This document shows positions 1 through 64,000 of a stretch of DNA of 64,000 bases, piece by piece. How positions within the stretch are numbered: the stretch's first letter is position 1; every line of letters starts with the position of its first letter. Position numbers and translations under genes: made by a program. The notes below the pieces were generated by a model. The model ran no database searches. It was not told where the DNA came from and saw nothing but the letters and a program-made list of their open reading frames with translations. The stretch spans positions 1-64,000 of the IMG/VR virus record IMGVR_UViG_3300032138_000524; one strand, written 5' to 3'. Origin of the DNA: a virus. Lineage: Duplodnaviria; Caudoviricetes.

Positions 1-1
1 A

Positions 2-403
2 TGGACAGAATCCATAAATGAAGATAATATTAAATTTTCCAAAGAAGAAATGGCACAATTACATAAAGATGGTAAAATAGAAAAAGGTGGTCATACAATA
101 GAGTTTGGTGAATCGGTAAATGAATCACCAATGGCACCATTTAGTTCTTCAGAAGCAAAACAACATATTAATCAAGACATTAAAAAGATGTCAAAACATT
201 TAGGTAAAGCATCACAACAATCTATTAAAATTATGATGGATGGTGTAAAGGGTGGTAAATATACCGCAATGGATATTTCAAGAGGTATAAAAGAAGGACC
301 CGCAGGTAGAGCACACTTTGGAGAACTTGGTTTTCTACAACAATTGTGGAACAAAGTTCGTGATGGGTTTAGAAGATACACAAAAGACCGAAAATTAAGT
401 TAA
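2..403 (+). CDS. 3' part of a hypothetical, probably head-associated protein (gene starts before the window)
   Basis: The frame of ORF 50..403 is open back to position 2 (WTESINEDNIKFSKEEM...). It contains ESINE/ESVNE motifs resembling T4-type prohead-protease sites and lies in the head gene cluster. Confidence 0.6.
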   Translation, partial: WTESINEDNIKFSKEEMAQLHKDGKIEKGGHTIEFGESVNESPMAPFSSSEAKQHINQDIKKMSKHLGKASQQSIKIMMDGVKGGKYTAMDISRGIKEGPAGRAHFGELGFLQQLWNKVRDGFRRYTKDRKLS

Positions 404-435
404 TGTATATTTATTAGAGATTAGGAGACAATAAA

Positions 436-1137
436 ATGGCTAAATTAAAAGATTTATTAAGTGAAGATATAACCACAATGGGTGGAGTTATATCTCGGAA
501 TGCATTTTCGGGAATAGATATGGGTTTTAAAACTCAAAAAAATACAACAAGTCTTACTGATATTGTAGAAGATGTTTATGGTCAATCTACCGAAAAAGTA
601 AATGTAAAAGAATTTATGGGTGAAGTTTCTAATTTTAACTCATTTGGGGGTGAAATTTATCGTGAAGGTAATTTAAAAGATTTAGCAGAAAGACTTTCTA
701 AATTAGCAATGACTGCTAAACAACACACTCTTCAAGAAACTGAAGATTGGTTTGATAAAATCACGGTAAATCGTAATATGAAAGAATTAACAAGTCTTTC
801 TAATCAATTTAAGAAAGTAGCGACAGAAGCACAATCATTACAAGAAAGAATGGGTGGTCTATATGAAGATATGGGACACATTCTTGGTCGTTATTATGAA
901 ATCCACGAACCTGGACACGAAGAAGATGAATCTCCAGCTCCTGTAGAGGGTAAATCATACAGAGATGGTGAAGAATTAGAAGCAGACACAGTTCAAGAAG
1001 GTTCTTATGAAGCATTTTTCAAATCAGCACTTGAAAAATGGGGTGTATCTGAACCAGATCAACTTGATGATGAAGAAAAATCAAAATTCTTCAATTATAT
1101 TGATGCAAATTGGAGTGGAGAAAACGAGTCAGATTAA
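436..1137 (+). CDS. Hypothetical coiled-coil protein, probable internal head protein
   Basis: 233 aa, AGGAGA RBS, ATATTTAT motif at 407-414; N-terminus MAKLKDLLSE is shared with ORFs 8866 and 9257. Confidence 0.6.
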   Translation: MAKLKDLLSEDITTMGGVISRNAFSGIDMGFKTQKNTTSLTDIVEDVYGQSTEKVNVKEFMGEVSNFNSFGGEIYREGNLKDLAERLSKLAMTAKQHTLQETEDWFDKITVNRNMKELTSLSNQFKKVATEAQSLQERMGGLYEDMGHILGRYYEIHEPGHEEDESPAPVEGKSYRDGEELEADTVQEGSYEAFFKSALEKWGVSEPDQLDDEEKSKFFNYIDANWSGENESD

Positions 1138-1149
1138 TATGGAGGTTAC

Positions 1150-1413
1150 TTGGAAGTAAAAGTAAAAAAGAATAATGTAGAGTTCGCTCTACGGTTATTA
1201 AAACGAAAAATTAAAGATAGTGGTTTAATGGTAGAGTTGAGAGAAAGACAATACTATAAAAAACCATCACAAAAAAGGTCTGAAGAAAGAAAGTTGGGAA
1301 AGGTTCGTCAATGGATTCGACAACAACAGATGAATCCTGATTGGTGTGGAGAACCACCAACGAGTGGACTTAAAGAAAAAATTAAGAAAGAACGATTACA
1401 ATTTAAAAAGTAA
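1150..1413 (+). CDS. rpsU: Phage-encoded 30S ribosomal protein bS21
   Basis: TTG start after GGAGG; VKVKKNNVEFALRLLKRK...ELRERQYYKKPSQKR is the bS21 signature; has a C-terminal extension. Confidence 0.9.
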   Translation: MEVKVKKNNVEFALRLLKRKIKDSGLMVELRERQYYKKPSQKRSEERKLGKVRQWIRQQQMNPDWCGEPPTSGLKEKIKKERLQFKK

Positions 1414-1569
1414 TGTTTTTTCAATTTGTGTATATTTATATACACAAGAATATGTCATTCAATCGTATATGACATACCGACAATGTAAACCGCATTAAAG
1501 TTCCTAATAACTTTATTAAATCCAATCCAAGTATTTATGCTTGGAGATAAACTCTTATGGAGAAACATA

Positions 1570-2928
1570 ATGGATGATCTTTTAAAAGACGCAATAGCAG
1601 ACGCTAAAGCAGTCAGAGAGACCGCACTTGCAAACGCTAAAATAGCTCTTGAAGAAGCTTTCACTCCCCGTATTCAATCCATGCTTTCAAACAAGATTCA
1701 GAACGAATTAGAAGGTGATGAAGAAGCAGCAGAAGAAGCTCCAGTAGAAGGTGAAGAACCCGAAGCTGAAGAAGAACCTGAGATAGCAGCTGAACCTGAA
1801 ATTGGTGAAGAACCTGCAGCAGAAGGTGAAGAAGATGTAGAAGATATTATCGCAGCACAGGATGAAATTCCTGGCGAAGAAGCTCCTGCAGAAGAACCTA
1901 TCGTTGCACAGGATGAAGTTCCTGGTGATGAATGGTCTGAAGAAGAACCAGCAGCAGAAGAAGCAGTGGAAGAAGAAGGTGTGATTGAAATCAACGGTGT
2001 AAAATATGCACCAGTCGTTTCTGAAGAAGAAGATGAAGAAGCTGAAGCTCCTGTTGCAGAACAGGAAGATGAAGCAACTGAAGAAGAACTTGATCTTGAA
2101 GCAATCCTTAAAGAACTCGAAGAAGAAGCTGATGATAGTGAAATCTCAGAGGAATATGAGGAAGGTGAAGTAGGTGATGGTCTTGATTCGTCAGAAGCTG
2201 AAACAGCTGATGAAGCTGAATTAGCAGAGAACGATGTATCTTCTGATATTGGTGATGGTGACAACAAAGTCGCTGATGACGCAGCAGATTCGTCTGATAT
2301 CGGTCAAGGTTCGGAAGAACCAGCAGCCGCAGACGCACCCGCAGCAGGTCATGAAAACGCCGAAGATGAAGAAGTTGATGATTTAGTTGAAGTCAATGGA
2401 GTAACATACTCTAAAGTTCAAGAAGAAGAAGGTGATGATGACGTTGCCGAATCTACTGAAACTGAAGAAGATATTGACCTTGAAGAAATCTTGAAAGCAC
2501 TTTCAGAACAAGATGATGAAGAAGCAGAGAAATCTGAAGCGAAAGTATCTGAACTTACTTCTGATCTTGATGAACATCGCAAAGTAGTGAAGTATCTACG
2601 AGGAAAGTTGAATGAAGTTAATTTATTGAACGCAAAACTATTGTTTACTAACAAATTATTCCGTGCACACGGTTTAACTAATGAACAGAAGTTGAAAGTC
2701 GTAGAAACCTTTGACAGAGCTAAGAACCTTAGAGAAGTTAAGTTGGTATTTTCCACCTTGGCAGAATCTTTTGGTAGCAAAACGGCAAGTCCGTCTAAAC
2801 CAATTAAAGAGAGTAAAGGCCAAGCTTCTAAAGCAGTAGCTTCTACCAAACCTAAATCAGCACCGAAGGTGATTGAAGAAGGATTTGATATGAAACAACG
2901 CTTCCAGAAGTTAGCTAATATTCTATAA
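1570..2928 (+). CDS. Prohead core/scaffolding protein
   Basis: Very acidic middle region; N-terminus DLLKDAIADAKAVRETALANAKIALEEAF and C-terminus EVNLLNAKLLFTNKLF...RFQKLANI; directly upstream of the major capsid gene. ATG 1570 has a GGAGA RBS. Confidence 0.8.
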   Translation: MDDLLKDAIADAKAVRETALANAKIALEEAFTPRIQSMLSNKIQNELEGDEEAAEEAPVEGEEPEAEEEPEIAAEPEIGEEPAAEGEEDVEDIIAAQDEIPGEEAPAEEPIVAQDEVPGDEWSEEEPAAEEAVEEEGVIEINGVKYAPVVSEEEDEEAEAPVAEQEDEATEEELDLEAILKELEEEADDSEISEEYEEGEVGDGLDSSEAETADEAELAENDVSSDIGDGDNKVADDAADSSDIGQGSEEPAAADAPAAGHENAEDEEVDDLVEVNGVTYSKVQEEEGDDDVAESTETEEDIDLEEILKALSEQDDEEAEKSEAKVSELTSDLDEHRKVVKYLRGKLNEVNLLNAKLLFTNKLFRAHGLTNEQKLKVVETFDRAKNLREVKLVFSTLAESFGSKTASPSKPIKESKGQASKAVASTKPKSAPKVIEEGFDMKQRFQKLANIL

Positions 2929-2967
2929 CAATTAACAAAAATCTTAACGATTTTTTGGAGAAAAAAA

Positions 2968-4584
2968 ATGGCAGATAATTTACAATCCATCGAACAACTG
3001 ATGGATAGCTATGATTCCAACCGTAGTCGTTTAGCCGAAACCCAAAAGTTAGTCAGTAAGTGGGAGCCTACTGGTTTACTTGAAGGTCTTGAAAGAGATA
3101 ATGAAGTTCACGGAATGGCAGTTCTTTTAGAAAACCAAGCACGCCAGCTTATTGACGAAAGTTCAAAAACTGGTACTGCTTCGAATTCTGAAGAGTGGTC
3201 AGGTGTTGCTTTACCATTGGTTCGTAGAATCTTTGGTGAATTGGCAGCACAAGATTTCGTCAGCGTACAGCCGATGAATCTACCAAGTGGTCTGATTTTC
3301 TATCTTGACTTCAAATATGGAACGGTTCAATCTGGACAACATACAAAAGGGTTTGATATTCATGGTAACACTTCCGCTTCTAACGCAGACGCAAGTGGTG
3401 GTCTTTATGGAGCTGGTAAATTTGGATATTCGGTGAATGACCAAGAAACTGGCACTATAGCACCAACCGCAGCTTCTGCTTCTTGGAAAGAAGTAGAATT
3501 CGAACCTTCATTGAGTTCGTCAATTGCAACAACAGCCGCAGATCAGGTTGTTAAACTTACTATCGCAAGAAGTAATTTTACAAGACCAGATGTTGAAGGT
3601 TGTCGTGCATTTGCAGTAAGTGGTTCTGATGTTTCCGCACATTATCCAGCATATACATCTTATGATGCTACCAACTTTTACTTTTATGTAAAATCTACTA
3701 ATGGTACGCTCGCAGGTGGTGTTGGAGTAAAGTATCATCAGCAACCATTAGATACATCTCGTGGTGATTTTGAACAATCTACGTTCACTACACCATCCCC
3801 GAATTCAGCAGATGATGTTGATATTCCTGAGATTGACATTCAGTTACGTTCAGTTAGTATAGTTGCGAAAACTCGTAAGCTTAAAGCTATCTGGACTCCT
3901 GAGTTAGCTCAAGACCTTAACGCTTATCATAGTGTTGATGCAGAAGCAGAACTTACTTCTATGTTGAGTGAGTACATTTCAATGGAAATTGATTTGGAAA
4001 TCCTTGATATGTTGAAGTTAAACGCTAATGCTAAGACCGAATATTGGTCAGCAAAAACTGGTTTTGAGTATGATTCCGCAAATACCGTATTTAGTGAAGT
4101 GAGTGGTAATTCCAACGCTTACACTAAGGGTGAGTGGTTCCAGACTCTTGGAAACAAACTACAGTCAGTATCTAACACGATACATCAGAAAACTCTACGT
4201 GGTGGAGCTAACTTCATGGTGATTTCACCTGAAACAGCAACTATCATAGAAAGTATCCCTGGATACGCAGCAGATTCTGATGGTGATTCAGCTAATACAT
4301 CCTACGCAATGGGTGTTCAAAAAGTTGGTGCATTGAATAACAGATATACGGTTTATAAAAACCCATATATGTTAGAAAATGACATCTTAATGGGTTTCAG
4401 AGGAAGTAATTTCCTTGAAACTGGAGCTGTTTACGCACCGTATGTACCGTTAATCATGACTCCTCTTGTTTACGATCCTGTTAATTTCACTCCTCGTAAG
4501 GGTGTAATGACAAGATACGCGAAGAAGATGGTTCGTCCTGAATTCTACGGTAAAGTCATCGTCGCAGATGTCAACTACGTTTAA
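2968..4584 (+). CDS. Major capsid protein (T4 gp23-like)
   Basis: Motifs LPLVRR, VSVQPM, AKTRKLKAIWTPELAQDLNAYH, DAEAELT, YAPYVPL, FTPRKGVMTRY. Confidence 0.97.
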   Translation: MADNLQSIEQLMDSYDSNRSRLAETQKLVSKWEPTGLLEGLERDNEVHGMAVLLENQARQLIDESSKTGTASNSEEWSGVALPLVRRIFGELAAQDFVSVQPMNLPSGLIFYLDFKYGTVQSGQHTKGFDIHGNTSASNADASGGLYGAGKFGYSVNDQETGTIAPTAASASWKEVEFEPSLSSSIATTAADQVVKLTIARSNFTRPDVEGCRAFAVSGSDVSAHYPAYTSYDATNFYFYVKSTNGTLAGGVGVKYHQQPLDTSRGDFEQSTFTTPSPNSADDVDIPEIDIQLRSVSIVAKTRKLKAIWTPELAQDLNAYHSVDAEAELTSMLSEYISMEIDLEILDMLKLNANAKTEYWSAKTGFEYDSANTVFSEVSGNSNAYTKGEWFQTLGNKLQSVSNTIHQKTLRGGANFMVISPETATIIESIPGYAADSDGDSANTSYAMGVQKVGALNNRYTVYKNPYMLENDILMGFRGSNFLETGAVYAPYVPLIMTPLVYDPVNFTPRKGVMTRYAKKMVRPEFYGKVIVADVNYV

Positions 4585-4613
4585 TTCATAGTAATTAAAT
4601 AGATCAAATAAAG

Positions 4614-4640
4614 AAGGGGAGTATTAAACTCCCCTTTTTT
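4614..4640 (+). terminator. Intrinsic terminator after the major capsid gene
   Basis: AAGGGGAGT-attaa-ACTCCCCTT followed by a T run. Confidence 0.85.
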
Positions 4641-4694
4641 ATTGCCGTTATATTTATAGTTGAGTAATAATATCTTTTTTAAGGAGATCACAAT

Positions 4695-5843
4695 ATGGAA
4701 GCTATATGGCCAGGAAGTGGTTCAGCGGTAAGTGGAAATACACCTTTTGGGTTGTATGATAATGATTCCACATTTCAATCAGATGCACCAAAATTTGCTA
4801 ATTGGTCAGCCAAAAGACTTGGTTATCCAATTATGGCAATAGAACTACAAGACTCACAATTTTATACTTGTTTTGAAGAAGCAATTACTGAATATTCAGC
4901 ACAAGTTAATCAATTCAATATTAGAGAAAATTTATTGTCCTTACGTGGACAAGCAACGGGTTCAAATGTTACCCATAAACGAGTAACACCAAATTTTGCA
5001 GATGCAATTAGAGTTTCAGAACAATATGGTACTGAGGCAGGAGTTGGTGGAACAATAGACTACAAAAGTGGTTCTATTAGTGTTAATAGTGGTTCTCAGG
5101 TATATGATTTAAATGTATTATTGGCAGATGTTTCTGAAAGTGGAGCTGCTATAGAGATTCGTAAGGTCTATTATGAAGCAACACCAGCAATTCAAAGATA
5201 TTTTGATCCATACGCAGGAACAGGAGCAGGTTCTTATAATATGATGGATGGTTTTGGTTGGGGGAATATGACACCAGCAGTTCAATTTATGATGATGCCA
5301 ATGTACGCAGACCTTTTGAGAATACAAGCAATTGAATTTAATGATCAAATGAGGAAATCGGCACATACATTTGAATTGAGAAACAATAAACTTAGAATTT
5401 TTCCAAATCCAACAACAAATTATAAATTATGGGTTGAATATCTCAGAAAATCAGATAGAGATAATCCATTACAGACTGCATATGGAGAAACTTCTAATGT
5501 AGTATCAGACTATTCCAATGTACCATATAATAATATGGAATATCAATATATTAATGATGTTGGAAAACAATGGGTTAGAAAATATGGACTTGCATTAAGT
5601 AAAGAATTACTTGGAATGATTAGAAGTAAGTATGGTTCTATTCCAGTTCCAAACGCAGAAACTACTCTTGATGGAGATACATTAAGAGGGGAGGCACAGA
5701 CGGAAAAGGAGTTTCTCGTTACACAATTAAGAGAAAATCTTGAAGCATCAAGTAGAAAATTAATGTTAGAGGCGGATAGTGAAGAAGCAACGAGATTACA
5801 AGAGAAATTACAAAAAGTTCCTTTACCAATTTATATAGGATAA
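4695..5843 (+). CDS. Neck/head-tail adaptor protein (gp13-like)
   Basis: KRLGYPIMAIEL N-terminal motif and WVRKYGLALSKELLGMIRSKY...PVP...TLDG C-terminal motif; follows the major capsid gene. Confidence 0.75.
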   Translation: MEAIWPGSGSAVSGNTPFGLYDNDSTFQSDAPKFANWSAKRLGYPIMAIELQDSQFYTCFEEAITEYSAQVNQFNIRENLLSLRGQATGSNVTHKRVTPNFADAIRVSEQYGTEAGVGGTIDYKSGSISVNSGSQVYDLNVLLADVSESGAAIEIRKVYYEATPAIQRYFDPYAGTGAGSYNMMDGFGWGNMTPAVQFMMMPMYADLLRIQAIEFNDQMRKSAHTFELRNNKLRIFPNPTTNYKLWVEYLRKSDRDNPLQTAYGETSNVVSDYSNVPYNNMEYQYINDVGKQWVRKYGLALSKELLGMIRSKYGSIPVPNAETTLDGDTLRGEAQTEKEFLVTQLRENLEASSRKLMLEADSEEATRLQEKLQKVPLPIYIG

Positions 5844-5847
5844 TATT

Positions 5848-6333
5848 ATGGCAGGAAGATTTTTACCACAGAGGGATTTAAATGTCTTTGAACGGGTAAA
5901 TAAAGAACTTATTGGTGATCTAAAGACAGGTAAAGATGGAATAATCAATCAACAAGTAGTTCTTTATAAAGTATCAGTTCAAGATACACAAACAAATATG
6001 TATGGTGAAGCCGCAGGTGGCAAAAGATGGAAAGATGGTGTAAAATTTGCTTGTTTAGTAGATGCGGCAGATTTCGATTGGAATACTGATGAATTTGGTC
6101 CCGATGAACAACAAAACGCAACATTTAATATATTACGACAAACCTTGATTGATTTATCATTGGTTCCAGAAATTGGTGATGTGTTTGAATGGAATTGGGC
6201 ATATTTTGAAATTGAATCTATTAATGAAAATCAACTTGTAGGGGGACAACAAGATAATAATTGGACTGTAAGTTGTAATACATTCAGAGTTAGATTTTCT
6301 AATCTTAATATTGAACGCATACGGAGTATCTAA
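5848..6333 (+). CDS. Head closure/neck protein (gp14-like)
   Basis: TNMYGEA and PEIGDVFEWNWAYFEI motifs; gene order. Confidence 0.6.
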   Translation: MAGRFLPQRDLNVFERVNKELIGDLKTGKDGIINQQVVLYKVSVQDTQTNMYGEAAGGKRWKDGVKFACLVDAADFDWNTDEFGPDEQQNATFNILRQTLIDLSLVPEIGDVFEWNWAYFEIESINENQLVGGQQDNNWTVSCNTFRVRFSNLNIERIRSI

Positions 6334-8021
6334 TGGCTAGAAAAAAACCATTACCACGAAGTCAAAGAAAAGTTATAAATAGAGCACTTCAACGAAAACG
6401 AACAGATGAAATACAAGATATATCTGTAAGTTTAATGGACATGGATAGTGCAATTATGTTCTATTTTGAAAATGTTATTAAACCTACGGTTGTTGAAAAT
6501 GGTGAAACTGTAAAAGTTCCTATAATGTATTCTTCTCCAGAAAGATGGGCCGCAATTCAAAAAACTGGTTTTATGAGAGATTCTAAAAGACAAATTATAT
6601 TACCTGTTGTAGCGTTCAGACGGACTGGAATGGAAAAGGATGATACGATATCGGTTGATAAAATGGATCCTGAAGAACCAAAACTTCATTATTCTTTTGA
6701 AAGAAAATATAATGCAAATAATAGATATGATAATTTTTCTGTTCAACAAGGGTTAATACCACAAAAAGAATATTATAATGTTGCAATGCCAGATTATATG
6801 GTATTGAGTTATGATTTTATTGTTTGGACTCATTATATTGAACAAATGAACAAATTAATTGAGAGGATTAATTGGTCAGCAGGTTCGTATTGGGGTGAAC
6901 CGAATAGAATGAGATTTAGAACTAATATTGATAGTTATTCAGATGCTACAGAAGTGGCCGATAAAGAAAGATTAATAAGAACAGAATTTAGTGTTACATT
7001 AAAGGGATATTTGATACCAGAGGCATTTAATGAGTTAGCCGGACCACATACAGCAGGAACTCACTTAACTCCTAAACGTGTTATCGTAGGAACAGAAACT
7101 TCTGCAGATGTAGAGACTATGATGGATCAAATAGGTGCCGGATCAACCTTATCTGCAGCCGCAGCAACAGTTGGATCAAGTCCAGCTCAAAGTATTACTT
7201 TAGCAAATTCATTTTCATTAACATCTGGTTTAGGAATAACACTTACAAATGAGGGAGACGCTTTCGATGGTTCTTCTGATGTATCACATACAATTGCAAT
7301 TCCACAAGAAGTTGCAACGACATCAAATGTTCAGTTTAACGCTGTAACTTCTTCTGCATTATTATTAGGTGATAATACTATAACGAGTGGAGGGGTAAAT
7401 GGTAATTGGTCTGTTACGGGCTCATTAACGACAAATGGTAATTTAACAGTAGATGGAAACACTACAATAGGTGGAACTTTAACAGCACAAGAATTTCATA
7501 CAGAATTTGTATCAGCATCAATTATGTTTTCAAGTGGTTCTACTCAATTTGGAAATAATCTTGTAGATACACATTATTTTACAGGAAGTATGTATGTTAG
7601 TGGTTCATGGACTATAAATGGATATAGTGTAAATGAAATTTCTAACGATACTTCCTTAACTGATAATAGTTCAACTGCATTAGTAACTGAAAGGGCAGTA
7701 AAACAATATGTAGATACTACTGCAACAGATGTTGGTGGTTTTTCAACTTATTTGAGAAAACAATATGTAAAAATATCTACAACCTTAGTCAATAGTGCAA
7801 CAGCAAGCTTTACTGCAGTAACAGCATCTGCTCCAGATGGGTTAACATCCACAACCGAACACGATTTTTTATTTTTTATTAATGGTCAATATATGGAACA
7901 TGATGCTATAGCAATTCAACAAGCTTCATCAACTTTTTATCTTAAAGTAGATACAGATTCTATTGGGTATGAACTTGAAAGTGATGATGAGATATTGGGT
8001 TGGGGTAAATTTAATTCATAG
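6333..8021 (+). CDS. Tail terminator/completion protein (gp15-like N-terminus) fused to a Ser/Gly/Thr-rich C-terminal region
   Basis: KVPIMYSSPERW and YDFIVWTHYIEQMNKLIERI are gp15-like; the C-terminal half is paralogous to ORF 8031 (both end WGKFN). Confidence 0.65.
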   Translation: MARKKPLPRSQRKVINRALQRKRTDEIQDISVSLMDMDSAIMFYFENVIKPTVVENGETVKVPIMYSSPERWAAIQKTGFMRDSKRQIILPVVAFRRTGMEKDDTISVDKMDPEEPKLHYSFERKYNANNRYDNFSVQQGLIPQKEYYNVAMPDYMVLSYDFIVWTHYIEQMNKLIERINWSAGSYWGEPNRMRFRTNIDSYSDATEVADKERLIRTEFSVTLKGYLIPEAFNELAGPHTAGTHLTPKRVIVGTETSADVETMMDQIGAGSTLSAAAATVGSSPAQSITLANSFSLTSGLGITLTNEGDAFDGSSDVSHTIAIPQEVATTSNVQFNAVTSSALLLGDNTITSGGVNGNWSVTGSLTTNGNLTVDGNTTIGGTLTAQEFHTEFVSASIMFSSGSTQFGNNLVDTHYFTGSMYVSGSWTINGYSVNEISNDTSLTDNSSTALVTERAVKQYVDTTATDVGGFSTYLRKQYVKISTTLVNSATASFTAVTASAPDGLTSTTEHDFLFFINGQYMEHDAIAIQQASSTFYLKVDTDSIGYELESDDEILGWGKFNS

Positions 8022-8030
8022 GAATAGATA

Positions 8031-8873
8031 GTGGCTACGACAACAAAACAAAAATTGACATTAACTTCAGATGAGGGGGTAACATTATCCAATAGTGGAT
8101 TGGGATTTGATGGTTCACAACCTATTAATCAAAATATAACCGTTGGAAATGATATAAGAACAACTGGTAAAGTTGAGTTTAATGCAGTAACAGCAAGTGT
8201 AGGATATGACCTTAGTGGTTTTACTTTAAAGGCAGACAGATGGGAATCTAATTTTTCTGCAGGTGGTAACTTAAAAATTACTGGAAATTTAACAATACCT
8301 GGAAATGCATCAGTTGGTGTGAGTGTTACTGCAGAAAAAATTACTTCAGAATTAACTTCTTCTGGAACAATATTTCAGAGTGGTTCTACATCATTTGGTG
8401 ACACATCCGATGACACTCATTATTTTACTGGAAGTATTTATCAAAGTGGATCATTTTCTTTATCTGGATATAGTGTAAATGAAATATCAAATGATACAAC
8501 TTTTACAGATAACAGTTCTACTGCGTTAGCAACTGAAAGTGCTTCAAAAGCATATACGGATGTTGAATTAGGTTCAAGTGGTGAACCTACTACTACTGAT
8601 TCATACATAAGAAAAAGTTATAATAAAACTGCCTCGTCTGTTTCTAATAATACGGCCAGTTTTACAGCAGTTACGGCATCGGCACCTGGAAGTGTAACAG
8701 CAACAAGCGAAGCAGATTATTTATTTTTTAATAATGGACAAGTAATGGAACATGACGCGTTACAAATACAACAAAGTGGTTCAACTTTTATGTTGATAGT
8801 GAATCCGAGTACTATAGGATATAATTTAGAAAATAGTGATGAAATAAAAGCGTGGGGTAAATTTAATGCTTAA
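8031..8873 (+). CDS. Virion structural protein, paralogue of the C-terminal half of ORF 6333
   Basis: Shared SGSTxFG..DTHYFTGS, YSVNEISNDT..TDNSSTAL, ASFTAVTASAP, NGQxMEHDA, DEIxxWGKFN. Confidence 0.65.
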   Translation: MATTTKQKLTLTSDEGVTLSNSGLGFDGSQPINQNITVGNDIRTTGKVEFNAVTASVGYDLSGFTLKADRWESNFSAGGNLKITGNLTIPGNASVGVSVTAEKITSELTSSGTIFQSGSTSFGDTSDDTHYFTGSIYQSGSFSLSGYSVNEISNDTTFTDNSSTALATESASKAYTDVELGSSGEPTTTDSYIRKSYNKTASSVSNNTASFTAVTASAPGSVTATSEADYLFFNNGQVMEHDALQIQQSGSTFMLIVNPSTIGYNLENSDEIKAWGKFNA

Positions 8874-9264
8874 ACTTAAAGATTTATTATTTGAAGGACA
8901 TAATGATTCTGATGATACTGGTGGAGTTTTATATTATTGTAATGATAAAGTATTATTGTGTTTAGGTTCACGCTCAGGTGAGTGGAATATACCTAAAGGA
9001 CATATACAAATTGGAGAAGAACCATTGGCTGGTTCAGTTAGAGAATTTACAGAAGAAACACAAATAGTATTAAATGGTATTCCAGAATTAGATAGTGTTC
9101 ATAAGAAAGATAATGGTGGAGAGTTCTATTTATATGTATTAAAGGGAACAAGAAAATTTATTCCAAGAATAAATCATGAACATACAGATTGGGGATATTT
9201 TGACGTTACTGATTTACCGAGTCCAATAAAAGATTGGGTTAAGGAGACTATTGAGAATGATTAA
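8866..9264 (+). CDS. NUDIX hydrolase
   Basis: Nudix box GHIQIGEEPLAGSVREFTEET; N-terminus MLKLKDLLFE. Confidence 0.85.
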   Translation: MLKLKDLLFEGHNDSDDTGGVLYYCNDKVLLCLGSRSGEWNIPKGHIQIGEEPLAGSVREFTEETQIVLNGIPELDSVHKKDNGGEFYLYVLKGTRKFIPRINHEHTDWGYFDVTDLPSPIKDWVKETIEND

Positions 9265-9595
9265 ATTAAAAGAATTATTAAAAGAATGGACAGATACTTC
9301 ATTTAAAGATTTACCAAAAAGGTGGTCTAAACCCGTGATGACTTTTAATGAACCAGATGGTCTTACCGAATTTGAACGATTGGGTGGCAAGGATAATGTT
9401 AGTCTTGACGAAAAGATGAGTGATGAAAAAAGAGCGTTTCTAATGTTAAGAATTTATGGAGATAGTTGGAAAATTAATCTCGGAAAAGTTTTTTCAGGAA
9501 TTAATAAAGGTAAACCTACTTTGATTAAAAAAGGATTAAAAGAAATAAAAATTCTTAATAAAAAAATTGAAGAAATGATTGAAGATTTGATTTAA
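9257..9595 (+). CDS. Hypothetical protein, probable internal head protein
   Basis: AAGGAG RBS; from ATG 9257 it reads MIKLKELLKE, the same N-terminal motif as ORFs 436 and 8866. Confidence 0.55.
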   Translation: MIKLKELLKEWTDTSFKDLPKRWSKPVMTFNEPDGLTEFERLGGKDNVSLDEKMSDEKRAFLMLRIYGDSWKINLGKVFSGINKGKPTLIKKGLKEIKILNKKIEEMIEDLI

Positions 9596-9650
9596 TTTAT
9601 AAAAATGTATATATCCACTTTTCTTTTACTATTACCTGATATTTATTAGT

Positions 9651-9944
9651 ATGAGAAAAAGACATTGGAGAAATAGAAAAAACAGAAAGTGTCCAGATTG
9701 TAATAGAATAATCTATTACACTCGTAAAGACACTTTTGACCGTGCAGTAGGAAATAATGCTGTATGTAAGTCTTGTGCACAAACAGATAGAAAACTTACT
9801 ATGGAAACCATTGAAAAAATGAAACAACCAAAGAGTAATAAACACAAGAAAAATATTTCACAAGGTATGACTTTGTATTGGCAAGAAAGAAAAGAACAAG
9901 AAGCACTAAAATATAAGGAATTTAAATGGCTTACATCGGATTAA
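9651..9944 (+). CDS. Small basic Zn-ribbon/NUMOD3-like DNA-binding protein
   Basis: CPDC...CKSC followed by ETIEKMKQPKSNKHKKNIS (NUMOD3-like); no nuclease domain visible; ATATTTAT at 9639. Confidence 0.5.
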   Translation: MRKRHWRNRKNRKCPDCNRIIYYTRKDTFDRAVGNNAVCKSCAQTDRKLTMETIEKMKQPKSNKHKKNISQGMTLYWQERKEQEALKYKEFKWLTSD

Positions 9945-10831
9945 AACAATTAGATCCCACATTAACAGGTTCAATGAAACTTTCTGGTAGTTTAGAAGTT
10001 ACTGGTTCTGTTGGATTGACAGGTGTATCCACAATTGGTCTTGGTGATACTTATATTGATTATACACAAGATGATGAAATTAATTTTTGGGCTGGTGGTG
10101 AAAGGTTATTAAAGTTAGATGAAGCTGGTGATGATGAAGTAGTTGTTGGAGATAGTGGTCATGTAAATTTTAGAGTTGCAACATCTGGTGTAGGATATAA
10201 TCTTTATGTAAAAAGTGAAAATGCTGGTGGTGTTGATAATTCAGTAGGTATTCGAAATAGTTCACCACAATCTGTATTGGATGTTACTGGTGATTTAAAA
10301 GTTTCTTCTCATATTACTTCCAGTGCAAATATAAGTTCAAGTGGAATAGTAACCGCAGAACATTTTTATTCAAGTGATGATATTGAAACTGTGGGTACTG
10401 GAACGGTAACTTCTGGATATGGAGTTGTGGGTTATTCATTACTTGTAAATAATAATGCACATGGTGGTGGAGATTTTAGGGTAAAATCAGTTAATAATAA
10501 CTACCATATATTTTCAGATTCGAATCAAGATAAAGTAGGTATTGGTTTCTCTACATCTCCTACATTATTATCATCATTACACGTAGGTGGAGATATAACA
10601 GCTACTCATGTAACAGCAAGTGGAAATATAAGTGCAAGTGGTACAATATATGCAGACAATTTTACATCAACAGGGAGAGATGTAGCAGGAATTTCATTCG
10701 CTGATGATTTAAATATAACAGGACATATTACTTCGAGTGGTGATATAAATACAACTGCAGGTAGAGTTTTTGAAGCAGGAACATCAGTAATAGACCACGC
10801 AACAGCGATGGCAATAGTTTTTGGGGGATAA
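9926..10831 (+). CDS. Tail fibre-like structural protein
   Basis: Repeated VTGS/HITSSGNISASG and VGIG/LDVTG motifs; ends ATAMAIVFGG. Confidence 0.6.
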   Translation: MAYIGLKQLDPTLTGSMKLSGSLEVTGSVGLTGVSTIGLGDTYIDYTQDDEINFWAGGERLLKLDEAGDDEVVVGDSGHVNFRVATSGVGYNLYVKSENAGGVDNSVGIRNSSPQSVLDVTGDLKVSSHITSSANISSSGIVTAEHFYSSDDIETVGTGTVTSGYGVVGYSLLVNNNAHGGGDFRVKSVNNNYHIFSDSNQDKVGIGFSTSPTLLSSLHVGGDITATHVTASGNISASGTIYADNFTSTGRDVAGISFADDLNITGHITSSGDINTTAGRVFEAGTSVIDHATAMAIVFGG

Positions 10832-10844
10832 AGGAGAATAAAGT

Positions 10845-11171
10845 ATGGCAAATACATTTACAAGTGCAGCAACAGGGTCAAGGACAGACTTATTAACTTT
10901 ATATACTTGTCCAGTAAGTACAACTGCTGTTGTTCATGCAATATATTTAAGTAATGTAGATGGAACAAATGATGCTACAGTTAATGTGGCAGTTAGTGGA
11001 AGTGCAAATTTTACTGATAGACGGTATTTACTAAAAACAGTTGATGTTGCAGCAGATTCTACGGTAGTAGTTGAAAAACCAATTAATTTATCAGCGGGTG
11101 ATAAATTGGAAACACAAGCATCTGCTAATGGTGACATTGACGTTTTTGCAAGTATATTAGAAATGACATAA
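10845..11171 (+). CDS. Small virion structural protein
   Basis: MANTF...LSNVDGT...LSAGDKL...SILEMT pattern typical of small fibre-associated phage proteins; AAGGAG RBS. Confidence 0.55.
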   Translation: MANTFTSAATGSRTDLLTLYTCPVSTTAVVHAIYLSNVDGTNDATVNVAVSGSANFTDRRYLLKTVDVAADSTVVVEKPINLSAGDKLETQASANGDIDVFASILEMT

Positions 11172-11172
11172 T

Positions 11173-13551
11173 ATGAAATCTATTGGTAAAGAGATAAGAA
11201 GAAGAAGAATCAAGATAAAGGGTAAACCTTTAATTGTTACTGGTTCATATATCAATATTGATAGAGGAGCGGCTTCTGGTTCGACTGCAATTTATACCAA
11301 TAATGTTCAAAATGGATATCCAACTTCTAATCCTTGGGGACAGGGTTTAGAAGGTAGTTATTTTAATAATTTTGATAACACAACTCATGTATCTGAAGTT
11401 TTAAGATTTGTGGCTGGAATAATTAGTCATTCAATAGATACATCATCACCAACTGCAAATACAAAATATTGGAATACACTTTCCACTACTCATACACAAG
11501 GTTCAACCACAAGTAAAGGTTCATTGTTAGATGGAGTATTAGGTTCAACTTATGAAGATGCAAGGTTATCACAACATTGGACTTCATCAGCATTTATAGA
11601 TATGGGTGAAACTGGTTCTTATAAGTCTGTTCAAGATTATTTAACATTAAAAGGTTGGGTTGTATCGGGTGATTTAGGTGATTTTGGAAACGATACAGGA
11701 ACAAATCCATTTCATGGAAGTTACGCTTCTCGTATACCATCAACAATACAGACACAGGCTACTCTTGGAACAAATAGTTTTACCGTAACAGCAAATGCAG
11801 GTGGTTCAAGTGCAGTTTATAGTAATTCTAACTATTTTGGAATGGGTGGATTAACAAGTGGTGGAGCAACAGCTTTTCATGTAAGAGTATTGGCATCACA
11901 TTCATTTAGTGATAATTACGCAGACGCTACACCAGATGAAGATTCAACATACCACACTTCTTCAAAGAAAGATTATTCTGTATCTTCATTTGGAACTACA
12001 GATGGATTAGTATTGGCAAAAATTGAATCTGCAAATCCAGCAGTTATACCTGCAGCATATCAAGATGGAGATTTTAATAGTGTGACGGGTACAATTAGTG
12101 GAAGATTTTATACTGGTGGAGCAACAAGTGCAACAAGTATTTCTGCAAGTGGATACTATGCAACACACGATGTCGTAGCAGGATTAAAATCAGGTTCACA
12201 AGGAAGTTATGTATATAAAAATGGAAGTGATTCAACAACAAGATTTTATTTATACGCAGGAAGTTTACCAAGTGATATTACAGATAGTCAACCTACTGCA
12301 GTAGTAACAAGTAGTGCAAAAATAACTGCATATGCAGCAACATCAAGAAGTTTAAGTGGGGCCCCTTATTTATTAACAAATACATATACAGTTACTTTTG
12401 ATTCAGAAGTTAGTAAATCATTTGATCCCGCCTACGGATATGCATCTTCACCGTTGGTTAATAGTAATACAACTGATACTTGGGAGAATATAGGTTCAAC
12501 AACTTTATCTAATACTACTGTATCGGTAACTAATAGTGGAGTTCAATCCACAGGAGTAAATACTTATGTTATAGATAGCACTAAAAGTACAAAAAGAAGC
12601 TCAAGTGGAATTCCACATAGGTCAGATATAGCAGTAATAAGTTCTTCTCTTTCTTTTACTTTAGATAGTAATACTGAAAATGTAGGACAGAATCGTTCAT
12701 CGAATAATACTTTAAATTATAATTTAATATTTAGAGCAAGAGGTAGAAATTGGAAAAATACTTCAGCAGATTCTACTTCAGGTACAATATCATTATGGGA
12801 TGCAGCAAGATTTGGACAAAATTCTGATAGTGGAAGTATGGCAGTTTATAGTAGAGCACAAGGATATGATACAAATACCTTGCAAGATACAACTGAAACA
12901 TTTACGGGTGAAGATTTTAGAATAGTATTGGCAGATAATGTTCAAACATTTACTGGAGCATATTTTACAACCGATAGTTTTCAAACTAATGATGAAGGAG
13001 ATAGTACATTAGGACAAAATGATTTACAAGTAAAACCAGGGTATTTGGTAGATCCAACTGGTAGTTATGGATATTGGTTTACGAGTGATAGTTTACCAGC
13101 AAGTAGTGCAGGGTATAGATATTATATACGAAGATTTCAAACAGCCGGTAGTACATATTCAAGTATGACGGTTAATTTAAGTAGTAAAACATTAGTGGCT
13201 TGGAACGCAACTACTTCTGATAGTATAGCCTGTGCTATATTATTCGAGAGTTCGGGTAAAAATAGTGGTAATAATAGTTCTTTGGGTGTAGCAAGAATAT
13301 ATGACCCAGTAAAAACCACAAGTAACTTGATTGAAGCGAACATATCACAGGATAATTTTAAAAATCCATTTTCCACGGCAATTAGTTTATATGGGAATAG
13401 TGGTGGTAGTATTTCAAGTGGAACATATACAGTTCCAATAAGAAATGCAGATGGAATGTATTTAGATAGTAACGATAATGAACTTTATGTAATAGTTAGG
13501 TATAAGGGTAATCCAGCTCCAATATCTGCAATAACATTGAGTTTTAGTTAG
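11173..13551 (+). CDS. Large Ser/Thr/Gly-rich virion structural protein
   Basis: 792 aa; composition and position within the fibre cluster. Confidence 0.55.
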   Translation: MKSIGKEIRRRRIKIKGKPLIVTGSYINIDRGAASGSTAIYTNNVQNGYPTSNPWGQGLEGSYFNNFDNTTHVSEVLRFVAGIISHSIDTSSPTANTKYWNTLSTTHTQGSTTSKGSLLDGVLGSTYEDARLSQHWTSSAFIDMGETGSYKSVQDYLTLKGWVVSGDLGDFGNDTGTNPFHGSYASRIPSTIQTQATLGTNSFTVTANAGGSSAVYSNSNYFGMGGLTSGGATAFHVRVLASHSFSDNYADATPDEDSTYHTSSKKDYSVSSFGTTDGLVLAKIESANPAVIPAAYQDGDFNSVTGTISGRFYTGGATSATSISASGYYATHDVVAGLKSGSQGSYVYKNGSDSTTRFYLYAGSLPSDITDSQPTAVVTSSAKITAYAATSRSLSGAPYLLTNTYTVTFDSEVSKSFDPAYGYASSPLVNSNTTDTWENIGSTTLSNTTVSVTNSGVQSTGVNTYVIDSTKSTKRSSSGIPHRSDIAVISSSLSFTLDSNTENVGQNRSSNNTLNYNLIFRARGRNWKNTSADSTSGTISLWDAARFGQNSDSGSMAVYSRAQGYDTNTLQDTTETFTGEDFRIVLADNVQTFTGAYFTTDSFQTNDEGDSTLGQNDLQVKPGYLVDPTGSYGYWFTSDSLPASSAGYRYYIRRFQTAGSTYSSMTVNLSSKTLVAWNATTSDSIACAILFESSGKNSGNNSSLGVARIYDPVKTTSNLIEANISQDNFKNPFSTAISLYGNSGGSISSGTYTVPIRNADGMYLDSNDNELYVIVRYKGNPAPISAITLSFS

Positions 13552-13560
13552 GAATAAGAA

Positions 13561-14646
13561 ATGGCAAAAATAGATTCAGGGTCAAAATCCAGTCGATTAT
13601 TAGCATCGCGAAGATATACTCACGATACACTTACAAGTGCACAAGAATCATTTACAAATGTACTTGATTTACAAGCATCTGAGATTTATACTCAAGCAAG
13701 TTATATACCATCTTCAGGATTACCATTTAGTGGAAGTTCTCAACAGGGTGTAACACATACTGTTTCGGGGTCAGGTGTATTAAAATATTGGTACAGACAT
13801 AAATTAACAAAATCAAATACCAATAATGAAGTTTGGTTCTTTTTAAATCCGACAGGAAGTGATAATGGAATTGGTGCACAGTTAATTAGTTCTGATCAAC
13901 AAGTTAATTTTGTATCACCAAAATATTCCACAGCTGGATTAGCAACTTCTACGACAGAAGATTCTACTCCAGGATATTTAGCAACCTTACTTAAATCGAC
14001 ATCACTTAATTCAGGTTCTTTATCTGGTGATGACATAGTTTCAACTAATGATTATATATTTGATTATAAAACTGGTATAGTTCAATTTATGAATTCTTCA
14101 GTTGATCCATCTAATAGTGATTATCTTTACATGACGGTTAATCAATATGTTGGGACTACTTTAGAAACAGGACTTGATATTCGTGGAAATGTTACAGCTT
14201 CTAATATGTTTTTAGATGGTACTATTAGATTTGGGGATTCAGATACAGATACAATTGAAGTACAAGCAGAATATAGTGGAAGTATGATTCCAGATGTGGA
14301 TAACGCGTTTGATTTAGGTGAAACTGGAAAAGAATGGAAAGATTTACATATAGACGGAACAGCTAACATAGATTCGTTAGCTGTAACAGATGCATTTACA
14401 TATGGAAGTACAACTTGGAATGAAAACGCTGGTGCAAATAGTATAACTGGTTCAGATTTCTTTTGGAAATCAACTGGAGGTGGATTTGATATCTATGATA
14501 ATAGTGATGCACTAATGTTTAAAATTGAAAATAAAGTAGCAGTGTTGGGATCAGTAACAGGAGCACCACCTACGGCAGTAGCAGGTGGAATTTATTATTC
14601 TGGCTCTGATGATTTTTATTTTGGATATGAAAATGAAGTTTCTTAA
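13561..14646 (+). CDS. Virion structural protein
   Basis: 361 aa; contains YIFDYKTGIVQF and the FGDSDTD...IPDVDNAFDLG...WKDL module shared with ORFs 14737 and 17674. Confidence 0.55.
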   Translation: MAKIDSGSKSSRLLASRRYTHDTLTSAQESFTNVLDLQASEIYTQASYIPSSGLPFSGSSQQGVTHTVSGSGVLKYWYRHKLTKSNTNNEVWFFLNPTGSDNGIGAQLISSDQQVNFVSPKYSTAGLATSTTEDSTPGYLATLLKSTSLNSGSLSGDDIVSTNDYIFDYKTGIVQFMNSSVDPSNSDYLYMTVNQYVGTTLETGLDIRGNVTASNMFLDGTIRFGDSDTDTIEVQAEYSGSMIPDVDNAFDLGETGKEWKDLHIDGTANIDSLAVTDAFTYGSTTWNENAGANSITGSDFFWKSTGGGFDIYDNSDALMFKIENKVAVLGSVTGAPPTAVAGGIYYSGSDDFYFGYENEVS

Positions 14647-14736
14647 TAGTTTAAGTAGAAGAATAGTAGATTAATTTAGAAAGTATATATTTATTAATGA
14701 TAAATCATATGGTTTATCTAATTTAGGAGAATTATA

Positions 14737-16968
14737 ATGGCACAATGGAGAAAAGTCGTAGTATCGGGGAGTTCCGCGGTATTAAATGAAGTATCGGCTA
14801 GTGGAAACATAGTTCCAAAAACTACAGACGGAAGTTCATTGGGAACAGCTGCACTACAATTTAGTGATTTGTTTTTAGGAGAAGGTGCTGTAATAAATTG
14901 GGATAGTGGTGATTTTACAGCAACTCAAACTAATAACCTATTAGCTCTATCTGGTGGAAACACAAGAGTAGATAGATTAGAAGTAGATTCAGCAAATGAT
15001 TATGTTGATGTAGATACAGATTTAAAAGTAGTTGCAGCAGCAGATATTACATTAGACCCAGGTGGAAATAATGTTAAACCTGGTTCAGATAATGCTGATG
15101 CACTTGGTGTTAGTGGAACTGCATGGAGTGATTTATTTCTTGGTGATGGAGCCGTTATTAATTTTAACGCTGGAGATGTGACTGCAACACATTCATCTAA
15201 TTTACTTAGTATTGCTGGTGGTAATACAAGGGTTATTAGATTAGAAATAGATAGTGCATCTGATTATTTAGATGTATCTACAGATTTACAAGTAATTGCA
15301 GCAGCAGATATTACATTAGACCCAGCAGGTGGAAATGTTAAACCAGCTTCAAATGATGACGCGGCACTTGGTGTTGCAGGAACTGGTTGGTCAGATTTAT
15401 TCTTAGCAGAGGGAGCAGTTATAAATTGGGATAGTGGTGATTTTACAGCAACTCAAGCAAATAATTTACTTACCCTTTCTGGTGGTAATACACGAGTTGA
15501 TAGATTAGAATTAGATAGTGCATCTGATTATTTAGATGTAGATACAGATTTAAAAATTGTAGCAAATGCTGATATTTCTTTAGAACCAGGAGGTTCAGAT
15601 GTTTTAATTGGGGGAAATAGATTATCAGGTTCAGCAGCATCTACAGGATCATTTGGATACTTAAATGTTCATGGTGATGGTGTTTTTGGTGGTGATTTAA
15701 CATTTGGAGATGCAGCAACCGATTCTGTTACTTTTGGAGCAGATATTAGTTCTAATCTTCTTCCAAATACAGATGATACATATGATTTAGGTTCAGCATC
15801 ACAAGCATGGCAAGATTTATTTTTAGAAGGTGATATAACCTTAACAGACGCTGGAACAATTGCAACAACTGCAGGGGCTTTGACATTAACATCGGCCGCA
15901 GCAGCCACATGGTCTACATCAGCAGGAAATCTTACTCTTGATTCAGCCGCAGGTACTTTGGTATTAGATGGACATACAGGAGTAAATATAGACGCTTCAA
16001 ATAGTGGTAAAGTAGCTATTGATGGTGCAGGTGGTATTGATATTGGTGTTGCAGCAGATGTCGCAATAGATGTTGATTCATCTACATTTGATTTAGATGC
16101 AAGTGGAGCATTAACAATGACATCTACAACTATGGCATTTGATCCATCCAGTACATTTGATATAGATGCAGCTGGAGCAGTTACTATTGATGGTAGTTCA
16201 ATTACTTTAGGTGGAGATTCAGATGTAGCATTTGATATTGATACTTCCACATTAGATATTGATTCAAGTGGAGCAATTACAATTGATTCTACCGCTGGTG
16301 TTTCTATTGATGCTGGAGCAGCATCCAATCTTTCAACTACAGCTGGGGCATTAACATTAGATGGTGCTGGTGGAATTAACATAGGAACAGCTGGAAATGT
16401 CGCAGTAGATTTTAACTCATCTACATTTGATTTAGATGCAGCTGGAGCAATAACAATAGATGGTACTTCTACTTTTTCAGTTGATGCACAAGGTGCTACT
16501 AATATTGATACTACAAGTGGTGCAATATCTATTGGTACTGCAAATAGTGGAATAGCAATTTCTATTGGTCATTCAACATCAGAAACTACGATTAATGATA
16601 ATCTTACAATTACAGGAAATTTAACTGTAAATGGGGATCAAACTATAGTTTCTACAACTAATTTAGCTGTTGAAGATAAATTCGCAGTATTTGCAAGTGG
16701 TTCAACTTCAGCTACAGATGGTGGTATTATAGTAAGTAAACAAGCCAATGGAGCAGGATTCGCGTTAGGATATGATACTGGAACAAGTAGATGGGTACTT
16801 GATGATGATTTAGCAGTAGCAGCTACAAATATTGTACCAGATGCATTTGTAGGAACGGTAGAATTGGGAACTACACACGGTGATTCACAAAGTGCACCTA
16901 CTTATGGTAGTGGAGTCGGGTCAATTTATGTAGATACGGATGATAATGAAATTTGGATTTACGCATAA
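14737..16968 (+). CDS. Repetitive tail fibre-like protein
   Basis: Three 88-aa repeats, then STFDLDAxGAITID repeats; N-terminus MAQWRKVVVSGS is shared with ORF 17275. Confidence 0.65.
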   Translation: MAQWRKVVVSGSSAVLNEVSASGNIVPKTTDGSSLGTAALQFSDLFLGEGAVINWDSGDFTATQTNNLLALSGGNTRVDRLEVDSANDYVDVDTDLKVVAAADITLDPGGNNVKPGSDNADALGVSGTAWSDLFLGDGAVINFNAGDVTATHSSNLLSIAGGNTRVIRLEIDSASDYLDVSTDLQVIAAADITLDPAGGNVKPASNDDAALGVAGTGWSDLFLAEGAVINWDSGDFTATQANNLLTLSGGNTRVDRLELDSASDYLDVDTDLKIVANADISLEPGGSDVLIGGNRLSGSAASTGSFGYLNVHGDGVFGGDLTFGDAATDSVTFGADISSNLLPNTDDTYDLGSASQAWQDLFLEGDITLTDAGTIATTAGALTLTSAAAATWSTSAGNLTLDSAAGTLVLDGHTGVNIDASNSGKVAIDGAGGIDIGVAADVAIDVDSSTFDLDASGALTMTSTTMAFDPSSTFDIDAAGAVTIDGSSITLGGDSDVAFDIDTSTLDIDSSGAITIDSTAGVSIDAGAASNLSTTAGALTLDGAGGINIGTAGNVAVDFNSSTFDLDAAGAITIDGTSTFSVDAQGATNIDTTSGAISIGTANSGIAISIGHSTSETTINDNLTITGNLTVNGDQTIVSTTNLAVEDKFAVFASGSTSATDGGIIVSKQANGAGFALGYDTGTSRWVLDDDLAVAATNIVPDAFVGTVELGTTHGDSQSAPTYGSGVGSIYVDTDDNEIWIYA
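14843..15590 (+). repeat. Three tandem 264-bp (88-aa) coding repeats
   Basis: SDLFLxxGAVINxxxGDxTAT...GGNTRVxRLExDSAxDYxDVxTDL occurs three times; ATAAATTGGGATAGTGGTGATTTTACAGCAACTCAA is identical at 14893 and 15421 (528 bp apart). Confidence 0.85.
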
Positions 16969-16995
16969 CATTAGATAAAGATAAGAGGTTTCAAA

Positions 16996-17196
16996 ATGGC
17001 AATTAATGTAAAAGGCCGTATTAAAATTATAGAGGGAAAGGCATATGTTCATCCATTGACAATCCCTGAATTAGAATTTTTATTAAAAATAGTAGCAGAA
17101 GCAGGACATAAAATGGAAGATGTTCCAAAGGTATTACAAGTAACTAAGAAGCTACGAGAAGAATATAAATCAGTTAAGGAACATCAAAAGACTTAA
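16996..17196 (+). CDS. Hypothetical protein (66 aa)
   Basis: GAGG RBS; LTIPELEFLLKIV helix; may be a fibre assembly factor by position. Confidence 0.5.
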   Translation: MAINVKGRIKIIEGKAYVHPLTIPELEFLLKIVAEAGHKMEDVPKVLQVTKKLREEYKSVKEHQKT

Positions 17197-17197
17197 T

Positions 17198-17257
17198 GTT
17201 GGCCCATCTCTATGGTAGATGATGGGAAGTGGGCTTTGAGAGAAGTAACCAACCGCG
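17198..17257 (+). promoter_or_regulatory. Candidate cis-regulatory RNA (three-way junction) in the leader of ORF 17275
   Basis: GC-rich island: P1 GTTGG/CCAAC, P2 CCCATC-TCTA/TAGA-GATGGG, P3 GCTTT-GAGA-GAAGT; ends just before the AGGAGA RBS. Confidence 0.5.
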
Positions 17258-17274
17258 ATTAGGAGATATATTAA

Positions 17275-17646
17275 ATGCCAAGTTGGAAAAAAGTATTAGT
17301 ATCGGGATCCAATGCGATTCTCAATCAAGTAACAGCAAGCGGTGGTTTTTCGGGTGATGGTTCTGGGTTAACAAGTATAACTGCAGACACTGCAAACATC
17401 GCGGTCAAAGAAGAGGGTTCTTCTCTTACATCTCAAGTAGCCAGTTTAGATTTTGTAGGTAGTAATGTAACTGCCACAACAAGTGGAAATAATGTAACAG
17501 TAACAGTTTCAGGAACAAGTGGTAATGCATTAGATAATGCTTGGGATGAGGATAATAATGAAGATTTAATGCCAGCCACAAGTAATCAAGTTGTGGATGT
17601 ACATTATGAATTAGACAGTAATAATGATATAATGCCTCGTGTATAA
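17275..17646 (+). CDS. Small fibre-associated structural protein
   Basis: MPSWKKVLVSGSNAILNQVTASG is similar to the N-terminus of ORF 14737; FSGDGSGLT and LDFVGSNVTA motifs. Confidence 0.6.
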   Translation: MPSWKKVLVSGSNAILNQVTASGGFSGDGSGLTSITADTANIAVKEEGSSLTSQVASLDFVGSNVTATTSGNNVTVTVSGTSGNALDNAWDEDNNEDLMPATSNQVVDVHYELDSNNDIMPRV

Positions 17647-17673
17647 TATTTATAATGAATAGGATAAAATAAT

Positions 17674-20600
17674 ATGGCAACGAAAAATTTAGTACCAAGA
17701 ACTGGTAGTCAAGGTGGTATTGGAACAGATACTAAACCTTGGAAAGAGGCAATATTTTCTACTGGTAGTTTTCAACTTATTAGTGGATCTTTAACTCCAG
17801 ATGCAAAAGAATCTTGGGACTTAGGTACTGCAGTTAGACCTTGGAGAGAAATTTATGTCTCAACAAGTTCAATAAATTTTGTAAACCCAACAACTGATAC
17901 AGTTATACAATCATTTTCAGCAACTTCAGATGGGTTTTCTTTTGGATCAAAAGGTGACGCTATTATTAGTGGTTCAACTATTAGTGGTTCTAAACTTCAT
18001 ATTACAGGAAATGCTTTTATAGGTGGTAATTTAACTATTGGAGATGCAGATACGGATTCTGTTAGTATATCTGCGGATTTAACTTCCAATTTAATTCCAA
18101 ATGCAGATGCAACTTATGATTTAGGAAGTACTTCAAAGGGGTGGAATGATATCCATTTGGGTTCTGGAGGAGTTATTAATTTAGATGGTGGTGATGTAAC
18201 TCTAACACACGCAGCAGGTAAAGTTACTTGGGGTGGTGATGGAGCAGTAGAAATAGATTTTAACAACCATGAAATGACTAATGTTGATATTAATAGTGGA
18301 ACTATCAACGGAATTACAGATTTAGCAGTAGCAGATGGTGGAACAGGAGCTTCAACATTCACAGATGGTGGTATATTATTAGGTAGTGGAACTGATCCAA
18401 TTACTGTAACAGCCGTTCTTGGTGATGGAGAAATTTTAATAGGTGATGGAAGTGGAGATCCAACTACATTAGATGTAGGTGCAAGTGGTGGAATTACAAC
18501 TCTCGGAACTATCTCAACAGGTGTTTGGGAAGGAACTACGGTAGCAGTAGATCAAGGTGGAACAGGAGCCACTTCTTTAAGTAATTTAATTACACTTTCA
18601 ACTCACACGACAGGAAATTATGTAGCAACTCTAACTGGTGGAACAGGAATCACATCAACAGGAGCTACAAGTGGTGAAGGAATTGCACACTCAATAAGTG
18701 TAGATGCTTCACAAACACAGATAACGGGTGTCGGTACAGTTACAACTGGTACTTGGAATTCTTCGTTGGGGGCCAACACAAATTTAGCAATTAGTGGTTC
18801 AATAGATGCAGCAACAGGTTCAATGGTTGGGAATACCAATATTACTACTTTGGGAACAATCGGAACTGGTACTTGGGAAGCAACAGATGTTGCAGTAGCA
18901 CACGGTGGAACAGGAGTGAGTACTTTAACTGATGGTGGTGTTCTACTTGGTAGTGGAACAGGAGCAATTACCGCAATGGCAGTTCTCGCCGATAGTGAAA
19001 TAATAGTTGGGGATGGAAGTGGAGATCCAGTAGCCGAGAGTGGAGCAACATTAAGAACTTCAATCGGAGTTGGAACGGGAGATTCACCACAATTTACAGC
19101 AATAGAATTAGGACACGCCAGTAATACAACGATAGCCAGATCAGGTGCTGGAGATATTACAATAGAGGGTAATCACATTTATAGAGCAGGTGGTACAGAT
19201 GTAGCAGTAGCCGATGGTGGAACAGGAGCAAGTTCATTAACTGATGGTGGTGTTCTACTTGGTAGTGGAACAAGTGCAGTAACTGCGATGGCAGTTCTCG
19301 CTGATGGAGAATTTATAGTTGGTGATGGTTCAACTGATCCAGTAGCAGAAAGTGGAGCAACTCTACGAACTTCAATCGGAGTTGGAACAGGAGATTCACC
19401 ACAATTCACCGCAGTTAATATTGGAGCAGCATCTGATACAACTTTAGCAAGAGAAGGAGCAGGTGACCTTACAGTTGAAGGTAATCATATTTACAGAGTA
19501 GGTGGAACGGATGTTTCAGTAGCCGATGGTGGAACTGGAGCAAGTTCATTAACACAAAATGGAGTTTTGATAGGTAATGGAACAAGTGCTGTAACCGCTG
19601 TAGATTTATCAACTGATGGTGTTATTGTTATCGGTGATGGTTCAGGAAATCCAACCACACTTGATGTTGGTGGAAGTGGTGGAATTACAATTCTTGGAAC
19701 TATTGCAACTGGTACTTGGGAAGGTACAACTATAGCAGTAGATCAAGGTGGAACAGGAGCCACTTCTTTAAGTAATTTAATAACATTAGGAACACATACT
19801 ACTGGTAATTATGTAGCTACAGTTGCTGACTCTGGAGGTGGTGGTATAACCGTCGCCAATAGTGGAGCAGAAAGTGCAGCAGTAACTCTTGAATTAGATA
19901 TTAATGGATTAACAACAGATACTATTGCAAGTGGTGATTTCATCGCATTTTCAGATGAAGGTGAAGGTGGAGATCCAGCAAATAAAGATACAATTGATGA
20001 TGTAGCATCATTATTCGCAGGAACAGGATTATCTGCAGCAAGTGCTGTTATTAGTATAGACGCAGCCGACACAACTACTACTTCCATTATAAATTCTTCA
20101 CTCGGTAAAATCGGAACAGCAGCAGACCAAGAATATATTACATTTGGAACTTCTAATGAAGTAAATACTTTTATAAATAATACAGAAAGACATAGTGTAA
20201 CTGCAGCAGGTGTTGATATTACAGGAGCATTAACAATTAGTGGCAACTTAACTGTAAATGGAACAACTTCTTATATTTCTTCTTCTGTACTTGATATAGG
20301 AGATAGGATTGTAACTTTAAACGCGAACAACGCAGCAGGTGATGGTGGTTTATATGTAATTGATACTGATGCTACAGAAACAGGTTCATTACTTTGGGAT
20401 GTAAGTGCAGATAGATGGATAGGTGGATTGAAAGATAGTGAAGTTAATTTAGTCACTATATCATCTACAGATACTTTAACAAATAAAACTTTAACAACAC
20501 CAACTATTGGTAATTTTTCAAACGCCACTCATACCCACGCAGATTCAGCTAATGGTGGACAGATTACTCTTGGAACTGGAACGACAGGAAATTATGTATC

Positions 20601-22269
20601 TACAGCAGTTGCAGGTACTGGTATATCTGTAAGTGGAGCAACTGGAAATGTAACTATCTCAAGTGCAATTACAGCAGGAGATGGTTTAACATTAAATACT
20701 GCAGACATAGATATAGATGCGGCACAAACAACTATTACTTCAATATTAGCAACAGATTTAAAAATTGGTGAAGATGACCAAACAAAAATAGATTTCGAAA
20801 CTGCAGATACAATTAACTTTTACGCTGGTAATGAAAAACAATTAATCCTTACAGATGGGGCTTTAACTCCAGGATCAAATGCTATTGTAGATTTGGGTAC
20901 AGATTCACTCGAATTTAAAGATGCGTATTTTGATGGTACATTAGAAGCAGATGCTATAACAATTGCTGGAACTGCCTTAAATACAGTTATCGCGGGAGTT
21001 ACTGTAACAAATGCCACAACCGCGGCAGTTGCAACAACAGTTACTATTTCAGATAATGAAAGTACAAACGAAGAAAACGCTATTTTATTTTCAGCAGGTG
21101 CAGATGCTGATGGTGGAAATCTTGGAGTAGAACAAGACCACTCTGGATTAACATATAATCCTTCAACTGGAACTGTAACCGCTACTGGATTTAGTGGAAA
21201 CTTAACAGGAACTCTACAAACTGCAGCACAAGGAAACATAACATCATTAGGTACACTTACAACATTAACAGTAGATGATATTACAATTAATGGTTCTACC
21301 ATTTCAGATGGTGGTGATTTAACAATTGATGCCGAAGGAGATATTACAATAGATGCCAATGGTGCAGATATAATTTTAAAAGATGATGGTACTGCTTTCG
21401 GTAGATTTAAAAGAGATACATCTGATTTTGTAATTAAATCAGAAACAAACGATAAAGATATTCTATTCAAAGGAGTTGATAATACTTCTACTATAACTGC
21501 ACTTACTTTAGATATGTCTGAAGCAGGTGCTGCTACTTTCGGTGGTGGTATTGCAGATGCAGGAACAATAGGTGCAGGTACTTGGCAAGGAACAGATGTT
21601 GCAGTATCACACGGTGGAACAGGAGCCTCAACATTTACAGATGGTGGTGTTCTACTTGGTAGTGGAACAAGTGCTATTACAGCAACTGCAGTATTAGGTA
21701 ATGGGGAACTCTTAATTGGTGATAACAGTACAGACCCAACCGTAGCAACTCTAACTGGAACAGCCAATCAAATAACTGTTACAAATGGTGGTGGTAGTAT
21801 TACACTTTCAACACCACAATCTATAGATACAGGAGCAGATGTAACATTTGGAACGGTAAGAGTAGATGACGCAACAGCTGCTTCAAGTAAAACGACAGGA
21901 GCATTGATAGTTGATGGTGGTGTAGGTGTTGGTTTAGATATTCACGCTGGTGGTGATGTTGTAGCATATGCATCTTCTGATGTAAAACTTAAAGATAATA
22001 TAGAAGTTATAGAAGATTCATTAGATAAAATAAGTGAAATTAGGGGTGTTAAGTTTGATTGGAATGAAGAATCACCTGATTGGGCACAAGAAAGAGGACA
22101 TGATGTTGGAGTTATAGCACAAGAAGTTCAAAAAGTACTTCCCGAAATTGTAACAGAAAGAACAAATGGTTATTTAGGAGTTGATTACAAACGAATCATT
22201 CCATTATTAATTGAGTCAATTAAAGAATTAAAACAAGAGGTAGAAGATCTAAAGAAAAAAGTGAATTAG
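17674..22269 (+). CDS. Long tail fibre with a C-terminal intramolecular chaperone (peptidase S74-like) domain
   Basis: 1531 aa with many VAVxxGGTG repeats; C-terminus SSDVKLKDNI...GVIAQEVQKVLPEIV...VDYKRIIPLLIESIKEL. Confidence 0.85.
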   Translation: MATKNLVPRTGSQGGIGTDTKPWKEAIFSTGSFQLISGSLTPDAKESWDLGTAVRPWREIYVSTSSINFVNPTTDTVIQSFSATSDGFSFGSKGDAIISGSTISGSKLHITGNAFIGGNLTIGDADTDSVSISADLTSNLIPNADATYDLGSTSKGWNDIHLGSGGVINLDGGDVTLTHAAGKVTWGGDGAVEIDFNNHEMTNVDINSGTINGITDLAVADGGTGASTFTDGGILLGSGTDPITVTAVLGDGEILIGDGSGDPTTLDVGASGGITTLGTISTGVWEGTTVAVDQGGTGATSLSNLITLSTHTTGNYVATLTGGTGITSTGATSGEGIAHSISVDASQTQITGVGTVTTGTWNSSLGANTNLAISGSIDAATGSMVGNTNITTLGTIGTGTWEATDVAVAHGGTGVSTLTDGGVLLGSGTGAITAMAVLADSEIIVGDGSGDPVAESGATLRTSIGVGTGDSPQFTAIELGHASNTTIARSGAGDITIEGNHIYRAGGTDVAVADGGTGASSLTDGGVLLGSGTSAVTAMAVLADGEFIVGDGSTDPVAESGATLRTSIGVGTGDSPQFTAVNIGAASDTTLAREGAGDLTVEGNHIYRVGGTDVSVADGGTGASSLTQNGVLIGNGTSAVTAVDLSTDGVIVIGDGSGNPTTLDVGGSGGITILGTIATGTWEGTTIAVDQGGTGATSLSNLITLGTHTTGNYVATVADSGGGGITVANSGAESAAVTLELDINGLTTDTIASGDFIAFSDEGEGGDPANKDTIDDVASLFAGTGLSAASAVISIDAADTTTTSIINSSLGKIGTAADQEYITFGTSNEVNTFINNTERHSVTAAGVDITGALTISGNLTVNGTTSYISSSVLDIGDRIVTLNANNAAGDGGLYVIDTDATETGSLLWDVSADRWIGGLKDSEVNLVTISSTDTLTNKTLTTPTIGNFSNATHTHADSANGGQITLGTGTTGNYVSTAVAGTGISVSGATGNVTISSAITAGDGLTLNTADIDIDAAQTTITSILATDLKIGEDDQTKIDFETADTINFYAGNEKQLILTDGALTPGSNAIVDLGTDSLEFKDAYFDGTLEADAITIAGTALNTVIAGVTVTNATTAAVATTVTISDNESTNEENAILFSAGADADGGNLGVEQDHSGLTYNPSTGTVTATGFSGNLTGTLQTAAQGNITSLGTLTTLTVDDITINGSTISDGGDLTIDAEGDITIDANGADIILKDDGTAFGRFKRDTSDFVIKSETNDKDILFKGVDNTSTITALTLDMSEAGAATFGGGIADAGTIGAGTWQGTDVAVSHGGTGASTFTDGGVLLGSGTSAITATAVLGNGELLIGDNSTDPTVATLTGTANQITVTNGGGSITLSTPQSIDTGADVTFGTVRVDDATAASSKTTGALIVDGGVGVGLDIHAGGDVVAYASSDVKLKDNIEVIEDSLDKISEIRGVKFDWNEESPDWAQERGHDVGVIAQEVQKVLPEIVTERTNGYLGVDYKRIIPLLIESIKELKQEVEDLKKKVN
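18320..19810 (+). repeat. Internal coding repeats of the long tail fibre (312-bp unit plus dispersed copies)
   Basis: GATGGTGGTGTTCTACTTGGTAGTGGAACA at 18931 and 19243 (again near 21640); GCAGTAGATCAAGGTGGAACAGGAGCCACTTCTTTAAGTAATTTAAT identical at 18544 and 19735. Confidence 0.85.
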
Positions 22270-22328
22270 AGATTTTTACTTTATATTTATAGTACAGTTA
22301 TAAACAATAATAACAAGGAGAAAAAGTT

Positions 22329-22634
22329 ATGGCCGATCAAGAGACAAAATTCTCGGAAGAAGAATTGAAATCTTTACAGGAATTACAAAACTCATATCAA
22401 GGAAAACAACTACAATTTGGACAATTAAGAGTTCAGAGATTGTTAGTTCAACAACAACTTGATGCAATTGATGAGACAGAAGCTAAATTAGAAGTTGAAT
22501 ATAGTGAAGTTCAAGAAACTGAACGGAATTTGGTTAAATCATTGAATGAGAAGTATGGACCTGGAAATTTAGATCCAGCAACTGGAGTATTTACTCCAGC
22601 ACCAGCAGCCGAAGAAACTTCAGAAACTGCTTAA
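22329..22634 (+). CDS. Small coiled-coil protein upstream of the tail sheath gene
   Basis: Heptad-rich 101 aa ending EKYGPGNLDPATGVFTP; AAGGAG RBS; ATATTTAT at 22283. Confidence 0.6.
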   Translation: MADQETKFSEEELKSLQELQNSYQGKQLQFGQLRVQRLLVQQQLDAIDETEAKLEVEYSEVQETERNLVKSLNEKYGPGNLDPATGVFTPAPAAEETSETA

Positions 22635-22750
22635 AATAAACTCCCTCAAGTATATCGTTTGGGAAAGTTAGGCTATATTTATAGTAAATATTTATAGTCT
22701 AAAAACGACTAATATAGTTATTTAAATTATAACATAACAGGAGAAAAAAA

Positions 22751-25120
22751 ATGGCAGAAAGAATCGTATCGCCGGGTGTGTTTACGAGAGAACGTGACCT
22801 ATCTTTTCTTCCTCAAGGAATAGCAGAAATTGGAGCAGCAATAATTGGACCAACTATTAAAGGTCCCGCTTTTGTTCCAACTGTAATCAGAAGTTTTCCT
22901 GAGTTTGAAGAAATGTTTGGTTCAACAGACAAACGTTATTATACACCGTATGCGGTAGAACAATATTTAAGGAGTGCAGGATCTGTAACGATAGTTCGTG
23001 TTCTTAATACATCAGGATATTCGGCAGATGCAGTAACACTTTATGTTAGTTCATCTACGAAAGCAAGACAGGATCTAGCAGTATTGTTACCATCACGAGG
23101 TGGTTCAGAAGGAACTGCAGATTTAGAAGGATCGTCTGTTACTGGAAGTTGGAGTTCAGCGACACTTACTTTAAGTGGTAGTAATTGGGGAGCAAAAAGT
23201 CTAACATCATATACATATGCAATATCATTTGATACAGGAAGTGCAAATTATATTGAAAATGTATTTAGTAAAGATGCCCAAGTACAGAAATCTGGTCAAA
23301 ATACTGTAGCAGCATATTTGTATAAAAGTTTCAAATATGCACAAAGTAGCCAGGGATATACTGCAGGAGCAGCAATAACCGCCAGTCATTCGACTCATAA
23401 TTTAGGTGTAACATATGCAAATGCTTCAACACCATACATTCAATCACAATTAATTAATAGTGCACGGTATAACTTGTTTAAAGTTAAAACTCGTTCACAC
23501 GGTAGTGATGTAAATAACAAATTTAAGCTTGTTATTTTGAATGTTAAGGCAGCCGGAGCAATCGCAGGTAGTGATTTCGGTAACTTTTCATTACAGTTAA
23601 GACAAACTGGATTAAATGATAACAATTTAACAAAAGATAACATCTTAGAACAATGGGATGGTTTGAATTTTGATCCAACAAGTCCTAATTATTTTGCAAA
23701 ACGGATTGGTGATAGGTATGTTACTATCGCGAGTGATGGTAAACTTACTTACAATGGTGATTGGCCAAATATGTCTAAACATATTTATGTATCTGATTTT
23801 TCAGCAATTGCTGATTCAGAATCACCAAAGACGATTGTTCCTATGGGACATGCAGCAATTAATAATCCATATGGTAGTGATGATTCATATGTTCCGATGT
23901 GGGTAACTTCATCTCAACAATTGAATGCACAAGGTGAATTTGATTCAAATGAACTTTATGGACATGATTACAGTAATGCAGATACACAAGAATACTTAGC
24001 ACCAAATAATAGTTTTGGAAATGGAGCTAATGTAACTATGAGTTTAGAAAATTCATATGGACATGGGGATGCATCTACTTTGGGTGCTACATACTCTAAT
24101 GCATCAACGAAGATTACTTTAGCTGCATCTCATATTAAACAGAGAAAGTTCGCTGTTCCATTTCAAGGTGGATTTGATAGTGCGAATCCTGCAGGAGCAA
24201 AATATACAGGAGCAAGTATTGTTAATACCAATACACAAGGGTTTGATATTTCAACTTCATCCACTGGTGGTACAACAGCTTACAAAAAAGCAATTAACGC
24301 TATCAGTAACGCTGATGAATTTGATATCAATATGTTAGTAATACCAGGTGTTATTCATGACTTACATCCTAAAGTTACTAATCATGCAATATCTAAGGTA
24401 GAGGCTCGTGGTGATTGTTTTTATGTATTAGATTGTGGAATTCAAGGTGGTACAATTGCAAGTGCAACTTCAGCAATTTCCGCACTTGATACTAACTACG
24501 CAGCAACCTATTATCCTTGGGTAAAGATTGTAGATAGAAATACATCATTACCTGTATGGGTTCCGCCTTCAGTTGTGTTACCTGGTGTAATCGCTTACAC
24601 AGATAAAGTAGCACACGAATGGTTCGCACCAGCTGGTCTGAATCGTGGTGGTTTGACAACGGTATTAGAAGCACAGACAAGATTGACTCATTCTGAAAGG
24701 GATGACCTTTATGAAGATAGAGTTAATCCAATCGCTTCATTCCCAGGTCAAGGTGTGGTTGTTTGGGGACAAAAAACACTCCAAGCAAGACCATCGGCAC
24801 TCGATAGAGTGAATGTTCGTAGATTGTTAATTAAACTTAAAAAGTTTATTGCATCTTCAAGTAGGTATTTAGTATTCGAACAAAATACAGCAGGAACACG
24901 AAATCGTTTTATGAATATCGTGAATCCGTTCTTAGAATCAGTTCAAGCTAATAGTGGTTTATCCGCTTTTAGAGTAGTGATGGATGATACAAATAATACT
25001 GCAGATGTAGTTGATAGAAATCAACTCGTTGGTCAGATATTTATTCAACCAACACGAACAGCTGAATTTATTGTATTAGACTTTATTGTTCAACCTACAG
25101 GAGCATCATTTCCTGAATAA
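22751..25120 (+). CDS. Contractile tail sheath protein (gp18-like)
   Basis: SPGVFTRERD N-terminus; YYPWV, VPPS, WFAPAGLNRG, WGQKTL, DRVNVRRLL, FEQN, IQPTRTAEFI. Confidence 0.97.
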   Translation: MAERIVSPGVFTRERDLSFLPQGIAEIGAAIIGPTIKGPAFVPTVIRSFPEFEEMFGSTDKRYYTPYAVEQYLRSAGSVTIVRVLNTSGYSADAVTLYVSSSTKARQDLAVLLPSRGGSEGTADLEGSSVTGSWSSATLTLSGSNWGAKSLTSYTYAISFDTGSANYIENVFSKDAQVQKSGQNTVAAYLYKSFKYAQSSQGYTAGAAITASHSTHNLGVTYANASTPYIQSQLINSARYNLFKVKTRSHGSDVNNKFKLVILNVKAAGAIAGSDFGNFSLQLRQTGLNDNNLTKDNILEQWDGLNFDPTSPNYFAKRIGDRYVTIASDGKLTYNGDWPNMSKHIYVSDFSAIADSESPKTIVPMGHAAINNPYGSDDSYVPMWVTSSQQLNAQGEFDSNELYGHDYSNADTQEYLAPNNSFGNGANVTMSLENSYGHGDASTLGATYSNASTKITLAASHIKQRKFAVPFQGGFDSANPAGAKYTGASIVNTNTQGFDISTSSTGGTTAYKKAINAISNADEFDINMLVIPGVIHDLHPKVTNHAISKVEARGDCFYVLDCGIQGGTIASATSAISALDTNYAATYYPWVKIVDRNTSLPVWVPPSVVLPGVIAYTDKVAHEWFAPAGLNRGGLTTVLEAQTRLTHSERDDLYEDRVNPIASFPGQGVVVWGQKTLQARPSALDRVNVRRLLIKLKKFIASSSRYLVFEQNTAGTRNRFMNIVNPFLESVQANSGLSAFRVVMDDTNNTADVVDRNQLVGQIFIQPTRTAEFIVLDFIVQPTGASFPE

Positions 25121-25149
25121 ATCTAATTAATAGATTAACTAAACAAAAT

Positions 25150-25175
25150 AACCCCTCTTTTTTGAGGGGTTTTTT
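25150..25175 (+). terminator. Intrinsic terminator after the tail sheath gene
   Basis: AACCCCTC-loop-GAGGGGTT followed by a T run. Confidence 0.85.
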
Positions 25176-25300
25176 GTTGCCCAACATATTTATATATGAA
25201 GATACTATAAAACTTCTAAAAAACTATGAAAAATGAATGTGATGATTTTTTACAAAATTGATATTTATAGTTGAAGAATTAAACTTATTGGAGATTAAAG

Positions 25301-25792
25301 ATGCCAGAACTATTAGATCCTTCTGAAATAATGTTCACACCGTTTGAACCGAAAACTAAAAATCGGTATATCATGTATATTGAGGGAATACCCGCTTACC
25401 TTATTAAGACAGCAAATCGACCTTCAATAGCCTTTGAAACTATTGAACTTGACCACATCAATGTTAAACGATATGTTAAAGGTAAGGGAGCATGGGAAGA
25501 ATTAGAAATTACTTTATATGATCCAGTTGTTCCAAGTGGAGCACAGGCCGTTATGGAATGGGTTAGATTAGCACACGAATCAGTAACAGGCAGAGATGGT
25601 TATACAGACTTTTATAAGAAAGATGTAACTATTAATGTTTTGGGACCCGTTGGTGATAAAGTTGAAGAATGGACATTAAAGGGAACATGGATTGTAAACG
25701 CGAATTTTAATGATTTGGATTGGTCAAACACTACTGATCCTGCAGACATTACACTTACATTAAGATACGATTACGCAATATTACAATTCTAA
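25301..25792 (+). CDS. Tail tube protein (gp19-like)
   Basis: Follows the sheath gene; W-x-x-L-x-ITLYD, AVMEW, YKKD, EEWTLKG, ITLTLRYD motifs. Confidence 0.9.
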   Translation: MPELLDPSEIMFTPFEPKTKNRYIMYIEGIPAYLIKTANRPSIAFETIELDHINVKRYVKGKGAWEELEITLYDPVVPSGAQAVMEWVRLAHESVTGRDGYTDFYKKDVTINVLGPVGDKVEEWTLKGTWIVNANFNDLDWSNTTDPADITLTLRYDYAILQF

Positions 25793-25821
25793 TAATATTT
25801 TAACAATAAAAGGAGTCAATT

Positions 25822-26010
25822 ATGGCAGTCATAGCAGATAAAGCTTGGTGGAAATCAAAAACAATTTGGACATCAGTAATAGCTGGTGTTGTTGGTGTTT
25901 TACAAGCAGCAGGTGTTGTAGAAGCAGTACCTGAAGTTGTTTGGACACTATTAGCATCTTTCGGACTTTATTCCGTTAGGTCAGCAGTTGGTGATTCAGC
26001 CGCTAAGTAA
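25822..26010 (+). CDS. Small two-TM membrane protein (holin-like)
   Basis: WWKSKTIW followed by two hydrophobic segments; AAGGAG RBS. Confidence 0.5.
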   Translation: MAVIADKAWWKSKTIWTSVIAGVVGVLQAAGVVEAVPEVVWTLLASFGLYSVRSAVGDSAAK

Positions 26011-26025
26011 ATAACAAATAATTTA

Positions 26026-26056
26026 AACTGGGGATTTCAATATCCCCAGTTAGTTT
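26026..26056 (+). terminator. Probable intrinsic terminator
   Basis: AACTGGGGAT-ttcaat-ATCCCCAGTT then AGTTTT. Confidence 0.65.
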
Positions 26057-26114
26057 TATAATTGGTTATATTGTATAGGTTACTATTCAATAGAAATTAC
26101 AAAGGAGAAAAAAC

Positions 26115-26885
26115 ATGGCAGAAGAAAAACGCCAATTTCCTACTGAAATGATTAGTTTGCCTTCGAAAGGACATTTGTATTCAAAGGACAATCCATTATC
26201 AAGTGGGGAAGTAGAAGTCAAATACATGACTGCAAGAGAAGAGGATATTTTAACATCTCAAAATTTAATACAAAAAGGAATTGTATTAGATAAACTTTTA
26301 GAATCACTTATTGTTTCTGATATTAATCATGATGATTTATTATTGGGAGATAAAAATGCTATTCTACTTGCAGCCAGAGTACTTGCTTATGGAAAAGAAT
26401 ATGAATTTGAATATACTGATCCAAGTGACGGAGAATCAAAAACAGAATCAGTTGATTTAACTTCCTTTGAAGCTAAAAAGGTAGATACTTCAAAATGGGC
26501 AAAGGGTATAAATGAGCATGAATATAAATTACCAAATTCCAAAAAGGTAATTACTTTTAAACTTGTTACTCAAGGAGATGAGAAGGCAGTAGATTCTCAA
26601 TTGAAAGCATTATCAAAAATTACAAAGGGTGGTATTCAGCCTGAAATTACCACTCGGTTAAAACAACAAATTACGGCTGTGGATGGAAATAGAGAAACAC
26701 AAACCATAAACCAATTTGTTGATAATGAATTATTATCACGAGATACATTTGAATTCAGAAATCATCTTAAAACAATTACTCCAGACATAGATTTGACTAC
26801 CATTATTGAGTTGAATGATGGAACAGAACTGGAGGTGACGGTCCCTGTGACCGTTCAGTTTTTTTGGCCTGACGCCGGAATTTAA
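26115..26885 (+). CDS. Baseplate hub assembly/tail assembly chaperone (T4 gp26-like)
   Basis: ISLPSKG..Y, VKYMTAREEDIL, LLGDKNAILLAAR, ends FFWP; lies between the tube and tape measure genes. Confidence 0.75.
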   Translation: MAEEKRQFPTEMISLPSKGHLYSKDNPLSSGEVEVKYMTAREEDILTSQNLIQKGIVLDKLLESLIVSDINHDDLLLGDKNAILLAARVLAYGKEYEFEYTDPSDGESKTESVDLTSFEAKKVDTSKWAKGINEHEYKLPNSKKVITFKLVTQGDEKAVDSQLKALSKITKGGIQPEITTRLKQQITAVDGNRETQTINQFVDNELLSRDTFEFRNHLKTITPDIDLTTIIELNDGTELEVTVPVTVQFFWPDAGI

Positions 26886-27078
26886 ACCAGAAATACATAG
26901 TCAGATATTTCTACTATGTTATCATACTAAAGGTGGGTTTACATTCGATAATGTATATAATATGCCCGTCTATCTAAGAAAATACTATCTAAAACGCCTT
27001 GAAACTCAATTCAAAGATGAAAAAGACGAATATGAGAAGGCTCAAAAACCGGCTAGACGACCAAATATACGTAAGTAG
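26851..27078 (+). CDS. Start-less downstream ORF, probably expressed as a frameshift fusion with ORF 26115
   Basis: The +1 frame is open from 26851 to 27078 (FFGLTPEFKPEIHSQIFLLCYHTKGGFTFDNVYNMPVYLRKYYLKRLE...) and overlaps a T7 run at 26859-26865. Not in the ORF track. Confidence 0.65.
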   Translation, partial: PFSFFGLTPEFKPEIHSQIFLLCYHTKGGFTFDNVYNMPVYLRKYYLKRLETQFKDEKDEYEKAQKPARRPNIRK

Positions 27079-27137
27079 TTATATATTTTTTTTATTATTA
27101 GATATTTATTAACAATAGGAAAATAGGAGATTTGTGA

Positions 27138-27383
27138 ATGCCTAATTACATAATCAAAGAAGAAAGAATTACAGAATTTATTGGTTCTTTGTTCAAGGCG
27201 ATTGGTAAACGAAAAGGTAAATCTATAGCCAAAAAGTTAGATTCCGATAAGAAATTACAATCATATATTAAACATGCAGAAAAAGCTGCTGATGATATTG
27301 AAAAGCATATCAAAGACAGAAGGAAAAATGATCCTGAATATGATGCGGCCGCCCAAGCCTTTGATGATTTTCTAAAATCCTAA
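27138..27383 (+). CDS. Hypothetical protein
   Basis: 81 aa, AGGAGA RBS, ATATTTAT at 27102. Confidence 0.55.
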   Translation: MPNYIIKEERITEFIGSLFKAIGKRKGKSIAKKLDSDKKLQSYIKHAEKAADDIEKHIKDRRKNDPEYDAAAQAFDDFLKS

Positions 27384-27449
27384 TATACATTACAAATCCC
27401 TATTTTTAATTCTTTCAGTTTTACTTAATCAAGAGATAAGTTAATATAT

Positions 27450-29792
27450 ATGGCAACAAAACAAACTAATAATCTATTATCAGAGGAAAAAAAACTCAAA
27501 GATCAGTTAATCAAAGCTGAAAAGGCATTGAATGCCGAAAGGGAAAAAGGAAAACAAGGAGACAAGGTAAAACTTGCCAGTTTAGATAAAGAATTAGAGA
27601 AAAGACAAGCCGCTGTTGATAAATTCAAATTACAAAATGCCGAGGCAAAAACTTCTTTAGATTTCTCTAAATTATTAATCAAATCAGCTGAAAAACACAA
27701 AAATTTATTGATTAGACAAACGGGTTTAGTCCAAGGCATAACATCAATTTCTAATCAAATTAATCAGTTAGCTAGAAGTAAAGATAAAGTTGATAAAAAA
27801 TTAGTTAAAAATTATCAAGCTTCATTAGATTTAACTCAGTCAATAATGCAAAACACCAAGACAATTGGAACTGATGAATTTCAAAAAGTTAATATTACAG
27901 CACAAATAGTCAAACTTAAAAAATTAGAACAAGAAGCTACAACCAAAACTAAAAAAGATGGGATTACCGCGGCCGTTACAACCTTAGAATTGATGAAAGA
28001 GGCTCAAGATATAATGGAAGCACAACATGAAAGTGCTAAATCTGCTGCTGATTCTATAATGGCACCATTTAAATTTATAACTGATACATTGGGTAATGTA
28101 CCAGTAATAGGTGGTCTTGTGCAAAAAACTCTTGGTTCTCAAGTACAAAATTTAACAGATAGTTTATCAGCCAAAATAGGTTCAGCATTATCAGAAGGAA
28201 TGGAAAAGGCACCTACAGATGTTAAAGGTGATGCCTTCAATAAATTTAGACAAAGTGTTAGTAAAAAGGCAGGTGGAGAAGGTTATAAGAAAGGTGATTG
28301 GGCAAAAGAAAAGAAAAATAGAGAAGATAATGCAAAAATGAGTAAAAAAGATGTAACAGCTGCAAAGATGAGAGGTAAGTTAATGGCCGCGAGTATTGCT
28401 GGACTTGCTGTAGTTGCAGGTTTATGGGCAAAGATAGGTAAATATGCAATGGATACTGGTTTAAGTTTACAACAAGTTGCTTCACTTGGACCCCAATTAT
28501 TAATTAATTCACAAGCAGTAGAAGCATTTGCGGATGAATTTGGAACGGTAGGAGAATTGAGTACTGGACTTGCACTTGATTTAAGAAAACAAAGAGCTTT
28601 ATATGGAGCTCAAGAAAAAGATGTTGCAAAACTTCTAAAATTACAACAAGGAATGACTGGAGCAACTAAGGAACAAATAGTATCTGATTTACCAGGAATG
28701 TATAAAGACGCTAGAAAGGCGGGAGTTTCACCAGCTAAACTTATGGAAAATATGGCAGGTAGTTCTGAATTTCTGGCAAAATATGTTGGTGGTAGTGTTA
28801 AAGAAATGGGAGCATTTGCAATACAAGCTGCAAAGAGTGGAGTAAGTTTACAAGCAATAGAAGCGTCTATGAAGGGGGCATTAGATTGGGAAACTTCAAT
28901 AGGTAAAGAGATGGAAGCTTCTATGTTATTGGGTAGAGAGATTAACTTAGATAGATTTCGTCAATTGAGTTTTGCTGGAGATGCAGAAGGAGCAATGAGT
29001 GAACAACTTAGAATTTTGAAATCTTTTGGACCATTAGAAAATTTAAGAATTGACCAGAAAGAAATGTTAGGTGATTTATTCAATACAGAATTTAGTTCAA
29101 TCGTTTCAATGCAACGAGAACAAGATATATTAAATGACGCAACTTCCAAACAAACTGGTTTTTGGACAGCAGCTAAGGGTTCATTATTAACCTATGGTTC
29201 AACTTTTCTTGGATTTATGCCATCAGTCTTAATGATGGGCAGTCAAATGCAAATAATATTTGGACCAAATAGTGGAATAATAAAAGGTCTTGGGAGTATG
29301 GTAAAGTGGATTAAAAATCTTAATATTGTAACTAAGATAGGTACGTCATTATCATTGGCACATGCATCTGCGAAAGCAGCTATGGCTTCGAGTGGATTTT
29401 TCGCAGCAGCTGCCGCAGGAAGTGGAGTAACATTAGGTTTTGGAACATTGGCTATGGTGGCAATAGCTGCCGCGGCAATAGGTGCTATGGTATCAGGTAT
29501 GGCAAAAGCAAGAAATGCAGTACCAGGTAAAGCAAGTGGTGGTCCAGTTAAAGGTATGAATCCATATATGGTAGGAGAAAGAGGACCTGAATTGTTTATA
29601 CCAGCAACAGGAGGAAATATAGTTCCAAATCATAGAATGGCAGACGGAACTACAGGAGGCAACGAATGGGGTGGTGGTATGCAAGCTTTATTGACAGACA
29701 TTAGGGATGCTACCATAGCTGGTAACGCGGATAGAAAAACAGGAAATAAAGATTTAAAAGGTTCAATCTGGGACGCATCAAGGACACAATAA
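27450..29792 (+). CDS. Tape measure protein
   Basis: Long helical Ala/Lys/Gly-rich protein with hydrophobic segments; C-terminal ASGGPV...YMVGERGPELFIP motif; follows the chaperone genes. Confidence 0.8.
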   Translation: MATKQTNNLLSEEKKLKDQLIKAEKALNAEREKGKQGDKVKLASLDKELEKRQAAVDKFKLQNAEAKTSLDFSKLLIKSAEKHKNLLIRQTGLVQGITSISNQINQLARSKDKVDKKLVKNYQASLDLTQSIMQNTKTIGTDEFQKVNITAQIVKLKKLEQEATTKTKKDGITAAVTTLELMKEAQDIMEAQHESAKSAADSIMAPFKFITDTLGNVPVIGGLVQKTLGSQVQNLTDSLSAKIGSALSEGMEKAPTDVKGDAFNKFRQSVSKKAGGEGYKKGDWAKEKKNREDNAKMSKKDVTAAKMRGKLMAASIAGLAVVAGLWAKIGKYAMDTGLSLQQVASLGPQLLINSQAVEAFADEFGTVGELSTGLALDLRKQRALYGAQEKDVAKLLKLQQGMTGATKEQIVSDLPGMYKDARKAGVSPAKLMENMAGSSEFLAKYVGGSVKEMGAFAIQAAKSGVSLQAIEASMKGALDWETSIGKEMEASMLLGREINLDRFRQLSFAGDAEGAMSEQLRILKSFGPLENLRIDQKEMLGDLFNTEFSSIVSMQREQDILNDATSKQTGFWTAAKGSLLTYGSTFLGFMPSVLMMGSQMQIIFGPNSGIIKGLGSMVKWIKNLNIVTKIGTSLSLAHASAKAAMASSGFFAAAAAGSGVTLGFGTLAMVAIAAAAIGAMVSGMAKARNAVPGKASGGPVKGMNPYMVGERGPELFIPATGGNIVPNHRMADGTTGGNEWGGGMQALLTDIRDATIAGNADRKTGNKDLKGSIWDASRTQ

Positions 29793-32497
29793 TGAGTATA
29801 ATAAAATTAACAAAAGATTTAGAAAATTTCCAATGGACTGATTATGATAACGTTGGTAATAATAATTCATCTATTACAAGAGAACATGAACGGACACAAT
29901 TTGATACACCACAATCATTTTATGATGGTCATTCCCAAGTAGTAACAGGAAAACAAAAGTTTGATAGACCAAATAAAGGAGCACTGGCAGATATGGAAAG
30001 TAAATTTGGTCCACTTAATACTCAACCAGGTAGTAGAGGTCCATATAGTGTAGCAGATTATATGTGGGGAAGAAAACAAGGACGAGGATTTACTGCACCA
30101 GGACAGGCTCCACTTGGGTTTACAGTTGATATGGAAAGTTTATCAGCGGATGTTAAATCAGAAATTGATATAGATGGTAGTATATCACTTACACCATTAT
30201 CTTATGTAGTTGCAGGTGTAAATTCATCATTAGATTATGGTGTTGTTCCAGAAAAAATTATTTCAACTGTTCCATCTACACCAGGAGCATATGGAGTTAA
30301 TGTATTACCGATATCTTCATATTCAAGTAGAATTTTATCACGAGAAGAATTAGAAGATTATATAAGTGCACCAGTTGGTGGACGTGGAGTTAGTTATTAT
30401 GGTAGATTAGAATCATTATATAATAAGGATTCTATGTTTCAAAAAGAAGATGGTACTTATACAACACCGATAGGACAATCCACCATACCAGGTAGTGTAA
30501 CAGAATTTCAAAATTTTATGGAATTTGGTGGTAGAGGAATACAGAGAACATTTGAAATATCACGAGAGTATCCAAATAATACAACAGCTTATACAATAGA
30601 TACTCAGTTTGGAAGAACTTGGGAAAATAAATTCCTTCCAAGTCATGGTTCTTATCTTACAGATAAAATTCCAATAGATAAATACGCAAGTAATCCAGCT
30701 AAGATTCAAGGAGAATTAGATTTATTATTTAATTTGAATTATGAAGAATCACAAGGAGTTTGGCCATATAAAGTTCTTGGGTTTAGTGGGGTACATCCAC
30801 TTATTAGAAAAGAGGTAGGGGAAAGAACGGCTCCTGTTGTTAATAATATGGCTTGGATGTCTTTACAAGTATCTAAAACAGGAGAAGATCAACAAAGATT
30901 TGCAGCATGGAAAGAAACACCAGAAGGTAAGACTTGGGTAGATAATCAATCATTCTTACAAGAATTGAATCCAAGACCTGAAACAAGAATGTTTAATCTT
31001 CTTGGAGTTCAAGCATCGATGGCACCACTTGTTCATGTAGAAAGACATACTACTCTATTTGGATTATTGGGACCAAATAATTATGGTGATTATCATAAAA
31101 ACTTCGAAGAAGATGATTTTGATATTGCGGGATGGGGAACATATGACGATAATGATGAAGAGGGTCTTAAAAAGGGTTTTGTAGACAGTAGGTTGAATAG
31201 ATTAAGAAAACTTTACATAGGAGAAGATGGTTCTACAGGTACAGTAAGTATGTGGGATAAATTAGTAGATTTTGCAGACACCACATTTGAAAAATTAGGT
31301 AGAACACCACGAACTCCGACAAACTATACTGAAAGTCAAAGAGGTGCTTTTGGTGTAGGGAGTATAGCATCTAAGACTGCAACTGGAGATATAATTAAAG
31401 ATTATAAAAGACTTGCATATGGACAAATACCTAAATCACCACTAACAGAAATGAAAGAAAATTCAGAACCAGTATTAATGGATAAAATAAATGAAGCCAA
31501 GAGAGGTCGCCACGGTGCACAGGAATTTGAAGCTTCTGCATTTGATGCAGTTATTAGGAATGCAGTAGATGAAACTGCAACTCCGAAAAGTCAACAAAAA
31601 TTGTATGATGATTACATTGCCGCAGGAACAGATACAGCGGAGGCAGAGACCTTAGTTATCCAGGCAATGGAGAAATATGAAGAAGAAACGAGAAAAGGCA
31701 AAACAGGAATAGGTAACCAGGGTCAAATTGGTATTAAGTCAGTTAAACATGAATCTATACCTGGAACAATAAAAATGGGTCCAGCAGGAGATATATTAGA
31801 TTATACATCGGATAAAATTAATTTGTTACCTTACGGTAAGGACTATAAGGATAAAGAGGGTGTTGGAGTTGATGATTTAATAAAATTTAAATTTTATGAT
31901 ATATATAACGAGAAATTTATTATATTTAGAGCAATTTTAAGTGGAATATCAGATGCAATTACTCCTGAGTGGAGTGGAACACAATATATAGGTCGTCCAG
32001 ACAAAGTTTATGTTTATAAAGGATCAGAAAGAAAAGTAAGTTTTAATTTTGAGATTTATCCAAAATCAAAACAGGAATTTCCTGTATTGATGGAAAAGTT
32101 AAATTATCTTATTGGATTATGTTATCCAAGTTTTACAGGTGATAATAGAATGGTAGCTCCATTTATAGAATTAACACTTGGTGATATGTTTAATAAAACA
32201 CCTGGATTTCTCGATAGTTTGAGTGTAGAAGTTGATGATACTGGTACTTGGGAATATGAAGAGGGATTACAATTTCCAAAACATATTACTTGTAATTGTA
32301 GTTTTACTTATGTTGGAAAATATTTACCATCAACTCTTGGAAAACATTATGAGTTAAATTGGTTACAAGATTCAGGTTGGACAAAAATTGGACAGACAGA
32401 AACAAGAGGAACGATTATTGGTGATAATGAACATCCAACAAGATTAGAACCTATGGAAAAATTATTTACGGATTTAGGATCATCCAATGCCAAGTAG
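29792..32497 (+). CDS. Baseplate/tail tube initiator-like protein
   Basis: C-terminal FRAILSGISD...W...YIGRPDKVYVYKG.ERKVSFNF...APFIELTLGD domain; follows the tape measure gene. Confidence 0.6.
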   Translation: MSIIKLTKDLENFQWTDYDNVGNNNSSITREHERTQFDTPQSFYDGHSQVVTGKQKFDRPNKGALADMESKFGPLNTQPGSRGPYSVADYMWGRKQGRGFTAPGQAPLGFTVDMESLSADVKSEIDIDGSISLTPLSYVVAGVNSSLDYGVVPEKIISTVPSTPGAYGVNVLPISSYSSRILSREELEDYISAPVGGRGVSYYGRLESLYNKDSMFQKEDGTYTTPIGQSTIPGSVTEFQNFMEFGGRGIQRTFEISREYPNNTTAYTIDTQFGRTWENKFLPSHGSYLTDKIPIDKYASNPAKIQGELDLLFNLNYEESQGVWPYKVLGFSGVHPLIRKEVGERTAPVVNNMAWMSLQVSKTGEDQQRFAAWKETPEGKTWVDNQSFLQELNPRPETRMFNLLGVQASMAPLVHVERHTTLFGLLGPNNYGDYHKNFEEDDFDIAGWGTYDDNDEEGLKKGFVDSRLNRLRKLYIGEDGSTGTVSMWDKLVDFADTTFEKLGRTPRTPTNYTESQRGAFGVGSIASKTATGDIIKDYKRLAYGQIPKSPLTEMKENSEPVLMDKINEAKRGRHGAQEFEASAFDAVIRNAVDETATPKSQQKLYDDYIAAGTDTAEAETLVIQAMEKYEEETRKGKTGIGNQGQIGIKSVKHESIPGTIKMGPAGDILDYTSDKINLLPYGKDYKDKEGVGVDDLIKFKFYDIYNEKFIIFRAILSGISDAITPEWSGTQYIGRPDKVYVYKGSERKVSFNFEIYPKSKQEFPVLMEKLNYLIGLCYPSFTGDNRMVAPFIELTLGDMFNKTPGFLDSLSVEVDDTGTWEYEEGLQFPKHITCNCSFTYVGKYLPSTLGKHYELNWLQDSGWTKIGQTETRGTIIGDNEHPTRLEPMEKLFTDLGSSNAK

Positions 32498-32786
32498 ATA
32501 CGATTATACAACAATAAAATTAAATAAAGATGGAAAGAGAGTTTTTAAACCAACTTTGTATCCCCAAATCCCAATCCGTGATAGTGACGTTTTTATATAT
32601 CCAAAATTTGGGGATAGATTGGACAATCTTGCACACAAATATTATGGTGATGTTTCGTTGTGGTGGATTATCGCAAAGGCAAATGGTTTAGATTCAGCAC
32701 ACATTGGACTTGAGATGGACAAACAAATTAGAATTCCTATTGACATATCTCCTATCCTTAATAAATTAAAAGAGATGTCTTACTAA
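32487..32786 (+). CDS. LysM-like baseplate wedge protein (gp53/tail X-like)
   Basis: GDRLDNLAHKYYGDVSLWWIIAKAN...QIRIP. Confidence 0.8.
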   Translation: MPSRYDYTTIKLNKDGKRVFKPTLYPQIPIRDSDVFIYPKFGDRLDNLAHKYYGDVSLWWIIAKANGLDSAHIGLEMDKQIRIPIDISPILNKLKEMSY

Positions 32787-32787
32787 T

Positions 32788-35700
32788 ATGATTACATTAT
32801 CACCGATTCATCCAAACATTCAAAACACAATGCATCAAAAAATGAGAATGCTAAAAAAGATGTCTGGAGAAGAAGGAGAATATATTATTGGAACTCCACT
32901 ATCCACTTCAGAGGGAGATGTAGAAAAAAATTATATGATGGCTAGAGTACCATTTTTACGAATGACATCTTTTACACCTAAAGGAGTGGGAAATAAAACT
33001 GATGGTAAGGATAAAGAAGCAGTAGTTTTAATGGGTGGTCATCTATTGGGAGGCACAGAAGATTTCCCCATGAATAGGTTAAAGGCAGGGTTTAGAGATA
33101 GTCCTGTAGATGTTGGTTCATCAGTTACAGGAAATGCAAAAGATCCATTTATAAATTATCTTGGAATGTATAATCAACCAGATGGAACTATTATTGATGA
33201 TATTCCATTTAGACCAATGGCTGGAGTAAAGGATATTAGTATACAGTTTCAAGGTGGTGGTATGAGATTGGGAGCAACAAGAACAGCAGAAATAAGTTGG
33301 AATTGTTGGACATGGCAAGAGTTAGAAAATTATAGACCACATTTTTTGCAACATGGTAAAACTATTTTATTAGAATGGGGATGGTCTGGTGATGGTATTA
33401 ATTGGAAAGGTGGTTCACCATTTTATGATATATTTGATGGTAATACTTTAAATATTAGTGAGACAAAAATAAATAAATTAAATCAGAAATTAGTAGAACA
33501 TACTTTAGATCAAAAAGGTCAATATGATGCAATGTTAGGTTTAGTTCAAGATTTTAGTTGGACGGTAACTGAGGATGGTGGTTTTGATTGTAGTACTAAA
33601 ATAATTTCACAAGGAATTACCTTATTACAAAAAATACAAAAAAGAAATAAAACTGCTAATATATCTGTATTACCGTTACTTGCTAATGAAGAATATAATT
33701 CAGGTGGATGGTTGTGGGGAATTGATGATACAAAAACTGTATTTAAAGGGCCTACAGATGTAGCTGGGTATTCACCATATATATCTATTAAAGAATATAT
33801 GAATGATTTTCCAATGCAAATAATGAAGTATATGGATTCAATAGCTGCTCCAGATGTCCTCCAGAACCGCGGTTCTCAATACGCTTATATGAAAGAGCAA
33901 CCCGGACCCACTAACAATTCTGAACATCATACAGCAATACATAATATGAAGTTATTTAGAATAGGAAATCATGCAGGCGGACGTTCTTTTGGTAAAGCAT
34001 TACAAGAAAACACAGTAGAGTCGAAGAAAGATGGTAAAAGAGTTATTGGATCAGAAGCTGAAGTGACAAAGTGTTTTGTGTCTTGGGGTTGGTTTGAAGA
34101 TAATGTTTTAAGTAGATTTTTTGGTTCGGTGACTCAAAAAGAAGGAGAAAATGTATTAATAGGTGAATTTAGAAGTATTCAACCAGTTATGGATGATAAT
34201 GGTATATTATATAAAAAAAGTGAAAAAGATAAAGAAGATGGAATATATAATGGAGCTGCAGTAGGAGAACAGGTATATGAATCAACTAAATTTAGAAATA
34301 GTAGGTATTTAGTTACAGCAGATTCAGCCAAGTGGATAATACCAAATCCAAATGATCCATTTATGGTTTCGTCTTGGACATTGTTTCGTAGAGATATAAA
34401 ATTTGGTGCAGTCAATCCAATCGGAACAGGTGCACCGCCTGTAGCAATAGATATGAAAACTTTAAAGGACAATTTACTTTCAAGTGAAATACAAGGAGAT
34501 GACGGAGCAAGAATTAGAAATGTATATTTTAATGCAAATTATTTAAAAGAAAAATTTAAAGATTCTGGAGATATAGTTGAATCTGTAATGAGTGTGTGGC
34601 AAGAATTTTCAAGTACATATGGTGGTGTTTATAAATTTAAAATAGATTTTGCAGATGATGGTAAAAGAGCCATGATTGTAGAAGAAGGATATACGAGTAG
34701 ATCTGTGAAGGATTCCATAACAGATGACCTTTTTAAAGCAAAAGTATTTGAGTTTCCTACATTTAAGTCAGATTCAATAGTTAAATCACAGAACATTAGT
34801 GCAAAAGTTCCCAAAAGAATGCAATTAGCAGCTATGTATGGAGCAGTAACAAAGAATAAAGAAGAGACAAAAACAGAACCAATTGAACCAAGTGAATATG
34901 AAGATTTAATAGCAAAGGCTTGGGGTAGATTTGTAGAGTCATTACCGAAAAATACTGAAGGTAAGAGTCCAGAACAATTAAAACAGATGAGATATGATGA
35001 TATGTTAAATGGAAGAATAGATTTTCCATCAAGAAAGAATCGTTGGTTTGGACATACTAAAGCAAATGTAAATGAAGAACTTACTGTTGGGGGGTATGAT
35101 ACAGAGAAAGGGGCAAATGACAGTATAATTGAAAAGGGTGCAGTAAAACCAACTGCTAGAGATTCTGGAATTCAAATAATGGATAGTATTATGAATGAGT
35201 TAAAACAGTCTCAAGTAGATGAAATGTATAGACAAGTAAAAATAGCAAAGGGATACGAGGATGATAAGGCAGTAACAGATGCAGCCTATGAGGAAGATTT
35301 GAAAAAAGTATTATCTGCAGATGAAAGTCAAAAGAAATTTTTTGCTACAATGTCAGCCCTTGCATCACATACGGCCCACGGACCAGGTATAGCAGGACTT
35401 TTTGATATATTTTATGATGAAACTACGACAAATGGTCTACCAAAATTAAAACCCAGTTTAAAATTTCAAATGCAAATGTTACTCCAAGGTCATAGTGATG
35501 GAGTTCTAAAGGCTACAGATCCACTTATTCCAATAGAGTTTGAGGTAGAGATAGATGGTATTGGTGGAATTCATCCTGGAAATTCATTTCATAGTTCTTA
35601 TTTACCAGTTAGGTATAAAGAAGAAAGTCTTTTTCAGGCAGTAGGAGTTAGTCATAAAGTAGATAGTGGTGGTTGGATAACTACTATAAAAGGTCAAATT

Positions 35701-36393
35701 AGAGCTACAGCATTAAAAGACGAACCAACAAAAGAAAAGCTTTGGAAAGATTATAATGAAATGACGGATGAAGAAAAGGAACAATATTTAGCTGGACAGA
35801 TAGATACAACACAACAAAGTCTACAAAGAAATATGGATGATCTTTTTTCAGGAAAAACACCTATGTTGTTACACAATCCTGAGTTAGCAGAAAAATTAGG
35901 TATTAAATATGATGTTCCACGAGGATTTGAAACTGATGGTGGTTTAGTTAAATATATAGAAAATAATGGTATTCCAGACTATGAGACTATATTAGCTAAA
36001 TGTGATGGAAATCATGAAGCCGCTTTAGCTATTCAAACGTGGATGAAAAATAGTGGACTTATTTCAGGAGGACAGTTGGGAGAATTATCTCATGCTTCCA
36101 TTTGGCCAGCACCTTGGTATGGAACAGATTTTATTTTTGGAACAACTTCACCGTTTCCTGATGGATGGTTAGATAGTTATAATCAAAATATATCTTGGTC
36201 CCAATCACAAGGTGGTGGTGGTGAATTATGGGCAGTCTTAGGGGAGTGGAATAATTGGAGTGATCCAGCTCTTGCAGGTGCAATAACTTGGACTTCTAAT
36301 GAAGCTTCTCGTGCACAGATGTATATAAATAGAGGTTGGGCTCCAGATGATACACTAAACATGAACGCTTATAACGCTTTATCGGGAAATTAA
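32788..36393 (+). CDS. Large baseplate hub-like protein
   Basis: 1201 aa; TILLEWGW, GQYDAMLGLVQDFSW, IDGIGGI, VSHKVDSGGWITTI motifs; follows the LysM gene. Confidence 0.55.
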   Translation: MITLSPIHPNIQNTMHQKMRMLKKMSGEEGEYIIGTPLSTSEGDVEKNYMMARVPFLRMTSFTPKGVGNKTDGKDKEAVVLMGGHLLGGTEDFPMNRLKAGFRDSPVDVGSSVTGNAKDPFINYLGMYNQPDGTIIDDIPFRPMAGVKDISIQFQGGGMRLGATRTAEISWNCWTWQELENYRPHFLQHGKTILLEWGWSGDGINWKGGSPFYDIFDGNTLNISETKINKLNQKLVEHTLDQKGQYDAMLGLVQDFSWTVTEDGGFDCSTKIISQGITLLQKIQKRNKTANISVLPLLANEEYNSGGWLWGIDDTKTVFKGPTDVAGYSPYISIKEYMNDFPMQIMKYMDSIAAPDVLQNRGSQYAYMKEQPGPTNNSEHHTAIHNMKLFRIGNHAGGRSFGKALQENTVESKKDGKRVIGSEAEVTKCFVSWGWFEDNVLSRFFGSVTQKEGENVLIGEFRSIQPVMDDNGILYKKSEKDKEDGIYNGAAVGEQVYESTKFRNSRYLVTADSAKWIIPNPNDPFMVSSWTLFRRDIKFGAVNPIGTGAPPVAIDMKTLKDNLLSSEIQGDDGARIRNVYFNANYLKEKFKDSGDIVESVMSVWQEFSSTYGGVYKFKIDFADDGKRAMIVEEGYTSRSVKDSITDDLFKAKVFEFPTFKSDSIVKSQNISAKVPKRMQLAAMYGAVTKNKEETKTEPIEPSEYEDLIAKAWGRFVESLPKNTEGKSPEQLKQMRYDDMLNGRIDFPSRKNRWFGHTKANVNEELTVGGYDTEKGANDSIIEKGAVKPTARDSGIQIMDSIMNELKQSQVDEMYRQVKIAKGYEDDKAVTDAAYEEDLKKVLSADESQKKFFATMSALASHTAHGPGIAGLFDIFYDETTTNGLPKLKPSLKFQMQMLLQGHSDGVLKATDPLIPIEFEVEIDGIGGIHPGNSFHSSYLPVRYKEESLFQAVGVSHKVDSGGWITTIKGQIRATALKDEPTKEKLWKDYNEMTDEEKEQYLAGQIDTTQQSLQRNMDDLFSGKTPMLLHNPELAEKLGIKYDVPRGFETDGGLVKYIENNGIPDYETILAKCDGNHEAALAIQTWMKNSGLISGGQLGELSHASIWPAPWYGTDFIFGTTSPFPDGWLDSYNQNISWSQSQGGGGELWAVLGEWNNWSDPALAGAITWTSNEASRAQMYINRGWAPDDTLNMNAYNALSGN

Positions 36394-36394
36394 G

Positions 36395-36973
36395 ATGGAT
36401 CTTAGTAATGTAGAAAGAATATCACCTGAATTAAGAGCAGGTAGTTTTGAATTTTTGTATGCAGATAATGTTCCAGTAAGAAAAGGTACTCCTTATATGA
36501 TTTTTTATACGAAATCAAAAATGGAAATCTTTCTTACGAGAAGATGGGCCGAAATCTTTGTAAGAAACCCCGAAAAACATTATACTATGTTCGGTCAATA
36601 TGTTGGAATAAATAGATCAAAGGCAATAAGGGAAAGTTACCTTAAACCACATTCCATTGAATTTACTCCGGCAATGGAGAAAAAGGATGGTATATTTAGA
36701 TATTTTGCAAAATATTATTTTGACGAAACTATATTTGAGATAAATAAACAAGATTTTAACGAAGAAACAAATTTTTATCAAAAGATAGGTATATTTTGGC
36801 AATTACAAGGTTCTCAAGAAAGTATAAAAATGAAAAATGAAGAAGCACTGGAACAGGCAGACAATGAATTAAAAGGAATGAGGTATCTTTTAGATCCACT
36901 TGAATTTTCTAAAGAAGAAAAATTGACTAAATTAGAAAAAATACAGCAAAAATTAAGTAATTTGAAGTATTAA
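36395..36973 (+). CDS. Hypothetical protein (possibly baseplate-associated)
   Basis: 192 aa abutting ORF 32788; FRYFAK...IFEI...WQLQG pattern. Confidence 0.5.
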   Translation: MDLSNVERISPELRAGSFEFLYADNVPVRKGTPYMIFYTKSKMEIFLTRRWAEIFVRNPEKHYTMFGQYVGINRSKAIRESYLKPHSIEFTPAMEKKDGIFRYFAKYYFDETIFEINKQDFNEETNFYQKIGIFWQLQGSQESIKMKNEEALEQADNELKGMRYLLDPLEFSKEEKLTKLEKIQQKLSNLKY

Positions 36974-37003
36974 TTTGATATATATATACAAAGGTTATAG
37001 TAA

Positions 37004-37471
37004 ATGGTTTTATGGTTCACAGGTCAGCCCGGTTCGGGCAAGACTACATTAACAAATAGATTCATAGACGACAAATTAATTGGATTTATGAAAATTCATC
37101 CAGTTAGAATTGTGCATATTGACGGTGATGATTTACGAGATATTGTTGATAACAAAGATTATTCAGAAAAAGGTCGTAGAGAAAATATTACCCTTGCAAT
37201 GAACTTGGCAAGATTTATGGATAATAAAGGTTTTACAGTAATAGTATCATTAGTTTCACCATATAGAGATCAACGAGAAGAATTAAAAATGGAAAGAAAT
37301 ATAGCGGAGTTCTATCTTCATACAACGGAGATACGTGGTAAGGAAGATTATTTCGTAGATAATTACGAACCACCGTTACATAATTTTACAGATATAGATA
37401 CAAACAAACCAATAGAGGAGTGTGTAAATGAAATACTCGATGTTTATCGGCAGATGGCAAGGGTTGCATGA
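37004..37471 (+). CDS. cysC: Adenylylsulfate (APS) kinase-like protein
   Basis: WFTGQPGSGKTT P-loop, IDGDDLR, YSEKGRRENI, VSLVSPY, YEPP. Confidence 0.85.
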   Translation: MVLWFTGQPGSGKTTLTNRFIDDKLIGFMKIHPVRIVHIDGDDLRDIVDNKDYSEKGRRENITLAMNLARFMDNKGFTVIVSLVSPYRDQREELKMERNIAEFYLHTTEIRGKEDYFVDNYEPPLHNFTDIDTNKPIEECVNEILDVYRQMARVA

Positions 37472-37781
37472 TGGTCATAGATGGTTATTTGACCAAGCGT
37501 TAAAACAAGGAAAAAATGTTTTAATTGCTATTAGAGATTGTCCGTTAGATGATCCTGATGAAGAAAATGAATATATTGCAGAAGAAATAATGGGACATCT
37601 TTCAGAAGAATATAGAAATGAGATATTAGATGGTAAAGTTAAACTTATGATTATACCAGATATTGAATCAATTAATTATGGACGAGGGGTTGGTTATGAA
37701 ATTATAGAACATAAACCACCAGAAGATATTAAAAAAATTAAAGGACGAGAATTGAGAAAGGAGAAAAAATGGAACCCGTAA
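37428..37781 (+). CDS. Cytidyltransferase-like (HxGH) nucleotidyltransferase
   Basis: FIGRWQGLHDGH, IPDIESINYGRGVGY. Confidence 0.75.
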   Translation: MKYSMFIGRWQGLHDGHRWLFDQALKQGKNVLIAIRDCPLDDPDEENEYIAEEIMGHLSEEYRNEILDGKVKLMIIPDIESINYGRGVGYEIIEHKPPEDIKKIKGRELRKEKKWNP

Positions 37782-37972
37782 ACTTAACTTGGTTTTATTT
37801 TCATTGTGTACTTGCACTTGTAATATTAGTGAAAGATAACAACGGAACATTAGAAGATTCGTTAAATAAGTTTGAACAGAAGATTGGGTTATATACAGAA
37901 CCAGATACTACTGATACTGAAACACCACCTTATTATATACCACCAATTGAAGAAGATCCAAATGAAAATTGA
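37769..37972 (+). CDS. Small membrane-anchored hypothetical protein
   Basis: AAGGAG RBS; hydrophobic N-terminus and acidic/Pro-rich tail. Confidence 0.45.
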   Translation: MEPVNLTWFYFHCVLALVILVKDNNGTLEDSLNKFEQKIGLYTEPDTTDTETPPYYIPPIEEDPNEN

Positions 37973-38672
37973 TGTATTAGACAAAGGTTATATTGAGGTT
38001 GTAGATTCTCTCGGTGATGACCTAACACCAGTAAATGCGGCCAGAGTTTCGTTTGGTGGTCGTAGTGAAAAATTTACAAACAAAGACAGACGATTATCCA
38101 AATTCTTAATTAAACACAAACATTTTAGTCCATTCAGACACCAACACGTGATGATGATTATCAAGGCACCAGAGTTCGTTATGCGACAATGGTATAAACA
38201 CGTTGTTGGAATAGAAACCACATCAGACCATCCTACCAAAGACCACGCTTGGAACGAGATTAGTGGTCGTTATGTTGCCTATGAAGATTTCTATTATCCT
38301 ACAACTTTCAGAAAACAATCTGATGATAATAAACAAGCATCAGAGGGTGAGTTCGAGGGAGAAGAACGAATAGATTGTGAACGAAATTGGAGACAGGCAC
38401 AAGCCAAATCTATAGCAGCCTACAAGAATTTAATAGATATGGGAATGGCAAAAGAACAAGCCAGAAGTATTCTACCATTAACAGTTTATACACAAGTTTG
38501 GTGGACAGCATCATTTCAGTCAATCATGAATTTTATTGAACTTAGAGATGAGAAAACAGCTCAAGTAGAAATACAAGAATACGCAAGAGCATTAAAGGGA
38601 ATAATGTTAGAAGTATTTCCAGAAACAACTAAACTATGGGAAGAAGTATATTGGAATGCAGATAAAAAGTAA
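37962..38672 (+). CDS. thyX: Flavin-dependent thymidylate synthase
   Basis: From ATG 37962 (MKIDVLDKG): VNAARVSF, HFSPF, RQWYKH...WNEISGRY, EQARSILP, AQVEIQEYA. Confidence 0.92.
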   Translation: MKIDVLDKGYIEVVDSLGDDLTPVNAARVSFGGRSEKFTNKDRRLSKFLIKHKHFSPFRHQHVMMIIKAPEFVMRQWYKHVVGIETTSDHPTKDHAWNEISGRYVAYEDFYYPTTFRKQSDDNKQASEGEFEGEERIDCERNWRQAQAKSIAAYKNLIDMGMAKEQARSILPLTVYTQVWWTASFQSIMNFIELRDEKTAQVEIQEYARALKGIMLEVFPETTKLWEEVYWNADKK

Positions 38673-39327
38673 TACATATGAAAAGGTTTGTCATTTAATA
38701 TCATCAAACATTCGTGATTTAGTAAGAACTCACTCTAATCCAGTATTGGGTTTAGCAACAGGTTCAACACCGATTGGAATTTATCAAGAACTATCTAAGA
38801 TGAGAGATACAAATTTTTCTGATACAATTACTTTTAATCTTGATGAATATGTTGGATTGAATGGATGGCATCCACAATCATACAATTATTTTATGTATGA
38901 ACATTTATTTAAGAGTTTAACATTTAAGCAACGATTTTTTCCAAACAAGGATAATTACAATGAATACGACTTGATGATAAAAAATACAGGTGGTATTGAT
39001 ATTCAGATATTGGGAATTGGAACTAATGGACATATAGCATTCAATGAACCAGGTTCACACAAATATTCCGCAACACGAATAGTTGATTTGACCGAAAATA
39101 CAATCAAAGATAATAGTAGATTTTTTGATAATATTGATGAAGTTCCCACACAAGCATATACAATGGGTATGTCAAGTATTATGGGTGCTGAAAGAATCTA
39201 TTTAGTTGCACAAGGAAAACACAAAAAAGATATTTTAGAAAAGGCAATGTTAGGAGATATAACTCCTGAAGTTCCTGCTTCATTTTTACAAGAACACGAT
39301 AACATAGGAGTATATTATAGTGATTGA
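38656..39327 (+). CDS. nagB: Glucosamine-6-phosphate deaminase
   Basis: LGLATGSTP, TFNLDEYVGL, GGIDIQILGIGTNGHIAFNEPG, NSRFF, VPASFLQEH. Confidence 0.93.
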   Translation: MQIKSNTYEKVCHLISSNIRDLVRTHSNPVLGLATGSTPIGIYQELSKMRDTNFSDTITFNLDEYVGLNGWHPQSYNYFMYEHLFKSLTFKQRFFPNKDNYNEYDLMIKNTGGIDIQILGIGTNGHIAFNEPGSHKYSATRIVDLTENTIKDNSRFFDNIDEVPTQAYTMGMSSIMGAERIYLVAQGKHKKDILEKAMLGDITPEVPASFLQEHDNIGVYYSD

Positions 39328-39826
39328 TAAGATAATGATTGTAGCACACCCTGATGACGAAGCACTATTTGGTGGAGCTGAGTTATTATCACACCCAAAA
39401 GAATATAAAGTTGTAGTAGTAGATGAATATCATAATGAAGTTAGAAAAAAAGAACTTATAGCCTCTATGGAGTTTATAGGAATAGAAGAATATGAACATT
39501 GGACAGGTTATAAAGGTGGGGAAGATTATCATAGAGAAAAACTTATCTATGAATTGTTAAGAGTATTGAGAGAAAGAAAATATAAAAAAATAGTAACACA
39601 TAATAAACAAGGCGAATACGGTCATCCAAGACATAGAGCTTTACACGATATATTAAATCATTTAAGACCAGAGTTGTTATGGTGTTTTGATAAAAATCAT
39701 GATGATAGATTACCTAATGATTTATTATTTAAGAAAAGAGATTTATTAAAAGTGTATGGAAGTCAAACAGATGTTTTGAATTGGTTTAGTCCTTGGTATG
39801 AAAAAATAACAAAGGTTAATAAATGA
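39320..39826 (+). CDS. PIG-L/LmbE family N-deacetylase
   Basis: IVAHPDDEALFGG and THNxxGEYGHPRH. Confidence 0.85.
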   Translation: MIDKIMIVAHPDDEALFGGAELLSHPKEYKVVVVDEYHNEVRKKELIASMEFIGIEEYEHWTGYKGGEDYHREKLIYELLRVLRERKYKKIVTHNKQGEYGHPRHRALHDILNHLRPELLWCFDKNHDDRLPNDLLFKKRDLLKVYGSQTDVLNWFSPWYEKITKVNK

Positions 39827-40449
39827 AAGTTATATTTTGTATTCCAGGTAATAGTTTTTCAAATGGATTCTTGAAGTGTTGGACTCAACTTACTATGGAA
39901 TTACATAAAAAAGGTATTGAATATGAACTTTTAAGTCAATATGCTCCAAATGTGTATAAAATTAGAAGTATGTTATTAGGTGGTCATCGTAAATTTGGTC
40001 AATATCAAGCTCCGTGGCAAGGTAAGAAAGATTACGATTATATAATGTGGATTGATTCAGACCAAATATTTAAACCAGATGATTTTTTTAAGTTGTTAGA
40101 ACACGATAAGGATATAGTTTCTGGTTTATATTTACGACAACCAGAAGGTGGTACTTTAAATGATATACCTGTTTACTATGCATGTTTTTCTGCAGCAGAC
40201 AAGGGATTATATACAAATGAAGTTAATGGTGAATTGAGAACCGTGTTTGGGAATGGTATGGGTTGGATGTTAATTAAAAAGGGTGTATTTGAAAAAACTC
40301 CATTTCCCTGGTTTGGCCCGATGATAGACGGTCTTGATTTTAATGGAGAAGATGTAGCATTTCAAATAAGAGCAAGAGATTCTGGATTTGAATCTTATGT
40401 AGATACGAGTATTATAGTAGGACATGAAAAGGGAATAGTATTAAAATGA
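39823..40449 (+). CDS. Glycosyltransferase (GT-A fold, family 2-like)
   Basis: YIMWIDSD (DxD), DIVSGLY, GMGWMLIKKGVFE, GEDVAF, VGHEK. Confidence 0.8.
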   Translation: MKVIFCIPGNSFSNGFLKCWTQLTMELHKKGIEYELLSQYAPNVYKIRSMLLGGHRKFGQYQAPWQGKKDYDYIMWIDSDQIFKPDDFFKLLEHDKDIVSGLYLRQPEGGTLNDIPVYYACFSAADKGLYTNEVNGELRTVFGNGMGWMLIKKGVFEKTPFPWFGPMIDGLDFNGEDVAFQIRARDSGFESYVDTSIIVGHEKGIVLK

Positions 40450-41357
40450 ATGGGTGGATATTATATAAAAATAAAATAGAAGAATCATATGAAACTCAAA
40501 AACTTGTCGATGAATTTGAAAAACAAGACATCAGGATTCGTGTAGTTAATCCACAAGATGTAGATATTTTTGTGGATAGAGATGACAGAAAAAGTATTTT
40601 AGTTGCTGGTAAATCAAGACCATTACCTGATTTTGTGATACCACGAACAGGTAGTGGAACGACTTACTTTATAAAGGCAATTATTAGACACTTAGAGAGA
40701 TTGGGAGTGATACTTATTAATGGAAGTAATTCCATAGATACAGTTAAAGATAAGTTATACACTCAACAGATTTTAGGTGAATCAAATCTTCCAGTACCAA
40801 AAACACTTTTAGTAAGACATCCAATTAATGTGGAGTTTGTTGAGAATAACATAGGATATCCATCAATTATTAAAACATTAAGTGGTTCATTTGGAGCAGG
40901 TGTATTTTTGTGTGAGAATAGAAAACAATTACAACAACTATTAAAGATGGCTGAGATAACGAAACCAAGTTATAATATTATTATTCAAGAGTTTATTAAA
41001 GAATCACATGGTAAAGATTTAAGAGTGTTAGTGGTAAATGGTAAAGTAGTTGGATGTATGATGAGACAATCAGTAGATGATGATTTTAGAGCAAACATAA
41101 CTCGTGGTGGTGAGGGAATTCCTTATCAAATTGATGATGAGATAGAATGGTTGGGTGGTGAATCATCAAGGTTACTTAATTTAGATATTGCTGGTGTTGA
41201 TTTATTGTTTGATAAAGAGGGTTATAGAATTTGTGAAGTAAATTCATCTCCTGGGTTTGAGGGTATGGATAAGTATTGTAAAACAAATGTTGCAGAACAA
41301 ATTGTTACTTATGTAAAACATAAGATAGGTTATAGTGATAGTAGAAACGAAACTTGA
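40446..41357 (+). CDS. rimK: RimK-family ATP-grasp ligase
   Basis: DKLYTQQIL...LPVPKT, IIKTLSGSFGAGV, IIQEFI, DLRVLVV, FRANITRGG, AGVDLL, EVNSSPGFEG. Confidence 0.85.
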   Translation: MNGWILYKNKIEESYETQKLVDEFEKQDIRIRVVNPQDVDIFVDRDDRKSILVAGKSRPLPDFVIPRTGSGTTYFIKAIIRHLERLGVILINGSNSIDTVKDKLYTQQILGESNLPVPKTLLVRHPINVEFVENNIGYPSIIKTLSGSFGAGVFLCENRKQLQQLLKMAEITKPSYNIIIQEFIKESHGKDLRVLVVNGKVVGCMMRQSVDDDFRANITRGGEGIPYQIDDEIEWLGGESSRLLNLDIAGVDLLFDKEGYRICEVNSSPGFEGMDKYCKTNVAEQIVTYVKHKIGYSDSRNET

Positions 41358-42618
41358 GTTTGATAGTTTTTTAGAAAAGTATCAAGATTCGAGTTGTATT
41401 TTAATTCCAATTTTATGTGATGTGAATAAACATCCACTTGAGAATTCTTTGTGCTTACTTTATGTTAAATTGTTGGCTCTAAACGATAGTGGTGAATATC
41501 TTTTACCGTTTAATCATAGTGAAGCGATTAATCTTGATGTATCATATCTTGACAAGTTAAATTCAGACTATAAGAAATATATCTATAATAAAAAAGAATT
41601 TAATCATATTGTTAAATGGAAAAATGTTATAGATATAAATTTTCAACATTATATGGAATACAATGAACCATTATATATTGAAGATATAACTACAAATACA
41701 CACGATTATTTTAATAGAAAATATTATAAATTAAATAGAGTAAATTGTGTAATTCCTATATTGAAACATTTGGAATTGTGTAGAAAATTATCCAATGAAT
41801 TTCAGAAACATATTGATTTACCAGTTCATCAAGAATACAATGATAATATAATTGATAACTTAACATATTTAGAATCTTCAGGATTAAGATGTGATAAAGA
41901 TATAGTTTATAGTGAATATAATCCCTATACATCAACGGGTAGACCAAGTAATAGGTTCGGTGGAATTAATTTTGCAGCACTAAATAAAACAGATGGATCA
42001 CGAAAACCATTTCAGAGTAGATTTGAAAACGGAATGTTAGTAGAGTTTGATTATGATGCATATCACTTACGATTGATAGGTGAAGTGGTAGATTATAAAT
42101 TTCCTGAAGGTTCAGTTCATAAACATATGGCAAGGTTTTACGGTGACGTTACCTATGGTGAGTCGAAAAATCAGTCTTTTCAGTATCTTTATGGTCATAT
42201 TCCAATAGATGTAGTTCAAATCAATCCATTTTTTGGTAAAGTTCACGATTATATTAATAAAATTTGGAGTGAATATAAACAAGGAGATTTTATAACTTCT
42301 AATATTTATAATAAGAAGATATTTAGGAAAAACTTATCTGAAATGAATAGGAATAAGCTATTTAACTATATGATACAGTTGATGGAAACAGAAAACAATA
42401 TGAAAATGTTAAGTAATTTGATTCCTACTTTAGAATCATACAATAGTAGATTGATTTTGTATAGTTATGATTCATTTTTGTTTGACTTTAACTTAGACGA
42501 TGGAGTAGACTTTTTGAAAAAAATTAAAAAGATTATTGAGAGTAACGGGTTATTTCCCACTAAAACAAGTAAGGGGACAAACTATCATGAAATGGAAGAT
42601 ATCACAGAGAAATTATGA
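41335..42618 (+). CDS. DNA polymerase A-like protein (polymerase-domain fragment)
   Basis: TSTGRPS, EFDYDAYHLRLI (motif A-like), K..SFQYLYG (motif B-like), YSYDSFLFD (motif C-like); only 427 aa. Confidence 0.7.
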   Translation: MIVETKLEFDSFLEKYQDSSCILIPILCDVNKHPLENSLCLLYVKLLALNDSGEYLLPFNHSEAINLDVSYLDKLNSDYKKYIYNKKEFNHIVKWKNVIDINFQHYMEYNEPLYIEDITTNTHDYFNRKYYKLNRVNCVIPILKHLELCRKLSNEFQKHIDLPVHQEYNDNIIDNLTYLESSGLRCDKDIVYSEYNPYTSTGRPSNRFGGINFAALNKTDGSRKPFQSRFENGMLVEFDYDAYHLRLIGEVVDYKFPEGSVHKHMARFYGDVTYGESKNQSFQYLYGHIPIDVVQINPFFGKVHDYINKIWSEYKQGDFITSNIYNKKIFRKNLSEMNRNKLFNYMIQLMETENNMKMLSNLIPTLESYNSRLILYSYDSFLFDFNLDDGVDFLKKIKKIIESNGLFPTKTSKGTNYHEMEDITEKL

Positions 42619-44978
42619 ACGATTGGGATAAAATATTAGACGATTTTGCACGTAAGTGTAAAGGTGGTGCACCAGATATGACCAACCCACGTCATCTTGC
42701 ATTACTCAGAGAATCACTAATAAAGTTCGGTTGGAAAGAGTTTGCTACGAATGAGTTTATTGGTAATTTGAGAGAAGGGGAAGATATAAAAATAGTAAAG
42801 GCAGATACAGTTGCACAGGCAAAAGCTTTAGCAAAAAAAGGACAATATTGGAGTGGAAATCACAAGGGAGCTAAAGTATATGGACCAAAGGGTGGTAAAA
42901 AAGATGAAAAAGGTGAAGATGAAGAAGATCAAAGAATAGGATGGAATACTAATTCTAATGTAACTTCAATAGATATAGATGTTCTGGATGGTGAAGCTAA
43001 AAAAGGTGGTATGGATAAAAAGGTAAAGGCACCTGGTAATGATACATCAACAGTAAATGAAATAGGTGTTGGATATGCTATGGCTTGTATGGATGAATCA
43101 CCGAAAGATGTAAAAGGTTGTTTAGATGAGAAATTAAATGATTCTAAATTAGGTTTGAAAACATCAACTCCGAAAAGAGAATTAATTATTCAATCTGCTA
43201 GAGCTGAAAGAAAAAGGGTTGATGACTATATAAAAAATCCTGAAAATGGGTTATCTGAAGATACAAAAGTTTCCCATGTTTGGGGCTCAAAAGAATCTTT
43301 ATCATCTACTGTTGATAAATTAGGTGGCCAAGGTGTAACAGAAATTAATGGAATACCATTTAATCCAAAGGCCGAATTATATGATATAAATTCTGCTGGT
43401 GAAAAAGTTCCAAAACCTGTTGTAATAGATCCAAAAACAGGTAAACCAACCAACTATGCTTCAGTTATTTTAAATGGTGGTGGTGGAGATGATCCAACAG
43501 ATACAACAGTTGTATTGGTTGATCCTGAAACTAAAAAATGTGTAATATTACACACATCCAATAAAACAACATCACAAGATATTCAAGGGAATGGTTCACC
43601 ACATGAAGAATTAGAATCTATTGGTGAAAATACGAAGAAGAAATTAAAAGTTGAAGATAATAGAACTGCAGTTGATGCAGCACAAAAGGATACACAAAAT
43701 ACAATAACAAATGCTAGAAAAAAACAAAAAGAATATGTTAATGGACAATCCAGAAAATTAAATGCTTATGCTAAGAATGAAAAAGCTCAGAAATATATGT
43801 TAGATAGATTGTTAGGTGACGAAGATAGTGATCCACGTGGTATATCAGATACAAAAGGTAAATATTGGAAATCAGTTCAAACTCATCCAGCAGTTAAAGC
43901 TTATATGAAAAAGAGGTTTGGTAAAGATTGGAAGATAGCTATGGATGATCCTGGAAATGCTATATTTGGAAAAGATGGTACTACTGGATCTGGTGGTCAT
44001 ATGGAAGATGATATAAGAATGGAAATGTTGAAAGTATATGGAAATGCCTTAGAAAATCCACGAAAAGTAAAAGACAAAGATCCCAGTTCTGATACATATG
44101 GACAAGAGATAGATGAACCATTAAGAGATGCTGATGTTCAGATTATATCAAGAATGTTCGGTGAAACAAGAATGAATGTTATGAACGAAGATGGACCACC
44201 ACCGACTGTTAAGAAACAGAAAAATAAAGATGGTTCTGAAATAAATGTAACAAAAAAAGTTCATGGTGAAGAACATATGACAGGAAAAAAAATTCCAGAT
44301 GATGAAAATAAATTTTCTAATAAAAGATTAAAAGAGTTTTATTCACAACAAACTGAAGCTATAAATGATAATAGATTAAAATTAAATGAAATAGGTGAAA
44401 GAGAAGGTAATCCTAAACTTGGAGATCAACAGCACACACAAAGAATGATTGATAGATTACATTTAAATATTGCTGGTGAAGATCCACATAATCCCGGTGG
44501 TATTCCAGCGGAAAACTTCCAATTAAATATGGGTGTATTAAACAATAAAGCCGCAATTAGAAAAGATAAAGATGGTAATTTTGTATCTAAGAGAAAAGGT
44601 GGTTATTATAAAATGGATGAAACTGGGGAATGGACTGTTGGTCCAATAACGGATAATGATGGGAAACCACTTAAAAAGAATGACTTTGAAGATAATGATT
44701 GTGCTGTTATAGCTGATGGTAAATCACATAGGTCGTGTTTAGGTTTGAAAGAAGGTGAAGAAGTTATTGATGGGTTTAATGTTAAAAAAGGAATAATTAA
44801 AGAAAGTGGTGAATCTTTAGTTGCTATTATATATGATAAGAATGACCAACCTGTTGCTATACAAACTTGTAGGTCAAAATCTGGTCCTGGTGGTGCAGTA
44901 AATGATACGTTACATTGGTCAAAGGATTACCAAAAATGTTTAGCTGAACATACAATATCAAGTGGTAGGTGTGGTTAA
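42615..44978 (+). CDS. Large hypothetical protein
   Basis: 787 aa, Lys/Asp/Gly-rich; weak PD-(D/E)xK-like pattern DPTDTTVV...HTSNK. Confidence 0.55.
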   Translation: MNDWDKILDDFARKCKGGAPDMTNPRHLALLRESLIKFGWKEFATNEFIGNLREGEDIKIVKADTVAQAKALAKKGQYWSGNHKGAKVYGPKGGKKDEKGEDEEDQRIGWNTNSNVTSIDIDVLDGEAKKGGMDKKVKAPGNDTSTVNEIGVGYAMACMDESPKDVKGCLDEKLNDSKLGLKTSTPKRELIIQSARAERKRVDDYIKNPENGLSEDTKVSHVWGSKESLSSTVDKLGGQGVTEINGIPFNPKAELYDINSAGEKVPKPVVIDPKTGKPTNYASVILNGGGGDDPTDTTVVLVDPETKKCVILHTSNKTTSQDIQGNGSPHEELESIGENTKKKLKVEDNRTAVDAAQKDTQNTITNARKKQKEYVNGQSRKLNAYAKNEKAQKYMLDRLLGDEDSDPRGISDTKGKYWKSVQTHPAVKAYMKKRFGKDWKIAMDDPGNAIFGKDGTTGSGGHMEDDIRMEMLKVYGNALENPRKVKDKDPSSDTYGQEIDEPLRDADVQIISRMFGETRMNVMNEDGPPPTVKKQKNKDGSEINVTKKVHGEEHMTGKKIPDDENKFSNKRLKEFYSQQTEAINDNRLKLNEIGEREGNPKLGDQQHTQRMIDRLHLNIAGEDPHNPGGIPAENFQLNMGVLNNKAAIRKDKDGNFVSKRKGGYYKMDETGEWTVGPITDNDGKPLKKNDFEDNDCAVIADGKSHRSCLGLKEGEEVIDGFNVKKGIIKESGESLVAIIYDKNDQPVAIQTCRSKSGPGGAVNDTLHWSKDYQKCLAEHTISSGRCG

Positions 44979-45409
44979 TGAAAACTCAACTACTCTGCAC
45001 ATTCACTAAACGAAATAGACTCTACGATACAATAGGGCTAATCATTGAATGCCACGATATAGTTTTCAATAAGATTTATGTATTTGCAAATGAAGATGAC
45101 CATCATCAGTTAATTTGTACTTACAACATTCCACAAAACCAAGATAATTTCATAGAGGGTATTGATACGATAGCATTACATCGAAAGAAACAGACCAACA
45201 CACTTTATACCATTAATTCATTAAATGAAATCATTAGAGAAAAGAATCAAGGAGTTTTAGATAAAACATTTCCCGTTCCTTGGGAAGAATATCAAAATAC
45301 TTTGTTATTAGTAAATGATGAAGGATTAAATCAAATCCATACACGAATTTATACTATCGTAAATGTAGATACTTGGGAGAATGACCAAAAATTAAGAGAT
45401 GAATTATAG
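44978..45409 (+). CDS. Hypothetical phage protein
   Basis: TAATG coupling to the previous gene; MKTQLLCTFT...TIALHRKKQTNTLYTINSLN. Confidence 0.6.
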   Translation: MKTQLLCTFTKRNRLYDTIGLIIECHDIVFNKIYVFANEDDHHQLICTYNIPQNQDNFIEGIDTIALHRKKQTNTLYTINSLNEIIREKNQGVLDKTFPVPWEEYQNTLLLVNDEGLNQIHTRIYTIVNVDTWENDQKLRDEL

Positions 45410-46235
45410 GTTTTACTATCCAGAATGGAATAATCGTAAAGAAGTCTGTAAAGACTACCCACAAATAAAAGAAATAACACGAGAACCAACAGCTTTTTGG
45501 TATGGAGTTGGGCCAAAGAGAACCATCCGAAAAACCAAAAAATCAATCCAAAGACTATTAAAACGGGCAGACCCGTATTTACCTATATTAGTTGTATATT
45601 CAATTCCATACAGAGATTTAGGACATCATTCAAAAGGTGGTGCAGAAAGTGATAAAGAGTATTTAAAGTTTATTAGTGAATTCTGTGACGCAATAGGTGA
45701 TAGAAGTCCTATTGTGATATACGAACCAGATTGTATTCCACATATGGAAGATATGGGAGTGGTAGATGGATTAAAACGATTATCTTTGATAAAGAAATCA
45801 GTTGAAATGTTGAGTAGGACAAATTCGTTGGTTTATCTTGATATCGGACATCCAACATGGTTATCAGTCCCAAAAGCTGTCTCATATCTAAGAATGTGTG
45901 ATATACACAAAGTTAGGGGGTTTAGTATCAATACAAGTAACTATTATGCTACAACTACCTGTTATAAGTATGGAAAGACTATAAGTAAGAGATTAGATGG
46001 TAAACATTTCGTAATCGACACGTCAAGAAATGGTAATGGAGCTAATAAAGAACATTTTAATCCATATGGAAGGTCAGTTGGACAGTATCCAACTACTCAA
46101 ACTTGTGATGATATAGTAGATGCATACCTTTGGATTAAAATACCAGGTGAAAGTGATGGAAAAGTGAATGGAGGACCTAAAGCAGGTCGTTTTTCACACA
46201 ATTTAGCGTTAGATTTGATACATAATCGGAAATAG
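45399..46235 (+). CDS. Glycoside hydrolase family 6 (cellulase-like)
   Basis: PTAFW, LVVYSIPYRD, IYEPD, YLDIGH..WL, RGFSINTSNY, HFVIDTSRNGNG, DAYLWIKIPGESDG. Confidence 0.88.
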   Translation: MNYRFYYPEWNNRKEVCKDYPQIKEITREPTAFWYGVGPKRTIRKTKKSIQRLLKRADPYLPILVVYSIPYRDLGHHSKGGAESDKEYLKFISEFCDAIGDRSPIVIYEPDCIPHMEDMGVVDGLKRLSLIKKSVEMLSRTNSLVYLDIGHPTWLSVPKAVSYLRMCDIHKVRGFSINTSNYYATTTCYKYGKTISKRLDGKHFVIDTSRNGNGANKEHFNPYGRSVGQYPTTQTCDDIVDAYLWIKIPGESDGKVNGGPKAGRFSHNLALDLIHNRK

Positions 46236-46264
46236 TTTATATTTATTACTGAAAGGAGATTCTT

Positions 46265-46582
46265 ATGAAAAAGATGATATTACTACTTGCATTGATAATT
46301 CCTTTATCAGCTCAAGATAGTACAAAAACAAAAGAGTCCAAAGGTCAGAAAGTTGTTCGACATTTACAAGATGGTGAATGGAGAAAATTTGAAGCCGCCC
46401 ACCGTAGAGCACATTCCAAACGCGGACAACCACAAACTTATATTAGAGAATCTAAAAAACACAATTGGAAACGAACTATTAGTTATGTAGTAGTTGGTGG
46501 ACTTGGATATTACATTGGTACTTTGGAACATAAAGATAAACATGGTATGAAACGTAGACCATATATGGGGGATAGAAAATAA
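46265..46582 (+). CDS. Secreted/membrane protein with signal peptide
   Basis: MKKMILLLALIIPLSA signal peptide; C-terminal hydrophobic segment; AAGGAG RBS; ATATTTAT at 46239. Confidence 0.6.
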   Translation: MKKMILLLALIIPLSAQDSTKTKESKGQKVVRHLQDGEWRKFEAAHRRAHSKRGQPQTYIRESKKHNWKRTISYVVVGGLGYYIGTLEHKDKHGMKRRPYMGDRK

Positions 46583-46671
46583 TGGAATGGAATCAAATAA
46601 TTTCGTTAAGTATATTTTTGATATTAGTTGTGGTTGAATATATTAGACCAGGGACTATTACTTCAAAATGA
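46582..46671 (+). CDS. 29-aa single-TM peptide (not in ORF track)
   Basis: MEWNQIISLSIFLILVVVEYIRPGTITSK; coupled to the upstream gene by TAATG and to the downstream gene by ATGA. Confidence 0.5.
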   Translation: MEWNQIISLSIFLILVVVEYIRPGTITSK

Positions 46672-47225
46672 AACTTAAAAACATATTACTGAGTTGTGTA
46701 TTCATCTTTGGGAGCTTGTCTCTATCGGGGTGTTATACACAGCTCTCTATGTTTCATCCTGACCCAGAAGGTGAAGAAGAACAATTTTATCCTTATTCAG
46801 TAGCAAGAGTAAGACCAAATCTTTCTCTGTATGCAAATGATGGAGCAGGAACATCATTGAGTATGGCATATCAAATGATGTATAATAGGTTTAGTGGGTT
46901 TATGGGAAACAGATACAGTTATTATAACCCATATTATTATGGTGGATATTATAATGATTTTATTACCATTCAAGGTGGAACATATTCGGTTTGGATTCCA
47001 GGTATTAAAGAACATAAACCAAGACTTTGGACAACAGATAGAGATGGTAATACAAATTATCCCAATACACCAAAAACTAAATTAAGAGTTACGAGAACAC
47101 GGACTAATACTACTAATAGAGTATCCGACCCGTATCCAGTACAAGATACACCACGACAAGATACTTTTAATAGTCAAAGACCAAATAACTCATCAGGTGG
47201 AACAAGAGCAACACGAAGAAATTAA
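46668..47225 (+). CDS. Predicted lipoprotein
   Basis: Signal peptide with lipobox LSGC followed by YTQL; Tyr-rich middle and Arg/Thr/Asn-rich tail. Confidence 0.65.
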   Translation: MKLKNILLSCVFIFGSLSLSGCYTQLSMFHPDPEGEEEQFYPYSVARVRPNLSLYANDGAGTSLSMAYQMMYNRFSGFMGNRYSYYNPYYYGGYYNDFITIQGGTYSVWIPGIKEHKPRLWTTDRDGNTNYPNTPKTKLRVTRTRTNTTNRVSDPYPVQDTPRQDTFNSQRPNNSSGGTRATRRN

Positions 47226-47254
47226 AAAAAACTTAAAAAAAGTGAAAAAAAGCC

Positions 47255-47283
47255 TTGACTTTCTCGTTTTTTTGTCGTAAGAT
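47255..47283 (+). promoter_or_regulatory. Sigma70-type (early) promoter 1
   Basis: TTGACT-N17-TAAGAT with an upstream A-tract; near-identical to copies at 47824 and 48146. Confidence 0.8.
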
Positions 47284-47288
47284 CAAGT

Positions 47289-47636
47289 ATGGAAAAAAGG
47301 GAAAATATAATGGTTTTAGAAAAAAACATTAAAAGTGGTGTTACTAAGTTTATGGAACACCTTAACAATACTATGGATAAACCTAATGGTTATGAGTATG
47401 AATTAAATACTCGTGGGAGTAAGTATTTCAAAGTTGAAATGAAATCTCACGGAAGTCGTTCTGTTTATTGTTTTATTGAAAAATCAACGGGAAACATTCT
47501 TAAATCAGCAGGTTGGAGAGCACCAGCTAAAGGTTCTCGTGGTTCAGTTCTTGTTGTAGATTCATACAAACATTCTGATTGGAGTGGTGGATGGTTATAC
47601 AAGATTTTTGGAAATGTTTATAATACAATAGGTTAG
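47289..47636 (+). CDS. Hypothetical early protein (start may be ATG 47310)
   Basis: Downstream of promoter 1; KYFKV...SVYCFIEKSTGNILKSAGWRAPAK motif. Confidence 0.6.
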   Translation: MEKRENIMVLEKNIKSGVTKFMEHLNNTMDKPNGYEYELNTRGSKYFKVEMKSHGSRSVYCFIEKSTGNILKSAGWRAPAKGSRGSVLVVDSYKHSDWSGGWLYKIFGNVYNTIG

Positions 47637-47638
47637 TT

Positions 47639-47827
47639 ATGAAATTTAAAGAAATAATCAGTAAATTAGAAGAAATAGAAGGTAGTTTAGATGACGCTTT
47701 CTATTCTTTACCAGAGTATAACGCAAATACTGATTCAAGGGATTATATAGATTCCGCACGAAGTGAGTTATATTCTTTAAAAGAAGATATTGAAAAAAAA
47801 CTTAAAAAAAGTGAAAATAAAGCTTGA
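47639..47827 (+). CDS. Small helical hypothetical protein
   Basis: 62 aa; its 3' end overlaps the repeated promoter 2 sequence. Confidence 0.5.
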   Translation: MKFKEIISKLEEIEGSLDDAFYSLPEYNANTDSRDYIDSARSELYSLKEDIEKKLKKSENKA

Positions 47828-47852
47828 CTTTATCATTTTTTTGTCGTAAGAT
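47824..47852 (+). promoter_or_regulatory. Sigma70-type (early) promoter 2
   Basis: TTGACT-N17-TAAGAT, followed by CAAGTA as in promoter 1. Confidence 0.8.
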
Positions 47853-47879
47853 CAAGTAACAAATAGAGAGAGTAAATAA

Positions 47880-48128
47880 ATGTTAAACATAAAAAACGAA
47901 ATCAGAAAATTAGATAGTCTTTCAGAGTTGAATGAACTATCAGCATTTATCAATGATTGTAAAGTGATGTTAGGTAGAATGTCATTTTCTGTTGGGGATA
48001 AAGTTTATGTAGTCCAAAAGACTAAGAAAACCGAAGGTAGGATTACTAAAGTCAACAAAGTTAAATGTGTTGTTGATATGAGAGGTCGGTTATACAATGT
48101 TCCAATGTCAATGTTGGAGATGAGGTAA
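47880..48128 (+). CDS. Small hypothetical protein with an SH3/KOW-like C-terminus
   Basis: FSVGDKVYV...EGRITKVNKVKCVV...YNVPMSML. Confidence 0.55.
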   Translation: MLNIKNEIRKLDSLSELNELSAFINDCKVMLGRMSFSVGDKVYVVQKTKKTEGRITKVNKVKCVVDMRGRLYNVPMSMLEMR

Positions 48129-48145
48129 AAAAGTCAAAAAAAGCC

Positions 48146-48174
48146 TTGACTTTTACAAATTTTATTCGTAAGAT
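48146..48174 (+). promoter_or_regulatory. Sigma70-type (early) promoter 3
   Basis: TTGACT-N17-TAAGAT; followed only by an 8-codon ORF and structured non-coding sequence. Confidence 0.75.
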
Positions 48175-48180
48175 CAATAG

Positions 48181-48434
48181 TAATGAGAGAGATATGGAAA
48201 TACTAAAAATACTTGTTTAACCCCGTTTGATTAGGTTCATATAAAAGTGTCTAAGGGGAGTTTAAGACACACGAGAGAAAAAAAAATTCGTGGTTTCGTC
48301 CTTTCTACGATAATTTGAAAGGGTGGTGGGTTTGAGAGTGACTACCTATTTGGAACTCTCAAAAATTTTGGGGAATAGATAGTTAGACTATACCGCTGGA
48401 CTCGTTTGAGGACTCTGGATTCCCCAATTTTTTT
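48181..48434 (+). ncRNA. Candidate ~250-nt multi-hairpin non-coding RNA
   Basis: Stems GTGTCT/AGACAC, CACGA/TCGTG, CCTTTC/GAAAGG, TTTGAGAGT/ACTCTCAAA, TTGGGGAAT/ATTCCCCAA, ending in T7; promoter 3 upstream. Confidence 0.45.
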
Positions 48435-48451
48435 AGCTATAAAAGATAGTG

Positions 48452-48600
48452 TTTGAGAAATTTATGAGATATATATATTAAATGGTGGTGAGGTTTTTTT
48501 ACATATACCCGATAATTTTTAATTATCTAAAACTCACCACTTTTTTTAAAAAAAGCGAAGAAAAAAGACGTTTTGAGAAATTTGGAGTATATATATAATA
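48452..48600 (+). promoter_or_regulatory. Two copies of a TTTGAGAAATTT-N-ATATATAT promoter-like motif (48452 and 48572)
   Basis: tttgagaaatttatgagatatatatatt and tttgagaaatttggagtatatatataat; each directly precedes a candidate small RNA. Confidence 0.5.
48484..48547 (+). ncRNA. Candidate ~64-nt small RNA (paired ends, oligo-U tail) or strong terminator
   Basis: GTGGTGAG(G)TTTT pairs with AAAACTCACCAC; inner GATAATT/AATTATC hairpin; T7 tail. Confidence 0.45.
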
Positions 48601-48624
48601 TACGATTAAAATTAAAGAATTAAA

Positions 48625-48788
48625 TTTTGTGGGTCGGAGTTGTAAGATTACCATACGAGAAGAGAAAGACGGTTTTATCCCGTCTTAAATGGTTGACCGA
48701 ATTCCAGTATAAAAAAAGTTGGAGTGGTTTTCTTGTTTCCATTTGACAAAAAGAACAATACCTCTTATGACATGATTTACCTACAAAA
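48625..48788 (+). ncRNA. Y-RNA-like ncRNA 1 (~164 nt)
   Basis: Ends pair (TTTTGTGGGT/ACCTACAAAA), internal loop CGGA/ATGATTT, second helix GTTGTAAGA/TCTTATGAC, multi-hairpin interior; upstream of Ro60. Confidence 0.65.
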
Positions 48789-48799
48789 AATATTAAAAT

Positions 48800-48869
48800 T
48801 TCGGGTCGGAGTTGATGGATTATCATTATACCAGACAATAAAGACTCCATTAGCAATAATTTATCCGAA
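48800..48869 (+). ncRNA. Y-RNA-like ncRNA 2 (~70 nt)
   Basis: TTCGGGT/ATCCGAA, internal loop CGGA/AATAATTT, helix GTTGATGGA/TCCATTAGC; shares GGGTCGGAGTTGnnnGATTAYCAT with RNA 1; 41 nt upstream of the Ro60 start. Confidence 0.65.
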
Positions 48870-48910
48870 TAATATTAAAAATTGAATAATTAAAAAAGGA
48901 GACTTATTAA

Positions 48911-50518
48911 ATGAGCTACCAAGCATATACAACATACAACACAAAAGTTACACCACAATCAGAACCAATTCCAGGTTCTAATCAAGTTCCAAATTCCGCA
49001 GGTGGACATTCTTTTGAAGTTGATATATGGACTCGTTTAAATAGATTTCTTATTTTAGGAACTGAAGGTGGAACATATTATATCCGCCAAAAACAATTAA
49101 CAAAAGAGAACGCCAAGTCAATAAAAAAGTGTATTCTGTTAGATGGAAAACGAGTAGTAGATACCGTTATCAATATTTCAGATACAGGTCGTGCAGTTAA
49201 AAACGATCCAGCACTATTTGTTCTTGCAATGTGTGCAGGACTTGGTGATGATTTTACTCGTAAATACGCCTTAACCAATCTACCAAAAATAGCAAGAATT
49301 GGAACTCATTTGTTTCATTTCGCTGGTTATGTAGAACAGTTTAGAGGTTGGGGTCGTGGACTACGAAAAGCTATCGCAAATTGGTATCTGTTAAAAGAAA
49401 CTGATAAGTTAGCATATCAATCTGTAAAGTATCAACAAAGAGATGGTTGGTCACATAAAGACCTATTGAGATTATCTCATCCATCTACACAAGATGCCAA
49501 TAAAGATTTACTATTTGAGTGGGTTACAAAAGGATATAATTCTTCAAAGGAAGATGAATATAAGGATTCACTCAGTATAATTTGGGCCTTCGAGAAGGTC
49601 AAGTCAGTCCAGACAGATGTGGAAGCTGCTAAATTAGTGGAAGAATATAAACTCCCACTTGAGGCAGTTCCTTCTAACCTAAAGACACCTAAAGTTCTGG
49701 AAACAGCATTACCACATTTGGGATTGACAGCTATTATCAGAAACTTAGGTAACTATACCAAACACGGTATTCTCACTCCCCAAAGTGACGCCCTTAAACT
49801 CGTTACTTCGAGAATAACCGATAAGGGGAAATTGCAGAAGGCCCGTATTCATCCATTAAGTGTATTACAGGCAATGCAAACCTATAAGAGTGGTAAAGGA
49901 CTCAAAGGTTCTGGTGAGTGGGAAGTAAACCCACAAATAGTAGATGCTCTTGATGACGCATTCTACTTGTCTTTCGATAATATAATTCCAACTGGTAAAC
50001 GAGTGATGTTATCACTTGATGTATCTTCATCCATGACTTGGGAAGGTTGTGGTGGAATGCCATCAGTAACACCACGAGTTGGTTCAGCTGCAATGGCAAT
50101 GGTTACAATGAGAACTGAAAGTGATTATCTTATAACAGGTTTTACAACTGGATTAGAGATTCTTGATCTTTCTCCGAAAATGAGATTGGATGATGTATGT
50201 GATAGATTGGAAAATCTTGATTTTGGTGGAACTGATTGTTCATTACCAATGTTATACGCACTTGAGAATGACCTCCAGTTTGACGCCTTCGTAGTTTATA
50301 CAGATAGTGAAACTTGGGCAGGTGAAATGCATCCAGTTGAAGCGTTAAAGATGTATAGAAAGAAAACAGGAATTCCAGCAAAACTAATTGTAGTGGGAAT
50401 GGAAGCAAATGATTTTACAATAGCAGATCCAGATGACTCTGGTATGTTAGATATAGTAGGTTTTGATACGACAGCACCTTCCGTGATGTCCGATTTTATC
50501 AGAGAAGATTTACAGTAA
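48911..50518 (+). CDS. Ro60-like TROVE domain RNA-binding protein (TROVE + vWA)
   Basis: QVPNSAGG, RLNRFLILGTEGGTYY, GWGRGLRKAIANWY, KYQQRDGWSHKDLLRLSHP, ARIHP, MIDAS LDVSSSM, GGTDCSLPM, VYTDSETW, GMLDIVGFD. Confidence 0.95.
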   Translation: MSYQAYTTYNTKVTPQSEPIPGSNQVPNSAGGHSFEVDIWTRLNRFLILGTEGGTYYIRQKQLTKENAKSIKKCILLDGKRVVDTVINISDTGRAVKNDPALFVLAMCAGLGDDFTRKYALTNLPKIARIGTHLFHFAGYVEQFRGWGRGLRKAIANWYLLKETDKLAYQSVKYQQRDGWSHKDLLRLSHPSTQDANKDLLFEWVTKGYNSSKEDEYKDSLSIIWAFEKVKSVQTDVEAAKLVEEYKLPLEAVPSNLKTPKVLETALPHLGLTAIIRNLGNYTKHGILTPQSDALKLVTSRITDKGKLQKARIHPLSVLQAMQTYKSGKGLKGSGEWEVNPQIVDALDDAFYLSFDNIIPTGKRVMLSLDVSSSMTWEGCGGMPSVTPRVGSAAMAMVTMRTESDYLITGFTTGLEILDLSPKMRLDDVCDRLENLDFGGTDCSLPMLYALENDLQFDAFVVYTDSETWAGEMHPVEALKMYRKKTGIPAKLIVVGMEANDFTIADPDDSGMLDIVGFDTTAPSVMSDFIREDLQ

Positions 50519-50542
50519 CAAATAAGTAACAAAGGAAAAACA

Positions 50543-50758
50543 ATGAACACAGGTACAGTAAAGTGGTTCGACGCTAAAAAAGGATATGGTTTTATATCTG
50601 ATACGGCGACGGATGGCTCAAAAGACTATTTTGTCCATTTCTCCGAAATTCAAACAGACGGCTTTAAGACTTTAGCAGAAGGTCAAAAAGTTGAATTTGA
50701 AATTGGAGAAGGTACAAAAGGTGCTGTTGCGAAGAATGTTAAATCAGCAACAGAATAA
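50543..50758 (+). CDS. Cold-shock domain protein
   Basis: [15 protein letters not shown] (RNP1), YFVHFSEI (RNP2), [14 protein letters not shown]. Confidence 0.95.
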
Positions 50759-50778
50759 ATTAAATTTAGCATAAAAAG

Positions 50779-50803
50779 TTGGGTTGTTTTTGTAACAACC
50801 CAA
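50779..50803 (+). terminator. Hairpin/terminator after the cold-shock gene
   Basis: TTGGGTTGTT-tttgt-AACAACCCAA. Confidence 0.6.
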
Positions 50804-50881
50804 TATTTATTATTGTCAACGGTTATACCAATGACAATTAACTAATAACAAATAAAAATAATAATAATAAGGAGATAACAA

Positions 50882-51652
50882 ATGGATATTGAAGCCGTAC
50901 GAAAGCGATTAGCACAGTTACAAACTTCAAGTACTCGCACCACAAACTTGTGGAAACCTCAACCCGGAAAAACACAAATCCGAATTTTACCATACAAACT
51001 AAATACAGATACGCCGTTTATCGAGCTATTTTTTCATTATGATTTAGGTGGAAAGTCTTATCTTTCACCAATCTCATTTGGTCGTCCAGACCCGATTGAA
51101 GAATTTGCCGAGAAACTTAAATCTTCAGGAAATCGTGAAGATTGGCGACTTGGAAAGAAATTGGAAGCAAAACTCAGAACTTTTGCACCAGTTGTAGTTC
51201 GTGGTGAAGAAAATCAAGGATCTAAGTTTTGGGGTTTTGGTAAAACAGTATATCAAGAACTATTATCAATCATAGCAGATCCTGATTATGGTGATATTAG
51301 TGATCCAGTAAATGGACGAGATGTAGTTGTTGAGTTCAAAACAGCCGAAGAAACTGGAGCATCGTTTCCAAAAACTTCTATTCGAGTTAAACCGAATCAA
51401 ATACCAATCACAGAAGATAAAGCAGTTCTAACTACTTTACTTGATGATCAAAAAGATATACGAGAAGTATATAACGAGTTAAGTTATGACGAACTTGCAG
51501 AAGCTTTAGGAGATTGGTTAAACCCAAGTGAAGATGGAGAAGAAAAATCATCCAAAAGTGATCCAGTTCCAGCATCAACATCAACATTAGCAAGTGCAAC
51601 AAGTAATACTACTAATGTTAGTGATGCATTTGATGATCTGTTTAATAAGTAA
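50882..51652 (+). CDS. Single-stranded DNA-binding protein (T4 gp32-like)
   Basis: LWKPQPGKTQIRILP, FWGFGKTVY, YGDISDPVNGRD, acidic C-terminus DAFDDLFNK. Confidence 0.85.
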   Translation: MDIEAVRKRLAQLQTSSTRTTNLWKPQPGKTQIRILPYKLNTDTPFIELFFHYDLGGKSYLSPISFGRPDPIEEFAEKLKSSGNREDWRLGKKLEAKLRTFAPVVVRGEENQGSKFWGFGKTVYQELLSIIADPDYGDISDPVNGRDVVVEFKTAEETGASFPKTSIRVKPNQIPITEDKAVLTTLLDDQKDIREVYNELSYDELAEALGDWLNPSEDGEEKSSKSDPVPASTSTLASATSNTTNVSDAFDDLFNK

Positions 51653-51667
51653 ATAAAGGAGACATAT

Positions 51668-52774
51668 ATGTCTGTATCAGCAAAAGACGAACTTGCACAA
51701 GTTCTTGCCGATAGTCTTAATAAACAGTTCAAGGATACAAAGGTAGCTTATTTTCTCGATGGTTCTAATGCTACTCCAACTGATATCAAGGAATTCGTAT
51801 CTACTGGTTCATCTGTATTAGACCTTGCAATTTCCAACCGTCCAAACGGTGGAGTTGCAGTTGGTCGTATTACAGAAATCAATGGATTGGAATCAAGTGG
51901 TAAATCTCTAATAGGAACTCACATTCTTGCTGAAACTCAGAAAAAGGGTGGTGTTGCAGTCTATATAGATACTGAAACATCAGTTAGTAGAGAATGGTTA
52001 GAAACTATTGGTGTAAATGTTCAAGACTTGTTATATCTTCATGTCGAAACCGTTGAAGATATATTCGAATGTATTGAAAGTATCATTAGTAAGATTAGAG
52101 AATCAGATAGAGAAAGGTTAGTTACAATTCTTGTAGATTCACTTGCAGGAGCATCTACCAAAGTAGAAATGGAAGCCGACTTTGAGAAAGACGGATGGGC
52201 AACGAGTAAAGCGATTATCGTTTCAAAAGCGATGAGAAAGATTACTCAAATGGTTGGTCGTGAGAGAATAGCTCTCGTATTCACCAATCAACTCAGACAA
52301 AAACTCGGAGTAATGTTCGGTGATCCGTGGACTACTTCTGGTGGAAAAGCATTACCATTTCACTCATCAACTCGTATTCGTTTAAAGAATATGGGGCAAA
52401 TTAAAGATACAAGTAAAAATGTATTAGGTATGAAGTGTAGGGCACAGATTATTAAAAATCGCTTGGGTCCTCCACTTCGTCATGCTGACTTTAACTTATA
52501 TTTCGATAGTGGTATTGATGATAAGGGGAGTTGGTTACAAGTATTAAAAGACCACAAACTTCTAAAGATTGCAGGAGCTTGGTATACCTTGAATTTTGAA
52601 GGTAAGGATATCAAATTTCAATCTAAAGATTTTGAGAAAAAATTAGAAGAAACTGATGGACTCCAAGAACACTTGTATGACCAAATCTGTGATGCATCTA
52701 TACTAAAGTATCAATCAGCCGATTTAGGTATTGATGATGTAGTATATACAGATGAAGTAGTCGGTGATGAGTAA
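51668..52774 (+). CDS. uvsX: RecA/UvsX recombinase
   Basis: STGSSVLDLAI, GRITEINGLESSGKS, YIDTE, ILVDSLA, FTNQLRQK, TTSGGKALPFHSSTR. Confidence 0.92.
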   Translation: MSVSAKDELAQVLADSLNKQFKDTKVAYFLDGSNATPTDIKEFVSTGSSVLDLAISNRPNGGVAVGRITEINGLESSGKSLIGTHILAETQKKGGVAVYIDTETSVSREWLETIGVNVQDLLYLHVETVEDIFECIESIISKIRESDRERLVTILVDSLAGASTKVEMEADFEKDGWATSKAIIVSKAMRKITQMVGRERIALVFTNQLRQKLGVMFGDPWTTSGGKALPFHSSTRIRLKNMGQIKDTSKNVLGMKCRAQIIKNRLGPPLRHADFNLYFDSGIDDKGSWLQVLKDHKLLKIAGAWYTLNFEGKDIKFQSKDFEKKLEETDGLQEHLYDQICDASILKYQSADLGIDDVVYTDEVVGDE

Positions 52775-53831
52775 TGAAAAATACCTTTCTATTCTCGATG
52801 AGATAAAGAAACACGGCGGCGATGTAGATTCAACAAATCCCAATGAAAAAATACTGATAATAGATGGCTTAAATACCTTTATTAGAGTGTTTAGTGTTAT
52901 ACCAACTACTAATGATGATGGAATTCACATTGGTGGAATAGTTGGTTTTCTGAAATCAGTAGGTTACGCTATAAAAATGTTGGCACCCACAAGAACCATC
53001 ATAGTATTTGATGGTAAAGGTGGGAGTAATCGTCGCCGTAAAATTTATCCAGAATACAAGGCAAAACGAAGAACAGCAAAAATCCGACTCAATCGTGTAA
53101 ACGATTTTGAGAATATAGAAGATGAGCGTCATTCTATGATGATGCAACTATCACGTTGCGTTGAATACTTAGAATGTCTGCCAGTATCTATCCTTTCCAT
53201 TGATAGTGTAGAGGCGGATGATGTTATTGCCTATGCTGCAAAACAACTCTTACCGAAAAGTAAGGTTACAATCATGAGTACCGATAAGGATTTTTTGCAG
53301 TTAGTAGATGATAGAATATCTGTGTGGTCGCCCACCAAAAAGAAACTATACAAACCTGATATGATAAAAGAAGAATATGGTGTAACACCCAATAATCTTT
53401 TAATGTGTAGAATTTTTGACGGCGACCAATCAGATAATATAAAAGGGGTATTGGGTATAGGAACTAAAACTCTCGTAAAGAATTTTCCTGATCTTAAAGA
53501 TGGTGTCCATTATTCAGTAGATGATATTATCAAAACAGCAGAAAGTAAGAAAGATAGTGGTGATGGTAAATTTTACAACACTATTTTAGAACAAAAAGAT
53601 ACTATGCATATGAACCATAGATTAATGCAGTTACAAGAAGTAGATATAAGTGGTTCAGCAAAACTTAAAACAAATAATATCGTAAATGGTAAAATACAAG
53701 AATTAATAAAATCAAAATTCCAAACAATGTTTATAGAAGATAGGATGTTTGGTGCATTACCTAATATGGATAGTTGGTTAATGACAGTTTGGGCAAAACT
53801 TAATAGATTTGCGAAGATAAACAATGGGTAG
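52764..53831 (+). CDS. 5'-3' exonuclease (T4 RNase H/PolI N-terminal-like)
   Basis: LIIDGLN, VFDGKGG, YPEYKAKR, EADDVIAY, MSTDKDFLQL, GDQSDNIKGVLGIG. Confidence 0.92.
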   Translation: MMSNEKYLSILDEIKKHGGDVDSTNPNEKILIIDGLNTFIRVFSVIPTTNDDGIHIGGIVGFLKSVGYAIKMLAPTRTIIVFDGKGGSNRRRKIYPEYKAKRRTAKIRLNRVNDFENIEDERHSMMMQLSRCVEYLECLPVSILSIDSVEADDVIAYAAKQLLPKSKVTIMSTDKDFLQLVDDRISVWSPTKKKLYKPDMIKEEYGVTPNNLLMCRIFDGDQSDNIKGVLGIGTKTLVKNFPDLKDGVHYSVDDIIKTAESKKDSGDGKFYNTILEQKDTMHMNHRLMQLQEVDISGSAKLKTNNIVNGKIQELIKSKFQTMFIEDRMFGALPNMDSWLMTVWAKLNRFAKINNG

Positions 53832-54006
53832 AAAAAAGAAATATTATACTAAAGAAGAAAAACTTGAAGCTCAACGAAAGTGGCAGATGGACCACTATGA
53901 GCGTAATAAATCCAAAATTCTCAAGAAAGCTAAAGAACGATATAGACTAAAAAAGATAGAAGATAGACGAAAGGAAAAAAGGAGAAAAATGTATGGGGAG
54001 CAGTAA
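53824..54006 (+). CDS. Small basic hypothetical protein
   Basis: 60 aa, Lys/Arg-rich, overlaps both neighbours. Confidence 0.5.
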   Translation: MGRKKKYYTKEEKLEAQRKWQMDHYERNKSKILKKAKERYRLKKIEDRRKEKRRKMYGEQ

Positions 54007-55687
54007 ACTAATCAACGGAGATTGTTTAGAAGAACTGAAAAAACTTGATGATGATTCTATAGACTTACTCTGTACAGACCCACCATACGGATATGGATTT
54101 ATGGGGAAACATTGGGATACATTCCAAGAGAAAAAATCTACAAAATCTCAATCAGTAGGTTGGATGAGTCCTGGTATGAAGAAATCCACATATGGGATGA
54201 AAGAGTTTTTTGTTCCTATTTGGGAAGAGGCATTAAGAGTATTGAAACCAGGAGCATTCTCATTCGTTATGTCTGCACCAAGAAGTGATGTTCAAATGGT
54301 TATGTTACAAACTTTACAAGAATCAGGATTTGATGTGAGTTTCACACCAATTTATTGGACATACGCTACAGGTTTTCCAAAGGCTATGAATATTGGTAAG
54401 GCGGTAGATAAGAGATTGGGTAAAGAACGAGAGGTTATTGGAGTGAAGAAACGAGGTGATGTAGAAGAAGCCAAGAAACGAGGAACTACATTTACTCAAG
54501 CAGAGGCTAACCAAAATAACAAAGATATATTTGGATATGGGGAAGAAGAAATAACATCAGGACCAGCATCAGACGAAGCCAAGAAACTTGATGGAAGTTA
54601 CGCAGGATACCAACCAAAACCAGCGGTAGAAGTAGTAATTGTGGCTATGAAACCATTAGAACAAAAAGGTTATTTAGACCAAGCACTTGATAATCAAAAG
54701 GGAGTAACTTGGTTAGATGATTGTAGAATACCATTTGCAGGAATGAGTGATTCAGAACAATACGAGAGTGATAGAAAAGGATTTATAGAAAGAAGTTCCA
54801 TAGAAGAAGGTTCGGTATATGCTGAAGAATATGGTGGAACATATAATTATGGATTTAAGAAACCGATTAGTAAAGATTTAGAACAATATAATAAGGATAA
54901 TGTAGGTAGTCAGAAAAACTTTGATACTGAGGCAGACGGATTGTCCAGGGGAAATCAACCATCAAGAAAAACCACAAAGAGGAAACCGAGAGAAGAAAAT
55001 ACGGTATTTAAGACAAGTGGATTTAAGAGTGAAGATAATGATACAGCAGAAGCATCACCACTCGGTAGATTTGCAGCAAACTTGTTGGTAAGTGATGATG
55101 TGTTGAATGTTGAAAGTAAAGGTCAGTTAGCACCAACTACTGGTAAAGAACCATCTAATTACAAAGAGAATAATACACATGGTAGTTATTTGGGTTATCG
55201 TAAAGAAATGAAACCAAGAGATGATGGAAATTCATTCAGTAGATATTATAGTTTAGATGCTTGGTGGGAAGATAGGGTTAAGAAATTACCAGAAGAAATA
55301 CAACGGACATTTCCATTTTTGATAGTTCCAAAGGCGAGTAAATCTGAAAAGAATAGTGGATTGGATAAATTTGAGACAAAACAGAAGGATGAAAGAACCG
55401 ATGTAGGTAAGGGCTCTTTTACAGAAAAAGGATTACAGCCAGGTAAAAATATTCATCCAACCGTAAAACCAACAACCTTGATGAGTTACTTAGTTACACT
55501 TGGTAGTCGTAAAGATGATGTTGTATTAGACCCATTTTCAGGAAGTGGAACAACGGGAATTGCTTGTGTGTTTTCAGAAAGGAACTACATACTTATTGAA
55601 AGAGAAAAAGAGTATTTTAAGATACTAAAGGCTCGGATTGAGAAAGCAAAAAATCCAGCAGGATTAGTAGAAAATGAATGGTTTTAA
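53993..55687 (+). CDS. DNA methyltransferase (N4/N6, beta class)
   Basis: GDCLEELK, TDPPY near the N-terminus; HPTVKP and VLDPFSGSGTTG near the C-terminus. Confidence 0.9.
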   Translation: MGSSKLINGDCLEELKKLDDDSIDLLCTDPPYGYGFMGKHWDTFQEKKSTKSQSVGWMSPGMKKSTYGMKEFFVPIWEEALRVLKPGAFSFVMSAPRSDVQMVMLQTLQESGFDVSFTPIYWTYATGFPKAMNIGKAVDKRLGKEREVIGVKKRGDVEEAKKRGTTFTQAEANQNNKDIFGYGEEEITSGPASDEAKKLDGSYAGYQPKPAVEVVIVAMKPLEQKGYLDQALDNQKGVTWLDDCRIPFAGMSDSEQYESDRKGFIERSSIEEGSVYAEEYGGTYNYGFKKPISKDLEQYNKDNVGSQKNFDTEADGLSRGNQPSRKTTKRKPREENTVFKTSGFKSEDNDTAEASPLGRFAANLLVSDDVLNVESKGQLAPTTGKEPSNYKENNTHGSYLGYRKEMKPRDDGNSFSRYYSLDAWWEDRVKKLPEEIQRTFPFLIVPKASKSEKNSGLDKFETKQKDERTDVGKGSFTEKGLQPGKNIHPTVKPTTLMSYLVTLGSRKDDVVLDPFSGSGTTGIACVFSERNYILIEREKEYFKILKARIEKAKNPAGLVENEWF

Positions 55688-55690
55688 TCT

Positions 55691-57055
55691 ATGAGTGATA
55701 AATCAACTTTAACACAATTTGGACACGTTTTTCAGGCCAAGATTATCTCGTCTTTACTATCAGATAAAAAATTTATACAAACTATATCAGATATTTTAGA
55801 ACCAGATTATTTCGATAGTGATGCCAACAAGTGGTTATGTGAAAATATAAGAGATTATTTCTTTGAGTATAAAACTACACCAACTCTTGACGTGATGAAA
55901 GTTAAGATAGATGAGATGGAGAATGAGATTTTACAGGTTTCAGTAGTAGACAACTTAAAAGAAAGTTGGAGAAATGTAGAATCAACAGACTTAAAGTTTG
56001 TCCAAGAACAAACATTAGAGTTTTGTAGAAATCAAGTTATGAAAAATGCCATTATGGATAGTGTTGATTTGATTGAGGTCGGACAATATGACCAAATCAA
56101 AAAAATCGTGGATGAGGCAATGAAAGCTGGTTCAGATAGAGATTTAGGTCATGATTATATTGTTGGTATAGAAGAACGACTTACAAAATCTACAAGAGAT
56201 ACCGTAAAGACAGGTTGGGACCCAATAGACGAAGTTATGGATGGTGGATTAGGTAAAGGTGAATTGGGTGTTGTCGTAGCACCTGCTGGAATTGGTAAAA
56301 CTTGGTGTTTACAAAATATCGGAGCGAATTCAGTTAAGAATGGATTAAATGTAGTTCACTATACATTAGAGTTAAATCAGAATTATGTTGGTTTGAGATA
56401 CGATACAGTTTTTAGTGGAGTTACAACATCAGATATAAAATATTATCAAGATGATGTTAAGAAGAAAATAGATGCACTTAAAGGAACATTATTGATAAAG
56501 TATTTTCCCACCAAAAGTGCTTCAGTTCAAACGTTAACTGCACATCTAAGTCAAATTGAAATACAAGGAGTTAAACCTGATTTAGTATTGGTTGATTACG
56601 CCGATATTTTAAAGGGTGTTGGTTCAGAAAAAAGACACGTTTTAGAAAATATTTATGAAGATTTAAGAGGACTTGCGGGGGAAATTGAATGTCCAATATG
56701 GACAGCTTCACAGGCGAACAGAAGTTCATTGGAAGAAGAAGTGATTGACGCTACAAAAGTTGCAGAAGCTTATTCAAAAGTAATGATAGCAGATTTCGTG
56801 GTATCAGTTAGTAGAAAGGTTGAAGATAAGATTGCAAATACAAGCAGGTTTCACGTTATAAAGAATAGATTTGGTATAGATGGTATAACTTTTCCATCAA
56901 GTATGAATACGAATATTGGTAAAATCCAGATTTACGAATCAACAACTCAGAGTGGACAAGAGGTTCAAGGTAAAATGGATAATAGTCAAGAGTATTTACG
57001 AAAACAACTGGCAAATAAATATAATGCGGAAAAAGATATGGAAGGCTTTGAGTAG
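55691..57055 (+). CDS. Replicative helicase (DnaB/gp41-like)
   Basis: GGLGKGELGVVVAPAGIGKT, YTLEL, LVDYADIL, IWTASQANR, KNRFG. Confidence 0.93.
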   Translation: MSDKSTLTQFGHVFQAKIISSLLSDKKFIQTISDILEPDYFDSDANKWLCENIRDYFFEYKTTPTLDVMKVKIDEMENEILQVSVVDNLKESWRNVESTDLKFVQEQTLEFCRNQVMKNAIMDSVDLIEVGQYDQIKKIVDEAMKAGSDRDLGHDYIVGIEERLTKSTRDTVKTGWDPIDEVMDGGLGKGELGVVVAPAGIGKTWCLQNIGANSVKNGLNVVHYTLELNQNYVGLRYDTVFSGVTTSDIKYYQDDVKKKIDALKGTLLIKYFPTKSASVQTLTAHLSQIEIQGVKPDLVLVDYADILKGVGSEKRHVLENIYEDLRGLAGEIECPIWTASQANRSSLEEEVIDATKVAEAYSKVMIADFVVSVSRKVEDKIANTSRFHVIKNRFGIDGITFPSSMNTNIGKIQIYESTTQSGQEVQGKMDNSQEYLRKQLANKYNAEKDMEGFE

Positions 57056-57129
57056 AAGTCAGTATATATTATATTTATAGTCGGGTGTTACAAAGGAAAT
57101 AATTTTTACAACAAGGAGAAATAGTTTAT

Positions 57130-59115
57130 ATGGAAAAGTTTCAGTTATCGGAAAATTTTATAAATAAGTATAAAAGAAAAAAACCCCCGTTTGGTTTTAA
57201 TGGTTTAGGTGAATTAGTGTATATGAGAACCTATTCTCGTATTAAAGAAAACGGTAAAAATGAAAGATGGTGGGAAACGGTTAAGAGGGTTGTAGAAGGA
57301 ACTTATTCTATGCAAAAGAATTGGATTGATTCTCATCAACTCGGATGGAATCCTTGGCAAGCTCAAGCATCAGCTCAAGAAATGTACGAAAGAATGTTTA
57401 ATATGAAGTTCTTACCACCTGGCCGTGGACTTTGGGCAATGGGAACTGCTATAACAGAAGAAAAGAATCTTTATGCTGCCCTTAATAATTGTGCATTCGT
57501 ATCTACTAAAACACTTAAAGAAGATTACTCAAAACCATTTTGTTTCTTAATGGACGCATCTATGTTAGGTGTAGGAGTTGGTTTTGATACAAAGGGTGCT
57601 GGTGAGATAGTAATAAAGGGAGTTAATACTGATAGAGGAGAAGAAGTATTTAAGATACCTGATACGAGAGAAGGTTGGGTAGAATCATTAAAGTTATTGT
57701 TAGAGAGTTATTTTCATGGAACTGCACCAGTATATTTTGATTACAGAAAGATTAGACCAGCGGGAGCACCAATTAAAGGTTTTGGTGGTGTTTCAAGTGG
57801 TCATGAACCATTAGAAGAAATTCATGATGAAATTAGAAAAGTATTAGAACAAAATAGTAAAGAACCAATTACAGTTACTACAATTGTGGACATAATGAAC
57901 CTTATTGGTAAATGTGTCGTAGCAGGGAACGTAAGACGAACAGCGGAGATTGTGTTCGGTGATCCATTTGATGAGGAGTATTTGGATTTAAAGAATTATC
58001 AAGTCAATCCACATAGAGAACAATATGGTTGGACTTCCAATAATTCAATATATGCAGAACTCGGTATGGATTATACAGAGGTATGTAAGAGGATTAACGA
58101 TAATGGAGAACCTGGATTCGCATGGTTAAAGAATATGAGAAAATTTTCTCGTATGCAAAATGGTGGAGATAATAAAGACCATAGAGTTGCAGGTGGAAAT
58201 CCTTGTTTAGAACAATCATTAGAAAGTTATGAATTATGTTGTTTAGTAGAAACATTTCCGTATAACCATGAAGATTTAGAGGACTATAAAAGGACACTTA
58301 AATATGCTTATCTGTATGCCAAAACGGTAACACTTGGTAAAACTCATTGGAGTGAAACCAATAGAGTTATGTTAAGAAATAGACGAATTGGATGTTCAGT
58401 AAGTGGTGTCGCACAATTTATTACAAAACACGGAATGGATAATTTAAGAAAGTGGTTAGAGAAAGGATATGATACAATACAAGATTGGGATTGTACTTAT
58501 TCTGATTGGTTCGCGGTTCCAAAGTCAATTAAAACCACAAGTGTAAAACCAAGTGGTACGGTTTCACTTTTAGTAGGAGCAACTCCTGGAATGCACTATC
58601 CAGAGTCAAGATTCTACATAAGACGAATGAGGTTGTCAAAACATTCAGAGTTAATAGAACCACTAAGAAAAGCAGGTTACAAATTAGAACCAGCCTTCGG
58701 TTCAGAAGATTCAACGATGGTAGTAGAGGTGCCGGTAGATGTCGGGGAGGGTATTAGAACTGCGGCTGAACTTTCGATTTGGGAACAATTCAGTTTAGCC
58801 GCGTTCTTACAACGACATTGGGCAGATAACCAAGTAAGTTGTACAGCAACATTTGACCCTGAAACAGAGTCCGACCAATTACCACACGTTTTAAATTATT
58901 TTCAATATAGATTAAAAGGTATATCGTTATTACCAAGACATCCATTAGGAGCTTACAAACAAATGCCCTATGAAGCAATTACAGAACAAGATTATGAAAA
59001 ACAAGTTAAAAAACTTGGTTATTTAAGTTTTGTAGGCGTTGAAGGTGAAGAAGCAGAAATAGATAAATTTTGTAACAATGATGTTTGTGATATACCAGAT
59101 ATACCAGAAGCATGA
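57130..59115 (+). CDS. nrdJ: Class II (B12-dependent) monomeric ribonucleotide reductase
   Basis: PPGRGLW, NNCAF, GNVRRTAE, NPCLEQ..ELCCLVE, RRIGCS, TSVKPSGTVS, C-terminal CNNDVC redox pair. Confidence 0.92.
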   Translation: MEKFQLSENFINKYKRKKPPFGFNGLGELVYMRTYSRIKENGKNERWWETVKRVVEGTYSMQKNWIDSHQLGWNPWQAQASAQEMYERMFNMKFLPPGRGLWAMGTAITEEKNLYAALNNCAFVSTKTLKEDYSKPFCFLMDASMLGVGVGFDTKGAGEIVIKGVNTDRGEEVFKIPDTREGWVESLKLLLESYFHGTAPVYFDYRKIRPAGAPIKGFGGVSSGHEPLEEIHDEIRKVLEQNSKEPITVTTIVDIMNLIGKCVVAGNVRRTAEIVFGDPFDEEYLDLKNYQVNPHREQYGWTSNNSIYAELGMDYTEVCKRINDNGEPGFAWLKNMRKFSRMQNGGDNKDHRVAGGNPCLEQSLESYELCCLVETFPYNHEDLEDYKRTLKYAYLYAKTVTLGKTHWSETNRVMLRNRRIGCSVSGVAQFITKHGMDNLRKWLEKGYDTIQDWDCTYSDWFAVPKSIKTTSVKPSGTVSLLVGATPGMHYPESRFYIRRMRLSKHSELIEPLRKAGYKLEPAFGSEDSTMVVEVPVDVGEGIRTAAELSIWEQFSLAAFLQRHWADNQVSCTATFDPETESDQLPHVLNYFQYRLKGISLLPRHPLGAYKQMPYEAITEQDYEKQVKKLGYLSFVGVEGEEAEIDKFCNNDVCDIPDIPEA

Positions 59116-59137
59116 TAAGAATTCACATACCACAAAA

Positions 59138-59171
59138 ACAGGCAGTTGACGCACCTGTGAAAAAATGCGTC
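59138..59171 (+). promoter_or_regulatory. Candidate H-type pseudoknot in the leader of the TonB-dependent receptor gene
   Basis: ACAGG-CAGTT-GACGCA-CCTGT-GAAAAAA-TGCGTC: S1 ACAGG/CCTGT, S2 GACGCA/TGCGTC. Confidence 0.5.
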
Positions 59172-59199
59172 TTAACCAAACAAAAAGAGGAGAACGTTA

Positions 59200-62019
59200 A
59201 TGAATAAACGTAATCTAATCTCATCGGTAATGACCATTCTAATGCCTATGTTCCTTTTCGGACAAGCAGTAATTGAAGAAAAGGTAGAGACAAGCATTGG
59301 TGGTGTAGTTTCTGATGAGTCAAACAATCCAATAGTTGGAGCCAATGTGATTGTAGAAGGAACTGATTTAGGTTCAGCTGCAGATGCAGATGGATACTAC
59401 TCTATTGATTTAGGGGCAGGTTCTTATTCACTTACAGCTTCCGCAATTGGATATGAATCTCAATCGTCTGAGGTGTCAATAAAAGAAGGTGATTCAGGAA
59501 TTACCAACTTTGTATTGGTCATATCAGCAATTGAGATGTCGGCATTAGAAGTTTTAGCTTCTCGTGCAGGCGAAAAGACACCTGTTGCACATACAACGGT
59601 AGAAAAAGCAGAAATTGAATTTCGTCTTGGTTCACAAGACTTACCAATGTCTCTTAATCTAACACCAAGTGTATATGCAACTCAACAAGGTGGTGGTGCG
59701 GGTGATGCTCGTATCAATGTTCGTGGTTTTAATCAACGGAATGTGGCGGTAATGATTAACGGAGTCCCACAAAATGATATGGAAAACGGTTGGGTCTATT
59801 GGTCTAACTGGGACGGTGTAGCAGACGCTGCACATTCTATCCAGATGCAACGTGGACTCTCCGCAGTCAATTTAGCTACCCCTTCCATTGGTGGAACTAT
59901 GAACATCATAACTGATCCTACTGCTCACGAAAAGGGTGGTAAGTTCAAACAAGAAAGTGGCGCAGGTGGTTTTCTAAAAACCACTCTGAATTATAATAGT
60001 GGTCTTATAGGTGATAAATTCGCCTTGAGTGGTACTATTGTAAGAAAAACAGGTGATGGTGTCATAGACAAAACATGGACAGACGCTTGGGCATATTACT
60101 TTGGTGCAAGTTACGCACTAAACGCTGATAACCGATTCGAATTATACGCAATCGGTGCTCCACAACGACATGGACATAATTTATACAAACAGAATCTTGG
60201 TGCATACGATGCCGATTTTGCTGCGAGTGTAGATGGATATGATACTGAAGCACTTGGTGAAGATGGTAAGTTCAAGGATGTCGGTAGGTTCTTTAATCAG
60301 AACTGGTCACCAGTTGATCCGTCATATACAGGTAAACAATACTATTATATGTATGGAGCTAAAACTGTTGATAGACACGATCCTAACTTCATTAATGAAA
60401 GAGAAAATTTCTTTCATAAACCATTAGTAAACCTTAACCATTATTTAACTATCGATGACAAAACAAGACTGAGTTCAGTTCTGTATTGGAGTGGTGGTTC
60501 AGGTGGTGGAACTGGTACTTATGGTAGGATTCCTACAACGGATGCTGATGGAGTTACGGGTCTGGAGGATTATAAGTTCTATTATGGTCGTAGTCCTTGG
60601 ACACGTGATTGGAATGCTCTTATCGCTATGAATAGTGGTGATGATGATACAGTATATGTAGACAAAAGAGTTCTTCCAAGAACACACGGTGAAGGTAATA
60701 ACCAATCTGTAGGTATTTTGAGGAATAGTATTAATCGTCAGAATACACTTGGTCTTATTTCTAAACTTAACTATGATTTTAGTGATGAACTTAAATTACA
60801 AGTTGGTATAGATTGGAGAACAGCAGGTATCGAACACGCACGTGAAGTTCGTGATTTGATGGGTGGAGATTATTATTTGGATTTTGCAGATGATAACGCA
60901 CCAGATGGTAAAAGAGTTGAGTTAGGTGATATAATCGCTTATCACAATGAAACTACCGTTGATTGGTTAGGTGGATTCTTACAGGGTTCATATTCTTCAG
61001 GACCACTTTCCGCATATGGTATGGGTGGAGTATCAAGCATAGCTTATACTTACCAAGACCATTTCACAGTTGCTGATGAAGTAATATCTGCAGACGCTAT
61101 TATTACTACTCAGTTCAAAGGTGGAGCAATGTATGATGTTACTGAAGGACTTAGTGTTTTCGGTAACTTTGGTATAGTAGAAAAACCGCCCATTATGGAT
61201 AATGTGATTTATTTTGATGGAACGGTTGCTTCAGATCCCGCAAACGAAAGATTCGTCAGTTCAGAAGCTGGTGTAAACTATTCGTCAGGGATTGGAGCAG
61301 TTAAAGTATCTGCTTATAGTACAGATTGGAAAGACAGAAACCTTACCAAATCTGTAACAAGCGGACAAGGTTCAAGTGGTGATACTGATGTTATATTCCT
61401 AAGTGGAATAAATCAGAAACACCAAGGTGTTGAAATTGAAGCTTCCACACAAGTACTTGATTTACTTAGCTTAGGTGCTATAGTAAGTCTTGGAAATTGG
61501 AAGTTCGATGGTGATGCCGATGGAAATTATCAAGAAGATGAGTTTAACGAAGATGGTCAAGTCATTGGACAAACGACTACTCCGTATTCTTACGCACTTG
61601 ATGGTTTGTTTGTTGGTGATATGCCTCAAACATCTTACGCACTTGTTGGAACTCTAACTCCCATAAAGGGATTACAGTTACAGGCAGTATACAATCAGTA
61701 TGATAACAATTATTCTGATTGGAGTCCTGGAGCAAGAGAGTATGATGGTTCAGATGCAGACGCAGACAGAGAACAAGTATGGAAAGCACCTGGATATTCC
61801 AAAGTGGATCTCCACGCTTCCTATAAACTACCGATTGGTGGATATGATGCATCTTTATTCGCTCATGTATTTAACGCGACAGACGCAGTATTTGTTCAAG
61901 ATGCGGTAGATCACAGTCAATACAATAGTTACGGTGATAAAACACACGCAGCTCACAACGCAGAAGTATTTCTTGGAACTCCAAGATATTTCAATGTTGG
62001 TATTGCAGTTAGTTTCTAA
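59200..62019 (+). CDS. TonB-dependent outer-membrane receptor with an N-terminal carboxypeptidase-regulatory-like domain
   Basis: Signal peptide; PIVGANVIVEGT..G..ADADGYY; plug motif INVRGF..RNVAVMINGVP; C-terminal beta-strand GTPRYFNVGIAVSF ending in Phe. Confidence 0.9.
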   Translation: MNKRNLISSVMTILMPMFLFGQAVIEEKVETSIGGVVSDESNNPIVGANVIVEGTDLGSAADADGYYSIDLGAGSYSLTASAIGYESQSSEVSIKEGDSGITNFVLVISAIEMSALEVLASRAGEKTPVAHTTVEKAEIEFRLGSQDLPMSLNLTPSVYATQQGGGAGDARINVRGFNQRNVAVMINGVPQNDMENGWVYWSNWDGVADAAHSIQMQRGLSAVNLATPSIGGTMNIITDPTAHEKGGKFKQESGAGGFLKTTLNYNSGLIGDKFALSGTIVRKTGDGVIDKTWTDAWAYYFGASYALNADNRFELYAIGAPQRHGHNLYKQNLGAYDADFAASVDGYDTEALGEDGKFKDVGRFFNQNWSPVDPSYTGKQYYYMYGAKTVDRHDPNFINERENFFHKPLVNLNHYLTIDDKTRLSSVLYWSGGSGGGTGTYGRIPTTDADGVTGLEDYKFYYGRSPWTRDWNALIAMNSGDDDTVYVDKRVLPRTHGEGNNQSVGILRNSINRQNTLGLISKLNYDFSDELKLQVGIDWRTAGIEHAREVRDLMGGDYYLDFADDNAPDGKRVELGDIIAYHNETTVDWLGGFLQGSYSSGPLSAYGMGGVSSIAYTYQDHFTVADEVISADAIITTQFKGGAMYDVTEGLSVFGNFGIVEKPPIMDNVIYFDGTVASDPANERFVSSEAGVNYSSGIGAVKVSAYSTDWKDRNLTKSVTSGQGSSGDTDVIFLSGINQKHQGVEIEASTQVLDLLSLGAIVSLGNWKFDGDADGNYQEDEFNEDGQVIGQTTTPYSYALDGLFVGDMPQTSYALVGTLTPIKGLQLQAVYNQYDNNYSDWSPGAREYDGSDADADREQVWKAPGYSKVDLHASYKLPIGGYDASLFAHVFNATDAVFVQDAVDHSQYNSYGDKTHAAHNAEVFLGTPRYFNVGIAVSF

Positions 62020-62030
62020 TAGTAGAGTTC

Positions 62031-62061
62031 GGGGGGGATTGGAATATATTTCCCCCACTTT
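62031..62061 (+). terminator. Probable terminator hairpin after the TBDR gene
   Basis: GGGGGGAT...TTTCCCCC followed by ACTTTT. Confidence 0.5.
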
Positions 62062-62081
62062 ATTAAAATCGGAGAGTTAAA

Positions 62082-63074
62082 ATGCACAAATTAGAATATT
62101 TGTGGTTGGACGGTTGTAACCCAACTCAAATTAGAAGTAAAACCAAGATAGTTAAGTCTTTTGGACGAAAGGGTGGTGAGGCACCAGTATGGGGATTTGA
62201 TGGCAGTTCAACTGAACAGGCAGAAGGTAAAAATTCTGATTGTGTGTTGAAACCAGTAAGGGTATATCCACATCCATCTGAACAAGATAATAGTTCAATA
62301 GTTTTATGTGAAGTATGGAATGTAGATGATACACCACATTCAACAAATACAAGGAGAGAGTTAGAGGAAACATTACAAGCTTTAGAAAGTGATATTGATG
62401 AATGGGTAGGATTCGAACAAGAATACACTTTATATGAAAACAATAAACCATACGGTTGGCCAGATATAGGAGAACCACCACCACAAGGAGATTATTATTG
62501 TGGTAGAAACATTGGTGAAAATATATCAAGAGAACATATGAACGCCTGTATAGAAGCAGGTATTCAGATTTGTGGAACAAACGCAGAAGTGATGTTAGGT
62601 CAATGGGAATATCAGATTGGTGCAGGTGGTTCAATTCATATGAGTGATGACTTGTGGGTAGCCCGTTGGTTAATGGAAAGAATTTGTGAGAAACACGAGT
62701 TATCAGTTTCGTTACATCCAAAACCAATCGCAGGTGATTGGAATGGTGCAGGATGTCATACTAACTTCTCTACAGGGGAAATGAGAGAAGATGGTGGATA
62801 TCCAGCTATTATTGAGGCCTGTGAAAAGTTATCAGAAAATCCACAAGAACATATTGATGTGTATGGTCAAGATAATGACCAAAGACTTACAGGAGAACAC
62901 GAAACTTGTTCTATTGAAGAATTTCGTTATGGAGTTTCAGATAGAGGAGCATCAATTCGTATTCCTTGGCAAGTAGAGAAAGATGGTTGTGGTTATTTAG
63001 AAGATAGACGACCATCATCTAACTGTGATCCGTATAAAGTTAGCAAAAAATTGATAGAAACGATTTGTAGTTAG
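62082..63074 (+). CDS. glnII: Glutamine synthetase type II
   Basis: LEYLWLDG, WGFDGSSTEQA, GFEQEY, PQGDYYCG, NAEVMLGQWEYQIG, HPKPIAGDWNGAGCHTNFS, RLTGEHET, DRGASIRIP, YLEDRRPSSNCDPY; 330 aa. Confidence 0.93.
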   Translation: MHKLEYLWLDGCNPTQIRSKTKIVKSFGRKGGEAPVWGFDGSSTEQAEGKNSDCVLKPVRVYPHPSEQDNSSIVLCEVWNVDDTPHSTNTRRELEETLQALESDIDEWVGFEQEYTLYENNKPYGWPDIGEPPPQGDYYCGRNIGENISREHMNACIEAGIQICGTNAEVMLGQWEYQIGAGGSIHMSDDLWVARWLMERICEKHELSVSLHPKPIAGDWNGAGCHTNFSTGEMREDGGYPAIIEACEKLSENPQEHIDVYGQDNDQRLTGEHETCSIEEFRYGVSDRGASIRIPWQVEKDGCGYLEDRRPSSNCDPYKVSKKLIETICS

Positions 63075-63098
63075 ATATTTATAGTAAAAGAGGTTATA

Positions 63099-64000
63099 TT
63101 GTATCAAAACGTTTATTACGAAAGTCGTAAAAACAAAGTACATATATGGGATGATAAAAGTGGTCATGTAGTTGTGCCTTATAAAAGGTATGCTTATGTG
63201 AAAGATAATTATGGAACTCATGTATCTTTGTATGGTGACAGATTAAAGAAAGTATATAAGTGGGAAAAAGGTCTTAAAGGATTACACGAAAGTGATATAA
63301 ATCCTGAAACACGAACTCTCATTGATATGTATACCAATAGTGAAGAACCATCAACTGGTCATAAAATTATGATTATTGATATTGAGGTAGAAGTTACAGA
63401 AGGATTTCCAAGTCCACAAAAGGCACCAAATAAGATTACTTCTATTGCCATTCACGATAGTGTAACCGACCATTATTGGTGTTTTGTTCTTGATGAACAA
63501 AGTAAACTCCAACGGTCTGATTGGGGTAAAAATGTAACTGTAGAAACTTTTGATAAAGAGTTTGGGTTATTACAGAGGTTTTACGCAAAGTATTTAGAAA
63601 TACGACCAACTATTATAACTGGTTGGAATGTAGATGGTTTTGATATTCCGTATCTTTACAATCGTTCACAACAGATAGTTGGTAAGAATATTGCTGATTG
63701 TCTTTCACCAATTTCAAAAGTATTTTATAATAAATACAGAGAAAAATATATGATAGCAGGGGTGAGTTGTTTAGACTACCTTATGTTATACAAGAATTTT
63801 ACTTTTAGTTCTAAACCATCTTACAGATTAGATGAGATTGGTAAGAGTGAAGTTGGAACATCCAAAATATCATACGAGGGAACTTTAAATGATTTATATG
63901 AAAACCACTTGGAAGATTTTGTTAAGTATAATATTCACGATGTTAGGATAGTAAAGAAATTAGACGACAAGTTAGATTTTATTGATGTAGCTCGTGGTAT
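63099..64000 (+). CDS. Family B DNA polymerase, N-terminal part with 3'-5' exonuclease domain (truncated by window end; not in ORF track)
   Basis: TTG start after GAGG: MYQNVYYESRKNKVHIWDD...IIDIEVE (ExoI), TGWNVDGFDIPYLYNR (ExoII), SYRLDEIG, YNIHDV (ExoIII). Confidence 0.9.
   Translation, partial: MYQNVYYESRKNKVHIWDDKSGHVVVPYKRYAYVKDNYGTHVSLYGDRLKKVYKWEKGLKGLHESDINPETRTLIDMYTNSEEPSTGHKIMIIDIEVEVTEGFPSPQKAPNKITSIAIHDSVTDHYWCFVLDEQSKLQRSDWGKNVTVETFDKEFGLLQRFYAKYLEIRPTIITGWNVDGFDIPYLYNRSQQIVGKNIADCLSPISKVFYNKYREKYMIAGVSCLDYLMLYKNFTFSSKPSYRLDEIGKSEVGTSKISYEGTLNDLYENHLEDFVKYNIHDVRIVKKLDDKLDFIDVARG

What the first reader, a model, noticed from the sequence alone, without database searches (positions are those of the whole stretch)
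48625..50758. Phage Ro60 locus with two tandem, covarying Y-RNA-like ncRNAs and a cold-shock RNA chaperone
Seen: two elements directly upstream of a full-length Ro60 (TROVE+vWA) gene share GGGTCGGAGTTGnnnGATTAYCAT (48631, 48803) and 3' ACAATA...CTC...ATTTAYC. Each folds into the same terminal structure: end-pairing helix, asymmetric internal loop (CGGA opposite ATGATTT or AATAATTT), then a 9-bp helix. That helix differs in sequence but keeps pairing through three compensatory changes (GTTGTAAGA/TCTTATGAC vs GTTGATGGA/TCCATTAGC). RNA 1 (164 nt) has a multi-hairpin distal domain; RNA 2 (70 nt) has only a short loop. Known: Y RNAs bind Ro60 through an end-paired stem whose 5' strand in animals reads GGUCCGA (here GGUCGGA); bacterial Y RNA genes lie next to Ro60, often in pairs; the distal domain recruits effectors such as PNPase. 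Inference: this is a phage-encoded Ro60 RNP with a long effector RNA and a minimal RNA, co-transcribed with a Csp protein. I see no tRNA-like T-loop, so these may be a Y RNA class distinct from YrlA. Possible roles are steering RNA decay or countering host tRNA/RNA-cleaving defences.
Basis: partly seen in the sequence, partly recalled or inferred. Interest (0 to 1): 0.92.

Follow-up and report, generated by a model that had tools for sequence, protein, structure and literature searches.

The report
Phage Ro60 gene with two Y RNAs
An uncultured marine phage carries a full Ro60 ring-protein gene preceded by two small RNAs with the stem that Ro60 grips; this pairing is already known in phages and bacteria, but the longer RNA here lacks the usual tRNA-like part.

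Summary
Two elements, 48625-48788 (about 160 nt) and 48799-48870 (about 70 nt), lie on the + strand just upstream of a canonical Ro60 gene. Both close with the same module: terminal stem, bulged C, three weak pairs (GGA/UUU), a 4-5 nt bulge on the 3' side, a 9-bp helix and UUAYC.

A covariance model built only from the short RNA finds the same module upstream of distant phage Ro60 genes, on the same strand. Covariation there is strong. In two locus sets, 195 of 196 matches fall on the Ro60 strand.

So these are Y RNAs, a kind known from bacteria, actinophages and Thermus phage phiLo. Gordonia phage BearBQ has the same layout: long RNA, short RNA, Ro60.

The long RNA is different. Its distal domain gets no YrlA, tRNA or Y RNA match at E <= 10, while long RNAs of at least ten other phage loci do. 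It holds a 77-nt near-invariant core.

The cold-shock gene is a facultative neighbour, absent in three close relatives and in all distant loci.

This scan has already reported phage Ro60 genes with RNA arrays on other DNA. Verdict: real, a new variant of a known kind.

The parts
48573..48601 (+). Sigma-70-like promoter (TTGAGA, 17 nt, TAATAT) about 25 nt upstream of RNA1. It follows the T-run terminator of the preceding small-RNA unit.
   Evidence: The consensus scan finds it. The motif GTTTTGAGAA...TATATATA(A/G)TAT is kept at the same distance from RNA1 in 14 distinct relatives. Promoter function is inferred.
48625..48788 (+). RNA1, the long Y RNA (160 nt core at 48627-48786, plus two possible extra U-A pairs). 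Lower stem 48627-48634 with 48779-48786. Bulged C at 48635. GGA 48636-48638 with UUU 48776-48778. 9-bp helix 48639-48647 with 48763-48771. 3' bulge AUGA at 48772-48775. UUACC at 48648-48652.
   Evidence: The fold contains these helices. All 25 modelled pairs form in 10 variants, against 40-55% when the 3' partners are slid. There are 16 distinct variants and every helix change keeps pairing. The shuffle test gives 2 of 20,000. Variant lengths of 156-164 nt rule out a coding frame.
48667..48685 (+). Variable hairpin P2 inside RNA1: a 5-6 bp stem with a loop of 7-10 nt that differs between relatives.
   Evidence: One compensatory change, GACGG/CCGTC to GATGG/CCATC, plus changes in loop size.
48686..48762 (+). 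Near-invariant distal core of RNA1 (about 77 nt). It is predicted to form an irregular long hairpin flanked by A-rich single strands. This is the candidate effector-binding module. It is not tRNA-like.
   Evidence: It is almost invariant across 16 variants, although third codon positions of Ro60 are only 83-89% identical. No YrlA, tRNA or Y RNA match at E <= 10 when RNA1 is searched alone. The predicted fold has z of only -1.4 and no covariation, so the structure is unproven.
48799..48870 (+). RNA2, the minimal Y RNA (about 70 nt). Lower stem 48800-48806 with 48863-48869. Bulged C at 48807. GGA 48808-48810 with UUU 48860-48862. 9-bp helix 48811-48819 with 48846-48854. 3' bulge AAUAA at 48855-48859. 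UUAUC at 48820-48824.
   Evidence: Fold z = -2.7. All pairs form in 8 variants, with a GC to AU compensatory change and a G.U intermediate in L143. Rfam nematode stem-bulge RNA model RF01656 scores 32.1 bits, E = 6e-4, below its cut-off of 38. It is the only R2 match in the 131.8-kb phage record.
48911..50518 (+). Full-length Ro60 gene (535 aa, TROVE ring plus vWA domain with a DVSSSM metal-site motif).
   Evidence: Pfam matches. It aligns end to end with D. radiodurans Rsr 2NVO (E = 9e-132), X. laevis Ro60 1YVP (3e-123) and human RO60.
50543..50758 (+). Cold-shock domain protein (71 aa), starting 24 nt after the Ro60 stop codon with no terminator between.
   Evidence: Pfam CSD, 1.7e-27. The gene is present after Ro60 in most close relatives but missing in L007, L012 and L013 and in all distant loci.
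50778..50804 (+). Intrinsic-terminator-like hairpin (11 pairs) followed by T-rich sequence; the likely end of the unit.
   Evidence: Terminator scan.

Best explanation
This is a phage-encoded Ro60 ribonucleoprotein locus.

Inferred transcription: one early-type promoter (48573-48601) drives a transcript that runs through RNA1, RNA2, Ro60 and, in this phage, a cold-shock protein gene, ending at the terminator at 50778-50804.

Inferred processing: the two RNAs are cut out of the AU-rich leader, as in Mycobacterium smegmatis, where YrlA and YrlB come from one precursor upstream of rsr.

Shown by comparison: each RNA closes with a conserved handle made of terminal stem, bulged C, GGA/UUU pairs, 3' bulge, 9-bp helix and UUAYC. 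The same handle recurs beside Ro60 genes in many phages.

Inferred from X. laevis, D. radiodurans and phiLo work: this handle is where the outer face of the Ro60 ring binds.

Inferred function: RNA2 is a minimal Y RNA that occupies or gates Ro60. RNA1 adds a sequence-invariant distal module of about 77 nt in place of the usual tRNA-like domain. That module most likely tethers Ro60 to a partner. A host 3'-to-5' exoribonuclease such as PNPase is the precedent. The partner would degrade or remodel structured RNA during infection. The Csp RNA chaperone would be an optional helper that melts substrates.
For: Gene identity:
- Canonical Ro60 and a CSD protein.

Handle in both RNAs:
- Present in the folds.
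- All pairs form across relatives.
- Five changes on both sides separate the two paralogues (my reading).
- A GC, GU, AU series occurs at one helix pair.

Homologous elements elsewhere:
- Model R1, built from RNA2 alone, finds about 70-nt elements upstream of Ro60 genes only 37-54% identical, all on the gene's strand.
- Their alignment has 92% of cells paired, 11 of 19 pairs with compensatory change, and 0 of 500 shuffles as good.
- Model R2 gives 114 of 114 matches on the Ro60 strand, upstream of Ro60, in 40 of 41 sources.
- In 60 further loci never used for training, 81 of 82 matches are on that strand.
- R2 gives a single match in the 131.8-kb phage record.

Layout:
- The same order, long RNA then short RNA then Ro60, occurs in Gordonia phage BearBQ and Mycobacterium phage Sparky.

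Selection:
- RNA1 is 91-99% identical between relatives, against 83-89% at Ro60 third codon positions.

Transcription signals:
- The promoter is conserved.
- No terminator lies before 50778.

Precedents in print:
- Y RNAs near Ro60 in 254 bacteria and 22 phages, the GNCGAAN0-1G motif, processing from one precursor, and PNPase tethering (PMC4201824).
- Yrl1 and Yrl2 upstream of phiLo Ro60, with host PNPase complexes (PMC12135203).
Against: - No transcript, end-mapping or binding data exist.
- RNA1 is not found by the handle models, even with filters off. I attribute this to its 115-nt AT-rich insert, but its membership rests on paralogy with RNA2 and on hand-drawn pairing.
- RNA1's whole fold is not more stable than shuffles (z = -1.0).
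- Covariation inside the close clade alone is not significant (57 of 500 shuffles).
- The handle reads GUCGGAG, one base off the published GNCGAAN0-1G motif.
- The partner of the distal module is pure inference.
- No RtcB or Rnl2-type ligase is present in the record, so the bacterial RNA-repair context is missing.
Confidence: 0.82

Rival explanations
1. The two elements are not released RNAs. They are cis-acting operators in the 5' leader of the Ro60 mRNA: Ro60 binds its own leader and autoregulates translation or stability.
For: There is one conserved promoter upstream and no terminator between the elements and Ro60. RNA2 ends only 40 nt before the start codon.
Against: Distant phages carry up to five handle-bearing units spread over 600-1000 nt. 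Some units lie downstream of Ro60 (L106, L108, L137, L097). Many carry tRNA-like inserts. None of this fits a leader operator. In M. smegmatis the same layout gives discrete Ro-bound RNAs (PMC4201824). The two roles could coexist.
Confidence: 0.1
2. RNA2 is a true Y RNA, but RNA1 is a different small RNA that merely borrowed the handle by duplication. Its invariant core would act on its own, for example by base-pairing with a target or as a binding site for the Csp protein, independent of Ro60.
For: The core is conserved in sequence, not by covariation, as expected for a base-pairing or protein-contact surface. RNA1 is missed by the handle models. The upstream gap holds other small-RNA units that share the same promoter module.
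Against: In RNA1 all 20 handle pairs and the bulged C are invariant or compensated in 16 variants, so the handle itself is under selection. RNA1 was found only on contigs that also carry Ro60. Csp is missing in three relatives that keep RNA1 unchanged.
Confidence: 0.06
3. The region encodes small proteins (ORFs 48724-48885 on + and 48620-48856 on -) rather than RNAs.
For: The mechanical ORF list contains them.
Against: Relatives differ by indels that are not multiples of three: RNA1 is 156-164 nt and RNA2 is 68-73 nt. The changes track base pairing, not codons.
Confidence: 0.01

Closest known systems
Bacterial and actinophage Y RNAs YrlA and YrlB with Rsr/Ro60 (Chen et al. 2014, PMC4201824; Rfam RF02553)
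   Same: They are encoded just upstream of Ro60 on the same strand, often as a long plus a short RNA from one precursor. The 5' motif is GNCGAAN0-1G-like (here GUCGGAG). The ends pair into a stem. BearBQ's handle, GGGCCGGAGUUGAUCGGUUAUC, nearly matches RNA2's GGGUCGGAGUUGAUGGAUUAUC.
   Different: Neither RNA here has the T-arm, D-arm and acceptor-like tRNA mimic that defines YrlA. RNA1 instead has a variable hairpin plus a near-invariant core of about 77 nt. The host phage is a low-GC marine phage, not an actinophage.
Thermus phage phiLo Ro60 with Yrl1 and Yrl2 (PMC12135203)
   Same: A phage Ro60 gene with two Y-RNA-like genes directly upstream. That work showed binding and complexes with host PNPase.
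   Different: The phiLo protein is very divergent: it matches the window protein only at E = 1e-8 over about 230 residues, whereas the window protein aligns end to end with Rsr and animal Ro60. The phiLo RNAs were picked by a CGAA motif. No Csp gene is mentioned in the passages of that paper that I read.
D. radiodurans Yrn1 and Yrn2 with Rsr and PNPase (cited in PMC4201824)
   Same: Several Y RNAs lie upstream of rsr. One is a long hairpin without a full tRNA mimic (Yrn2). The Y RNA tethers Ro60 to PNPase, which is the mechanistic model used here.
   Different: There is no detectable sequence relation to RNA1's distal core. PNPase tethering is untested here.
Animal Y RNAs and nematode stem-bulge RNAs (Rfam RF01656; PMC4726728)
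   Same: A lower stem with a single bulged C and a bulge on the opposite strand, then an upper helix followed by UUAUC. RNA2 matches RF01656 at E = 6e-4. Relatives in L026, L054 and L033 pass that family's cut-off.
   Different: The window RNAs score below the cut-off. The three pairs after the bulge are G.U, G.U and A-U. The RNAs are phage-encoded and probably cut from an mRNA leader, not made by RNA polymerase III.

Membership tests
Y RNA (Ro60-partner ncRNA, broad sense) | Encoded next to a Ro60 gene on the same strand (within 2-4 kb in bacteria) | tested here: met
   RNA1 ends 122 nt and RNA2 40 nt before the Ro60 start codon, both on the + strand.
Y RNA (Ro60-partner ncRNA, broad sense) | 5' and 3' ends pair into a stem carrying the Ro-binding motif (animal GGUCCGA with bulged C; bacterial GNCGAAN0-1G) | tested here: met
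   GGGUCGGAG with a bulged C in both RNAs. It is one base off the bacterial motif. Distant relatives read GCCGAAG or GCCGGAG.
Y RNA (Ro60-partner ncRNA, broad sense) | The structure is conserved with covariation in homologues beside other Ro60 genes | tested here: met
   92% of cells paired, 11 of 19 pairs compensatory, 0 of 500 shuffles as good. 195 of 196 model matches lie on the Ro60 strand.
Y RNA (Ro60-partner ncRNA, broad sense) | Discrete stable transcripts physically bound by Ro60 | not testable with these tools
There is no binding assay.
YrlA (Rfam RF02553) | tRNA-like domain (T-arm, D-arm, acceptor-like stem) and a score at or above the family cut-off of 69 bits | tested here: not met
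   No YrlA or tRNA match at E <= 10 in the region or in RNA1 searched alone. ARAGORN finds no tRNA. Positive controls: the same search gives YrlA matches at E = 2e-5 to 0.035 in Sparky, BearBQ and eight metagenomic phage loci.
YrlB/Yrn2-type minimal Y RNA | [quoted passage not shown] | tested here: inconclusive
   RNA2 is a long hairpin of the common 62-75 nt class. Its 26-nt loop is A-rich rather than pyrimidine-rich, and binding is untested.
Nematode stem-bulge RNA family RF01656 | Score at or above the cut-off of 38 bits | tested here: not met
   RNA2 scores 32.1 bits and RNA1 gets no match. The resemblance is in the handle and UUAUC only.
Ro60 / Rsr protein | TROVE HEAT-repeat ring plus a C-terminal vWA domain with a DxSxS metal site, full length | tested here: met
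   Pfam TROVE 3.8e-36 and vWA_Ro60 3.2e-65. End-to-end alignment with 2NVO and 1YVP, with DVSSSM aligned to DVSGSM and DVSASM.

The most novel reading that the evidence does not exclude
RNA1 defines a new effector class of Y RNA. In this marine phage clade the tRNA-like module, reported in at least one Y RNA of every species examined, has been replaced by a sequence-invariant module of about 77 nt. This module would tether Ro60 to a different partner: the phage Csp, or a host nuclease other than the usual one. The result would be a phage-specific machine for clearing structured or damaged RNA, or for countering RNA-targeting host defences.
Probability: 0.3. Interest if true: 0.7.

Novelty: new variant of a known kind. 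Interest (0 to 1): 0.5.

Why it matters
Ro60 and Y RNA particles are conserved from bacteria to humans. How the variable part of a Y RNA chooses Ro60's partner is known in only a few cases.

This locus offers three things:
- a canonical Ro60, far closer to the Deinococcus and animal proteins than the one phage Ro60 studied so far;
- a minimal 70-nt Y RNA;
- a long Y RNA whose distal module is not a tRNA mimic and is almost frozen in sequence.

That makes it a compact system for asking what a non-tRNA effector domain recruits.

It also extends phage Ro60 particles to abundant low-GC marine phages. There, turnover of host RNA matters for nucleotide supply.

The finding is not a new kind of system. 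Tandem Y RNAs upstream of phage Ro60 genes are already in print.

Tried and rejected
1. The Rfam gathering search of the whole window found nothing. Only the permissive search showed the stem-bulge RNA match. The cspA thermoregulator match at 50422-50808 is below its cut-off and mostly follows the coding sequence, so I make no claim from it.

2. A MAFFT alignment of RNA1 with RNA2 mis-aligned the 3' strands, so I did not use it.

3. The handle models did not recover RNA1, even with filters off. Its assignment therefore rests on paralogy and hand-drawn pairing.

4. I looked for relatives of intermediate distance to test covariation in RNA1's core. Scans of viral contigs and metagenomes with these proteins returned only the same close clade or loci at 58% identity or less.

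5. An exact-pattern scan for the RNA1 core found it only in contigs of the same clade, all carrying Ro60.

7. A small-peptide reading was rejected because of frame-breaking indels.

8. A T-arm reading of hairpin P2 (5 bp with a 7-nt loop UUUUAUC) was rejected, because relatives have 10-nt loops.

9. RtcB and Rnl2 ligase searches in the phage record were negative.

10. The review PMC10870794 is not held.
Full report
**What is there**

The stretch 48129-48910 has no credible coding frame. Downstream lie three genes:
- a 535-aa ORF at 48911-50518 with a TROVE domain (3.8e-36) and the Ro60-type vWA domain (3.2e-65);
- a 71-aa cold-shock domain protein at 50543-50758 (1.7e-27);
- a gp32-like single-strand DNA-binding protein and a RecA-type recombinase.

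The Ro60 protein aligns end to end with D. radiodurans Rsr (2NVO, E = 9e-132), X. laevis Ro60 (1YVP, 3e-123) and human RO60. Its DVSSSM metal-site motif is in register with theirs. It matches the only studied phage Ro60, from Thermus phage phiLo, at just 1e-8.

The window belongs to a 131.8-kb virus record estimated 63% complete. Relatives come from marine metagenomes. The nearest Ro60 of a cultured phage is 47% identical, from Gordonia phage BearBQ.

**Check of the observation**

All stated sequence features are present at the stated coordinates. Both RNAs fold as proposed.

I read the 'asymmetric internal loop' differently. After the terminal stem comes a bulged C, then three pairs (G.U, G.U, A-U; GGA with UUU), then a 4-5 nt bulge on the 3' strand, then the 9-bp helix. 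This is what the RNA2 minimum-energy fold shows. It corresponds to the animal Ro-binding site as described in print: a helix with one bulged cytidine and a small bulge on the opposite strand (PMC4726728).

The two copies differ by three changes on both sides in the 9-bp helix and two more in the terminal stem. All keep pairing.

I tested chance by keeping each 5' strand and shuffling the 200 nt downstream. A partner of this architecture as good as the real one arose in 2 of 20,000 shuffles for RNA1 and 11 of 20,000 for RNA2.

**Conservation in close relatives**

Every contig of the clade with upstream DNA has both elements at the same spacing. Ro60 in this clade is 89-98% identical.

There are 16 distinct RNA1 variants and 11 distinct RNA2 variants.
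- In RNA2, helix pair 7 runs G-C, G.U (L143), A-U. Pairs 2 to 5 change on one side only. All 19 pairs form in all 8 aligned variants.
- In RNA1, all 25 modelled pairs form in all 10 variants, against 40-55% when partners are slid. Variation within the clade is too small for significance (57 of 500 shuffles).

Lengths vary by 1-8 nt (RNA1 156-164 nt, RNA2 68-73 nt), which excludes coding.

RNA1 is 91-99% identical to the window copy, whereas Ro60 third codon positions are 83-89% identical.

Changes in RNA1 cluster in one hairpin (48667-48685), which shows a compensatory change and a variable loop. The 77 nt at 48686-48762 are almost frozen.

**Comparison with distant phages**

Model R1 was built from RNA2 variants only. 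It found elements of about 70 nt upstream of Ro60 genes that are 37-54% identical and lie in DNA of about 60% GC. All are on the gene's strand.

The alignment of 17 such elements has:
- 92% of cells paired;
- compensatory change at 11 of 19 pairs;
- no shuffle of 500 as good;
- 30-49% pairing when partners are slid.

Model R2, rebuilt from these, gave 114 matches in 41 sources. All are on the Ro60 strand and upstream of Ro60, in 40 of the 41 sources. Their sizes fall into two classes, 62-75 nt and 105-140 nt, and a locus holds one to five units.

In 60 further loci not used for training, 81 of 82 matches lie on the Ro60 strand, next to the gene. In the window's own 131.8-kb record, R2 matches only RNA2.

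The handle is therefore a general feature of phage Ro60 loci, and RNA2 is a member of the short class.

**Relation to known families**

Chen et al. 2014 reported YrlA-type Y RNAs near Ro60 in 254 bacteria and 22 phages. They described the 5' motif GNCGAAN0-1G, a tRNA-like domain in at least one RNA of each species, second RNAs that are long hairpins, and processing of YrlA and YrlB from one precursor upstream of rsr in M. smegmatis. Thermus phage phiLo has Yrl1 and Yrl2 upstream of its Ro60, with binding and host PNPase complexes shown. Tandem Y RNAs upstream of a phage Ro60 gene are thus a known kind.

BearBQ shows the same order as the window: a 132-nt RNA, a 68-nt RNA, then Ro60. Its handle is nearly the same as RNA2's. 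Its long RNA carries a clear T-arm, an acceptor-like hairpin and a D-arm.

**What differs here**

RNA1 gets no YrlA, tRNA or Y RNA match, even when searched alone at E <= 10. ARAGORN finds no tRNA in the window.

The same Rfam search is sensitive enough to flag tRNA-like inserts in long Y RNAs of Sparky, BearBQ and eight metagenomic phage loci.

RNA1's interior is one variable hairpin plus a long irregular hairpin, flanked by A-rich single strands. It is not a junction of three hairpins.

So this clade appears to lack the tRNA mimic altogether, within the 63% of the genome in hand. Non-tRNA long units also occur inside the arrays of other phages, for example L054:2740-2856. There they sit beside a YrlA-type unit.

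**Transcription**

A sigma-70-like promoter (TTGAGA, 17 nt, TAATAT) lies about 25 nt before RNA1 and is conserved in 14 distinct relatives. It follows the T-run of the preceding small-RNA unit.

No terminator-like site lies between RNA1 and 50778. I therefore infer one precursor covering RNA1, RNA2, Ro60 and Csp, with the RNAs cut out of AU-rich spacers that share AAUAUUAAAA(A)UU. This is inference; no reads could be examined.

**The cold-shock gene**

Csp follows Ro60 in most close relatives. It is missing in L007, L012 and L013, where gp32 follows Ro60 directly. It is absent within 3 kb in all distant loci. It is a facultative neighbour, not part of the conserved module.

**Mechanism**

What is shown: a conserved handle beside Ro60, under selection for pairing.

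What follows from published work on other systems: Ro60 binds this handle, and the distal part of a Y RNA recruits a partner such as PNPase to act on structured RNA.

What I infer for this phage: RNA2 occupies or gates Ro60. RNA1 brings a partner through its invariant core. Csp helps to unwind substrates.

The usual bacterial RNA-repair partners are absent from the record: no RtcB and no Rnl2-type ligase.

**Verdict**

It is a new variant of a known kind, of moderate interest. This scan has already reported phage Ro60 genes with arrays of handle-sharing RNAs on other DNA.

Noticed in passing
L021-L062 upstream of Ro60 (alignment A5); window 48820-48824 and 48648-48652: The motif UUAYC sits 21-22 nt from the 5' end, right after the upper helix, in 96 of 114 phage handle matches (8 more have UUAAC). 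A UUAUC motif at the matching place is described as conserved in nematode stem-bulge RNAs and vertebrate Y RNAs (PMC4726728). The Rfam nematode model RF01656 passes its own cut-off on phage elements in L026 (twice), L054 and L033. Chen et al. 2014 does not mention the motif. This may indicate deep homology of the Y RNA handle across domains of life.
   Followed up: partly
L023, L024, L026, L033, L054 and others, 2200-3000: Distant phage Ro60 genes are preceded by arrays of up to five handle-sharing RNAs in two size classes (62-75 and 105-140 nt). The long units carry different inserts, mostly tRNA-like. Some arrays lie downstream of Ro60 (L106, L108, L137, L097).
   Followed up: partly
L037 1-1772, L057 73-1635, L061 1482-2040: In several phages the Y RNA units directly follow a tRNA gene array on the same strand, which suggests shared transcription and processing.
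   Followed up: no
window 48129-48620: The rest of the gene-free gap holds further hairpin-plus-T-run units and a second copy of the promoter motif GTTTGAGAAATTT...TATATATA at about 48451. The distance from the upstream ORF (the 47880-48128 homologue) to Ro60 varies from 783 nt in the window to about 2700 nt in L018.
   Followed up: partly
window 51668-52774: The recombinase is RecA-type. Its best match in a cultured phage is Microcystis phage Mel-JY01 at 56% identity, so 'T4-like' may be too narrow a label for this phage.
   Followed up: no
L143:1399-1468: This RNA2 variant pairs G with U at helix pair 7. It is the intermediate between the G-C and A-U forms seen in other relatives.
   Followed up: yes
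window 50422-50808: A match below cut-off to the Rfam cspA thermoregulator (50.4 bits against a cut-off of 78) spans the end of Ro60, the Csp gene and the terminator. Most of it follows the conserved coding sequence. Whether the short Ro60-Csp spacer has any thermosensing fold was not examined.
   Followed up: no
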